Part shown: positions 1 to 64,000 of the stretch, piece after piece
Position numbering within the stretch: the first letter of the stretch is position 1
Layout: every line of letters starts with the position of its first letter
From: Octopus vulgaris
Lineage: Eukaryota
NCBI GenBank assembly: GCA_951406725.2
Contig: OX597816.1
Location: 744,001-808,000 of the forward strand
DNA length: 64,000 nucleotides
Reading direction: 5' to 3'
The notes under the pieces: model-generated
Database searches by the model: none
Seen by the model: only the letters and a program-made list of their open reading frames with translations
What the model was told of the DNA's origin: nothing
Position numbers and translations under genes: made by a program

Positions 1-655
1 GATACAAGAAGGAAGGTATGCACAGGTGGACTGACTACGTCCCAGGTAGGGGCCACGGGTTATGGCCTGACTAGTCTTGCCAGGTCTTCGGATGGTGTTT
101 TTATGTGCCACCGACACAGGTGCCAGATGAGGCTGGCAAACGGCCATGATCGGATGGTGTTTGTTACATGCCCACAGCACGGAGGCCAGTCGATGCGGTA
201 CTGGCTACGGTCACGTTCGGATGGTTTTCTTGTGTGCCACCGGCACTGGTACCACAAAGATACAAATTCCATTGATGTTCATCTATTTTGATTTGTTTTG
301 ATTTGATTTGATTTTCACTTGCCTCAACAGGTCTTCACAAGTGTCACAAGAAGGAAGGTATGCACAGGTGGACTGACTACGTCCCAGGTAGGGGCCACGG
401 GTTATGGCCTGACTAGTCTTGCCAGGTCTTCGGATAGTGTTTTTATGTGCCACCGACACAGGTGCCAGATGAGGCTGGCAAACGGCCACGATCGGATGGT
501 GTTTGTTACGTGCCCACAGCACGGAGGCCAGACGATGCGGTACTGGCTACGGCCACGTTCGGATGGTTTTCTTGTGTGCCACCGGCACTGGTACCACAAA
601 GATACAAATTCCATTGATGTTCATCTATTTTGATTTGATTTGATTTGATTTGATT
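1..655 (-). repeat. Tandem duplication (342-bp unit, about 2 copies) of RTE LINE 3' UTR sequence
   Basis: ORFs 60..272 and 402..614 are near-identical and offset by 342 bp; the sequence matches the RTE 3' UTR at 40800-41100 and 56580-56920. Confidence 0.9.
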
Positions 656-681
656 TATATATATATATATATATATATATA

Positions 682-1561
682 TGGTATGGTCATGTGACGA
701 GAATGGCTGAAGATAGTTGTGTGCGAAAGTGCCACACCCTAGCAGTTGAGGAAACCTGTGGAAAAGGTAGACCCAGGAAAACCTGGGACGAGGTGGTGAA
801 GCGCGACCTTCGAACTTTAGGTCTCACCAAGGAAATGACTAGAGACCGAGACCTATGGAAGTATGCTGTGCGTGAGAAGACCCGGCAAGACTAGTGAGAA
901 CATAACCTGTGGCCTACATACCTTTCCTTCATGGGACACAAAACTCCACTTGTGAAGACCCGTTGAGGCAAGTGAAAATCAAAATCAAAATCAAAATCAA
1001 ACCAAATCAAATGAGATATAAGAAAGCAGAACCAAAATCGAAGTCGATTCAACATCAATGGAAACTGCAGCTGTGGTACCAGTGCCGGTGACAAGTAAGC
1101 GAACCATCCGATCGTGGCCGGTGACAAGTAAGCGAACCATCCGATCGTGGCCGTTGCCAGCGCCGCCCCGACTGGCCTCCGTGCTGGTGGCACGTAAAAG
1201 CACCATCTGTTCGTGTCCGTTGCCAGCCTCGCCTGGCCCCCGTGCCGGTGGCACATAGCACCATCTGTTCATGGCTGTTGCCAGCCTCGCCTGGCCCCTG
1301 TGCTGGTGGCACGTAAAAGCACCATCCGTTCATGGCCGTTTGCCAGCTCCGTCTGGCACCTGTGCGGGTGGCACGTAAAAAGCACCCACTACACTCACGG
1401 AGTGGTTGGCATTAGGAAGGGCATCCAGCCGTAGAAACACTGCCAGATCAGACTGGGCCTGATGCAGCCTTCTGGCTTCACAGACCCCAGTTGAACCATC
1501 CAACCCATGCTAGCATGGAAAGCGGATGCTAAATGTTGATGATGATGATGATGATGATGAT
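682..1561 (+). mobile_element. 5'-truncated RTE-clade LINE (ORF C-terminus, 3' UTR, (GAT)n tail)
   Basis: ORF 694..894 ends GKGRPRKTWDEVVKRDL; UTR minisatellite; CCAACCCATGCTAGCATGGAAAGCGGA followed by (GAT)n. Confidence 0.9.
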
Positions 1562-1683
1562 ATATATATACACATATATATATAATTAATAATAATAATA
1601 TGACAGCAAAAGAATGAATGAGACTGCGATATTATGTAAATAGAGGAGTTTATCTATAAATATAATATAAGACAATCATTTAG

Positions 1684-1757
1684 TTGTCATAATAAAACTC
1701 AAAGTTTCGGATGTCAAGGCTAAAGCCTGCTCGGCATCTCATCAGTTATTAAGACAA
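1684..1757 (-). ncRNA. Type I hammerhead ribozyme motif
   Basis: Minus strand: TTGTCTTAATAA-CTGATGA-GATGCCGAG..TTGACATC-C-GAAA-CT(TTG)A-GTT^-TTATTATGACAA; helix I 11/12 paired, core intact, GUU triplet. Confidence 0.7.
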
Positions 1758-1775
1758 ACTCTATAAGACGTACCT

Positions 1776-3094
1776 AGTGTAAGCTATGGACACATAAGAG
1801 ATGCAGCAATATCAAAGGAAGGCTAACTAGGAAAATAGTTTTTGTATGTGGCAGATGCTCAGGAGCAATAAATAACACTGAAAATGTGCAGAGAACAACT
1901 TCCACCACATTCCAGGGAGAAAAGCTAGAAGTAGTTGATAACTTCCGAGACCTAGGCGACAAAGTCAGTAGCAGGGTTGGCTGCACTGAAAGTGTAGCTG
2001 CTAGAATAAGAATAGCCTGGGTAAAGTTCGGAGAGCTCTTACCTCTGCTGGTGACAAAGGGCCTCTTGCGCAGAGTAAAAAGTAGACTGTATGATGCATG
2101 TGTATGAACAGCCATGCTACATAGCAGTGAAACATGAGCTGTGACTGCTGAGGACATGTGTAAGCTCACAAGGAATGAAGCCAGTATGCTCCGCTGGTTG
2201 TGTAATGTCAGTGTGCATGCTCGACAGAGTGTAAGTACTCAAGAGAAAAGTTGGACCTAAGAAGTTGGACCCAGATGTGGTGTGCAAGAGAGACGACTGT
2301 GCTGGCATGGCCATGTGGTGAGAATGAATGTGGATAGCTGTGTGAAAAAGTGTCACACCCTAGCGGTTGAGGGAACCTGTGGAAGAAGTAGACCGAGGAA
2401 AACCTGGGAAGAGGTGGTGAAGCACGACCTTCGAACATTCGGCCTCACCAAGACAATGACTAGTGACCAAGACCTTTGGAAATATGCTGTGCTTGGGAAG
2501 ACTCAGCAAGCCAAGTAATACCATAACCCATGGCCTATGCCAGGGGTGTAACCAGCCCACCTTTCCTTCATTGGACACTAAACTCTGCTTGCAAAAACCT
2601 GTTGAGGCAAGTCAAATTGAATCAAATTCGATGACTGGCACACATGATATTGGAGCACTAAGAGTACTATCCGAGTGTGATCGTTGCCAGAGCAGCTGAC
2701 TGGCTTCTGTGCTGGTGGCACATAAAAAGCACCATTCGAGCGTGATCGTTACCAGTGTTGCCTTACTGGCACTTGTGCCAGTAGCACATGAAAAATCATT
2801 CGAGCAAGGTCGTTGCCAGTGCCGCTGGACTGGCTCCTCAGCAGGTGGCACATAAAAAACACCATTTGAGCGTGGCTGTTGCCAGTACTGCCTGACTGGC
2901 CTTCATGCCGGTGGCACATAAAAGCACCCACTACACTCTTGGAGTGGTTGGTGTTAGGAAGGGCATCCAGCTGTAGAAACTCTGCCAGATCAGATTGGAG
3001 CCTGGTGCAGCCATCTGGTTCGCTAGACTTCAGTCAAATTTTCCAACCCAGGCTAGCATGGAAAGCGGACATTAAACGATGATGATGATGATGA
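1776..3094 (+). mobile_element. 5'-truncated, degenerate RTE LINE
   Basis: Translated LEVVDNFRDLG, RIRIAWVKFGEL, ERRLCWHGHVVRM, GRSRPRKTW; UTR repeats; (GAT)n tail about 3078-3094. Confidence 0.9.
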
Positions 3095-3719
3095 TTTAAA
3101 TTCGAATTTGATGTTTGTTCTTTGATCCATGTTTCTTCATATATATATATATACATATACAAAGAGATTGAAATAGATAGATACATACATACACACTCAC
3201 ACTCACACTTTCTGGCAATGTTATGACAAGCAAGTCTGACGAGTCATCAATATTACCAAGTGTAATAGTCATCATGAAACAGTTGGTAAAATTCTACTCA
3301 GTTATATTCTATAACCAGGAAGATAAAATTATAACCATTCTGCTTTACATTTTGAGTGGACTCTTATTTTGGACTTATGAAAAATCTGATGTGGGTGTGT
3401 GTGTGTGTTATATACGTATAGATACTCTTAAAGTAGTGCTTTGAAAACTTTCTTGATGCAGTTACAATTTCTAAAAGTAGATTTTCTTAAACTAAAATGC
3501 ATGAACTATAGAAAAGCCATTTTGGTTTCTCTCATCTATTTGTGCTTGTAGGTATTGAGCAGGCATGTTTTGCCATACTGTGTGGGATGAGTGGCAAAAT
3601 CTAAAACCTAAATATTGATGTGTGTCTATGTCTTTGTTGGAGGATAAGTGTCTCACTTTTATTTATCAGAATGTCCAAAAAGCGAACTTCCTTTTCATTC
3701 ATTTCTTTAGTAAATTGGA

Positions 3720-4108
3720 TCATTTCATAAATGCTATTTATTTATCTGGTAAGGTCTTCCTTATTTTTTGTTCCAAACTATGAAAAAGTCATCCAAGAAT
3801 CTTTTTCAGTTTCCTATTAAACAGAATTGGAAATGTTGACTAGAAGTAATTCCAGACAGGATATAGATTAGTTTCTTCCAGGAATTCTGTTACTTGTGTT
3901 ACAAACATCCATGCAACTTTTGTCCCCATTGCCACGCCTTGTATTTGTAGGGAATATTAATTAACAAAGAATCAGTGGTTGTTTTCTAATCTAATTGTAA
4001 TACTTCAAGTATAAACTCTATTGGGAACCTCTCCTGAATTCTTTGTGGGATTTGTCTATTAAGAATTCAGCTACTTCTAATCCTAATCCTTGGGGGATAT
4101 TTGTGTTG
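3720..4108 (-). pseudogene. Penelope-like element RT relic (core motifs)
   Basis: Minus-strand translation TNIPQGLGLE..QIQGVAMGTKVA..KRFLDDFFIVW, matching PLE RT motifs (YTNIP, GxAMG, RYxDD); contains stops and frameshifts. Confidence 0.75.
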
Positions 4109-4299
4109 GGACTAATTATATACACTACTAGCATTATGACCCGGCGTTGCCGGGTCATAGTGCTAGTTTGGTATAAATTTGTTAAATTAAAAATTTGGGG
4201 TAATAAAACATACAATGACATATTAAAAAGACGAATCAAAATTCCAGAGAAAAATACATAGAAGATAAATATACAAATTTACAAAAATACATAAAAGTT

Positions 4300-4381
4300 C
4301 ATCTATAGGCTGTTTCGGAGATGCGCCAATTAATATGAAACATATCATATATTTAAAATTGACACTCCCCTCGTCAGGATG
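4300..4381 (-). ncRNA. Hammerhead ribozyme motif with long helix II, inside Helitron cargo
   Basis: Minus strand: CATC-CTGACGA-GGGGAGTGTCAATT..AATTGGCGCATCTCC-GAAA-CAG(C)CT-ATA^-GATG; core intact, one C.A mismatch in helix III. Confidence 0.65.
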
Positions 4382-4615
4382 TTTTTTACACACAACACAT
4401 AGTACACGGAAACAAATGCACAATTACATACCGGCTACATGCGAAAGACCAGACATTACGTACTCCCAAAAATTCTCATAGATACTGAATGCTACTTTAT
4501 AAGCATATGATTCAATCTAGCAGCTATAGTAAATGGTATGCGCACAACTCCATCTGGACTAATTCACTTCTGCACTCAAATTTTTAATCTTTTAATTTCT
4601 CCCATTCATGCAAAT

Positions 4616-5214
4616 CCACTCCGTGAGTGTAGTGGGTGCTTTTTACGTGCCTCCTGCACTGGTGCCAGGCGAGGCTGGCATCGGCCACGGTCGGATTGGT
4701 GCATTTTATGGAAGCCAGTCGAGGCGGCACTGGCTTCGGCTATGATTCGGATGGTGCTTTTTACGTGCCACCGACACGGAAGCCAGTCGAGGCGGCGCTG
4801 GCATTGGCCACAATTCGGATGGTGCATTTTATGGAAGCCAGTCGAGGCGGCACTGGCTTCGGCTACCGATTCAGATGGTGCTTTTTTACGTGCCACCGAC
4901 ACGGAAGCCAGTCGAGGCGGCGCTGGCATCGGTCACAATTCGGATAGTGCTTTTTATGTACCTCCAGTCCCAGGGCCCTGGCATCTGCCGGGTGCTAGTC
5001 ATAGGATTGGTTCAATTTCGATATCGATTTCACTTGCCCCAACAGGTCTTCGCAAGCAAGGGGGGTTGCCATAGGTGCCTGTCGTCGGATGAGGTTCGAT
5101 ATCGACTTTGCTTGCCTCAACAGGTCTTTGTGTGTTCAAGGTGGGAAAGGCATGCATAAGTGGGCTGGACTCACTTGTCCTGCCTGGTCTTCTCACGCAC
5201 AGCATATTTCCAAA
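4616..5214 (-). mobile_element. RTE 3' UTR fragment without terminal tail, inside Helitron
   Basis: Same UTR repeat units as other RTE copies; truncated at both ends; no (CAT)n. Confidence 0.85.
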
Positions 5215-5742
5215 TATTTATATATTACTATATATTTCTAAACGTCGGGCTTTATATCTGTTCTGTAGATATAAATGAATATATGAATATATGTATGTGT
5301 TTGATCTTTCTGTGGATTTTGTAGTGTTCTTGTAGTTGCTGCTCGCATTGTTCCCCTCAGATTAAAAAGTGTATACAGCTCATTTGAGCACTACTATTCC
5401 AATCTGTTATATATTTTGAGCGTTGTTGTCACTAATGATCTCAAGATATAACTTTATATTTTGTAATATATATATATATATAGATATATATATACATCCA
5501 TATACATACAATAGAGAGATGTTTTTGTTTCACTTTTAACACGTAATACTGAAATAGTGGAGAAGATATGATACTACTGTGGGCTCGCCCTAGGCAAGAA
5601 GTTAAACACTTTTTTTGCCCATGAAACTACATGGACCCTGAGTAAAATTTGTGTAAAATTTGAATGAAATTGGTTGTGTAGTTCTCAAGTTTTAGGGAAA
5701 CACACAGACAGACACACATTCTCAGTTTTATATATATAAAGA

Positions 5743-5935
5743 TTTATAATGGACAGATAGGTCTCCTCACCTTGTTTGTTGTTACCACAATGTTTTGGCT
5801 GATGTACTTTCCAGCCTTCATCAGGTGTTCCGGTGGAATTTCAAACCCACCTGATGAAGGTGCTGGAGCGTATATCTGCTGAAATGTTGTGGTAACAACA
5901 AACAAGGTGAGGACACCTATCCGTCCATTGCAAAT
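5743..5935. repeat. Long inverted repeat with a PLE-type hammerhead motif in each arm
   Basis: About 85-bp arms; plus arm CCAC-CTGATGA-A..GAAATGTT-GTGG (5847-5892); minus arm CTGATGA-A-GGCTG..CAGCC-AAAACATT-GTGG. Confidence 0.75.
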
Positions 5936-5971
5936 AATGTACATAATTCCTCATCTCAAAAATATAGAACA

Positions 5972-6350
5972 GAGACTGATTATGTTGAAACTAATTAGGA
6001 TAATCTCTTTATCTATTCTTCCTTGAACATGGTTTAGGAAGTTCATGTCATCTCTGATTAAGCTAGACACCCATTTGCACAATGGTTTCAAAATTATGTC
6101 AGGCAAATTGCTTGGTCATTGTCTGCAACAGTTGGACTTCAGTTCAGAACAGTTTCTTGTATTATTTCTTTGTCTGATGTGAATTTTGCCTTTGTTAGGA
6201 GTCTTTTGAGATTTGGTGGTTGTCTTCGGTTGTTGATGATTTGTGATGTTTTAATCATTTGTTGGAGATTCAGTGACTGATATAGAACTGGGTGGTATTA
6301 TTTGGCTGAATGTAGGATGGTGTGGTTTCTAGGATTATGGAACAAAACCA
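5972..6350 (-). pseudogene. Penelope-like element fragments (RT N-terminal part and RT-EN linker)
   Basis: Translated RRQPPNLKRLLTKAKF and DIILKPLCKWVSSLIRDDMNFL..LISFNIISL. Confidence 0.7.
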
Positions 6351-6357
6351 CCCAGGC

Positions 6358-6555
6358 ATGTGAAAGTGCACAAACAGCAGATTAAGGAATCATCTCTAAG
6401 CAATGTTCCTTTTGGTGAACATCTAGACATTCATACAAATGGAAAACTCAAAATATTTGCTTTCTTTTTTTTCAAATTAAAGATAAAAATGATCGACTAC
6501 AAAAGGCAAAAGTAGAATATTTTATAAGAATTCTAAATCCAAAACTAAACTGGAA
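6358..6555 (+). pseudogene. Penelope-like GIY-YIG endonuclease C-terminal relic
   Basis: Translated VHKQQI..FGEHLD..KVEYFIRILNPKLN, resembling the E-x3-I-x4-P-x-LN end of PLE GIY-YIG. Confidence 0.65.
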
Positions 6556-6637
6556 ATAATCAACACCATTACTAAAAGAAACTTCCTCTTCACAGATTAA
6601 CTCAAAACACATGGATTTGAAAAGTTGAACAATGAAA

Positions 6638-7419
6638 CATCATCATCATCATCATCGTTTAGCATCTGTTTTCCATGCTAGCATGGGTTGGACGGTTCTA
6701 CTGGGGTCTGTGAAGCCAGAAGGCTTCATCAGGCCCAGTCAAATCTGGCAGTGTTTCTACGGCTGGATGCCCTTCCTAACGCCAACCACTCCGTGAGTGT
6801 AGTGGGTGCTTTTTACGTGCCACCTGCACAGGTGCCAGACAGAGCTGGCAAACGGCCACGAACGGATGGTGCTTTTTATGTGCCACCGGCACGAGGGCCA
6901 GGCGAGGCTGGCAACGGACACGAACGGATGGTGCTTTTACGTGCCACCGGCACGAGGCCAGTCGGGGCGGCGCTGGCAACGGTCGCGAAACGGAAGGTTC
7001 TCTTACAAGCCACCGGCACTGGTAACACATCTGCAATTTCCATTGATCGATTTCGATTCTGATCCTCACTTGCCTCAACAGGTCTTCACAAGTAGAGTTT
7101 TGTGTCCCAAGAAGGGAAGGTATGCATACGTAGGCTGGCTCCATCCCATGTAGAAGGCCACGGGTTATGGACTCACTTGTCCTGCCGGGTCTTCTCGCGC
7201 ACAGCACACTTCCAGAGGTCTCGGTCTCTAGTCATTTCCTCAGTGAGACCTAAACTTCGAAGGTCGTGTTTCACCACCTCGTCCCAGGTTTTCCTGGGTC
7301 TGCCTCTTCCGCAGGTTCCCTCAACCGCTAGGGTGTGGCACTTTTTCACACAACTATCTTCATCCATTCTCGCCACATGACCATACCAGCGCAAACGTCT
7401 CTCTTGCACACCACAACTG
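6638..7419 (-). mobile_element. 5'-truncated RTE LINE
   Basis: ORF 7173..7448 ERRLRWYGHVARM..GRGRPRKTW; UTR; (CAT)n at 6638. Confidence 0.9.
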
Positions 7420-7843
7420 TTTACATAAAATACACACAAAAGGTTCATGGTGTTCTAGTTTTTCAAAAATATTTTATGTAAATAGTTAATAACTTAAAGG
7501 TGGTGCTCCAGCATGGCTGCAGTCAAATGACTGAAACAAGTAAAAGAGTAACTTTTTCAAAAAGCTTTCCTTAAATATTATGACTGCTATCAAGTATTTT
7601 TGACCAAGATTTTTACACACACACACGCACGCACACACACACACACATTTTGAGATGAGTCTTTACCACTTCCTCCCAAGTCATTCTTAGTCTCCATCTG
7701 CCAGAGGTTCCATTCATTTTCAGCATGTGCCACTTCTTTCACACACACACAACATACATACATGTACACATTTGTATTTCTGAATCTATCTATCTTTCTA
7801 GCTGTCTGTCTGTCTGTCTGTCTGTTTGTCTCCCTGTCTCTCT

Positions 7844-7877
<34 letters not shown>

Positions 7878-8882
7878 ATACACAAACATATTTATATTAA
7901 AATGTTTATGCATATTAATGATCATTCCTCTGACTTATTAACTGTGTGTGTGTTTGTAGCTATGAATGTGTTTGTGTGATGTAGTGCACGTGTGTGTGTG
8001 TGTGGGTGGGTGTTTGCATTTGTGCACAAACATAGAAAGGTGATGTGATAATATTTATGCATGAACACAAAGTATGTATTTGCATAGCCACATCTGCAGA
8101 CGCACTTGTAAAACTATAGACAAAAGAAGAGATGTCCAGATAAGCAATCATGTATAATGATATTCACACTATGAGTTGTATAACATAAATTCCTAGAAAT
8201 GTTTTTTTTTCTTTAGTCAGTCTGTTTATTGTGATCATGTTCATAAATGATTAAGTAACAACAAGCATAGCTTGACGTTGATCTGTAGAAATATTGCTTA
8301 TAATTTAAAATATTAGCATAAATTAATAGCTTCAAGAGCTTGGTGTGAATGACATATCTTTCCATGTCTGTCGTTTATTTTAATCTTTAATGGTTAAGAA
8401 AGCAAGCAAGAAGATAAGGTACCAGGCATACAGACCAAATGTGGGGCATAACAAGCCTTCTGATATATTGCAATACAGATCAATAGCTTTGACGTCAATA
8501 AAGCCAGTTTTCATTGATCTATTTGTAGCAGTTTAGCCAACAGGAATATATGCAGAACAAAGTGCAGTGTTGCTGCACACTTACTCCTAGCAGACAGAAA
8601 TTACACTTGAAGACACATATACACATGCACACTTTCACACCACACGTAAACTTTCATACCAATACACAATCATACACATGCACTGGCGTAAACACAGCCA
8701 AATACTTTCATTTAGAAAAAAGTTTTCCTGATAAATTGTTGGTGAATTAATGAAACTATATTATTTTTCTGAGGAATAATATGAAGTTAATCCTACAATT
8801 TTCATATCAGGCACATTGTTTTCAATATGCCGAGGCAAGTGCCAATTATAAACCAAAAAAACAAGGGTAATAGTATATGTTA

Positions 8883-10270
8883 CATCATCATCATCATTTA
8901 ATGTCCGTTTTCCATGGTGGCTTGGGTTGGACGGTTTGACTGGGGTCTGGGAAGCCAGGAGGCTGCACCAGGTTCCAATCTGATCTGACAAGGTTTCTAC
9001 AGCTGGATGCCCTTCCTAATGCCAACCACTCTGAGAGTGTAGTGGGTGCATTTTTATGTGCCACCGGCACAGGAACCAGGGGGGGCTGGCATCAACCATA
9101 TTTGGATGGTGCTTTTACATGCCACTGGCATGGGAGCCAGTGAAGGTGGCACTAGCATCAGCCACATTCAGATAGAGCTTTTTACATGCCACTGGCACAG
9201 GACGATGGGGCTGGTATCAATCACGTTTGAATGATGCTTTTTACATGTCACCAGTACAGGGAGCCAGACAGGCAGTGCTGGCATCATCCACAACTACAAT
9301 TTCCATTTGATTGTAGTTTGATTTAATTTTGATTTTGATGTACTTGACTTAATAGGATTCTTCAAGCATGGTATGTCACCCTACAATCCAAGGTACTCTT
9401 GAGTGGGCTGGTTATGTGACACTGACGTAGGCTACAGCTGTGATCTCACCTTATTTGCCAGGTTTTCTCAGTTACAGCATATCTCCAGAGGTCTCGGTTA
9501 TTGCCTCTGTGAGGCCCAACATTCATAGGTCATGCTTCACCATCTTATCCCATGTCTTCCTGGGTTTCCCTCTACCACGGGTTCTTTCCACTGCTTGGGA
9601 GTGGCACTTCTTCACACAGCTCTCCTCCTCCATCTGTTATACATGACCATGCCAAAGTAGACATCTCTCTTGCACATTATATCCAATGCTTCTTATGTCC
9701 AACATTTCTCTCAGGGTGCTTACACTCTGTCGTGTGTGCACACTGACATTACACATCCAACAGATCATGCTAGCTTCATTTCTTTTGAGCCTACACATGT
9801 CTTCAGCATCCACGGCCCATGCATCATACAATCTACCTTTCACTCTGAGAGAGATGCCCTTTATCACCAGTAGGGGTAGAAGCTTTCTGAACTTTGCCCA
9901 GGCTATTCTTATTCTAACAGCTACACTCTCAGATCATCCACTCCCACTACAGACTTGGTTACCTAGGTAGTGGAAGCTATCAACTACTTCTAGTTTCTCC
10001 CCTTGGCATGTGATGGAATCTGTTTTCTGAGCACTTATGGTGTTTATTGCCCCTGTGCATATGCCACACACAAAAGCTATCTACCCAGTTAATCATCCTT
10101 TGATGTTGCTGCATCTCTGATGCATCCACAGCTTACACTGGGTACATCTTATAGAGTTTCCACCGACACCTTTTCTACAGATCTAGCAGGGCCATCTACC
10201 TGAAGGGGTGTGTGATGTGTTCACCTTCCTACTTACTAGGACTTTGGTTTTTGTGACATTGACTCTAAAA
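8883..10270 (-). mobile_element. Degenerate RTE LINE including a Cys-rich PHD-like segment
   Basis: Homology to other RTE copies; VNVTKTKVL, C4HC3 cluster, LEVVDSFHYLG; (CAT)n tail. Confidence 0.85.
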
Positions 10271-10696
10271 GACTACAGATTTCCCAATTGTTTTCCAAAA
10301 AATCCTAAAACTAAGAATAGAAGTTTTGAAATTCAAAATCTTTTGAGATTTTGGGACCCTGTAAAATAGTTTCAGATAACTAAGCCAATTTCATCTTGAA
10401 AGTAGACACAAATGTCTATTTTACTATCAAAATTCAAACATTAAAAATATTCAAATCTGAATCATTGAAGAGTGATCTGAAGCTCATGTCCACCATTTTT
10501 AATCTCTGGAAATCCAATATGAGACCATTGATATTTTGATGGAAAGTTTTAATTTAGCTCACCATAACACAATTAGTTTGTATCATAGGATTAAGGGCAG
10601 TCACAGATGGATTGGTGTCAAAAGAGTTAAACAAGATTAAATTAAATAAATATGAAACCTGGCTGTGTATAGCTTCTTTACATTGCAACACAATTT

Positions 10697-10923
10697 TAAC
10701 CCCTTTGTAGCCAAATTTCTATTGAAACACATTGCTGTTAGTAGAATTAATTTTGAAAATGATGAAGAATTAAGTAAAATAACTGTCATTTTTAAGCTAG
10801 TGTTTGGAACATAAATTTATATGAAATTTTGATGTCAGGTTTTGACTTTGATTAATTTAAAGCATGAAGTTTGTATCATATGACCACGGGTGGTTTCAAG
10901 TGGATCGGTATAAAAATGGTTAA
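10697..10923. mobile_element. piggyBac-like MITE; related copies at about 10530-10630 and 19575-19780
   Basis: TTAACCCCTTTG..AAAATGGTTAA, bounded by TTAA; body repeated at 19575-19780. Confidence 0.65.
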
Positions 10924-12087
10924 TCTGCCATTTCACTATAATTTAACAAAAGGTTCTTGTAAGGTTTTAATTTGAATGTGAATGCTCTAAGGTTGGCAGT
11001 TTTGTACAAAAGAATCAGAAGAAGACTGCTCTTTGCAGTTTGCTGGTCTCTTACATTTGCTGTTCAGGCATATTAATCCTCTCGTGTTTCTACCTCTCAA
11101 CACCCTTATTGTATCCAAATCTACTCTCACTACACTAACCTCTAAACCCAATCTTTCATGCCTTAAATATCAACCCTCTCAACTATTCTCCTTGTTCATG
11201 TCTTTTCTGCAAGTGTTGAAGAGGCTGGAATGCAGGATCTTTCTGTGGATTGAGTATATGTTCACTTCAGGCAAATCCCTTTCACCCTTCTCTTATTCTG
11301 CACAAGATGTTATTACTCAGATCTTGACATATATTTACAGTCCATCCTAAGGAGACATATTCTTTCACCTTAATTGTTCCACCACATCCCAGGAGTATTC
11401 AGCATATATATGCAGGCAATGTGCTCCAATGCCTGCTTCAGCATAGTCTCCACAGCTGGATTCCCTTCCTAATGCCAACCACTTTACAGAGTGTGGAATG
11501 GGTGCCTTCTTCATAGCACAGGCATATGTGAGGTCTATTTTACTATCAAAATACGGACATTAAAAATATTCAAATCTTGTCACAAGACAAGACCTCTCAG
11601 CTGAGTGACAGGGTAGTAGAGAAAAGGGTTGGAGTTGGCATTATGACAGGTGTTGATGTGTGTGTGTGTGTGTTTGTACTTACCACTCCTAATCTATCCT
11701 TCCTGCTACACCAATAACCATTCCCTCTCAAACCAATGGAAAGTTAAATTCAGAACGTCCAATGCTGATGACATAAAGCTAGAATCCATTGATTGAATTA
11801 TTTGTATTCTTTTGCTTCTTCAGATTTCACTGTTTTAAATGGCATTTATAACTAATTTGTTTTCTTATTTTCAGATTACGTCAGGAATCCATTTCTGTGG
11901 AAGAATATTTGTTCTGTGGAATTAATCATTCTTAAATAATGTTTCTTTTATTTGTGTAAACATAAAACATGGATGTTGAAGGCAGATAAATTACAATTGA
12001 AATATCATTTCATGGAAATCAATAAAAAAGAAAAAAGGCAAAAAACATGACTGATTTTACCTTTTACTCCTCAACTCTGTGGATTTA

Positions 12088-12632
12088 GAGTTTAAGCCGT
12101 CTGTTTGGTGCATTGGGCGAGTGGCTTCTACTTTAATCCCAGGCCAACCAAAGCCTTAGATTTGGTTGGTGGGTAGATGGAAACTGGAAGAAGCCCATTC
12201 TGTATAAGTGTATGTGTAAACATATACATACATGGATGGATTGATATACATATGTAAATGTATGAATGTGTAGGTTTGTGTTTGTGTAGGCCTTTATTCA
12301 TGATATCACATGAGCATCAGTGCCATACAAATGATGTTCATTTCCAATATTCACTGAAAAACATGCCTGGGCATGGGGAAATATCACCTTACTTGGAAGC
12401 AGGTGAGGATTCATGTTTGACTCATACAAGCATGGAAAAGTGGATGTTAAAATGATGATGACAAAAATGACGACAATGATGATGATGACAAAGACAACGA
12501 TGACGATGATGATGATGATGATGATAACAACGATGATGACAATAATGATGATGGGTGACAACAATGACAGCAACAACAATGACGACAATGAGATGATGAT
12601 GACGACGACGATGATGATGATGATGATGATGA
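12088..12632 (+). mobile_element. CORE-type SINE with RTE-derived tail and expanded (GAT)n
   Basis: Head similar to 49626-49760; ends GCATGGAAAAGTGGATGTTAAA(ATG)n like the RTE tail. Confidence 0.65.
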
Positions 12633-13154
12633 TGGAAGAAAACTAAAAACAAGTGTTTTTTTTACATTAATGTTTCATTTGTGTAAGATTTTCACTTCAT
12701 TCTGTTTCCTTTATTCGTGCATGAATGAGTTTGTCTCAGAGTTACTCAGACACTCCTTTGTCCCTTTCATTATTAGGAATGCAGTGAACAAGAGTGTAAC
12801 TTGTTGAAAACCCACAACTAATGAAGCTATTGTTAACAAAATGTATGATATACAGTAGAAAAGAAAAAAAGAAACTTTGATGCTAACAAAGCAGTTCTCT
12901 GTTTTCTCTCATCAACAAGACAATCCTTTATACTCATTTGCACAGCCAAGCTCTATGAGTCACTTGCGACACTAGATGTCTCTCAATTGCAATGCTGTTT
13001 TGACTGTCTTCTAAATTATCAATTTGAAGACCACTTTTAATGAGAAACTCCTATCAGTCACCTTTTGGAAACTTATCAACATCTAATTATCAAAGTGAAA
13101 AAAATTATCAGAAAAGTCATTTCTATTCATTTATCAAATATACATATATATATA

Positions 13155-13478
13155 TCATCATCATCATCATCATCATCATCATTTAACATCCACTTTCCGC
13201 TGCTATCATGGGTTGAACAGCATTTGTTGAGGCAGATTTTCTACAGCCAGATGCCCTTCCTGTCACCAACTCTCATCTATTTCCAAGCAAAATTATATTT
13301 TCCATGGTGAGGCATGTTTTTCTGTGGAAGATTGGAAAGGAAGGATACCACTTGCATGGTGCTGACATTCATTTACAACAATCATCAGAAGTCAAAACAA
13401 GGGGACAGTGACACACAAGGCTTTGGTTCGCCCAGGGCTATAGGTGAAGACACTTACCTAAGGTGCCACACAGTGGGA
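13155..13478 (-). mobile_element. CORE-type SINE with RTE tail
   Basis: (CAT)n and RTE tail, then SINE body, then GACACTT..AAGGTGCCACACAGTGGGA. Confidence 0.6.
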
Positions 13479-14544
13479 GAAAAGCATTTCAACAAATAAC
13501 ACATGGTGTGCCCCAGTCCAAGCCATGATGGCAACTAGAAAAGCAGTGGAACTACCATTACCACTTGTCTAGCATGAATGCCACATGAATAGTTGTGTAA
13601 AATGTGGGGTGTTGTTGGTAACACCCTGTACTTTGTCAGTCTACTTGAAAAAAAATAAGCACCATTAATTCATGCAAATATTATGATTTTTGTAAAACCA
13701 ACCCAACAACCCACTCATGCTTTGAAGGAAAAAAAAAATAGGTGTTAAAAGCTTCCTCATGAGATGTTCTCAATGGTTTGTTTGACTTGGATCTAATTTA
13801 TTTATTTTACATTTCAAAGAAAAAAATCCCTAATGGATTCACTAATAATAATCGTAAATAAAAAGCTCTATATTTAAGTCATGTTTATTCACAAACGAAC
13901 AAAAAATTACTCCTAAATCAATACAGAGACCATCTGATAAATACTTATAACATAGTAGTAACAGCAGTATTGTTGTATGTCCATCTATATAAATGTTATT
14001 TTTGTCATCAATAATCCAAGCAGGATAATTATCAATGTTGTTTTTTACAAAACACAAACATCATTTTGGTTGTAGTATGAACTGTGGTGGATTAAATAAG
14101 AGCCTGGAATAATAGATTTATGAGTTCAGTACTGGCCCGAAGATAAGCATGTTATATGTAGACTTATTCTTACCCAAAATAAGAATTCAAGCACATAAAA
14201 GAGTCAACAATTATTTGCTAATGAGAATGGCTTCGTAACATATTAAGTGTTTATGAAATCATGAGCAGACAGAGACTTTCTCTTGAATCTCCCAGGATGT
14301 GATAGCTGGATGGAGATGGGGACGCACCAGCATCCACCTTGTACTCATTTTCAGCTGAGTAAAACTAAAGCAACATAAAATGAGATCCTTGCTGAAGGAC
14401 ACAATGTCTCACCTGCTTCAGGAATCGAACCCATGACACTATTATTATCAGGAGCCAAACACCTTAATTCTTAGACTCTATGCCTCTACATGTTGTTTTG
14501 TATTTTAGTGCAAGATTTACCATGAGTCAAATAGCAAATTTTAA

Positions 14545-15290
14545 CATCATCATCATCATCAACGTTTAACATTCTCCTTCCATACTGGCAAGGGTTGGAT
14601 GGTTTGAGAGGAGCTGACCAGGCAGAAGACCACACCAGGCTTCTGTGTCTGTTTTAGTATTGTTTTTATGGCTGGATGCCCTTTCCAACCCAACCATCCC
14701 ACTCTGTGGGATAGCTGAGTGCTTTTTACAAGGCATCAGTAGGCAAGGTCAGTTTTGGCATGGTTTTTACAATTGGATGCCCTTCCAAATGCCAACCACT
14801 TTACAGTGTGGACTGGAGGCTTTTTACATGGCACCAGCACAGGCAGGTTTACCAAGCAACTTCCAAGACAAAGAACCTTTGAGTTGGGAGGGGGGCATTG
14901 GGGGAGGTAATCATGTGTCAGATGACAAAAGGTTAGAGTTTGACAGAGAAACAGAGAGGCAGAAACAGATGTCTTGCTGTAGAGTAGTTACATGGTTACT
15001 CAGCCAGAGAGAGGGGGGAGAAAGAGAGAGAAAGAGAAAAGAAAGAGAGAGAGAGAGAAAGAAAAGAGAGAGAGAGAAAGAAAAGAGAGAAAGAGAGATG
15101 GGGAGACTTAACAAAAAAGAGGGCAGAAACAGGTGTGCTGCTATAAAGAAGGTATGTGGTTACCTAACTGGAAAGAAGAGCAAGAGAAGGAGAGAGAGAG
15201 AGAGAGAGTGATGAAGAATGAGGAGAGAAACAGGTGTGCTGCTGTAGGGGAGAGGCACATGGTTACCCAGAAGGAGAGAGAGGAAGAATA
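14545..15290 (-). mobile_element. Old RTE-tailed repeat with three internal units separated by (GA)n
   Basis: RTE-type tail; AAACAGGTGTGCTGCTGTAG..CATGGTTACC repeated three times; related copy at 20366-20720. Confidence 0.55.
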
Positions 15291-15837
15291 ATTATTTAAG
15301 AGTCAAAATTAGCATTTTCGCTGTTTCTCTAATTATTTGCTAATAATTTACTTGTATTGTGTCCAGCTTGTTAGAGTTAAATAAATATAATTGTAGGTCA
15401 GGCCTGAGAGGGTGGTGGTGGGTGAGGGTGGGGGAGATAACCTGAAAGATATCTGAGTTGTTAATCTATTATTTCATATTCAGAATTTATTGTGTTTTAA
15501 TGTCTCATTGATAAAGGGAGGGTGAAGGGAGCACCCTGCTGGAACCTGGATCTGATCCTGGGACATTTATGCTTTTGGCATTGACCAAAATAGCTGAGCC
15601 TGAGTTTGTGGAAAGAGACTGTAACAAACTATTATGAGAGACTGATATGTATAAGTTATGGAGTTGAGGTCCATGAATTCATGGGAATAGCTACATTGTT
15701 GCACATGGCAGGGTTCAGTACAATAATCTAGATATACAAACACCTGAAGATGCTCAAAATGTTAACAAGATTTTAAAAAAAAACAGAAGAGCAATAAACA
15801 ATATCAGTCATCTTCACTGATTGCAGTTTGTTATTGT

Positions 15838-16145
15838 TTTCATCATTATCATCGTTATTATTATCACCATCCTAACTGCCACCACCACCACCACTACAAT
15901 TATTGCCACTGCCACTGTCAACATCATTGTCATCATTATTGTTGTCATCATCATCATTGAAATAATCATCATCCTTGTCATCAATATCATTATCAGCAGC
16001 AGAAGAATCCTCCTCCTCATCATCATCGTCATCAACATAATCCTCGTCATATTCATCATCATTGTCATAATCATCATCGTCATCATATTCATCATCATCA
16101 TAGTCATTGTCGTCGTCATCACCTCCACTACCATCGCTGTCGCCA
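15838..16145. repeat. Degenerate (CAT)n trinucleotide tract
   Basis: Seen directly. Confidence 0.95.
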
Positions 16146-16639
16146 TATTTCTATTCTCTCAAGAGAACAATGTTTTACAGATTATCAATCTAAAGTAGAA
16201 ACAATTTTATGTGTTTTGATTTCAGGAAAAATATTGAGTCTAATTTTAGAACTATATCCTTTGAGAATTATACTAATCCAAAATGATTATATTAGATGAT
16301 AATCAATTTTATCTTAATTACTGCATCTCTGTTGAAAGCAATTAATATAAAATAGATTAATATATGCTGCTAATTCTGAATCTAATGCAAAGTTAAATTC
16401 ATTGGTTGCTTTTAATGAATATAATATTACAATGAAATCTTTTTCTTTTTTTTTTGCATTTAGACAAAATCACTGGTAATTAATAAAACATATTTAATTC
16501 TATCTTTTCTTAGTGCCAGAGTGAGCCGTGCATTTGAGAAGAAGAAGTAGAATTTATAATATTATGTAAGTCAAGTTTTAGTGATTCTTTAAAAGTTTTG
16601 AGTATTTTTTAATGCTAAAGATAAAATATATCTGAGTAT

Positions 16640-17080
16640 CATAATCACCATCATTTTAACTTCCATTTTTCAATGCTTGCATGGGTCAGACAGAATTCAT
16701 TGACCCAGGTTTCTTATAGCTAGATTCTCTTTCTGTCACTTTGCCTGTTTTTAAGGAAACTAATATTTCCCCTTAGCCAGACATGTTTCCAAGGAAGATT
16801 TGAAATGAACTACACTGCTTGTGTGACTGACACTCATTTACAACAATCATGTGATGTCAAGACTAAGAGTTACAAACATACACACACTCATACACACATA
16901 AAAACATACAGACGCATAAATATATATGACTACCTTCTTTCAGTTTCCATCTCTCAAATCCACTTTCAAGGTTTTGTTTGACCCCCAGGGCTACAGAAGA
17001 AAATACTTGCTAAAGGTGCAATGCATGGGACTGTACTCCAAGCCATGTGGTTGGGAACCAACCTTTTTGATTATGCAGCC
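16640..17080 (-). mobile_element. CORE-type SINE with RTE tail
   Basis: RTE tail plus head CTTCTTTCAGTTTCC..AAGGTGC..CCATGTGGTTGGGAA. Confidence 0.65.
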
Positions 17081-18084
17081 ACACTTTTGCCTATCAAAGT
17101 TTTTGCTCTGTTAATAATGTTTCACTTTAGTTGTATTTAAATATTGCATCAGAGAAGAGCTATTTTAGCCATGTAAAAAATGCAAAAACTGCCAAATTCA
17201 AGTGACTAGGTCACGGTTGTGCATTGGAAAAGAGTGAGAAGTGAATTGAACAAGTTTTTAGATGACTAAAATGGCTCATCCATGAGCTAAGTGTAAATAA
17301 TTGTTCAAACATTTACACATTCATTTACTGTGTCTGTAATATTACAAAAGATTGTTTGCGAAATTTTAGAAAATCTGTACCACAGTAAAACCAGAACTGT
17401 GTTCACCTGTAACACTTTTCTGTAACACCACATTTTGCAGATTCTTTATCCAATTTAAAATCTAACCAGGAATAGTTTGAACTCAAAAACCACTTCTACA
17501 AGATTTTCTCTTTTTTCAGAAGTTAGGAAGTTTCTAAAAGTTAGAATTGAGGATTATTACTAAAGTGTTAATAAAAGAAGAAACATAAACAACTGGACAT
17601 GTTTAGTGTGAAGCAGGAAATCATGTCCACCTCTTGTGTACCCAGTATATATCACTTTCTGTATAAAAGGGGTGCATGACATGCAGGGTATATGACAGGT
17701 ACATGAAATGCCATGTACATAAGGGGGTACATGACAAGCTGGGTATAAATGGGATGCTGTGTATATAAGGCTCCCACCCATGTGGGCATCTTTACCCCCA
17801 CCCTGTCTATGATGTATTGTATGAGATGGAGGTTGACACAGGTGTATCTGCTCAGGATTGTGCTCGTCTGCACATCATCAATCAGTTCCTCAACAAGGGC
17901 TAATTTCTTTGCTTACACCTTCTGCCAAAATTCTTTAATTTACATTCAGTGGTATTATAGGTCTAAAATTTTCTTTATGATCCCCCTTGTTTGGGTCCTT
18001 TCTCACCAGTGCCACCTCTCCTCAACTCACATAACTAGGAATTCTCCTGTTCTGGCTGCCCATTGCAGCAGATATCTGCTAAAG

Positions 18085-18770
18085 GGCCGTTAAACAAGCC
18101 TGATGCATAAAAGTAAAGCTTATAGGGCAGATCATCCAAACCAGAAAAATGTTGACAGTACATGGAGCCTTCCACCCTAAAAGTGACACTGATGGGCAGT
18201 ACTTGTCCAGAAGAAAAGGTGGGGGAGGTTTAATCAGTTGCCAGAACTGTGTTGAAGCAGAGAAAAACAGCTTAGGGTGGTATATAAAAAATGTGGTGGA
18301 GCCACTGTTGAAACACAGAAAGAAGGCCAACATCAGCGAAACTGAAAATTGTGTAACTAAAGAAAAATTTAAACAATGAAGACGGTTTTAATTTCATTTA
18401 ACAATAATAATGACAATAATTAGGGACAAACAAGAGTGCCTAATAATCAACATATCATCATGAAAGAAAGAGAAAAAGTTGACAAATATGGAGACCTGAG
18501 AATTGAGATTGCTAAGATGTGGCAGCTACGAGAGTCAAACATAAAGGTTATCCCTATTGTCATCGGAACATTGGGTTCAATACCAACCAATTTGAAGGAT
18601 CATCTGAAAACCTTAGAGACACCCTATAATCTAGATGTATTGCAAAAGTCAGCATTACTTGGAACTGCACACATATTGTGTAAAGTACTGTCTGCCTGAG
18701 ATCCTTGTTGTGACTTGACAAACAGTGCAAACCCCCTGTAGACAATATCTTCAATTAACAACCTCATAAT
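18085..18770 (+). mobile_element. R4/Dong-like RLE LINE relic ending in (TAA)n
   Basis: HGAFHPKSD..RRKGGGGLI; EKVDKYGDL..IPIVIGTLG..LQKSALLGTAHIL. Confidence 0.8.
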
Positions 18771-21055
18771 ATTGTATACTGTGCAATGTCTATAATAAAA
18801 TAATAATAATTATAATAATAATAATGATAATAATAATAATAATAATAATAATGTATTTTAATTAATCTATCTATTCTAAACAAGTTTGGACAAACAGTAA
18901 TTTGGTTTTTTAAATAAAAATCAATAAATCTTATTAACTTTTAAATTCCGTCAGGTCACTTCTTTTTTGTACGTCTTTTGTTCCATAGCTGTGGTGACAA
19001 TTTGTCTTCAGTAAATGAACAAAAGAATTTCACTTAAGTCATCATCATCATCACCACCACTATCATCATCTTCATCAACATCATTGTTTTAACATTCCCT
19101 TTTCCATATTTGTACGAGTCACATAAAATTTGCTGTTGTGACAGCTTTCCTACAGCCAGGAGCTTTTCTTGTTGCCAACCTTCACCTGATTCCAAGTACA
19201 GTAATATATGCCCATGGCCAGACATGTTTCCACGAGACATTAGCCATGAAGAACACTGTTTATATGATAGCAATGAACCTTCACACCATTATTCTGTTAC
19301 TGCAGTCCCAGGGACTGGTATATCAGCACCTAAGCTTTCCCTACTCTCCAGATAATGTATACTGTCATTCAAATTGATGCCATTTATTTTGTAAACGTTT
19401 ATCTTAATATAATGTTTAACGTTAAGGTTTCAACTGATTGAATTATGCATTTACAAGGGAGCTGTTATAAAGCTCGTACTTCTTATCTCATTAGCATGAT
19501 TAAGGCATTGAACTAATAAATGGACCAGGCCACTTGGCTGTAGACATGTCATGGATTTTCATTGATTTATCCTACTCCTTTTGTTACCATATTTCTGTTG
19601 AAACCTCCAACTTTTGTTTCAATTAATTTTGAAAATAAGGAAGAATTAAGTAAAATATTTTTATCGATTAAGCATGTTATTGGAACATAAAATTTTGTTG
19701 AAAGGTTTTAATCTAGATCCCTTTAAGACATGAAGTTTGTATCATTGAATTAAGGGGGATCTCAGCATTAAATCACAATTGCTAACACAATAGCGTTGTT
19801 GATTGTGAGTCCAAAAGACCAATCATTATAATCTGATGGAGAGCATAACAAGGGGGCATCTATAACTCACAGTAGAAAAAAATACTGTAAGTGACCATAT
19901 TTGAAGAACAGCTTTTTTTTGGTTTATAGTCTTGCTGATGAGTAACATTTTTTTGTCATTGTGTAGCATCAAAAGATATCCATATACACTCCCTAAGAGC
20001 TTCACTTTGGAGTCGCATGGTCTTTGGGTTCCATCCAAATGTGGGATACAGTATTCTTTGCAAGTGATTCTTGCAAGAATTTGAGAATTTAGCACTTATT
20101 TGCAATATTGTATCTAGATGAAGAAAGGCTTTGGCCAGTTCACTTGGCCTAAGCCTCTCGGATCATAACTTAATGTTATCTATATTAGACTTGTGTTGTT
20201 TTCAATGGTTGATTTATTTCTAATCCATTTTAATCCAAGGAACTGAAGAAGTTCCAGTCATTAATTGGCTTGTTAAGGTATTTGCATTAGATTCCAGGTG
20301 TAATGACCATAAAGGGATGGATTCCACAAGATGAACATATTGACACGTATGTCTCAATTAATATGTTATCATCATCATCATCATCATCATTTATTGTCCA
20401 TCTTCCATGTTGGCATGGACTGGACAGTTCAACAGGATCAGTTGAGCCTGAGGACCACGTCAAGATCCAATGTCAGCTTTGGCATGGTTGCAACATCTGG
20501 ATGTCCTTCCTAACAGCAACCACTTAACAAAGTGAACTGGGTGCTTTTTTCATGACACCAGCACCAGTGAGGTTACCAAGACAAAACCCTTTAACTGATT
20601 AGTCATGCAAGATTGAGGGAGGGGGCTTTATGCCTGATGTTGAGAAGCTAATGATACAGGAAGAGGGACAGGTGTCTTGCTGTAGAGGTGATTCATGGCT
20701 ACCTCAGCTGGAAAGGGGAGGTGTTTGGGCATACCCTCAAAGTATAAGAAGGTGAATATCAGAGAGAATAGAGATAGAAGATTGGACAGGGTGGCTGGGT
20801 AGGTAGGTAAGTTCATGAGAGTGTGAAAGGGGAGAGAGATGGTTAGAGGTGGAAGTAGATGTGAATGGCAAACAAGGATTGAGGTGAATATCAGTTGTTT
20901 GGGGGAGTGGGGAGGTGAAGAAAATAGAACTGGGTGAGCCATCAGTGAAAATAGGAATATGAATAATGATGATGGTAGTGGTGGTGCTGGTGCTGGTGGT
21001 GGTTGTGACGGTGGTGACGGTGGTGGTGATGGTGATAATAATGATAATAATAATA

Positions 21056-21515
21056 TCGACAGAGTGTAAGTACCTTGAGAGAAAAGTTGGACCTAAGAAG
21101 CATCAGATGCGAGGTGCAAGAGAGACGACTGCGCTGGTATGGTCTTGTGGCGAGAATGGATGAGGATAGCTGTGTGAAAATGTGTCACACTCTAGCAGTT
21201 GAGAGAACCTGTGGAAGAGGTAGACCCAGGAAGACCTGGGATGAGATGGTGAAGAACAACCTTCAAACATTAGGCCTCACTGAGGCAATGACTAGTGACT
21301 GAGACCTTTGGAAATATGCTGTGTTTGAGAAGACCCGGCAAGCCAAGTGAGACCATAATCTCGTGGCCTATGCCAGGGGTGTAACCAGCCCACTTATACA
21401 TACCTTTCCTTCATTGGATACTAAACTCTGCTTGCGAAGACCTGTTGAGGTAAGTGAAATCGAAATCAAATTCGATGACTGGCATCCGTGCAAGTGGAGC
21501 AGTAAGAGCACCCCA
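21056..21515 (+). mobile_element. RTE LINE fragment
   Basis: ORF 21075..21302 ERRLRWYG..GRGRPRKTW. Confidence 0.85.
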
Positions 21516-21586
21516 GTGTCACTTTGATGGCATGCACTGCTCTCTCATTGAATGATGATGATAATAATAATAATAATAATAATAAT

Positions 21587-21870
21587 AGACAGGTTAGCCT
21601 GGGAAATTAAGCAGTTGTGGTCAATGAGAAAGGTAGCAATAGTACCAATAATCGTCGGAGCCCTGGGAACAGTGAGCAAAAATCTCGAGAGGTATGTGGA
21701 ACAAACTGTGGCTGTAATAAGGGTGGAGCACTTGCAGAAAACAGCACTGCTTGGAACCGCTCGAATACTCCGGAAAGTGCTCGAAAAATAAGAGGTGTTA
21801 CCTTAGTTCACTTGTAGTGAACAGCTAACACTGCAGTACATCTCCAACGTTAGAAGCTGTGCAAAGGCAA
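21587..21870 (+). mobile_element. R4/Dong-like 3' fragment next to (TAA)n
   Basis: VPIIVGALGTV..LQKTALLGTARILRKVL; similar fragment on the minus strand at 45950-46115. Confidence 0.8.
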
Positions 21871-21873
21871 TGA

Positions 21874-22033
21874 TATCATCGTTTAACGTCCGTTCTCCAT
21901 GCTAGCATGGGTTGGACGGTTCGACCGGGGATCTGGGAAGCCAGAAGGCTGCACCAGGCTCCGGTCTTATCTGGCAATGTTTCTACAGCTGGATGCCCTT
22001 CCTAACGCCAACCACTCCGTGAGTGTAGTGGGT
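21874..22033 (-). mobile_element. RTE 3' terminal fragment
   Basis: CATCGTTTAACGTCCG..CCATGCTAGCATGGGTTGG. Confidence 0.85.
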
Positions 22034-22861
22034 AATAATAATAACTAAGACAATAAGTGCAATTGGTTTTTATTTTATTTTCAAGTAAAAACAGAGTTTA
22101 TTGTTTGGAGAGAAATTAGTGAGATAAAGGTAAAATGATAAAAGTTTTCTTCCACTTCACATTTCAAAAGATCCGCTTTGTTACTCTTGAATTTAATTAC
22201 AATCAAGAATACTGTGGACAAAAATAAATAACAAAAACAAATTATATACATGTGTGTGTGTGTGTGTGTGTGCACATGCATGCATGCATGTATGTATGTA
22301 TGTGTGTATGTATGTATGTATACACACGCACATATACACATGCACAAATATATACATGTACATATATATATCTATATATATATATGTGTGTACATATACG
22401 TGTACATATGTATGGACATACATATAAATATATATATGTATGTATATACATCATCTATTCATTTCAATTATCTGTAAACTGGAAACAATTTTTATTTGGA
22501 ATTCAAAATTTATGAAATTATCAAATAATAAAAAACACCTAAATATTTGTCACTGGAGTCATAGAATATAATAACTCTAATGAGTTTGTGTGTTTAGAGT
22601 TATTGAGTATGTTTTTCATTGTGCTTGTGTGTGTGTGTGGGGGGTTTTGCATGTACTTGCATATTTGCTTGCTTGCATAAATGTAACATGCTTCCACTAT
22701 ATTACTAATAGTCTGAAGAGGTTATTACAGGAATTGTGTGTTGTCTAGGCAACACCAGAACTTCCTTCTTGGCTTTGCAAAAATAAATCTGGTATTAGCT
22801 TTGGTTACTCTCTTTCACACACACACCATGTAAGTTTACATGTATATATATATATATGTAC

Positions 22862-22892
<31 letters not shown>

Positions 22893-23651
22893 CATACATA
22901 CATACATACATACATACGTACATACATACGTACATATATATATATATATGTCTGTATGAGTTAGAGGCTAATAAAATATCTAAGGGATATTAAATATCCA
23001 ATATACTACAGGATGTGTACCATTGTTTTTAAATGTTAGCTGACCAATTAGGTCGTAGGATTGACTTTGACCTCACCCCACTACACATAGGGGTATTGGG
23101 GTTTTCAGCCAATAAGTAACAAATATTAACAGCACACTAAGGTGTTACCCAGTTTTTTTTTCATTAATGTACTTATGTATTAATTTTCCCTTAACAGGCT
23201 CTTTTTAAGTTATTTTGGCCAACTCCTTTAATATTGCAATAAAGCCTCTAACCTCTGACCCCTGTCGCATGGACCATACCATTAAACCCACCACATAGCA
23301 TACTACCATCACTATTTCCCTCAGTATAATGGAAGCACACTGTAAACCACAGCCTACAGATATATCTCCTGAGAGGGACTTTATTTACTCACCACAGGAT
23401 GGAATACCATGGATTATAATGACACCTTAAAATGAAGTTCTTTTCCTTACCATGTCTATTATGTTACATTACATTATTTTTTATTTTTACTTATTTTACT
23501 CTATCTTATCTTATTTTACTCTATTCTATTATTCTAACTGATTTTCCCACATGTTAGTTCCCTAACATTTGTACTCTCTGGAGAAGCCTTGAGGCTCACC
23601 CATTACCCAATCCCTCTCCAATGTTTGTTCATCCCTGTATATCAATGATGT

Positions 23652-23714
23652 GATGCAGATGACTTGGAAGATTCTGAAGCCTCATGGTAGAAACGGCTGT
23701 AAGTGATTTGCATC
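23652..23714 (+). ncRNA. Decayed PLE-type hammerhead relic
   Basis: Helix I GATGCAGATGACT/AGTGATTTGCATC; core TGGAAGA has two substitutions; GAAACGGCTGTA. Confidence 0.4.
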
Positions 23715-23876
23715 TGTGCACTCATTCATTCATCTCTGTTTATGTATTTATTAGCTGATCTCATTCGTTTACTTGTTATCATTTAATTTACGTTTACTTG
23801 TTATCATTTAATAAATAGATATAATATTTACTGGCTGATGTTTGTCAATTTTAAATCCTCTCCATTTTATTATTTG

Positions 23877-23912
<36 letters not shown>

Positions 23913-24181
23913 AAACCTCTTACAGGGATGTTACCATCCATGTTCCCCAGTATTGTCCAGTGTATTAGTGAAATACTAAAAGGATGTTAGCTTCTCATCA
24001 ATGCAAATGGGTAGGTATATATATCCTCTCAATAATAAGTATAAATAACTACAGATGTAGATTCATATAAGTTTCCATCAGTAAAATGGAGATAATTGAA
24101 ACTGACATTTCAATGAAGGACATACCAATTGCACCCTTAATAAATTCATGTCTATCTATCGATTTCACCTTCTTCTTTTCT

Positions 24182-24233
<52 letters not shown>

Positions 24234-24255
24234 TGTATGTATGTATGTATGTATG

Positions 24256-24315
<60 letters not shown>

Positions 24316-24624
24316 CATACATACATCATCATCATCATCATCGTTTAATGTTCACTTTCCATGGTAGCATGGGTTGGACAACAAACATACATATATATAT
24401 ATATATATACATAAACACACACACAGACACACACACATATTTTGTAGAGTTCATCTAGGATCAAATCAAGAATACATACATGCACTCATCTTTTTGCGGA
24501 TGCAAACACAAACACAAATGGTTCATATGAAAGAGAACAAAAAGAGAGTCTGGTCTCCAGTCCAGCTTTGGTTTTCATTCAAACAGGTCATTTTTAGTTA
24601 CAAATTCAGACAGCACAACTGTTT

Positions 24625-24674
<50 letters not shown>

Positions 24675-25597
24675 GCAATCTAGTCTCTGTACCGAAATTG
24701 TCCATGACACTGTCAGGTGAAATTTCGCCCAACGACCCTCGATAACCACTGACCCACACATACCTCCTTACTTCATTCTCTCCCTTCTTCTGCTATTATC
24801 ATGGCTTTTGTATTTCTGGGTACATCTGCACTCTCGCCCCACCCCACCTGATATTTATCCTATTTTATTCCTTTCCTCATCCTTATTTTGTCTCATTATG
24901 CAAGCAATTCAAGCCAAACAAGTTTTTTGAATTTTTTCTTCTCCAAAAGGATGGGCAAACAGACGTATTTCCCTCCTCCATGTTCATGTGTCCACTTAAG
25001 GCACAAGTTCAAACTGAACATGTAGCAGATAAATTTCATCAAACTTGAAGGGTTTGCAGAGAGAAGGTATGCCTGCATGTATGTATGTATGTATGTATGT
25101 ATGTATGTATGTATGTATGTATGTATGTATGTATGTATGTATGTTAATATACACAGCTGTAGATTTTTAGACATACATACATATATATATATACCTTTAT
25201 GCATATACATAAGCATGTGTGTGTGTGTGTTTATGTTGGATGAAGAAATTAGATGGGGCTAATGCAAGAAGGAAGAAAATTTCAATGAAAGAAATTTGGA
25301 ATTTTGGTAAAATTCACCTCGAAAAAGGTGATAACAAGTAGTGTAATGTTCACAAAATAATAACCCCTTGAAATGGAAGTGGGGATTAAAAGTGTTGCTA
25401 TAAAAAAGATTTCAAAGTATTATTTAATTGTAAAATAGATTATCAACTAGCTACAATGACAAACAGATCAAAGAATCCATGAAGTGCCACAAGTATGGAG
25501 AACAGACTAATCACTCAAGAAAAGTGAAAAGTCATAACTTCTCCACATTGCATAGCACTGTAGAATAACAGAAATAATAATAATAATGATGATGATG

Positions 25598-25677
<80 letters not shown>

Positions 25678-25814
25678 AATAATAATAATAATAACAACAA
25701 TAATATTAACAATAATGATAATAATGGTTTTCTAAGAAAGGAACAAGGCCACAAAGTTTTTGGTGGGTTGTGGAGTTGAAGATTATCACTGATTAGATCG
25801 ACTTGAGTACATAC

Positions 25815-25857
25815 ATCACTCTGGTAGAAGAAGAAAATGGACTTTTCGTTTTTTCCC
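25815..25857 (-). other. Candidate 43-nt exon of an unidentified minus-strand transcript
   Basis: Strong acceptor TTTTTTCTTCCTTTTCTTTTTCTAG and donor GTATGT in unique sequence. Confidence 0.3.
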
Positions 25858-26354
25858 CTAGAAAAAGAAAAGGAAGAAAAAAGACTCAAATAAATATTCA
25901 AGGATGGATTGATGTGGCTATGGTTGGACAGGATGTGTTTAGAATAAATAACAAATCAGAAATTTCAAATCATAAACTAAATTCGATGCATGTTTTATGC
26001 TTTCATTTACACAAGCCTGGCTTCAATTTGATTTAAAACCAGTGAAGAATACATTACATTTTTGGTGGAGACAGCTGCTGAGGAACAATAAATAATAATA
26101 ATAATAACAACAACAACAACAATAGTAATCATAATAAATTTTTAAGACTAACATTTCACAATATTTATAATTTTGAAGAATGTTGATGAGTTTTTTCAAG
26201 GATGGTGGGCGAAGCTGAGTTGTCATTATGAAAGGTTGCATTGAGTATGAAACCTTTTTTCAAATCATATTTCTTCTCTATCCATTTCTTTACTTTTGTA
26301 AGATGTTTTCCATATATTAAATATTTAAACCAAAATTATGTTAAATTGTTTTAA

Positions 26355-26992
26355 TCATCATCATCATCATCATCATCATCGTTTAACGTCCGTTTTCCAT
26401 GCTTGCATGGGTTGGACGGTTCAACTGGGGTCTGGGAAGCCCGAAGGCTGTACCAGGCCAGTCAGATCTGGCAGTGTTTCTACAGCTGGATGCCCTTCCT
26501 AACGCCAACCACTCCGTGAGTGTAGTGGGTGCTTTTTATGTGCCACCGACACAGGTGCCAGACGAGGCTGGCGAACGGCCACGCTCGGATGGTGTTTTTT
26601 ACTTGCCACCGGCACTGAGGCCAGGCGAGGCTGGCACGGCCACGATCGGATGGTGTTTGTTACATGCCACCAGCACAGAGGCCAGTTGATACGGTACTGG
26701 CTATGGCCACGTTCGGATGGTTTTCTTATGTGCCACCGGCACTGGTATCACAAAACTACAAATTCCATTGATGTTCATCGATTTTGATTTGATTCTTTGA
26801 TTTTTGATTTTTTGATTTTCACTTGCCTCAACAGTTCTTCACAAGTAGAGTTATGTGTCCCAAGAAGGAAGGTATGCACAGGTGGACTGACTACGTCCCA
26901 GGTAGGGGCCATGGGTTATGGCCTCACTTGTCCTGCCGGGTCTTCTCGCGCACAGCATACTTCCAAAGGTCTCGGTCTCTGGTCATTTCCTC
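26355..26992 (-). mobile_element. 5'-truncated RTE LINE
   Basis: (CAT)n tail, UTR repeats, last ORF codons. Confidence 0.9.
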
Positions 26993-27645
26993 AAATCGCA
27001 TTTAAACATTTAAATTTCATATTATATCAGATTTGGTCATTTTATATAAAATTGCTATTTTTTATACATTTATTATCATATTTGTTTATTGTATCGGGAA
27101 AGCTTTATTTCAAGGAAGACTTGAAATTTTATTAAATATCTGCTGTAATTTATGGAAGAAAATTGGAACTGTGCATCCTATTTTGAATTATGAGGTTGAA
27201 TGGCTTAAGACAAGCAATTCAACAGAAAGTTCTCTATTCTGAACTCTATAGCACTAAGCACCATTTCTATCTATCTAGAATTTTGGGAAAAATAAATAGG
27301 AAGATAAAATTTTTTCTCTAAATTGTTTGAAGTAAGCTTAAGCATTGCTTAAAAATCATAGATATTCATTCAAACATGTGTGTGTGTGTGTGTGTTTGAA
27401 GGAAGGGAAAAGTGAAGACTAGCATGAAATATCGTTGATAGACATATAATTTTGTACAGGTCTGCTGGATCAGAGCTGAGCTATTGCTATGCAACACTGA
27501 CTTCTTTCATAAATCAAATTGTAACACTATTTACGGTATTTATTATTTGTTTCTCCAGAAGTAAATCAAGAAAAACAATTTGTGATTCTTTCTTTTTATT
27601 TGTTAACATCAATGACATTAAAACTTTCCTACTGAAGTCATTAAT

Positions 27646-27647
<2 letters not shown>

Positions 27648-27730
<83 letters not shown>

Positions 27731-27996
27731 AGAGAGAGAGAAAGAAAGATATATACATACATATATACACATTATGTACACATACATATATATGTACATA
27801 CACACATACATATATACATAGATAGATACATACAAATGTACATATATATATATGTATGAATGTATGTATGTATTTATATGTGTATGTGTATACATGTATG
27901 TATGCATGTATGTACATAAAAATACATATACATAGACACATGTTCTGTGCTAAAAAGCCAAATACACACAAACGCACACACACAAACACACACACA

Positions 27997-28058
<62 letters not shown>

Positions 28059-28060
28059 CT
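27648..28060. repeat. Compound (TA)n/(CA)n microsatellite
   Basis: Seen directly. Confidence 0.95.
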
Positions 28061-28264
28061 TCATGAGCACAAGAATCAAATTTTCCCATCCACACAATAA
28101 TGTATCACTTCATTGCATGACATAAAACATTTCACTTGAAATGCAGAAATATCATGCAAATATTGAAATATGGAAAAGTAAATTCATGTCTAGAGCTGTA
28201 ACATACTTTGTGTACAGAAAGAAATAAGTGTGTGCCTATGTGTATGTCTGTCTTGGCCTTTGGG

Positions 28265-28300
<36 letters not shown>

Positions 28301-28367
28301 CATCAGTAAATCATAAATCCCAAAAATAAGCACACTCTAAGTTATGGAGCAGTATATCTACCTTTTG

Positions 28368-28449
<82 letters not shown>

Positions 28450-29178
28450 TAGCATTAAAGACCCGTCGTTGCCGGGTCATAGTGCTAGTGCATGTATATA
28501 TGTGTATATATATGTGCACATATTACATGTACATCTATATATATACATCTACACATAAAATGCAAAATACAAAGTTATATCTTGATATCGCTAGTGATAA
28601 CAATACTCAAAATATATAACAGACTGGAATTGTTAGCCCGTCTCTTGTAATTTCGATCAATTGTATCTTGTCCTCCCTCTTGTATAGAAGTGTGGCTACA
28701 ATCCAGCCTACTTCTACTTCGGGGGGGCATTTAAAATTTTTTTCCGGGACGTCCTACATCCCATATATAAAGGTAAAAATAAAATATTTCCACTTTGCAA
28801 GTTCGAGTTGAGTACTCCCTGGCACGCTCCGTTGACTCGAACCTTGCTTCTATTGTGGCGAATTTACCGCCTCTGATTAGATATCTTTCATAGTCGCACC
28901 AAGACACTTTTCGAAGGTGCTTTCCTCCAAGTTGTTTTATTATTACCCACAAGGGGCGAACACAGATGGGACAATACATTCTGATGATGGGGTCAGACAA
29001 ACGAATGGGTTTTTACAATAAATCGGGTTTAAAAATTTTCATGAATAACAATAAATGGACAAAAATCGAGTGATAGGACAGACCGGAAGACATTACGGGT
29101 GAAGTGGGTGCGGGTTTAGCTCGGACCCCACGAGCCCCGCCTCCCCACTGATACTTTTGGTTGCACTTGGTATTACAT

Positions 29179-32100
29179 TTATGTTGTAACTTTCATTCGC
29201 AACTTCCGTGCTACATCCTTCCATCGTTCTTCATACGCTCTCCTAGTCAGGCATATTCTCTCCAGCCCTATCTTCCTTTTCAGGTGAAAGATGAAATAAT
29301 TCATCAAACCAGGGCCGGAGATGAACTTGCCTGACTGTAAACCTTTCATCTCGTCTTCCATATCACCTCTTTCGCGATTGCTACTACAACGAGAAAACGA
29401 AACTTACCTTCATTCACGAGGAAATCCGGTGGGTCAATTTTTGTAATCGACTCAGTCGACAGCTGTACTCTTCGTGTACCTGACAACAGGTGTTCGGCAT
29501 AAACCCACACCTCAGACACGTCCGGACAATGAACAATCGCGTGCGGGACGGTTTCCCTATCCCGCCCGCATCTTGGACATATCGGACTGTCTTGGCCACC
29601 GTGCCTTGCGAGTTTATCCCGAACAGGTAGAGCTCCTCTGTAGCATTGCCATGCCAGAGACTTCTGGAAGTTGTCCAGTGTCCTTGGCTCGAACGTACGT
29701 CGGAACAGACTGGCCAGCTGATTATCGTCGAGACCTAGGGTTTCCCCCAAGGTATCTTCACATTCCGCCTCTACCAACCCTCTATAGAAGAAAGTGGTGG
29801 AACCCCCACCGCAGGCGTTGCCCGAGCGACGGAATAGCAGGAGAGCCTTGCGACACTCCGTGTACCAAGTACCAAGTTTCGATCTACGACTCAGCCAGGT
29901 TTCCCATCCACCGAAACTAGTGAACTTGGGAAACATCAGTTTTGCTAGCGAAGACCACACCCATTCACCATCCAGGTAGAGCCACAGATGTCTTAACCTC
30001 AGCGCATGTCTGCGCATCATCAGCCAAGGCATCCCTAGCCCACCCTTTAACGGTTGTTGACAGCAAGTAGAGCGTTTCACAAGTGGTTTCCCGCCCTTCC
30101 ACAAGAAGTAGAAGAGCTGTCTTTCCAACTTGATCAACCACGAATCAGGGCAAGGAACGACGGAAAGGCGGTAGGTGATAACCGATGCGATAAACACATT
30201 GGCCACCTCCGCCCTCCCTTTCAGGGATAGCCACCGCCAAGACCAGGTCTTGGCTACTGCAGCCACCTTGCTCGTTACCTCGCCCCAATTCTTCTCTATT
30301 TGGAGGTCTGGACCGAACCAGACCCCTAGCAGTTTAATCGGACCCTCCGTCCAACGTCCCACGACGCTGTCAGGAGGCATCGACTTGCCTCTCCAGGTGC
30401 CGAGTTGCAAGCCGACTGACTTTTCGCGATTAACTTTTGCTCCTGTCACCGTCTCGTACACCTCTATGGCCTTGCCTACTTTACATAGGTGGTCCATTTC
30501 GGTTACGATGATGGTGATGTCATCCGCGTACGCTGACACTGATTTTCCATTACCTGGCTGTCTCGGGATGCCGCTCAGTTTTCGCAGTAATGGCTCAAGA
30601 GCCATCACGTACAAAAGCGGGGAGAGCGGACACCCTTGACGAACCGAGCGTTTGATTTTGAACGGCTTCGACAAGAAGCCGTTCACCCGAACTACCGAGT
30701 CGATGTTATCATAAATTTCGATAATCCACCTGAGGAATCCAAGGCTCAGCCCGAACTGTGCCAGGGCAGATACCAGGTAACGATGGTCGACCCTATCAAA
30801 AGCTTTAGATTGGTCTAAATGGACCAGTGCCCCACCCTTGCCAGAATCACTATTAAACCCCTCTATAGTGTACCGCATTAGATGGAGATTATCCTGAATG
30901 GATCTGCCCGGAACGGCACATGTCTGTGCCCCTCCGATCAGACCATCCGCGACACGCGCCAATCTTTTCGATAACACTTTGGCCAAAATCTTCAACTCTG
31001 TGTTTAGCAGAGTGATGGGCCTGAAATTATCAATGCACTCCCCCTTGCTCGGGTCCTTTCTGACGAGAGTCACTACTCCCCGGCGCACAGATCTGGGTAT
31101 AAGCCCGTTCTGCTGCCAGTTCGCGTAGACCTCCGCCAGTAGGTGCCCGAACAAGTCTGGCATACTCTTATATAACTCATAGGGTAGACCATCCAAACCC
31201 GGCGCCTTGCCCGCGCCGCAGTCCGCCATTGCCTCAACCACCTCCTCAGGCGTGATTGGCCCTTCACAGCCCTCCGCATCTCGCCCCGATAAGCGCGGCA
31301 GACCGTCGAGTAGGTCCGTAAAGGCCCTCCTCCTATGCAGTCCGCCGCACTCACCGAAAAGCTGAGCGAAGTGCTCCTGAAAGGCCTCACACATCTCCTC
31401 GGGTTCGTTTATCAACTCACCTTGTTGGTTCGTCAAAGATTGAATCGTGGCATCGTTACCATGCTGAGCTTCCACCACTCGGGCCCATCTCACGGCGTTG
31501 ATTCCTTCACATCCCATATGACGGATTCTAGCCCTGACAATGCAGCCCATGTGTTTGGCCTCGAGGTGCTGGTTTAACACCAGTCTCTTGGCCGCCACCT
31601 GAGCCGCAGAGCCAGTTTTCATGGCTTCCTCTAATTCCTTAACTAGAGTAGTTTCCCTTCTAGCCTCTCTAGCCACTACTCCTATGCTATATCTAATAGA
31701 CTCAAACTTGATGGCTCGTTTGAGGGCGTACCACCATTTGTTATTAATGATGGTACCAGATAGTGCCCTCTGAATTATATTCCTAATCCGGTCTTTGTAC
31801 TCCTTAATCGCCAAAAGGGACGTATTAAGTTTCCAGTAACCGGATCCTCTATTTTTAACCTTATCTATGTCAAGCTTACAAGTGACCATTTTATGATCAC
31901 TGTAGCTGATCGGGTAAAACTGTGGACACTTAGCTATTTTACTGTCTACTTTTCTAATTAGTATTCTATCTAGATACGACCTGGAAGATCCGTCGCTGTT
32001 TGACCATGTCCACAATGGAGCGTTCGGAAATTCCAGCCTATAAGGATCTGCTAGCTCAAAGCGGCTTAGCAGTTCCATGAAGCCACTGTTGCCTTTTCTA

Positions 32101-32573
32101 TCTGGACACGAGCCAACATAATCTACATCCGCTTTGCAAATTGTGTTAAAGTCTCCTAGCACCACTAATGAATGCGAAGTACCAAGAAAGTTTTCTAGTT
32201 CACGAAAATAATCACTTTGCCCTGTATGGTTGGGTGCGTAAATTGCAACCAGTCTGATAACTTTACCATTACTGAACGTCAAATCCATGACGACCAGCCT
32301 ACCTTCTGGATCTGCAAAAATTAACTTTTTCTCAGAAACCCGGTTTCTTTTTAATAGGACCAACACCCCACTCCCGCCTGTAGGACTGCCAGGAGAGAAA
32401 AAACTCTCGTAGCCGTCAAACAGCGGGAGTAGACCTCTTGGCCCCTCTAGCCGGGTTTCTGTAGCAACAATAACATCTAAATTACGCGACCTGATATCAT
32501 GCAGGAAGCGACCTTGCTTCCAGCCTGCTCCCAGGCCGCGCACATTTAAACAACCAACATAAATGTAATCCAT
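29179..32573 (-). CDS. LINE ORF2: AP endonuclease, reverse transcriptase, C-terminal zinc finger; 1-nt frameshift near 29347
   Basis: 1075-aa ORF with LNVRGL, YAPN, GDFN, YLDRI, SDH; PGLDG, RPITLLN, KAFDRV, RQGCPLSP, YADD; CPRC..HAIVHC; ORF 29179..29361 continues it (..WKTR/MKGLQ..). Confidence 0.95.
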
Positions 32574-32587
32574 TACTTACCTTTATA

Positions 32588-33959
32588 TCAGTGGTTCGGT
32601 TTTTCTTCTTCTTCCTTCTCTTTTTCTGGGCCTCGTGGGGGAGTCTGACGTAGGCCCTCGAATATATGTGGAGATGTTACATCCAACCTAAGTGGGCCTA
32701 CGTCATGGAAGAAATCTGACTTTATCCGCCCGTAATCCTTCCGGTCTATTTTGTAAATTGCAAAGTCATTTTTTTCTCTACTCTCTTCACATTGGCCATG
32801 GCTGCCAACACGTTTCCGAGTCTGCTATTTGATGCTTTTACAGCCATATATGAGTTTATTGACTCTTTTTTCTTTTTTAAAATTACTCTGGGAGGGGTGG
32901 TTTCCGTTTTTCTTTTTTTTTTTCCGATAATTTTTGCCCACCCCTCCTCATTTATCTTTTCTTCGCTCTTTTTTTCCTCCGCCGCTGGTTCTGCTGTTAC
33001 CATCACCTCCACACCTTCAGTCTTCCCATCTGGGCCGTCTGACGCTGCTTCTGATGACACATTGTCTTCTTTTCCTTTTGGCTTAGGTGCTTCCTGCGGT
33101 TTGGGTTGGGGCTGGCATTCCGCCCTTACATGCCCCTTCTTACCGCAGCCGAAGCACCTCGGCTTTCTGCCCTCTACGAAGACTGTGACTCTTTCATCTT
33201 CGCTTATCCTAAGAGTCTCTGGGATCTCTTCCAGGGTTTGTACTTCTGCTTGTATGGCTATTATTATCTTTTGCCCTTTCCAGAATTCTTCTTCTTCTAC
33301 GGTGGCCTGGAGGATGTTTATTTTTTCCTCCAGGCCTACCATAACTGCTGCCACTAGGACTTCGGCATCCGCTTCTGGCGGGATGTTGTTCATAGTGATT
33401 TTGGAAGTTCTCTTGCCTTTATACAGGGGTAGGAGAACAATATCCTCTGCTTTTATGGGTTCCATGGATAGCTTCTTTGCTACCTCCTCTGACGTGAATC
33501 TCACCTCCACTGTGCCGTATTTCTTCCCTCGATTGATATACGTAATTTTGTCCATTATTGGCTTTAAGCAGTTTTCAATCTTTTTCTCTTCTATTTTTTG
33601 GATTGCTCTGTTTGTTATACTGAATGTCTTATAGATTATTCTCCTATTCGAAATATCCTCTTGTATTTTGGCGTTTGAAGCCACGGTTACTTCTGTGCCC
33701 TCTTTTGACACACAGTCTGCATGTTTTCCCAGGTTGTCCACGTTAATTTTTTTAATTTTCTTCCCAGCCACTTCAGCGAATTTTTTTGCTGGAGTTGATG
33801 CTGGTACTGGTTTTACCATTTTCTTGGGCGACGCCGCCTCTTTTTCTTCGGCGACAGCGCCTCTTTTTTTTTTGGCGACAACGCCTCTTTTTTACTTGGC
33901 GACAACGCCGGGTATTCCTCCTCGCTCGTCACGGGCGAATAAGTGATGGGGGACTCCAT
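32588..33959 (-). CDS. LINE ORF1, gag-like with CCHC knuckle; core 32746..33819, probably extended at both ends across 1-nt homopolymer frameshifts
   Basis: CFGCGKKGHVRAEC; adding one A at 33841-45 links ATG 33959 (MESPITYSP..SPKK repeats); adding one A at 32769-75 opens the frame to TGA 32588. Confidence 0.85.
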
Positions 33960-34888
33960 TTTGAACAAATGGCTTTAACAAGCCTTTGTTTATCTAAATT
34001 GATTGTAGTTTTCCCCCACTGAGGGGGAACACCAACGCGAAGTCTTCGCGCGAAGGTTGACTTCGTCCGTTAGACAACAATGGACAAAAAAAAGGTAGAT
34101 CAACAGTATATAATAACAGAGATAAGTAGTATGAGAGCAAAAATATATATCAACTTACTAATAACACAATAAATTGATTTCCTCCATGTTGTTCAAATCT
34201 TCTTTTTTCTCTACATTGTATACTTTAAAGACAATAGTCTTTTCTTTAATTTAATTTTTTATTACCCATCTGGACTATTCCATTTCTACATGCTAATTTT
34301 ATTTTTAATTTATTCCCATTCATGTGAAACCACTTATTCAAGTTCAAATCATTGATGCAATTTTATACCAATTGCTATTTTTACTTGTGTTATGTTACTT
34401 TAGTTTGATTTTAATTATTACTTACTACATATAATTCAATTGTTATTATTATTTTTATTGTTAAAGTGAAAGTGTCTGACATAAAATAGAGAAACGTTTT
34501 TGTTTCACTTTTAACATGTAATACTGAAATAGTGGAGAAGATATGATATTGCTATGGGCTCGCTCTAGGCAAGAAGTTGAGCATTTGTTTTCCCATGACA
34601 CTACATGGACCCTAAGTAAGGCATGTGTAAAATTTGAATGGAATTGGTTGTGTAGTTCTCAAGTTTTAGGGAATCGTAGTGGAGAAGATATGATATTGCT
34701 GTGGGTTTGCCCTAGGCAAAAAGTTAAAAAATATTTTTGCCGATGACACTCCCCGGACCCTAAGTAAGGCATGTGTAAAATTTGAATGAAATTGGTTGTG
34801 TAGTTCTCAAGTTTTAGGGAAACAGACAGACAGACACACATTCTCAGTTTTATATATATAAAGATATATATATAGAATGTACCTACAA

Positions 34889-35185
34889 TCATCATCATCA
34901 TCATCATCATTTAGCGTCCGTTTTCCATGCTAGCATGGGTTGGACGGTTCAACTGGGGTCTGGGGAGCCCGAAGGCTGCACCAGGCCAGTCAGATCTGGC
35001 AGTGTTTCTACAGCTGGATGCCCTTCCTAACGCCAACCACTCCGAGAGTGTAGTGGGTGATTTTATGTGCCACCGACACAGGTGCCAGACGAGGCTGGCG
35101 AACGGCCACGCTCGGATGGTGTTTTTATGTGCCACCGACACAGGTGCCAGACGAGGCTGGCAGACGGCCACGCTCGGATGGTGTT
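34889..35185 (-). mobile_element. RTE 3' fragment
   Basis: (CAT)n tail and two UTR units. Confidence 0.9.
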
Positions 35186-35231
35186 GACTACTGGAAACAG
35201 CTGTAAGCCAAAATTACTCAAATAAAGGAAT

Positions 35232-35262
<31 letters not shown>

Positions 35263-35327
35263 CACATATATACACACACATTTATGAATTTGCTAGATTC
35301 CTGATGTAAAATTGTGTGTTGAAACAG

Positions 35328-35565
35328 ATATTGTTGTACTTTTGGATGGTCATTTTTTTTTCCCCCCAAGTAAACACAAGCACTATATATCCGCTCTACC
35401 CCCCTTTATTACTGTTCTTATTCTAACTCATGTCCTTTGCCTGGAAATCTTTCGTCACCCATCTGCCATCTCCATGTGTGCTCTTGCTCCACTTATTTCA
35501 TTCTGTTCTTCTATGATGTGTATCCTTATATGCGCATGCATTGCGTCCATGTTTGTGCATGTATA

Positions 35566-35598
<33 letters not shown>

Positions 35599-35974
35599 TT
35601 GCATGTGTGTATGAGTGTGTGTTGTTGTTCTTAGTAGCATTATAACCTTCCCTTCAGCCCCACCCCTCCCTTGTTGTCACTGCTGCTGTCCTAGGACCTG
35701 AATTTTGGTACAGTTCCTGTATCCCTCTGTGTTTAAACACAGAGATACTGTACCAAATTTTGGGTCCTAGGACAGCAGCAGCAACAATGAGGGAGGGGGG
35801 GGCACACATGGAGATGGGAAGTGTTGCTGAAGAGGTCACAGATGTTTGACGAAAGATTTCTGGACAATGGACATGAGTTAGAATAAGAACAGTAATAAAC
35901 AAGTGGAGAATGAATGTATACTCCATGTATTTATTTGGCCATAAAAAAATTACCATCCTTAAATACAACAATAT
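35328..35974. repeat. Old long inverted repeat centred at 35734/35735 with a decayed hammerhead core
   Basis: Centre CTCTGTGTTTAAACACAGAG; arms align; CTGAAGA-G-GTCA..TGAC-GAAA at 35827-35854. Confidence 0.7.
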
Positions 35975-35990
35975 ATATAAATATATATAT

Positions 35991-36152
35991 ATACAAATAA
36001 GAAAATGGAGAAACAAATTCATCTCGTTCATCAACTTACGGATATTACAATTTTACATTATTTAATTATACAAATTAATGTATTTGTATAATTAAATAAT
36101 GTAAAATTGTGATGAACGAGATGAATTTGTTTCTCCATTTTCTTATTTGTAT
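35991..36152. repeat. AT-rich inverted repeat, about 70-bp arms
   Basis: ATACAAATAAGAAAATGGAGAAACAAATTCATCTCGTTCATCA mirrored; 6-nt centre; short insert in the left arm. Confidence 0.85.
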
Positions 36153-36323
36153 TATGAATTTACGGTAAAAATATTTTTTACTTTCACCCATTTAAGACCA
36201 TAAATGAATTAATTGCATTGCAATTAAAAGCATTTATGTATTAAGAATTTGGGTACTTCACCAACAGTATATTTGATAATTGATATCCCATAGTGGGTTA
36301 CATTTATAACCCCTATCTTACTT

Positions 36324-36411
<88 letters not shown>

Positions 36412-36412
<1 letters not shown>

Positions 36413-36808
36413 TAGCAGTATCGCCCGGCGTTGCTCGGGTTGTAAGGGAAATAACTATATAAGCATTTTTAGAGAGTTATAGCCAAAAAATAGCAAAAAA
36501 ATGCATTAAAAATTGAAAAAAAAATTAAGGTAAATTTTTTTTTTAAATCGTTGACACATCGTAGATATTTTTAGAGAGTTACTTCCCTTATATAAAAGCG
36601 AAAAAAATGCATTAAAATGGAAAAATATGATGGTAATTTTTTTTTAAATCGTAGACTCATCGTAGACGCGCGCTAATACCCAGAAGGGCTCGATATGAAT
36701 CACGACTATAAGATACCCGGTTTTTGTTAAACCGCACCGCAAAATGTGGGAGTAGTTACGAATCTAAATCGTAGGAGACAGACACACAACTTCACTCTTA
36801 TATAAAGA
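36412..36808 (-). mobile_element. Non-autonomous Helitron, family B
   Basis: 5' TCTTTATATAAGAG; 3' CCCGAGCAACGCCGGG hairpin, 8 nt, CTAG; A/T target; internal duplication. Confidence 0.85.
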
Positions 36809-36809
36809 T

Positions 36810-37134
36810 GCTTTTTTTTTTCAGTCATAGAGTTAGATTTATGAAGGTCTTCAGTAGAAAATCCTTCGAATTCTGACTCGCTGCTTGATATAATGAAATT
36901 CGTATCCATTTTTTGTCAGAATTACAAATTTTGAAAACACAATAGGAACAAATTTCGGAAAAAAATCTCCCATAATTCACGGAATTAAAATTACACTTCG
37001 ATTTTTGTACAAAACTGTAGTTGAAGTGTTTACGAAGTATAATACGTGTTTTCACGAATGTACTAAAGAGATTTGCTCTGATATTCTCATTTAAATATGA
37101 ATAGGTAAATCCGGGCGGTTTGGTAACGAAAGGG
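36810..37134 (-). mobile_element. piggyBac-like left end with start of an acidic transposase N-terminus
   Basis: TTAA|CCCTTTCGTTACC terminus at 37138-37122; MDTNFIISSSESEFEGFSTEDL; interrupted by Helitron B. Confidence 0.6.
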
Positions 37135-38237
37135 TTAAACGGATGCATACATTTATTAATCTCTTATTATAATAACTATATATAAGTGTCGTCTGTTTAT
37201 ACATAAACACTGTTTCATACTGCAATTATATATATACATATATCTATACAGTGTAAAATAAAAACCAATTTACCTTTTCTGTATTGTTATAGCAATTCCA
37301 CCGTCCGTGTGTCTTTGCAAATGTGTTGGAATGATAAGTGAGTTGTGTTTTGGTGCCTTTTTTACTAATAACAAACACACACGTGTTTGTATGTAGTTGT
37401 TTGAAACGTTTGTGTTTGCCACTCTCATATATGTATGTGTATGCGTGTGTGTGAGGAATGACACACACACTCACGCACGCACACATGTACATCAATGCTT
37501 TCGGAGTGATATGTTAAAATATTGAGTTTTCTCGAATTTTGTCTTAATTGGTGGTAAAATTGAAAGAAATTTTTTATGGCATCACCCACTGAAGTACTCT
37601 GAAAAATCATGGGTACACTCTAATTGAAGAAATTGTGTGAGGAGTAAATGGTTATGTATTTATTTGTTTCTGTTTGCTGTGTTTTTTTATTTTTTGAGTA
37701 GTGGTTTAAATACTTTCAGTTTAGTCTTCCTCAAATCACTCTGTCGCTATTTACTTTCATTTTATTCATTGCACACTGTGTGTGTGCGTTTGCGTGTGGT
37801 GTAAACCACATTAAGAAAAGCATTTGACGTACACACCAGAATGTGAGTTTTCTGTAAATTTTGCTTAATTGGAGTTTAAATTTTAAAAACTGGACCTGGC
37901 ATGACCCGATGCATTCTACTCTTAAAAATGCTAGGTAAATTGTAATTGAAGAAATCCTATATTGTAGATTTCTATAAGTTACAAAGGGAGGCAGATAAAA
38001 TCTGCCTTTTATAATAAGAGATATATATATACATGAAAATTCTTGGATCAAAGCTCAAGGAAACCAGAAATCCAAAGAGGACTGTACATTACTTGAATAC
38101 ATCCTTAGAGCACGCACACGCACACACACAGAGAAAGACTGAGGCTTGTATAGTGAGAGATGAAAGTGATGAATAACACACATACATGGATTGAAAATGC
38201 ATGCATATGCAATGAAAGACAGATATACACATGTGGG

Positions 38238-38400
38238 GAGTTTGAGACGTTTGGAGGGGCTGGGCCACTAACAGTGAAGTTCCTGTCATCATTAGCAGCT
38301 CGCCTTACCGAGGTATCAGGTGATGTCTGTGAGGGTGCTTGGCTGTTCCAATGCCTTAGCCTCGCCATCACCCACAGTAATCCTGTGAGCATGTTGGCTT
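38238..38400 (+). mobile_element. CRE-clade LINE C-terminal relic
   Basis: FETFGGAG..FLSSLAARL..SGD..AWLFQCLSLAITHSN, resembling the CRE ETxG..QRLSxAxQRGN end. Confidence 0.6.
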
Positions 38401-38849
38401 ATTTGTATATATATATATATACTTCATGTTGAATTGATGATTTTTCATCCTTTTTCTTTCTTTCTGCAATTATGTTTGCATTTTCTTTCACTTTAGATTT
38501 GTATTTTCAATGTGGCTTTGTTTTATATGTGTATCGTATACATATGTGTTATATTCCTTTGATTATAGATGATCTTACAGGTGTGAGTCGTAACAGATGG
38601 ATTATGAGTCCAATACAGACTCAATTTAAGTTACTAATTGATCTTACAAGGAAATTATCTTTTTCTCGGTATATTTATATAAGATGAAAGGCTGATTGTT
38701 ATTATCATTACAAATTCTATTGCTGTTCTTATAGTTACCACTACCACGACGACCACCACAACCGCCACCACCGCCACTACCACCACCACCACCACTACTA
38801 CTAAAACTACTCAAAAGCTATTACACACTACTTTAGTTAGCATGGATTT

Positions 38850-39090
38850 TGTCTTGAAGCTTGGTAACAAGTCTCCTCAAATCTCAAGAATGTTTCTTAA
38901 AATTCTTACAGAATACAGGATGGCACTTTTCTGCCGATTGGCAATGCATGTCTCAATTCCAATATCCTTCAACCTCTTATTTAGCAGTTTGGGTTTTGTG
39001 CCACAACCTCTTCACCTCTCTAGCAAGGTCCTCATATTTTCAGTCCACTTAAGATTGTTCTCCTTCCCAAAATATGTGGCCTGGTGCCTG
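38850..39090 (-). mobile_element. RLE LINE (R4-like) 3' relic
   Basis: LKDIGIE..QKSAILYSVRILRNILEI. Confidence 0.55.
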
Positions 39091-39439
39091 TATTAGAAAC
39101 AGAATCCACCCCCATATAGATTGTCCTTCTGGATTCTAAAGGCCAGAGGCAGCAATCACTTTTCCTCTATCTAATAGTCATGGCAAAAGAGGTTGATGAT
39201 ACACATGACTAAAGAAACTGAGAGTGAACACTTCCCTTTCCTACCATGGCACTCCAGTAATTCACTGGACTCTATACAAACATTACGATGCAGAACATGA
39301 TAACTATGCATGAACAGCTATGGTATATGGCAGTGAAACATATAAAAATAATAATAATAATTTGATCTTAAGTGATTGGAAGTGTTATGTACATTGTTTT
39401 GTTTTGATATAAAAGATGAGCTACAACAAATATTCTGCT

Positions 39440-40292
39440 CTATGGGCTGTGACTGCTGAGAACCTGTGTAGGCTTGTAAGAAATGAAGCTAGTATGCTCT
39501 GCTGGATGAGTAATGTCAGTGTGCATTCATGATAGTGTGTAAGTGTCTTGAGAGAAAAGTTGGACATAAGAAGCATCAGATGTGGTGTGCAAGAGAGATG
39601 ACTGTGCTGGTATGGTCATGTGTTACATATGGATTAGGATAGCTGTGTGAAGAAGTGTCACACTCTAATGGTAGAGGGAACCTGTGGGAGAGGTCGACCC
39701 AGGAAGACATGGGATGAGGTGGTGAAGCATGACCTTTGACTGTTAGGCCTCACAAAGGAAATGACAAGTGACAGAGACATTTGGCAATATGCTGTGCTTG
39801 AGAAGACCTGTCAAGCCAAGTGAGATCGTAGTTGTGGCCAATGCCAGTGTTGTGTGACTGGCCCGTTAAAAACACCCTTCAAATGTTAGGTGTCATGCTT
39901 TGCTTGTAAAGATCTTTTGAGCCCAGAGAAATCATAGCCATGGATGATGCCAGTGCTGTTTGACTGGCACCATGCTGGTGGCATGTAAAAGGCACTGTTC
40001 AAGTGTTGGGCCTCGTGGAGGCAGTGACAGGTGACCAAGACCTTTGGCAATACACTGTGCTTGTGTTGACCTGTTAAGCCAAGTGAGACCGTAGTCATGG
40101 TTGATGCTGGTGTCAGGTCAATGGCACCTGTGTCGGTGGCATGCAAAACCACCCACTACATTCTTGAAGGGCATCCAGCCATAGAAACCATACCAAATCT
40201 GATCGGAACCTGGTGCAATTCCCTGACTTAGCAGTTTTCAATCAAACCATCCAACCCATGCCAGCATGGAAAGTGGATGTTAAATGATGATG
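39440..40292 (+). mobile_element. Old RTE LINE fragment
   Basis: Homology to RTE ORF end, UTR and (GAT)n tail. Confidence 0.85.
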
Positions 40293-40394
40293 ATTGTTAT
40301 TATAATTATAATTATTATTATTATTACTATTATTTTCATATATAGACAACAGATTAGACTTATTATCATTATTATTATTATTATTATTATCATT

Positions 40395-41433
40395 ATGTGT
40401 ACGAACAGCTATGCTACATGGCAGTGAAACATGGGCCGTGACTGCTGAGGACATGCGTAAGCTCGTGAGGAACGAAGCCAGTATGCTCCGATGGATGTGT
40501 AATGTCAGTGTACTTACTCGACAGAGCGTTAGTACCTTGAGAGAAATGTTGTACCTAAGAAGCATCAGTTGTTGTGTGCAAGAGAGACGATTGCGCTGGT
40601 ATGGTCATGTGGCGAGAATGGATGAAGATAGGTGTGTGAGAAAGTGCCAATCCCTAGCAGTTGAGGGAACCCGTGGAAGAGGTAGACCCAGGAAAACCTG
40701 GGACGAGGTGGTGAAGCACGACCTTCGGACGTTAGGTCTCACCATGGAAATGACTAGAGACCGAGACCTATGGAAGTATGCTGTGCGTGAGAAGACCCGG
40801 CAAGACTAGTGAAGCCATAATCCGTGGCCCCTACCTGGGACGTAGTCAGTCCACCTGTGCATACCTTCCTTCTTGTGACACTTGTGAAGACCTGTTGAGG
40901 CAAGTGAGAATCGAATCGTATCAAATCAAATCGAACCAAATCAAAATAGATGAACATCAATGGAATTTGTATCCTTGTGGTACCAGTGCCGGTGGCACAT
41001 AAGAAAACCATCCGAACGTGACCGTAGCCAGTACCGCAATGACTGGCCTCCGTGCTGAGGGCACGTAACAAACACCATCCGAGCGTGGCCGTCCGCCAGC
41101 CTCGTCTGGCACCTGTGTCGGTGACACATAAGAAAACACCATCCGAGCGTGGCCGTCTGCCAGCCTCGTCTGGCACCTGTGTCGGTGGCACATAAAAAAC
41201 ACCATCCGAGCGTGGCCGTCTGCCAGCCTCGTCTGGCACCTGTGTCGGTGGCACATAAAATCACCCACTACACTCTCGGAGTGGTTGGCGTTAGGAAGGG
41301 CATCCAGCTGTAGAAACACTGCCAGATCTGACTGGCCTGGTGCAGCCTTCGGGCTTCCCAGACCCCAGTTGAACCGTCCAACCCATGCTAGCATGGAAAG
41401 CGGACGTTAAACGATGATGATGATGATGATGAT
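40395..41433 (+). mobile_element. Young 5'-truncated RTE LINE
   Basis: Open ORF 40411..40809 (HGSETW..ERRLRWYGHV..GRGRPRKTW); UTR; (GAT)n. Confidence 0.92.
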
Positions 41434-41447
41434 TATTATTATTATTA

Positions 41448-41499
<52 letters not shown>

Positions 41500-41500
<1 letters not shown>

Positions 41501-43690
41501 TCATATACCCTAAACAGCTTAGACTATTGGAAAAGAAAAATTACTAACATTGGGCTACAACAAGTGAAAGACATTTTACCCTCACTTTCCATAGTCTCTA
41601 TAATTAAAATGCCTTGGTCTTGGTACTTTGCTATTTTCTCTATACCTCCAATTTTGACTTTCTCATCATTTGGAGCTGTAAAGTTAATTACCTGGCACTT
41701 TCTATTCTCTTTATTTACGACTGCTAAATCAGGCCTTCTATCTTTTATTACTCTTTCTTTTATTACTCTAGCTTTTATTCTAGCTTTTATTACTCTATCA
41801 GTCTGAATGTTAAAGTCCCACATCTTGTACTTCTTACTTTCTAGCACTTTACTAGCTTCATGTTCATACCATTTATCAGTATGTTTAAATCCTAGCTTTC
41901 TACAAAGCTCCCAGTAGATACCTCTCCCTCGATTGTCATGTCTTTTCTTGTACTCTTTCTGTGCCAGCATGTTACATTCACTTATTATATGAGTAACACT
42001 TTCCTCTTTTGATTTACATAACCTACCTGGTTTTTGTCTATCTTGGCTTTTATCCAATTAGTCCTCAATGCTTGATCTTGTACTGTTGCTAACAAACTTT
42101 CTGTCTCCCTTTTCAGCCTTCCTTTCTGCAGCCTTAACTCTCACTACTACTATTTGATGCAATTATCTTTGGGAATCTACCATGCAAAGCCTTCCTTTGC
42201 CAGTCAGATAACCTTTCTTCTTTTTTCTGCTTTTTAACGTCATTCGGCTTTTTGGTTTCCCTATGTCCTACTGCGACTGAAGTAGCTCCTAATAAACTTC
42301 CTTTAATATTACCTACATAGGAGTCTGTATCTATTCTTATTTCTTTATTGCCCACAAGGGGCTAAACACAGAGGGGACAAACAAGGACAGACAAAGGGAT
42401 TAAGTCGATTACATCGACCCCAGTGCGTCACTGGTACTTAATTTATTGACCCCAAAAGGATGAAAGGCAAAGTCAACCTTGGCGGAATTTGAACTCAGAA
42501 TGCAGCAGCGGACGAAATACCACAAAGCATTTCGCCCGGCTTGCTAACGTTTCTGCCAGCTCGCCACCTTACTGTATCTATTCTAGCTAATCCATGCAGT
42601 CTTCCACTGATATTAACCCTCTGCCACCTTCCTTTCTAGGTAATTATAGTCTTACTACTCCAGCCTTTGGGTAGAGCCCCCCATTCACATTGAATTTCAT
42701 TCCAGTTCTTCTGTCTAGCTTCGTTAATTCAGATTTTGTCCAGTCTACAAAAGCTGCTGAGTATCTAAGTAATGACATTATCCAAGTATTTACAGCCTTC
42801 ATTAGATTTGAACCATTTAGCTTTGACTTCATTAGCTTCCTCACCCTTCTGATGTACTCCTTCTTGATTTTTGTTTTCATTTCTGTAGTTAGTACTCTGT
42901 CCGATTCTAATATTCTTAGATACTTATAACATAACTCTCTCCTCCTTTCAACAATTTTAATGTCTGGCAATTGGATGCCATCAGTGCTGGCTACATGTCC
43001 CTTTAAAATGACTAATATTGCAGATTTATCTATGCTAAATTCCATGCCTATATCTTCGTTGAAGAGTCTTCCAGTTTGTTTTAAGGAATCTATTCCTTTT
43101 TTATTCTTACTAAAAAGCTTCAGATCATCCATGTAGAGTGAAAGGTTAATTTTTCCTTTACTATTTCTAAACTGGTACCCTGCCTTTGCCTTCCTTAATA
43201 TTAAACTGAGGCAGATTAAACATAAGACAAATATTAAAGGGGATAACAAGTCCCCTTGGAAAATTCCTCTCTTGATATTAACTTTTGCTAAGGCTATGTC
43301 ACCTGAGTAGAGATCTACTTTCCATTTCTTCTAATTAATTCTTTTCTGCTATGCTGAATATTCTCAAACATTCACATATCCATAAGTGTGGAATCATGTC
43401 ATCGGATTTCTATGCCATTGTTAGATTTTCCCTTCTAGTTTTCACTTCATTTAGAACTGCTTTGTCTATGTATAATAGATTGAATGTTTCTCTAGCCTTC
43501 TTCCTGCAACCTTTCTGTTCTTCTGGCAGTCAAGGTGCTTGTAAATGCTTTCTGATAGCACTCTTGTCAACAGCTTTTACACTAATGGTAAGCAAATAAT
43601 TACCAGCTGTATTGCCCTTGCTTTTGTCATTCATAAGGAGCACTATTCTCCCTCTAGTCATCCAATCTGGTATTACCCCTCAGTTCAGGC
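41500..43690 (-). mobile_element. R4/Dong-like LINE relic (RT + CCHC + RLE) beside (TTA)n
   Basis: EEQKGC, GIFQGDLLSPL, YMDDLKL, ESVTHIISEC, WDFNIQTD, RRPDLAV, KIAKYQD. Confidence 0.9.
42338..42571 (-). mobile_element. Full-length tRNA-derived SINE with 13-bp TSD, inserted in the R4 relic
   Basis: A box TGGCAGAAACG, B box GAGTTCAAATTCC, core GCCTTTCATCCTTTTGGGGTC..AAGTACCAG; TSD CTGTATCTATTCT at 42325-42337 and 42572-42584. Confidence 0.92.
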
Positions 43691-44239
43691 ATCATCATCA
43701 TCATCATTATATGTTTGGCTTTTGCTTTGTATTTCCAAGTTTCACCCAAAAACCTCAAGAGACAACAAGCTAATTCAACTCGCTATTATGACTAGGGTAC
43801 CATATTTTTGGTTTTGCACAGAGTATTCTTCTAGAGAGTATCTGTCAAAACATAAGAAAATTAAAAGTTTGTTTTAAAAGTAATTGGATAAGATATTATT
43901 ATCATTATTATTATTAATATTATTATTATTATTATTATTATTCATATACACTCAACAGATTAGACTACAACAAGTTGTCTTATATGCCAAGAACCCTCCT
44001 ATCAGTTTGGCTTCATTAGAGTGTTCATATAAAACTCAGATGTTCTTTAAAATAATCTGAGAGGAATTTCATTGCTATTTCTCACACAGCAACTGATATG
44101 GTATAGAGTCTTGTTCTGTTGTGGCTTATTTAATCTGTTTTTCTTATATATATGTGCCTTTTACCAACAACAATATCTTTTCTGATTAAATCATTATTTT
44201 GGTTTGAGTCAGGTTCAGTCTTATTCCTGGTTGGATTTA

Positions 44240-45165
44240 TGTGGGTAGCAGGTTACTGCCTGTAACCTTAGGCATCCACAAGTTTTCAAAAGTCTTTCAA
44301 GTGCTCAGAACCCTCCTGATAATCCTTGCTGTCCCTAAGAGACAAACTTTCTGTAGGAGCTCTAAAGGACATTCTATTGCAGTCTTCTTCAGCCATTTGT
44401 CTATATCTTTGCTTACTGTTATTACTATCATTTTTATTATTTCTTTTTATTTCAGGTTTTGTTGGAACTCCTAGTCTTGCATTCATAGCAGGCTTACTGC
44501 CTGCAGTCTACAGTATCATGCTGTCTGTTCTTTTCAACTATCTAATATTTTCCTGATTATTCTGGCCATGTCAAGGAGGCAAACCTTTTGTAACAGTTCT
44601 ACTAGGCACTCTATTCCAATTGCCTTTATTTCTTCTAAGGACCCAAAAATTATTGGCACTATCTTTACTGTCTTCATTTTCCATAGCCAGGCTATTTTGT
44701 ACTTAAGAGGGATGTATTTATCTATTTTGTTGTCTTCCTTCTTGACTATTTGTAGGTCAAAGGGGCATGCAACATCAACTATATAGCACATGTAGTGCAT
44801 CTTGTTGACCACCATTAGGTCCAATCTGTTATGCTCTAGCACCTGATCTGTTTGGATTGGGGAAGCCCAGAGGATTTTGCAAGTTTCCAACCCTACCACT
44901 CTCTGCACTTTGTGCTCATACCACATCTTGCCTCTCCCTGGACCCAACTCTTTGCACAGTTTTCAATGTAGCACTTTCACTACCTATCATGTCACCACAA
45001 CTTGTAGTGGTGTGGGGCAAGTTTAGGGCATTCGTTCATGATATGGGCAATGGTTTTGTCCACTTTGCTCATTCCTCAGGTTGACCTTCCAATTTGTGGC
45101 CAAAGCTTGGTCTTGCACTACCAATATAGTGCTCTCACTCTCTTTTCTTGGTGTTCCTTTCTTTA
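44240..45165 (-). mobile_element. Two R4/Dong-like 3' relics
   Basis: ORF 44534..44947 KILW..IQTD..IVDVACPFD..KIDKY..IVPIIFG; second C-terminal fragment 44240-44405. Confidence 0.8.
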
Positions 45166-45380
45166 TTATTATTACACAATTAGGAATGTAGTATATAATT
45201 TTTAAAAACCCACAGATTGGATTTTGCTCATTGAACAATATTTTAAGGATGCACCTTATTGTTCAAGAAGCGAAGTCAATCTGTGTTTTTTCTCTTTTTG
45301 TTTTTTTAAAATTTTTATTGCATAAGATACTCTTATAATTATGTATTTACCTTTGTGAGGAGTTACATCAATCTTCATAA

Positions 45381-45426
<46 letters not shown>

Positions 45427-45810
45427 CACTTGAAAAGGTAAAATGAGATTGCAGAGAGAAGACCTGAAAGGAGAATGAGAGTAAGGAGCAAGGATCTGAA
45501 TGCATGGGTCTGCACCTTTGGATAGGTGAAGAACAACTAGGAGAGGGCACTTTTCATGGCAGTCAGGGTAACTTAGGTATTTGTGCTATTTCTAGGAGTA
45601 GTTCTTGGAAGTCTTCTTCACTTTTGATTTCTTCTTCTTTCATTATTTCTCTTTTTTTGCACACCTATGTAGTTTCATGCTGTATCAGCTTAAACCTTGT
45701 CCCTATAGTAGAAGGAATTATTATTATTTTTATTTATTTTATTTTATTTTATTTTATTTTATCTAGTTTCAGCTCACAAGCTGTGGCCATGCTGGGACAC
45801 CGCCATTATT

Positions 45811-45910
<100 letters not shown>

Positions 45911-46111
45911 GTAATAATGACATAATTAATAACACCCTTATTATTTATTTATTGTATTTGAGCAGTTCTAAGCAGTGCTGTTTTCCCCAAGTGCTCCACC
46001 CTTATTGCAACCCCTATTTGTTTCATGTACTTTTCAAGATTTTTACTCACTGTTCCCAGGACTCCAACAATTATTGCCACAACTATCACCTTTTTCATTG
46101 ACCACAACTGC

Positions 46112-46144
<33 letters not shown>

Positions 46145-47221
46145 GGTGACATATCATTGAAGAAAGCTTAAAGATTCACTTTTGTGACAATAATGTTGAT
46201 TAACCCTCTTAAACTACAAATAGGTCATGTAAGTAAAATAGTGAAGGATGTTTTTTTTTATATTGTATGTGTGTATTGAAAGACTTAAACATGCTGGAAG
46301 GCAGAAATAAATATATTCAACAAAATGTATAAGAATCAGGAAAAGAAATAGACATTCTGTAGAAAAATATAAAAGAAACTAATGAATCAAGAGAGAATGT
46401 TGTCAATAGTATGTTCCCTGTATCAAATATGTTAATACTAGCTTAACTGTTTAGTTTTTTTTTAATGCAGGTAATGTCTATAAATAATCTAAACTTTTAA
46501 ACAATAGTATATATGTACATACTTACATTGTTGTGTATGTACTCATAGTATATGCAAGTTTTTTAGTAGGTGAGGAAACAGGATAAGCAGGAAACATTGT
46601 ACATGATAAGGTGAACTTTGACATGCCAGTCTATTATGTTTATATGTAGAGACTAGAAAAGGTGACAAATATATAGATTCAGGGTAGAAGTACGTAAATC
46701 TAACACACATGAATATATACAATTCAGTTCCTGCTTCATTTCAGAAACTCTTGCACTGTAACTAAAAGTTTAGTCAGTAATAAAGACCAAGTCAACTTAG
46801 TTTTTGTTTGTCATAGAAGAGATTGAACTCAGCATCTCAAGTCCAAAAAACTCTTGTCAATATCCCAGGGCTGCTGTGGGTGACAGCTGAGTAGTGATGA
46901 CCACTGATGGCTAAATGTCTTCAACATAGACACAATGCACTATCACTGACAGGATTTGAACCAGCAACCCGTCCATATACTGTCTACTGCTTCAAGACCT
47001 TTGCATTCTGTGGTTCTTATAAATCAAAATGGAATTGGTAGACTAAAAGACATAACTATTCCATGGCTCTTATGGCATCTCTTACTTTTAAAGACATTCA
47101 TGAATTTGGTCTTCTTTTCATTTTTAGTTCACGGAACCAAATAGATGATAGCTATGATGTGAATGCTCCTTTCCTGGCCCCTTTAGCATAGCTGATTCAA
47201 ATATATATATATAGAAAGAGA

Positions 47222-47257
<36 letters not shown>

Positions 47258-47334
47258 AGAGAGAATAAGGAGGAGAAAAGAGCCTCAATATTTAACTGCT
47301 AATATAGTAATGAACTGAAGGAAAGAAAAATAAA

Positions 47335-47366
<32 letters not shown>

Positions 47367-47371
<5 letters not shown>

Positions 47372-47512
47372 GTTAGAAAGGGCATCCAGCCGTAGAAACT
47401 CAGCCAGACCAGACTGGAGCCTAGTGCAGCCACTGGCTTTCCAGACCTGTCAAACCATCCAACCCATGCCAGCATGGAAAACGGATGTTAATCGATGATG
47501 ATGATGATGATA
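47367..47512 (+). mobile_element. RTE 3' terminal fragment
   Basis: GGCGTTAG..CCAACCCATGCCAGCATGG followed by (GAT)n. Confidence 0.85.
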
Positions 47513-48123
47513 TACATACATACATATATACATACATATATATATGGTATTTTCTGTTGCTCCTTTGCCGTTCTAAAAAATAGCATTTGTAACACTTTAT
47601 CTCGTTCGGCTTAACAGCCCTTCTTGTCTTGTTATTCTCCTTGTCCTGTCTTTTACTGTTATATTTTGTACTGTCGTTACTGTCCTGTTTTTGTTACCAT
47701 TTTTACCCCTCCGCAAAAAGATCTCAAATTTTATTTAACTTGCTTTTCGCGGGAAGGAAAGTTTCTATCGAAGATGCGTATTGCCTTCACCTTCGAAATG
47801 CTGAGTAGATGAAACCATGGCGACTGAAGAAGGGGAATTTTCCTTGTATTATTTGTCCTGTACTCTATCTTTTCGTTTTTTAAGAAAAATGTCCAGTTCC
47901 TCGGTTTTGTGTTTGATTTCGTTTCTCATTGTGTTCGACGTTTTTTTGGTGTCTTGTACCCATGTATGCATGTATATATACATGTAGAGGTAGGTATGTA
48001 CATATATGTATGTATGTATGCATATGTTTTATTTATTAATTTATTATATATATATATCATCATCATCATCATCATCATTTAACGTCCGCTTAAACGATGA
48101 TGATGATGATATATATATATATA

Positions 48124-48293
48124 CTTTATTTAAAGCAGCAGAAAATTCAACAAAACCTGTTACTCTGAGTTTCACATTCCCGTTCGTCGGACAGTTTTTG
48201 CTAGACAGTTTTTCTAGCAAAAACTGTCTGACAAACGGGACGTGAAACTCAGAGTAACAGGTTTTGTTGAATTTTCTGCTGCTTTAAATAAAG
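48124..48293. ncRNA. Inverted repeat with a minimal type I hammerhead in each arm (48218-48266 plus; 48151-48200 minus)
   Basis: CAAAAACTGT-CTGACAA (other arm CCGACGA)-ACGGGACGT-GAAA-CTCAGA-GTA^-ACAGGTTTTG; arm consensus is canonical CTGACGA. Confidence 0.75.
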
Positions 48294-48362
48294 CATATTA
48301 CTCTACCACTGGTATTTGAGTACTCTTTTTTCCACCTTGTTTCACATTTATGTGTTTACTCT

Positions 48363-48417
<55 letters not shown>

Positions 48418-48643
48418 GTGTGTGTTAGTAGAGCTAGTGGTTGGAATAACCTTCTAAGGGATAAGAATATACGTTTTAACTACCGGTATAAATTACCAAT
48501 GTTAACCCCTGGCACAGATATGCAAATATATTATGCTCATAGGATACAGGCAATAACAAAATAAACAAGAGTTTATCAGGAATCAAATTTAAATTAAGCA
48601 GAAAATGGAGAAAATTTTCTCTATTTTCTATCTATCTATCTAT

Positions 48644-49168
<525 letters not shown>

Positions 49169-49271
49169 TATGTGACTGAAGTTTCCATTTATACATATTT
49201 ATATGCATTCATGTGTTTATGTGTGCTTGCATTTGTAATTCCTTCCCCCAGTACCATATAATGCATATAGC

Positions 49272-49303
<32 letters not shown>

Positions 49304-49542
49304 TAATAATAATAACCACAACAATACTAATAATAATAATGATAGTTAATAATTATATGAATTTATCATTATTATTATTATTATTATTATTTTATAATCA
49401 AAATAATAATAGCAATAATTACACACACATATACGCACAGGATGACACAGATAGAGTGAGGGGTGAAAATATTATAAGCATTGACTTATCCAAACGGAAT
49501 GTGATTCAGTCCTTGGTCCTCTGTTGCTGATTATACATACAC

Positions 49543-49625
<83 letters not shown>

Positions 49626-49627
<2 letters not shown>

Positions 49628-50005
49628 GCTTGCTTACGAACCACATGGTTCTGGGTCCAGTTCCACTGTGTGGCACCTTGGGCAAGTGTCTTCTACTATA
49701 GCCTCAGGCCAACCAAAGCCTTGTGAGTGGATTTAGTAGACGGAAACTGAAAGAAGCCCGTTGTATATATGTATATATATATGCATGTATGTCTGTGTTT
49801 GTCCCCCCAACATCGCTTGACAACCGATGCTGGTGTGTTTACGTCCCCGTAACTTAGCGGTTCAGCAAAAGAGACCGACAGAATAAGTACTAGGATTACA
49901 AAGAATAAGTCCTGGGGTCGATTTGCTCGACTAAAAGCGGTGCTCCAGCATGGTCACAGTCAAATGACTGAAATAAGTAAAAGAGTAAAAGAGAGTAAAA
50001 GAGTA
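49626..50005 (+). mobile_element. CORE-type SINE with (AAAAGAGT)n tail
   Basis: B-box-like GGGTCCAGTTCC, CCTTGGGCAAGT core, tail also seen at 7497-7551 and expanded at 62388-62464. Confidence 0.8.
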
Positions 50006-50022
50006 TATATATATATATATAT

Positions 50023-50308
50023 ACAATTGCAACGTGGAAGGTGTTTGTAAGCCATTTAAGAAACACACAAAAGCCGTTCGATTCACTTCAACATATAAGT
50101 TTAATTTGTCAAAATATTTTCGTCGCTAAAATCCGCGACCTGTTCACTGACAAAAATCCATGCTGCATCTCGGATTTTTGTCAGTGAACAGGTCGCGGAT
50201 TTTAGCGACGAAAATATTTTGACAAATTAAACTTATATGTTGAAGTGAATCGAACGGCTTTTGTGTGTTTCTTAAATGGCTTACAAACACCTTCCACACT
50301 GCAATTGT
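50023..50308. ncRNA. Palindrome with 126-bp perfect arms, each holding a variant hammerhead with G3-C8 core (50177-50226 plus; 50105-50154 minus)
   Basis: TTTGTCA-GTGAACA-G-GTCGC(GGATTTTA)GCGAC-GAAA-ATA-TTT^-TGACAAA; arms 50034-50159 and 50172-50297 are exact reverse complements. Confidence 0.7.
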
Positions 50309-51324
50309 TTTCGTTTCAGCACACGATCTCAGATCAAATTACTTGCTATGCGAGTACATCTCCGTAATATATATATATACTTATCTATCTATATCTATAT
50401 ATATATCTACCTATCTATCTACCTACCTACCTACCTACCTACCTACCTATCTACCTATTTATCTATCTATCTATCCATATATATATAAAGGGTAAAGACC
50501 CCTTTGGTCATGAATGACCATCTGATCACACCTAGAAAGTTCCCCTACAAGACACAAGTCCAGGGGTAAGGTTGTTTACAGAAGACCAGCAATCGCCCAT
50601 GCATACCAGCTCAGCCACCCTCTCCATGCCTTCAATATTATTCAAGGGAAAGGCAAAGGGGCCAATACAGCTTGGCACCAGTGACATTGCAACTCATTTC
50701 TACAGCTGGATTAACCAGAGTAATGTAAAATAGATAAATAAAAACATATATACATATGTATGTACATGAGTGTGTAGATTATGCACACGGATATACATTG
50801 CATGACGTGTAAACAAATCCTAAGCCATAAAATGTAGGCCACAAGCTGAGCAGTGCAGAATTGCAGAATTGTTAAAACAACAAATGTCAGGTAATGTGAA
50901 TACAATCAGCCAACAACACTGATAAATCATTTCCATAAAGATTCCACTGACAACAGAGGTCATACAGCGCAACGGGGGTTTTCCTAACCAACTGATGTCA
51001 TTCTCTACAATATGAGAGCAGCTTGCTGTCATATTCGTCACTGTAACAATTAGGAACAACAATACATTTATTATTGCTCTCTCTCATATTAATACACAGC
51101 CACGAATTTTAAAAACAAAGGCAGGATTAAGTTAACTGAATAAATATCGGTGTCAAACTGTAACTTATTATAATCGCTTTGGAAGAAAGGAAAATAAATT
51201 AATCCTGCTGGGATTTGAACTTGGATGTGTGTGTAAGGAATGTAACAAAAATGCTAAAAGACATCTAATTCAGCCTTGTATTCTATCGTTTCTGCCAATT
51301 CCTGGCACATAATAATATTAACAT

Positions 51325-51890
51325 TGGTTTTCAATTTTGGTGCAAAGCCAGCAATTTTGGGATGTATGTCAATTATATTGATCACAGTGCTCAACTGGTA
51401 TTTATTTTATCAACCCCGAAAGGATGAAAGATAAAGTTGACCAAAACAGGATTTGGAAGCAGAGCAGAAAGACAGACAAAATGTTACAAAGCCTTTTGCC
51501 TGGCATGTTAACAATTCTCTCAACTTTCTGCCTTCGTGATAATGTTAATAAAATTAAACATTTCAGGGAGAGCAGTGTGGTTAAAGCATTAAACATTGAT
51601 CAAGCAAAGATTTGAGAAAAGGTGTTCAGAGGCAATCACCTTTTAAAGGTGTAAACAGAACCCCATTAAGTTTAAGGTAGTAAGCTGGCAGAATCGTTAG
51701 CATGCCAGGTGTAATACTTAGCAGCATTTCATCTGTCTTTACGTTCTGAGTTCAAAATCTGCCAAGGTTGATTTTGCCTTTCATCCTTTCGGGGTTGATA
51801 AATTAAGTACCAGTGAAACACTGGGATCAATGTAATTGACTGGTCCCCTGCCCCAAAATTTCAGACTTTGTGCCTTTAGTAGAAAGGATC
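51325..51890. mobile_element. Two tRNA-SINE copies head to head (51325-51535 minus; 51673-51890 plus)
   Basis: Same head and core as 42338-42571 but a different tail (..CTTTGTGCC..). Confidence 0.8.
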
Positions 51891-53069
51891 AAAATAATAG
51901 GTAAAAAGATTGAAGCCGAGATTGACCGAGGCTGGATTTGAACATACAAACTAAAATTCCATATATAAATACGACAATGTATTTTGCTTGCCACCTCTGC
52001 AAAAAATTTTAAAAAAAAGAAAAAAAAAAGAATGCCTTACAATGTTTGGTTGTATCTTTTTATGTTTTGGGTTCAAATTCTACCAAGGTCAATATCTTTG
52101 CTTTGAATTTTTCCATGTTTAGTAAAATATTTAATGAAATTAATAATTATGTCAATGAGGACGATAACAATGATGATGATAATGGTCATCATCATCATCA
52201 TTATCATCGTTCCTTATACAATTATAAAGCTTTAGTTCTGTAGAAGAAGGTCAAATGGAATGTGATGTTGCTTGTTCTCTTATTACAGGGGTGACTAAGT
52301 GAAATGTCCTCAAGCTAAAATCTTAAGAAATTGATTTTGTTCTCTAAGAAAGGCCCTCTTATTTCTAATTGACATGGCACAAGGCCACATTTTGCATAAA
52401 ATGCAGAGTAGCTGACTGATTGACTGAAACATTACCAAAATGGCACTACCATTTTTATCACAAAGTCAGCATCCTTTGGTGGGACTTGAGATCAGAATAT
52501 AAAAGAATTTAGCTAAATATAGTAAGACATCTCTTTTCTGGTATTCTACTGACTTTTCTCTCCAACTTACCAGCCTAAAATTTCTTTTAGTAATATTAAT
52601 ATCATGATTTCTAACTCTGACACATATTCTGAGAGTGAAATATCTGTGATTGAACCAACCCTAGCATTTGACTGCTACAGGCATTTCTGGAACTATGAAT
52701 GTCTGACTTACAAACATCCAAATCAACATTTGTAAAATCTGTTATGTTAAAAATTGGAATTACATCCATCATCATCATCATCATCATTACTTTATGCCCA
52801 TCTTTCCATGTTTGCATGGGTTTGATGGAATTTGCTGAGGCAGATTTCTCTACAGCAACCCACACCAATTTCTATATAAAGTAATATTTTCTCGTGGTTA
52901 GACATGTTTTCATGAAAGATTGAACACAAATGACACAACTTTTATGACAGGGATGCTCATTTACAGCTGTCATGTGATGTGAAGACAAGGAGACAGCAAC
53001 GCACACACACACACCCATTCACCCACATATGTATGTATGTATGTCTAATTAATAAATACAGAAACAGTC

Positions 53070-53258
53070 ATCATGATCATCGTTTAACATCTACTTTCCA
53101 TGCTAGCATGGGTTGAACGATTTGACTGAGGGCTGGCGAACCAGATGGCTGCACCAGGCTCCAATCTTGATCTGGCAGAGTTTCTACTGCTGGATGCCCT
53201 TCCTAATGCCAACCACTCCGAGAGTGGGTGCTTTTACGTGCCACCGGCACGGGGGCCA
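53070..53258 (-). mobile_element. RTE 3' terminal fragment
   Basis: RTE tail sequence. Confidence 0.8.
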
Positions 53259-53264
53259 GAAGGC

Positions 53265-53482
53265 AATTTTGATCTCCAACTTAACTTTGAGGTTGTGTTA
53301 GAACACAGAATACTGTATTATTTACCCGAGAGGATCTCATAAGGGCTCATGGTGTATAAAAGCACTCATCATTATATCCTGCTTTTATGCACCACAAGTG
53401 CTTATGAGAGATCCTCTCAGGGTAAATAACACAGTGTACTGTGTTCTAACACAACCTCCATGTTAAGTTGGAGATCAAGATT
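53265..53482. repeat. Imperfect inverted repeat, about 100-bp arms, 15-nt spacer
   Basis: TTGATCTCCAACTTAAC..GTTAAGTTGGAGATCAA. Confidence 0.85.
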
Positions 53483-53499
53483 ACAATTTATATTTGTAT

Positions 53500-53670
53500 A
53501 TATGACAGGCCACTTCAATTTCCATCTACCAGATCCACTCACAAGGCTTCAGTTGGCTCAGGGCTATAGTGGAAGACACTTCCCTAAGGTGCCATGAGGT
53601 GGGACTGAACACAAAAGCCATGTGGTTGGGAAGTAAACTTCTGAACCATACAACCATCCCTGCACCTATA
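53500..53670 (-). mobile_element. CORE-type SINE head
   Basis: CCACTCACAAGGC..GAAGACACTT..AAGGTGCC..CCATGTGGTTGGGAAG. Confidence 0.7.
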
Positions 53671-54599
53671 ATGATTGGTATATCATAAACAGTGGAACAA
53701 CTTCACAATAGACATCAGAACATTTCCAGTGGTTTGTCGGTTTGAGAAAGGCAAGCCTACACCGTCACCATTGTAAGTCAGATTACATAAACATCAAATT
53801 GTATGTGATATGCTTCACTATTTTCTTCTAACCAATAAACTATACAGTTTATTTTGAACTGGTATTGCTAGGTCATGGATTTCTGGATGTCATCCATATT
53901 CACTGAATTGAAAGTTATCCAGAGTAGACCATCCAGTTAATTCTCTTTGAAGTCCAGAGTTTTCCTCAGAAGATTGTCACTCTTTCCTATCATCAATTCT
54001 CCTATATAAACTAAAACTAAACTGGTACTTAACCAAATATTTGGTGATGGTTCATTTAACACAGCTATTTTTTAATCTACCCTCTCCCCTACCCTGTGAT
54101 AGGCAAGGATAGATGTACTGAGGGTCAGTTCATGTTCTTTCCAGTGTCATTGGCACCACCATTCATTTATTAAATCTAGTAAGGTCTTACTGATTTTTTA
54201 AGGACCAAATATCATCATCACTTGAATAAAATTAATTCTGGATCTGCATATTTAAATACATAATCCATATTTTTGTAACAATGTTTTCTCTTCCTGTCAC
54301 ATAATTTAACCGACATTTTGTAAGTTAGGATGACGAGTGTTCCAGTCGATCCAATCACCTTCACCACTCCCATATAAAACTGAAATGAATGCTCCACCAA
54401 ACCCTCCTATCCAGCTGGTAGAGAGCTGTAAGTACCTGATAATATTCAAGATGCCAGGCACTCAGTCTTGGCTTTCACATTACTGTGGATTGCAACTGTC
54501 AGAGAGGTGAGCGATGGAGAAGTGTGTAATAATAATAATAATAACAATAATAATAACAATAATAAATAATAATAATGATAATAATTATAATAATGACGA

Positions 54600-55150
54600 T
54601 GATGATTTCAAATTTTGGCACAAGGCCAGCAATTTTGATGGAGGATTAAGTCGATTACATTGACTGCAGTGCTCGACTGGTATTTTATTTTCCCTTCCTC
54701 GAGAGGACAGATGACAAAGTTGACATTGGTGGAATTTGAACCCAGAACATAAAGCCAGAAGAAATGCCAGAAAGCATTTTGTCAACTGGTACTTATTTTG
54801 TTGATTCCAAAAAGATGGATGACACAGTCAACCTCGGCAGCAGTTGCCATCCGGCACTTGAACTCAGAGCCTAAAGATGGACAAAATGCCACTAAGTATT
54901 GTGTCTGGTGTGCTAACCATTCTGCCAGCTTGCTGCTTTAATAATAATAATTTCAAATTTTGGTACACACATCTGCATACGTCCTCTATGTCTTTATATG
55001 TCCTAAATATATGTCTGCAGTTTATATTTCTGTCTTTATCACTGTATATGTCGTTGACTGGTCCTTATTTTAGTGATTCTGGAAGGATGATGCCGGTGGG
55101 GTTTAAACTCCGAATGTAAAAAGACATAATGCCACAAGGCCATTTATTCC
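54600..55150 (-). mobile_element. Cluster of degenerate tRNA-SINE copies
   Basis: Repeated CTGGTACTTATTT..GAACTCAG; similar clusters at 55560-55700 and 61625-62165. Confidence 0.65.
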
Positions 55151-56367
55151 AGACTCTGTGAACAAGGTTTTGATGACACACAACATCCAAACTAACATTT
55201 TGCTCATGCCACCATCACAATAGTTCTTAAAAACAAATGCTTACAATATTAACCATTCCTAACACATTCAAAGACATGATTTGTGGGAAGATAGATATAA
55301 TGGGTTATGTCACCCCTGAAGTTATTTAGATTTTTTTAATGGTATAGTGGGAGGAGTAAGGATAAAGCCCATAGCCCTTTGCAGGGTTCTTGATGCTGGT
55401 GGAAGAGAAATATGTAATCAGACTGAAGACTTGGACCAAATGCTTCCAACAATGTGGGCCCTTATAAGGTATACAGGGGGCCAGGTGACAATGATAAATC
55501 AGGAGATGGATTAAGTCTAGCACTCAAAGATTAATTCTATGAACCAAGGGATTACAATTAAGTCTACCACTCGATTGATATCTAATTTATTGACCCCTGA
55601 AGGATTGAAGGGCAATGTCAATTCAGGCAAGATTTGAACTCACAAATTGAAATAGACTAAACTAAATAACACCAGGTATTTTATTCAGCACTTTACCAAC
55701 TCTGTAATTATCACTAAGCATTTGGTTCGATGCATTGCTAACACTAATGATTACATTAATCATTTTCATTTTAATCCTTATTATTATTATTATTATTTCA
55801 GAACAAGGTGAGACTTATAAAGGAAATAGATTATAGGCTGTTTATGTTTTCCCCAAGGGCACTTAAGCAATGTAAATAAAGTGATTACAAATAATAACTG
55901 AATTCATATTGCAAACGCTGTTTGTTAGTGAGAACATGCAAAGAGTACTTTGCAAAAGTTGTCAAAGTGGAATGAATTATTTTACCATCAGGAAGAAGAG
56001 AAGTGTCACATGTTGAGTGGAACTCTCCATGGAAGTGAGGTAGACTGCTTCCCAAGCAAGTGAACTAAAGGGTCACAATGCTCTCATGAGTCTTATGACT
56101 AATAAATGGGGTGGGGGGGATGCCTAAGTGACAATCTGGACGAGCAGGAATTTGCAGAAAAAGAAATCAAACGGCCAACAACTTGCACTTTACGAATCTG
56201 TAGGCAGAACAGCAAACATCCACAAAACTGTTCTCAAGTTGAAACTTTGAATTTGCTTTTGTTATCAGCATTCCAATGATGGAGCTTTGTATCTTTATTT
56301 GAAATTTGCTCCTTCCTCATAAGAAGATTTCAAATCATTCAAAATAGAAGAGAAAATATATATATAT

Positions 56368-57508
56368 ATCATCATCGTCGTTTAACGTCCGCTTTCCATG
56401 CTAGCATGGGTTGGACGGTTCAACTGGGGTCTGGCGGGCCCGAAGGCTGCACCAGGCCAGTCAGATCTGGTAGAGTTTCTACAGCTGGATGCTCTTCCTA
56501 ACGCCAACCACTCTGAGAGTGTAGTGGGTGATTTTATGTGCCACTGATACAGGTGCCAGACGAGGCTGGCAGACGGCCACACTCGGATGGTGTTTTTTAT
56601 GTGCCACCGACACAGGTGCCAGACGAGGCTGGTGAATGGCCACGATCGGATGGTGTTTGTTACGTGCCCACAGCACGGAGGCCAGTCGATGCGGTACTGG
56701 CTACGGCCACGTTCGGATGGTTTTCTTATGTGCCACCGGCACTGGTACCACAAAGATACAAACTCCATTGATGTTCATCTATTTTGATTTGGTTTGATTT
56801 TGATTTTCACTTGCCTCAACAGGTCTTCACAAGTGTCACAAGAAGGAAGGTATGCACAGGTGGACTGACTACGTCCCAGGTAGGGGCCACAGGTTATGGC
56901 CTCACTTGGCTTGCCGGGTCTTCTCACGCATAGCATACTTCCATAGGTCTCGGTCTCTAGTCATTTCCTTGGTGAGACCTAAAGTTCGATGGTCGTGCTT
57001 CACCACCTCGTCCCAGGTTTTCCTGGGTCTACCTCTTCAACAGGTTCCCTCAACTGCTAGGGTGTAGGACTTTTGCACACAACTATCTTCAGCCATTCTC
57101 GTCACATGACCATACCAGTACAGCCGTCTCTCTTGCACACCACAACTGATGCTTCTTAAGTTCAACTTTTCTCTCAAGGTACTTACACTCTGTCGATTAT
57201 GAACACTGACATTACACATCCATCGGAGCATACTGGCTTCATTTCTTGCGAGCTTACGCATATCCTCAGCAGTCATGGCCCATGTTTCACTACCATGTAG
57301 CATGGCTGTACGTACACATGCATCATACAGTCTGCCTTTTACTCTGAGCGAGAGGCCTTTTGTCACCAGCAGGGGTAAGAGCTCTCTAAACTTTGCCCAG
57401 GCTATTCTTACTCTAGCCGTTACACTTTCAGCACACCCACCCCCGCTACTGACTTGGTCACCTAGGTAGCGGAAGCTATCAACTACTTCTAGTTTGTCTC
57501 CCTGGAAC
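56368..57508 (-). mobile_element. Young 5'-truncated RTE LINE
   Basis: ORF 57037..57510 LEVVDSFRYLG..HGSETW..ERRLYWYGHV; UTR; tail. Confidence 0.92.
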
Positions 57509-58847
57509 ATATATGACCATGTCTAGATATGCAACTATATGCATGAGAATACATACATAAAGCAAAATAGACAAATCTTCACACATACATACACACATAC
57601 AAATATCCTGTTGATGTTGAAATTTCAGTGAAGGCACCTTAAATCTAGGTTAGAAACCAGCACTTTCTCTATTGGCAAGAAATCTTGAAATAAAACTGAA
57701 CAATGACATACATACAAATCAGTTACAAGGCTGACCATTTTGACAAACTTAATCCCAAAACTTTTGGTCTCACAGAGTGATCTTGTGACTCTTTGGACAC
57801 CTGGGATGTTCTCAAAATCAAACAGTCATGATTATAACCCCCTGTTTGGTAAGTTATGGTTACAACCCACTTACCCAACCGTGAATAAATTTGATTTTAT
57901 CAAAGAAATATTATGTTCCATAAGTTTCATACTCCTTTTATTCCTTTTCTCTACCATTGGCGGACCCTAAACCTATTCTGAAGTTTTCGTTTTTTCTGTA
58001 CTTTCAACCTACCACGAACATCTAAACGTCCTTGCGATATCTATAAACACAAATGAGGCCTATGTTGGGGTAGGAATTATTATTCCAATTAAGGGATGCA
58101 ATCCCCACCCCCACCATTTTCTTTTAGAACGCGAGTTTCGCTCCATCCGTTCCTTAATTAAGACGACAGCTCTGTATGTAATAGCCAATATACATTTTAT
58201 AACGAATGGAATCGTAAACGTAAAAGTACAACCGCAAAGTACTGTAGTTGTTTCCTTATAAATATAAAAACAGACTTAAGAGATCGAAATAAACCAATAT
58301 TTTACTGCGTTAAATGTCAGTTCTGAAGACGATTAATAGATATGAATACACACGGAAACGCAAGTTTATAAATTCGCGCACTTTTGCCCCCAGATATCCA
58401 TTGCATGCCCCCATTCCACTCGCAGGTTCCCGACCATTCAAACACGCTTTGATTTCAAATATTGTGTTTCACAATCTAATGGAACTCGGGACATAAACAA
58501 CTTGCATTTCATTTAGAACCCATTTATCAACTATTTGTCTAAGTTAATTTTTTTAAAATGTTCCTTTTCACTTTCGATCTCGTGGCTCTCCAGCCGAACG
58601 GATTTGTATGTCAATCGTGTCTACTACAACGAAGAGCAAGGAGAGTGAGAGAAGGGACTGGTAACCAGAGAAGAAGATTAGGTAAACAATTCAATTGAAC
58701 ATTGTTATTCTTTGATAAGCCTGCAGCTGTTGAATGGCACGGACCTTGGATGGGCGGAAACACACACACACACACACACACACTACTCGTTTCCTTTCAT
58801 ACCTGCACTACATCTCTCTTTGCTTTTCCTATCTCTCTATTCGCAAC

Positions 58848-58920
58848 GTAGTAGTAGTGGTAGTAGTAGTAGTAGTAATAGTAGTAGTAGTAATAGTAGT
58901 AGTAATAGTAGTAGTAGTAA

Positions 58921-58967
<47 letters not shown>

Positions 58968-59049
58968 ATAGTAGTAGTAGTAATAGTAGTAGTAGTAATA
59001 GTAGTAGTAGTAGTAGTAATAGTAGTAGTAGTAGTAGTAGTAGTAGTAA

Positions 59050-59098
<49 letters not shown>

Positions 59099-59104
59099 GG
59101 TGGT
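58848..59104. repeat. (TAG)n/(TAA) microsatellite
   Basis: Seen directly. Confidence 0.95.
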
Positions 59105-59646
59105 TATTTACTTTGTTTTCATTTTGGTGAGTGGGACCCCATTTACCTATTTATTCATTTAATATCATCGATACCCGACATCATCAAAATCAATAAAACG
59201 TCTGAACAGGACGACGGATGCTGTAAAATGTATCTATTTATGACCGAAGACAGAGTTGCGTTAGAATGTAAGAGAATGCTTACAAATTATATAAACGTGA
59301 TATAAATGAATATATGGCGAAGTTTCGCTTGTCGTAACACAAGTTTTCCGTCGATTTCCGTAAAAAACTTTTATTTTTTTACATAAGTAATGAGAGCGAA
59401 AGAGACTAAGAGGAAGCGATTTTATGGCGAGGGAAGTGTCTTTGAAGTTACCGTCTAGGGGAAGCATTGATGTACATGTGTGTGTGTGTGTGTGTTTGAT
59501 GGGGTGTGGGAGACAGTCTGTTGTGTAAGTGAAGTGCTTCTGTTAGTGTGTGTGAAGAGACAGAGAGAGTAATGTGTGAAAGAGAGAGATAACTGAAATT
59601 TTTTACTCGGTGTATGTGTATATGTATGTGTGTGTGTGTATATATC

Positions 59647-59700
59647 TATGTATGTATGGCCGATTCATCGTAATTACGATGAATCGGCCATACATACATA
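59647..59700. repeat. Perfect 54-bp palindrome with no spacer
   Basis: TATGTATGTATGGCCGATTCATCGTAA|TTACGATGAATCGGCCATACATACATA. Confidence 0.95.
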
Positions 59701-60590
59701 CACACACACACACATACATGCAGACATACATATATGTCTCCAAATATATCTATCTATCTATCTATATAAGAATTGATGTGAAAGAAAAGGTGTTACATTA
59801 TCGCGCACGCACGCACACACACACAAAGGTGCACACGTCCACAAATGCGGATGCTTACATGTGGCCGCATCCACGTGTTTTTATCTAATTAAATGTGTGT
59901 CTGACGGAGATTGTGCCAAATGTCTTTTCGCATTCTCTCATTAGTGCAATCAATGAAGGCATCTGACGAGTCCATCGTTACTATTTTTACCTTTTCATTA
60001 ATAAAACTGATGCCAATCTATCGCTCTTCCTATTCTCCCTTTTCTGCTCGTTTACCTTTTTCCTTTTTTCTTCTTATCTTTCTCTTAACCTACATCACAT
60101 CTCCTTCTCGAACTTCTCTTTCGTTTCCCTTTTTCTTTTATTCCTCTCGCTTTTGTCTTTCCCTCCCCGATTCCATTTCCGTTGCTTTTTTTCTTAAACC
60201 ATATTCATGATCGTTTATTCATTTTTAAACAAAAATAACCATTATCAAAAGGGACATATCACATAAAGATATTCCATTGTTTGTGACATTACTAATATAT
60301 TTACCAAACACCACCATATGGACAAAACAGGATTGATTAAGAAATGCCAGAGCTGAGCAGCTACCTCGATACAAGTATTGCTATTATAAGACTCTTCACA
60401 CTATTCCTGGCTACCATCGCCTTACATAGCATCGCTCACAACTATCGTAGGCTGCACAGTAGAAACGTTTTTATAGATTATTGTAACTTTGTACTGTACC
60501 AGCTTGATCTCATTGCAATAGAGTGCCATTGTGCTAAGCAAAGCATGTATGTGTGTATGTATGCATGTATGTATTTGCATGTAATGTATG

Positions 60591-60644
<54 letters not shown>

Positions 60645-60743
60645 TACATATATATATATGTATGCATGTATAGTATGTATATATATATGTGTATATATAA
60701 GTATATATATATACATATATATACATATATATTATATATATAT

Positions 60744-60942
60744 ATACTAAGCAATAAATGGTTTAGCAACGAATTGCCTTACCACAGACCGAATTTAGAA
60801 ATAGCAGTCAAAGAGTTATAGCTATTTCTTCTACTAAAAAGGGAGATCTCAGTAGAAGAAATAGCTATAACTCTTTGACTGCTATTTCTAAATTCGGTCT
60901 GTGGTAAGGCAATTCGTTGCTAAACCCTTTATTGCTTAGTAT
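60744..60942. repeat. Inverted repeat, 92-bp arms with 1 mismatch, 15-nt spacer, beside (TA)n
   Basis: 60744-60835 versus 60851-60942. Confidence 0.92.
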
Positions 60943-61042
60943 TACTTAAATTTTCCTCGAATGAGGCTTTTACATGCCGAAGACTACTTGGTGTAATTGA
61001 TAATTATTCCAAATTAATTAATTTCACCCTTCATTATTACGG

Positions 61043-61168
<126 letters not shown>

Positions 61169-62685
61169 TAGGAAGTTGATTGTTATGGCTGGGTACATAT
61201 ATTATACATCTATGTACATGTATTTAATTATATAATTATACATATATATAAGTAAAATATATACATGTACAAGTATTGTATACATACATATACATGTATG
61301 TATAATTATAGATCACCGCGATCTATCATACAAATATCGTAGCATTTCTTTTTTTTTAAATATTTTCATTAAACGTCTATTTCCCTTATATTGCCTATTT
61401 TTCGATTGCAGTTGATAATCATGATCAATGACTTCTAATTTCTTTGCAATGTATCTCAGTTGTACTCAGAACGGTGACGTACATTTAAAACGAAATTATT
61501 CCAAGTGAAAAACCTTCAGATTTACCACTGACACGTTATCGCACTCTTCTTCACGCCATGGGTTTAGAATTTTTTAAGAATGGTTGTGTATACAATAGAG
61601 AAAGAACGAAAGGTAATAAAATAATTGCTTCGAGCTTCGGCACAAAGCTAGCATCGACCCCCGTAGTTAACTGGTACTTCATTTTCTCGCTCTCATATGG
61701 GTAAAAGTTGACCTCGTGGTGATTTGAACTCAGATCGTCGAGAAGATGCTATAATGGTTCTGCCAGCTCGCCAATAATAAAGATTTCAAATTTTTGGCAC
61801 AATGCCAGCTATTTCGAGGAGGGAGGTAGTCGATTACGTCAACTCCAGTATTCAAATGGTACTTTATTTATCGACCCCGAAAGGATGAATGCAAATGTCA
61901 TCCTCATAGGATTTGAACTAAGAATACAGAGTCGAAATTAAACATACTAAAGCATTTTAATCCTATTTTTGTATTAATGATGATGAGAAGGAGGAGGAGG
62001 ATGACGACGATGATCTCTCCTATTAGCATAATCCTTACTACTTTAAGCAGAAAGACAGAAATTTGGCGGGAGGTGGGGGGGCTTGTCGATTCCATTGACC
62101 CCTGGTGCTGATCTGGTTCTTATTTCACGACCCTAGAAGAACGAAATACAAAGTTGGCCTCGGTGGACGGTGCCGGGCGGCAGCAAGCTTTTCTCTTTCT
62201 TTTTGTTTTTTTTCTTAATCACTTAATTCTGCCATCAACAACATATGGAATTCTTTGAAAATCGATAACTGATTAAAAGGAAATTGGTAACCCAGGGCTT
62301 CCACATTGATGACCTGATGGTTAAAATAGTCTAAAAATAAAGGAACACACACACACACATTCTCATAGTGTTCAAATACACGCATAGACTCTTTTTACTC
62401 TTTTACTCTTTTTACTCTTTTTACTCTTTTACTCTTTTTACTCTTTTTACTCTTTTACTCTTTTATGAACACGTACAAACTATGCAAACGAAAAAAGTTT
62501 TAAATTAAGAATTAAAAAGAAATAAAAATTCGAAATTGGTAAAAAAGCTTTTGAAAATGGAAATTTTTTTAGCCTCGAATAATTACATATTGTTCTGGAA
62601 AATGTTACACACACACACACACACACATGCATGCATGCATGCATGAGTGCCTGTGATTCTCCGGATTTATGTATTTCTACAAACG

Positions 62686-62777
<92 letters not shown>

Positions 62778-63377
62778 TAACAGTCAAAAAGAATGAATAA
62801 GTTGAATTTCATTAAAAAATGGGTTTTAAGATATATTTTGTTCCCGAATACATACACACACACACACACACACACGTATATATATATATACATATACATA
62901 CATACATATATTATATATATATATAAATGTATGTATATACACACACACATACATATATATGCACACACATGTATATATTTGTCTTAAATTAAATTTTCCA
63001 TTTCCCCTGTGGTCGGGTTTACCTCTGGCTCCTCTCGCTTTCCTTGCTGACCGGGTTCACATCTGTTTGGTTAGCTGCATCTTGATGGTAGAATCTCTTT
63101 TCCTCCTTTTTTTAACTTTCACTTCTCCACTTCTCCATCTGGGTGGGTTTTCTTCCTTTCCCAGACTTACATGTCATTCACATTATATATTCATTGTCGA
63201 TCACATTTCCCTGATTTGAAATTAGAATTTTTTGGCATGTAATCATTTTTTTTTTTTTTCTTAATCAATTAATTAATTTCAGAAATTTTCTATTTCGATA
63301 CATGTCAGTCTTTGATACTGAGTTGTGTATAGATGTTTATCTGTATGTACATGTATATATTAATTTATATACATGTA

Positions 63378-63414
<37 letters not shown>

Positions 63415-63736
63415 GTGTCTATATACATACATTTATGTATATACCTGTATACATTCATTTTATATAGAAATATGTCTATATACATGGCATATATATATAT
63501 ATGGCATATATATATATATATATATATATCTATATATACATTTTTACATACGTACATATATATATATATATGTATATGTGTATATATATATATGTATATG
63601 TGTGTGTGTGTGTGTGTTTTATGCACACATATGTACGTGCACATATACCTGTGTAAGTGTGTGAGAATGTATATAACAAAAGTGTTTACTTAGAAAGGGA
63701 ATCCTCTATACAATTGTAATAATAATAATAATAATG

Positions 63737-63772
<36 letters not shown>

Positions 63773-63890
63773 GTTGCAGTGCTTCTGGATTTCTATTTAT
63801 ACCAATGTATTAAGGAATCCTTTTTCACATAAGAATCGCGTGCAAACTTAAAGTAGGTAGTGATGAAGGTCGGAATTATGCGTTCGTTGT

Positions 63891-63935
63891 TGATTCTGAC
63901 AAGCTGAGGGAAAGCCTTGCGAAAGCATTTGGTCG
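63891..63935 (+). ncRNA. Decayed hammerhead motif
   Basis: TGATT-CTGACAA (G8>A)-GCTGAGG(GAAAG)CCTTGC-GAAA-GCA-TTT-GGTCG. Confidence 0.4.
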
Positions 63936-64000
63936 CTTCGTCCAGGTAATAATGAGGCATCGAAGGAAAGAGGTGATGTACTTGGTGGGTGTCGATGGAA

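What the first reader, a model, noticed from the sequence alone, without database searches (positions are those of the whole stretch)
28449..34864. Near-complete Tx1/L1 retrotransposon carried inside a non-autonomous Helitron
Seen: the same Helitron 5' module and 3' hairpin-CTAG that bound 4128-5742 enclose the whole 5.1-kb LINE, and I found no TSD at the LINE ends. Known: Helitrons capture flanking DNA; Tx1-clade elements are often target-specific, and Xenopus Tx1L inserts into the DNA transposon Tx1D. Inference: either a Tx1 family that targets this Helitron, or rolling-circle spread of a captured LINE as a composite transposon.
Basis: partly seen in the sequence, partly recalled or inferred. 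Interest (0 to 1): 0.75.

Follow-up and report, generated by a model that had tools for sequence, protein, structure and literature searches.

The report
LINE homing into a Helitron site
A young jumping gene in an octopus genome, together with several partner elements that kept only its RNA-binding gene, inserts again and again at one exact spot inside a small rolling-circle transposon, a spot lying in a broken piece of a related jumping gene that the transposon likely picked up earlier; it is not carried around as one composite unit.

Summary
The nesting is real, but 'no TSD' is wrong: a 12-bp duplication flanks the LINE. This is site-specific retrotransposition, not composite rolling-circle spread. 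Of 50 LINE 3' ends examined, 39 sit at the same Helitron base. Among 38 filled loci, pairs whose LINEs differ by ≤1% have Helitron halves 2.7% or more apart, median 6.4%. Empty sites are common: 297 exact matches. The same site collects head-to-tail arrays of 1.7–1.9-kb ORF1-only elements, seven sequence clusters. The site lies inside a decayed Tx1-type ORF1 fragment carried by the Helitron. Sister families insert about 30 nt behind TATA boxes in unrelated targets (held-out 5 of 11 exact, shuffles never reach it); for this family the promoter link is unproven. Tx1 elements that target DNA transposons are known (PMC4494074); I found no paper on a Helitron target, ORF1-only targeted partners or TATA-spaced insertion. 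This scan noted the arrays and TATA spacing before on other DNA of this genome.

The parts
34190..34864 (-). 5' half of a non-autonomous Helitron; starts TC after A; holds a 145-bp tandem duplication (34530-34673 / 34677-34821, 88%)
   Evidence: sequence; self-BLAST; 5' ends of empty copies
34190..34247 (-). upstream part of the captured, decayed Tx1-type ORF1 fragment; its codons form two TATA-like heptamers (34229-34223, mutated in this copy; 34222-34216)
34178..34189 (-). 5' copy of the 12-bp target-site duplication
28933..34177 (-). L1/Tx1-type LINE, full length, 5,245 bp; 18 other near-full copies 94-100% identical; 145 exact 3'-end 28-mers genome-wide
32746..33959 (-). ORF1 (CCHC knuckle; RRM-type region inferred from the partner model); frameshift near 33890 in this copy
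29346..32573 (-). ORF2: APE endonuclease, reverse transcriptase, zf-RVT; ends early by a frameshift near 29348
   Evidence: Pfam PF03372, PF00078, PF13966
28921..28932 (-). 3' copy of the target-site duplication (one mismatch)
28637..28920 (-). downstream part of the captured ORF1 fragment (frameshifted)
   Evidence: ORF1 profile E 3.5e-7 in the best frame of this window half (Z=1000)
28449..28920 (-). 3' half of the Helitron, ending in a hairpin and CTAG followed by T
4128..5742 (-). related non-autonomous Helitron with the same termini but without the ORF1 fragment

Best explanation
A young L1/Tx1-type LINE inserts again and again at one exact base inside already-dispersed copies of a 1.15-kb non-autonomous Helitron, likely by target-primed reverse transcription after a sequence-directed nick, leaving a 12-bp duplication. 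Shown: same site, TSD, empty sites, independent insertion, 5'-truncated copies. Shown: the same zone collects head-to-tail arrays of ORF1-only elements that share the LINE's 3' terminal motif, and the zone lies in a decayed Tx1-type ORF1 fragment; a longer Helitron variant also carries the matching 5' UTR-like region and a TATA-like piece. Inferred: the Helitron captured the 5' end of an older Tx1-type element, amplified it to several hundred copies, and so supplied a harmless multi-copy landing site. Inferred: the ORF1-only elements are moved in trans by this or a sister LINE. Inferred (about 0.55): sequence (endonuclease and/or pairing of the RNA 3' end) sets the exact base, while the lineage's habit of landing about 30 nt behind TATA boxes likely explains why this zone was adopted.
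For: 39 of 50 LINE-type 3' ends examined lie at the 12-mer (33 followed by the Helitron 3' half, 6 by another array unit), 3 more at a second Helitron position. 25 of 29 non-self hits to the Helitron 3' half are empty; 297 exact empty 28-mers. LINE versus Helitron divergence: 10 young loci 0.25-1.0% versus 4.3% or more; 248 pairs with LINE ≤1% have Helitron halves ≥2.7%, median 6.4%. A variant target (L013/L065) is repeated at array junctions, as a TSD would be. 45 ORF1-only units from 15 regions, 7 clusters, no ORF2 hit; modelled as tandem RRM plus knuckle. ORF1 profile hits 25 of 25 empty Helitrons, 0 of 100 base-shuffled controls; 63% DNA identity over 252 nt to a sister ORF1. The nick stays on the same base although spacing to the nearer TATA-like motif is 29-33 nt; 6 of 8 off-site 3' ends begin ACAT or ACCT.
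Against: 8 of 50 3' ends lie outside the Helitron, so specificity is strong but not absolute. Junctions are not uniform: family C insertions lose 11-12 target bases instead of duplicating them, and some junctions repeat 30-70 bases; a single nick model does not explain these. The donor of the ORF1 fragment was not found (closest relatives only about 63% DNA identity). No activity was measured; frameshifts in A-runs may be real or assembly errors.
Confidence: 0.85

Rival explanations
1. Position-guided targeting: the integration machinery finds RNA polymerase II start sites (about 28-31 nt behind a TATA box), and the Helitron site is chosen because ORF1 codons in the captured fragment happen to form TATA-like boxes; inserted elements then borrow that promoter.
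For: In the sister clade (support 1.0), TATAWAW starts -33 to -24 from the TSD in 7 of 17 distinct targets exactly and 12 of 17 with one mismatch; background windows average 0.35 and 1.9. Held-out targets: 5 of 11 and 7 of 11; 0 of 2000 dinucleotide shuffles reach either. In this Helitron, B/C/D heads join 28 nt after TATAAAG, one family-B nick is at +28, and the LINE nick is 32 nt after the second motif. Older family-D relatives sit 27-29 nt behind TATA-like motifs in other repeats (read by eye).
Against: The LINE nick is +39 from the better motif. Filled and empty Helitrons keep TATAAAG equally often (28 of 31 versus 18 of 22; low power); the window copy has it mutated and L005 lacks both motifs yet is filled. 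With one mismatch allowed, 5 of 11 held-out windows also hold the motif on the reverse strand, so only the exact test is strand-specific (0 of 11). The outgroup family inserts in (ATT)n without such spacing being tested. No transcription-start data.
Confidence: 0.35
2. Composite transposon: the Helitron captured the LINE once and spread Helitron plus LINE by rolling-circle transposition.
For: Both Helitron termini are intact around the LINE, so occasional mobilisation of a filled copy is possible.
Against: No pair of 38 filled loci has Helitron halves closer than 2.2%; nearest neighbours of filled halves are mostly empty copies; 5' neighbours and array content differ between loci; TSDs and 5' truncations are present.
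Confidence: 0.03
3. Chance nested insertion of a randomly inserting LINE.
For: The genome is repeat-rich and the Helitron has hundreds of copies.
Against: 39 of 50 3' ends at one base.
Confidence: 0.005
4. The LINE's original target is the ORF1 of another Tx1 family (LINE parasitising a LINE), and the Helitron only multiplied that target.
For: The site lies within ORF1-derived sequence.
Against: No intact or interrupted donor ORF1 carrying the site turned up among 50 sister loci searched by DNA; none of the 50 3' ends ran into a sister ORF1 outside the Helitron as judged from the printed junctions; the LINE copies are much younger than the decayed fragment.
Confidence: 0.07

Closest known systems
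Tx1L in Tx1D (Xenopus); Tx1-Mar and SINEU in Mariner-N4_AMi; Tx1-9_AMi in Harbinger; Tx1-8_Crp in LTR elements (PMC4494074: passages and section 15 read)
   Same: APE-type LINE that prefers one position in a non-autonomous DNA transposon; non-autonomous passengers share the target and form tandem insertions around a TSD.
   Different: Host is a Helitron; passengers are 1.7-1.9-kb protein-coding ORF1-only elements, not SINEs; the site lies in a captured Tx1-type ORF1 piece; sister families show TATA spacing.
HAL1 (half-L1) (PMC5753468, passages; the original paper PMC2923044 was not held)
   Same: Non-autonomous LINE derivatives that encode only ORF1p.
   Different: Described there for mammalian L1; here from a Tx1-like octopus lineage, seven clusters whose ORF1s are 31-38% identical to the LINE's, site-specific and stacked head to tail.
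HeT-A with TART/TAHRE at Drosophila telomeres (search listing PMC5537684; details recalled)
   Same: ORF1-only element and autonomous partner build mixed head-to-tail arrays.
   Different: Jockey-type, chromosome ends, host function; here internal sites in a transposon, no host function shown.
Ty3 at Pol III start sites and Tf1 at Pol II promoters (recalled; PMC5911963 seen only as a listing)
   Same: Insertion placed relative to transcription machinery, as in the rival reading.
   Different: LTR retrotransposons with integrase; here a non-LTR element, and the link is statistical only.

Membership tests
Helitron (non-autonomous, TC...CTAG type) | 5' TC and 3' CTRR termini | tested here: met
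   sequence
Helitron (non-autonomous, TC...CTAG type) | subterminal 3' hairpin | tested here: met
   z -5.18; the stem is longer than usual and includes the terminal CTAG
Helitron (non-autonomous, TC...CTAG type) | insertion between A and T without TSD | tested here: met
   A before TC in the window; T follows the 3' end in 38 of 41 copies; pre-insertion alleles not seen
Helitron (non-autonomous, TC...CTAG type) | a RepHel-coding partner with the same termini | tested here: inconclusive
   150 RepHel matches; of 10 loci fetched, one shares only about 31 AT-rich 5' bases and none the 3' hairpin
L1 group / Tx1 clade | ORF2 with APE endonuclease, RT and C-terminal zinc motif | tested here: met
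   best solved relative human L1 ORF2p, E 6e-65
L1 group / Tx1 clade | ORF1 with RRM-type domains and CCHC knuckle | tested here: inconclusive
   knuckle E 0.061 in the window ORF1; partner model matches tandem RRM proteins; no profile match to the ZCCHC3-type ORF1 of fish homologues beyond the knuckle
L1 group / Tx1 clade | TSD and 5' truncation (TPRT marks) | tested here: met
L1 group / Tx1 clade | RT phylogeny with named Tx1 members | not testable with these tools
   no labelled Tx1 protein was returned; the tree holds only unnamed homologues, so 'Tx1' is a working label
L1 group / Tx1 clade | target-sequence preference (over 20% of flanks, criterion in PMC4494074) | tested here: met
   39 of 50
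HAL1-like ORF1-only retroposons (partners) | one ORF1-type frame, no ORF2 | tested here: met
HAL1-like ORF1-only retroposons (partners) | 3' end shared with an autonomous LINE | tested here: met
   common terminal motif; no significant shared RNA fold (z -0.6 to -2.0)
HAL1-like ORF1-only retroposons (partners) | derived from mammalian L1 | tested here: not met
   octopus lineage; works like HAL1, not a member
HAL1-like ORF1-only retroposons (partners) | mobilised in trans by ORF2p | not testable with these tools
   inference from structure and junctions
composite (Helitron-mobilised) transposon | copies with near-identical carrier and cargo at different loci | tested here: not met

The most novel reading that the evidence does not exclude
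A non-LTR retrotransposon lineage integrates at RNA polymerase II start sites and borrows the promoter; a Helitron that captured one such promoter-plus-Tx1 5' end copied it across the genome, and the decayed ORF1 codons now act as a TATA box that recruits two autonomous LINE families and at least seven ORF1-only partners into growing arrays: a transposon-made safe haven built from the invader's own gene.
Probability: 0.3. Interest if true: 0.82.

Novelty: new variant of a known kind. Interest (0 to 1): 0.6.

Why it matters
It gives a young, multi-copy natural system with filled and empty sites for asking how APE-type LINEs choose targets and change them. Closely related families use a Helitron, other repeats, (ATT)n and TATA-spaced unique sites. 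If position relative to a promoter or the RNA end contributes, that is a targeting rule I did not find described for LINEs and is relevant to retrotransposon-based gene insertion. It also extends ORF1-only non-autonomous elements beyond the mammalian and Drosophila cases and shows Helitron capture creating a new landing site. The basic habit (Tx1 into DNA transposons) is already in print.

Tried and rejected
Composite spread and chance nesting: rejected. RNA-editing marks in LINE copies (lead from e1-8663012): not seen in 19 near-full copies, private A>G 39, T>C 21, G>A 50, C>T 38; partners were not tested. Array polarity by age: nearest-neighbour identities by position gave no clear gradient. 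Donor of the ORF1 fragment: not found. Autonomous Helitron partner: not found among 10 loci. Structured RNA in targets: no Rfam hit in 11 loci. Conserved 3' RNA hairpin: not significant. Expression: no RNA holder listed as on record; laid contigs show the empty joined form in all 4 runs but cannot show starts. TATA status of filled versus empty sites: no difference, low power. Dropped rows: 17 of 58 loci gave no usable non-tandem TSD (incomplete, no pair, no TSD or tandem) before the 41 used; one search gave 47 units, 2 were LINE fragments; one search covers 20 listed places with already-studied copies skipped; 5' ends of off-site copies were not examined. Literature: 8 searches found no Helitron target, targeted ORF1-only partner or TATA-spaced LINE; PMC2923044 and PMC85248 were not held; Repbase Reports and subscription journals are not searched; supplements of PMC4494074 and PMC13282606 were not read and may list such families.
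Full report
Observation. The window lies in a 2.8-Gb animal genome; proteins 83-99% identical to one partner ORF1 are labelled Octopus vulgaris by their sources, so the host is an octopus. On the minus strand a Helitron-type element starts with TC at 34864 after an A and ends with a hairpin and CTAG at 28449 before a T. Inside lies a 5,245-bp LINE with ORF1 and an APE-RT-zinc-finger ORF2. The element at 4128-5742 shares the termini but not the interior. The window copy has frameshifts in both ORFs; 15 of 18 other near-full copies have an open ORF2.

Target specificity. A genome search gave 19 near-full copies at 94-100% (19 of 9,762 candidates scored). Their 3' ends mostly run into the same Helitron sequence. 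An exact 28-mer for the LINE 3' end occurs 145 times. Of the first 30 in genome order, 21 are followed by the target and the Helitron 3' half, 5 by the target 12-mer and another array unit, 1 by a second Helitron position, 3 by other DNA, two of these without a LINE body. Of 20 further places (already-studied copies skipped), the counts are 12, 1, 2 and 5. Together 39 of 50 are at the site. Empty sites are abundant: 25 of 29 non-self hits and 297 exact 28-mers. 5'-truncated copies occur at the site (L075, L141).

Composite test. If Helitron and LINE moved together, sister loci would be equally close in both parts. In 10 young loci the LINEs differ by 0.25-1.0% and the Helitron halves by at least 4.3%. 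In 38 filled loci (703 pairs) the lowest Helitron distance is 2.2%; the 248 pairs with LINEs within 1% have Helitron halves at least 2.7% apart, median 6.4%. The LINE therefore entered Helitron copies that had already diverged. A rare mobilisation of a filled copy is not excluded by this sample.

ORF1-only partners. Upstream of many LINE copies lie head-to-tail arrays of 1.66-1.93-kb units that hit ORF1 (31-38% identity) and not ORF2. I cut out 45 units from 15 regions; they fall into 7 clusters at 90%. Intact ones encode 440-490 aa with a CCHC knuckle; a model (mean pLDDT 59, core 70-85) matches tandem-RRM proteins. All share the LINE's 3' terminal motif. Searched on their own, 30 of 30 family-C loci have another unit, the LINE or a Helitron half on at least one side; one family-C array lies outside the Helitron. 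Families B, C and D share a short head, and new units join inside that head. Trans mobilisation by ORF2p is inferred.

The target is old ORF1. The Helitron interior around the site translates, across frameshifts, to about residues 75-197 of the LINE's ORF1. A profile of 17 ORF1 sequences hits all 25 empty Helitrons (best frame E 1e-5 or better at Z=1000), none of 100 base-shuffled controls (a weak control) and not the 4128-5742 element. The nearest relatives are sister ORF1s at 63% DNA identity over 252 nt. A longer, empty variant (L050) adds about 630 bp: a TATA-like piece, a UTR-like stretch and the ORF1 start (blastx E 1.8e-13). A second autonomous family (ORF2 about 57% identical) inserts into that added piece in L247 and L249. 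The simplest reading, inferred, is capture of a Tx1-type 5' end with its upstream flank, then internal deletion to the window-type element.

How the site is chosen. The window family is sister (support 1.0) to a clade whose members hit many unrelated targets; an (ATT)n-targeting family lies outside both. I noticed TATA boxes about 30 nt upstream of TSDs in 18 loci (note) and then fetched 40 more. Of 58 loci, 41 gave a non-tandem TSD, forming 17 distinct targets: TATAWAW starts at -33 to -24 in 7 exactly and 12 with one mismatch, against background means of 0.35 and 1.9. In the 11 held-out targets the counts are 5 and 7, never reached in 2,000 shuffles. That spacing equals the TATA-to-start distance of polymerase II promoters (own knowledge). 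In the Helitron, ORF1 codons form two TATA-like heptamers; B/C/D heads join at +28 from the first and the LINE nick is +39 from the first and +32 from the second. Against a strict promoter rule: the nick stays on one base while spacing varies 29-33 nt, L005 lacks both motifs, the window copy has the first mutated, and filled and empty sites keep it equally (28 of 31, 18 of 22). Six of 8 off-site 3' ends begin ACAT or ACCT. I therefore commit to sequence setting the base for this family, with promoter position as a likely contributor. Target deletions and 30-70-base duplications at some junctions remain unexplained.

Comparison with print. PMC4494074 (passages and section 15 read) lists Tx1 in the piggyBac Tx1D, Tx1-Mar and SINEU in Mariner-N4, Tx1-9_AMi in Harbingers and two families in LTR elements, with tandem SINEU-3 insertions. 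PMC5753468 (passages) describes HAL1 as ORF1-only L1 derivatives of mammals. PMC13282606 (passages) counts 13 recently active L1-Tx1 and 8 Helitron families in O. vulgaris; its main text has no hit for 'ORF1' or 'nested'. Eight searches found no Helitron target, targeted ORF1-only partner or TATA-spaced LINE; HeT-A, Ty3 and Tf1 comparisons are recalled. Tx1 membership by phylogeny could not be tested, as no named Tx1 protein was returned.

Earlier scan notes. e1-8663012 reports the ORF1-only chains in Helitrons, and e1-8671901 and e1-9501798 the TATA spacing, on other DNA of this genome. My notes on both predate reading them; they are not counted as support.

Verdict. Real, site-specific retrotransposition into a Helitron; a new variant of a known kind, with an open and testable question about promoter-guided targeting. 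Interest 0.6.

Noticed in passing
L247, L249, L050 (G000:C1:2.11 Mb; C5:29.18 Mb; C10:0.63 Mb): Longer Helitron variant with a TATA-like piece, UTR-like stretch and ORF1 start; a second autonomous LINE family inserts there and forms 5.28-kb tandem arrays (six ORF1 hits in a row on C5).
   Followed up: partly
L182-L211: Sister LINE family (ORF2 about 60% identical) ending in (ATT)n tracts and forming 5.87-kb tandem arrays on C4, C47 and C50.
   Followed up: partly
L168-L171, L176-L178: Older family-D relatives sit in other repeats: an element that looks like a solo LTR (87-93% group) and one that resembles a Penelope/hammerhead-type end (75-83% group); both labels are from recall, Rfam gave no hit. 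Suggests target switching over time.
   Followed up: partly
L016, L070, L173 (G000:C30:1.29 Mb): A 5'-clipped LINE copy inserted in a 41-bp tandem satellite.
   Followed up: partly
L152, L338, L339: Three LINE-type 3' ends join the Helitron about 290 bp downstream of the usual site, at a short microhomology: second site or deletion.
   Followed up: no
L181 (G000:C4:80.13 Mb): A further ORF1-only-like family (about 26% to the LINE ORF1) in 2.5-kb tandem units beside a family-C array that lies outside the Helitron.
   Followed up: no
window 28533-28633 and 5393-5493: A 101-bp segment shared by the two Helitron families in opposite orientation (82%).
   Followed up: no
window 5742-5935: Roughly 200-bp imperfect palindrome (79%) right beside the 5' end of the 4128-5742 Helitron, probably a MITE.
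   Followed up: no
window 1-3100, 4608-4965, 6635-7419, 8883-10159, 26354-26993, 34887-35185, 40395-41475, 56368-57507: Many truncated copies of an abundant LINE-derived repeat with (CAT)n ends and internal tandem units (RTE-like by recall); one sits inside the 4128-5742 Helitron.
   Followed up: no
window 41524-43330: Decayed reverse-transcriptase frames on the minus strand, another LINE type.
   Followed up: no
G000: Many RepHel frames of 1,500-1,750 aa without stops: several Helitron families look recently active.
   Followed up: partly
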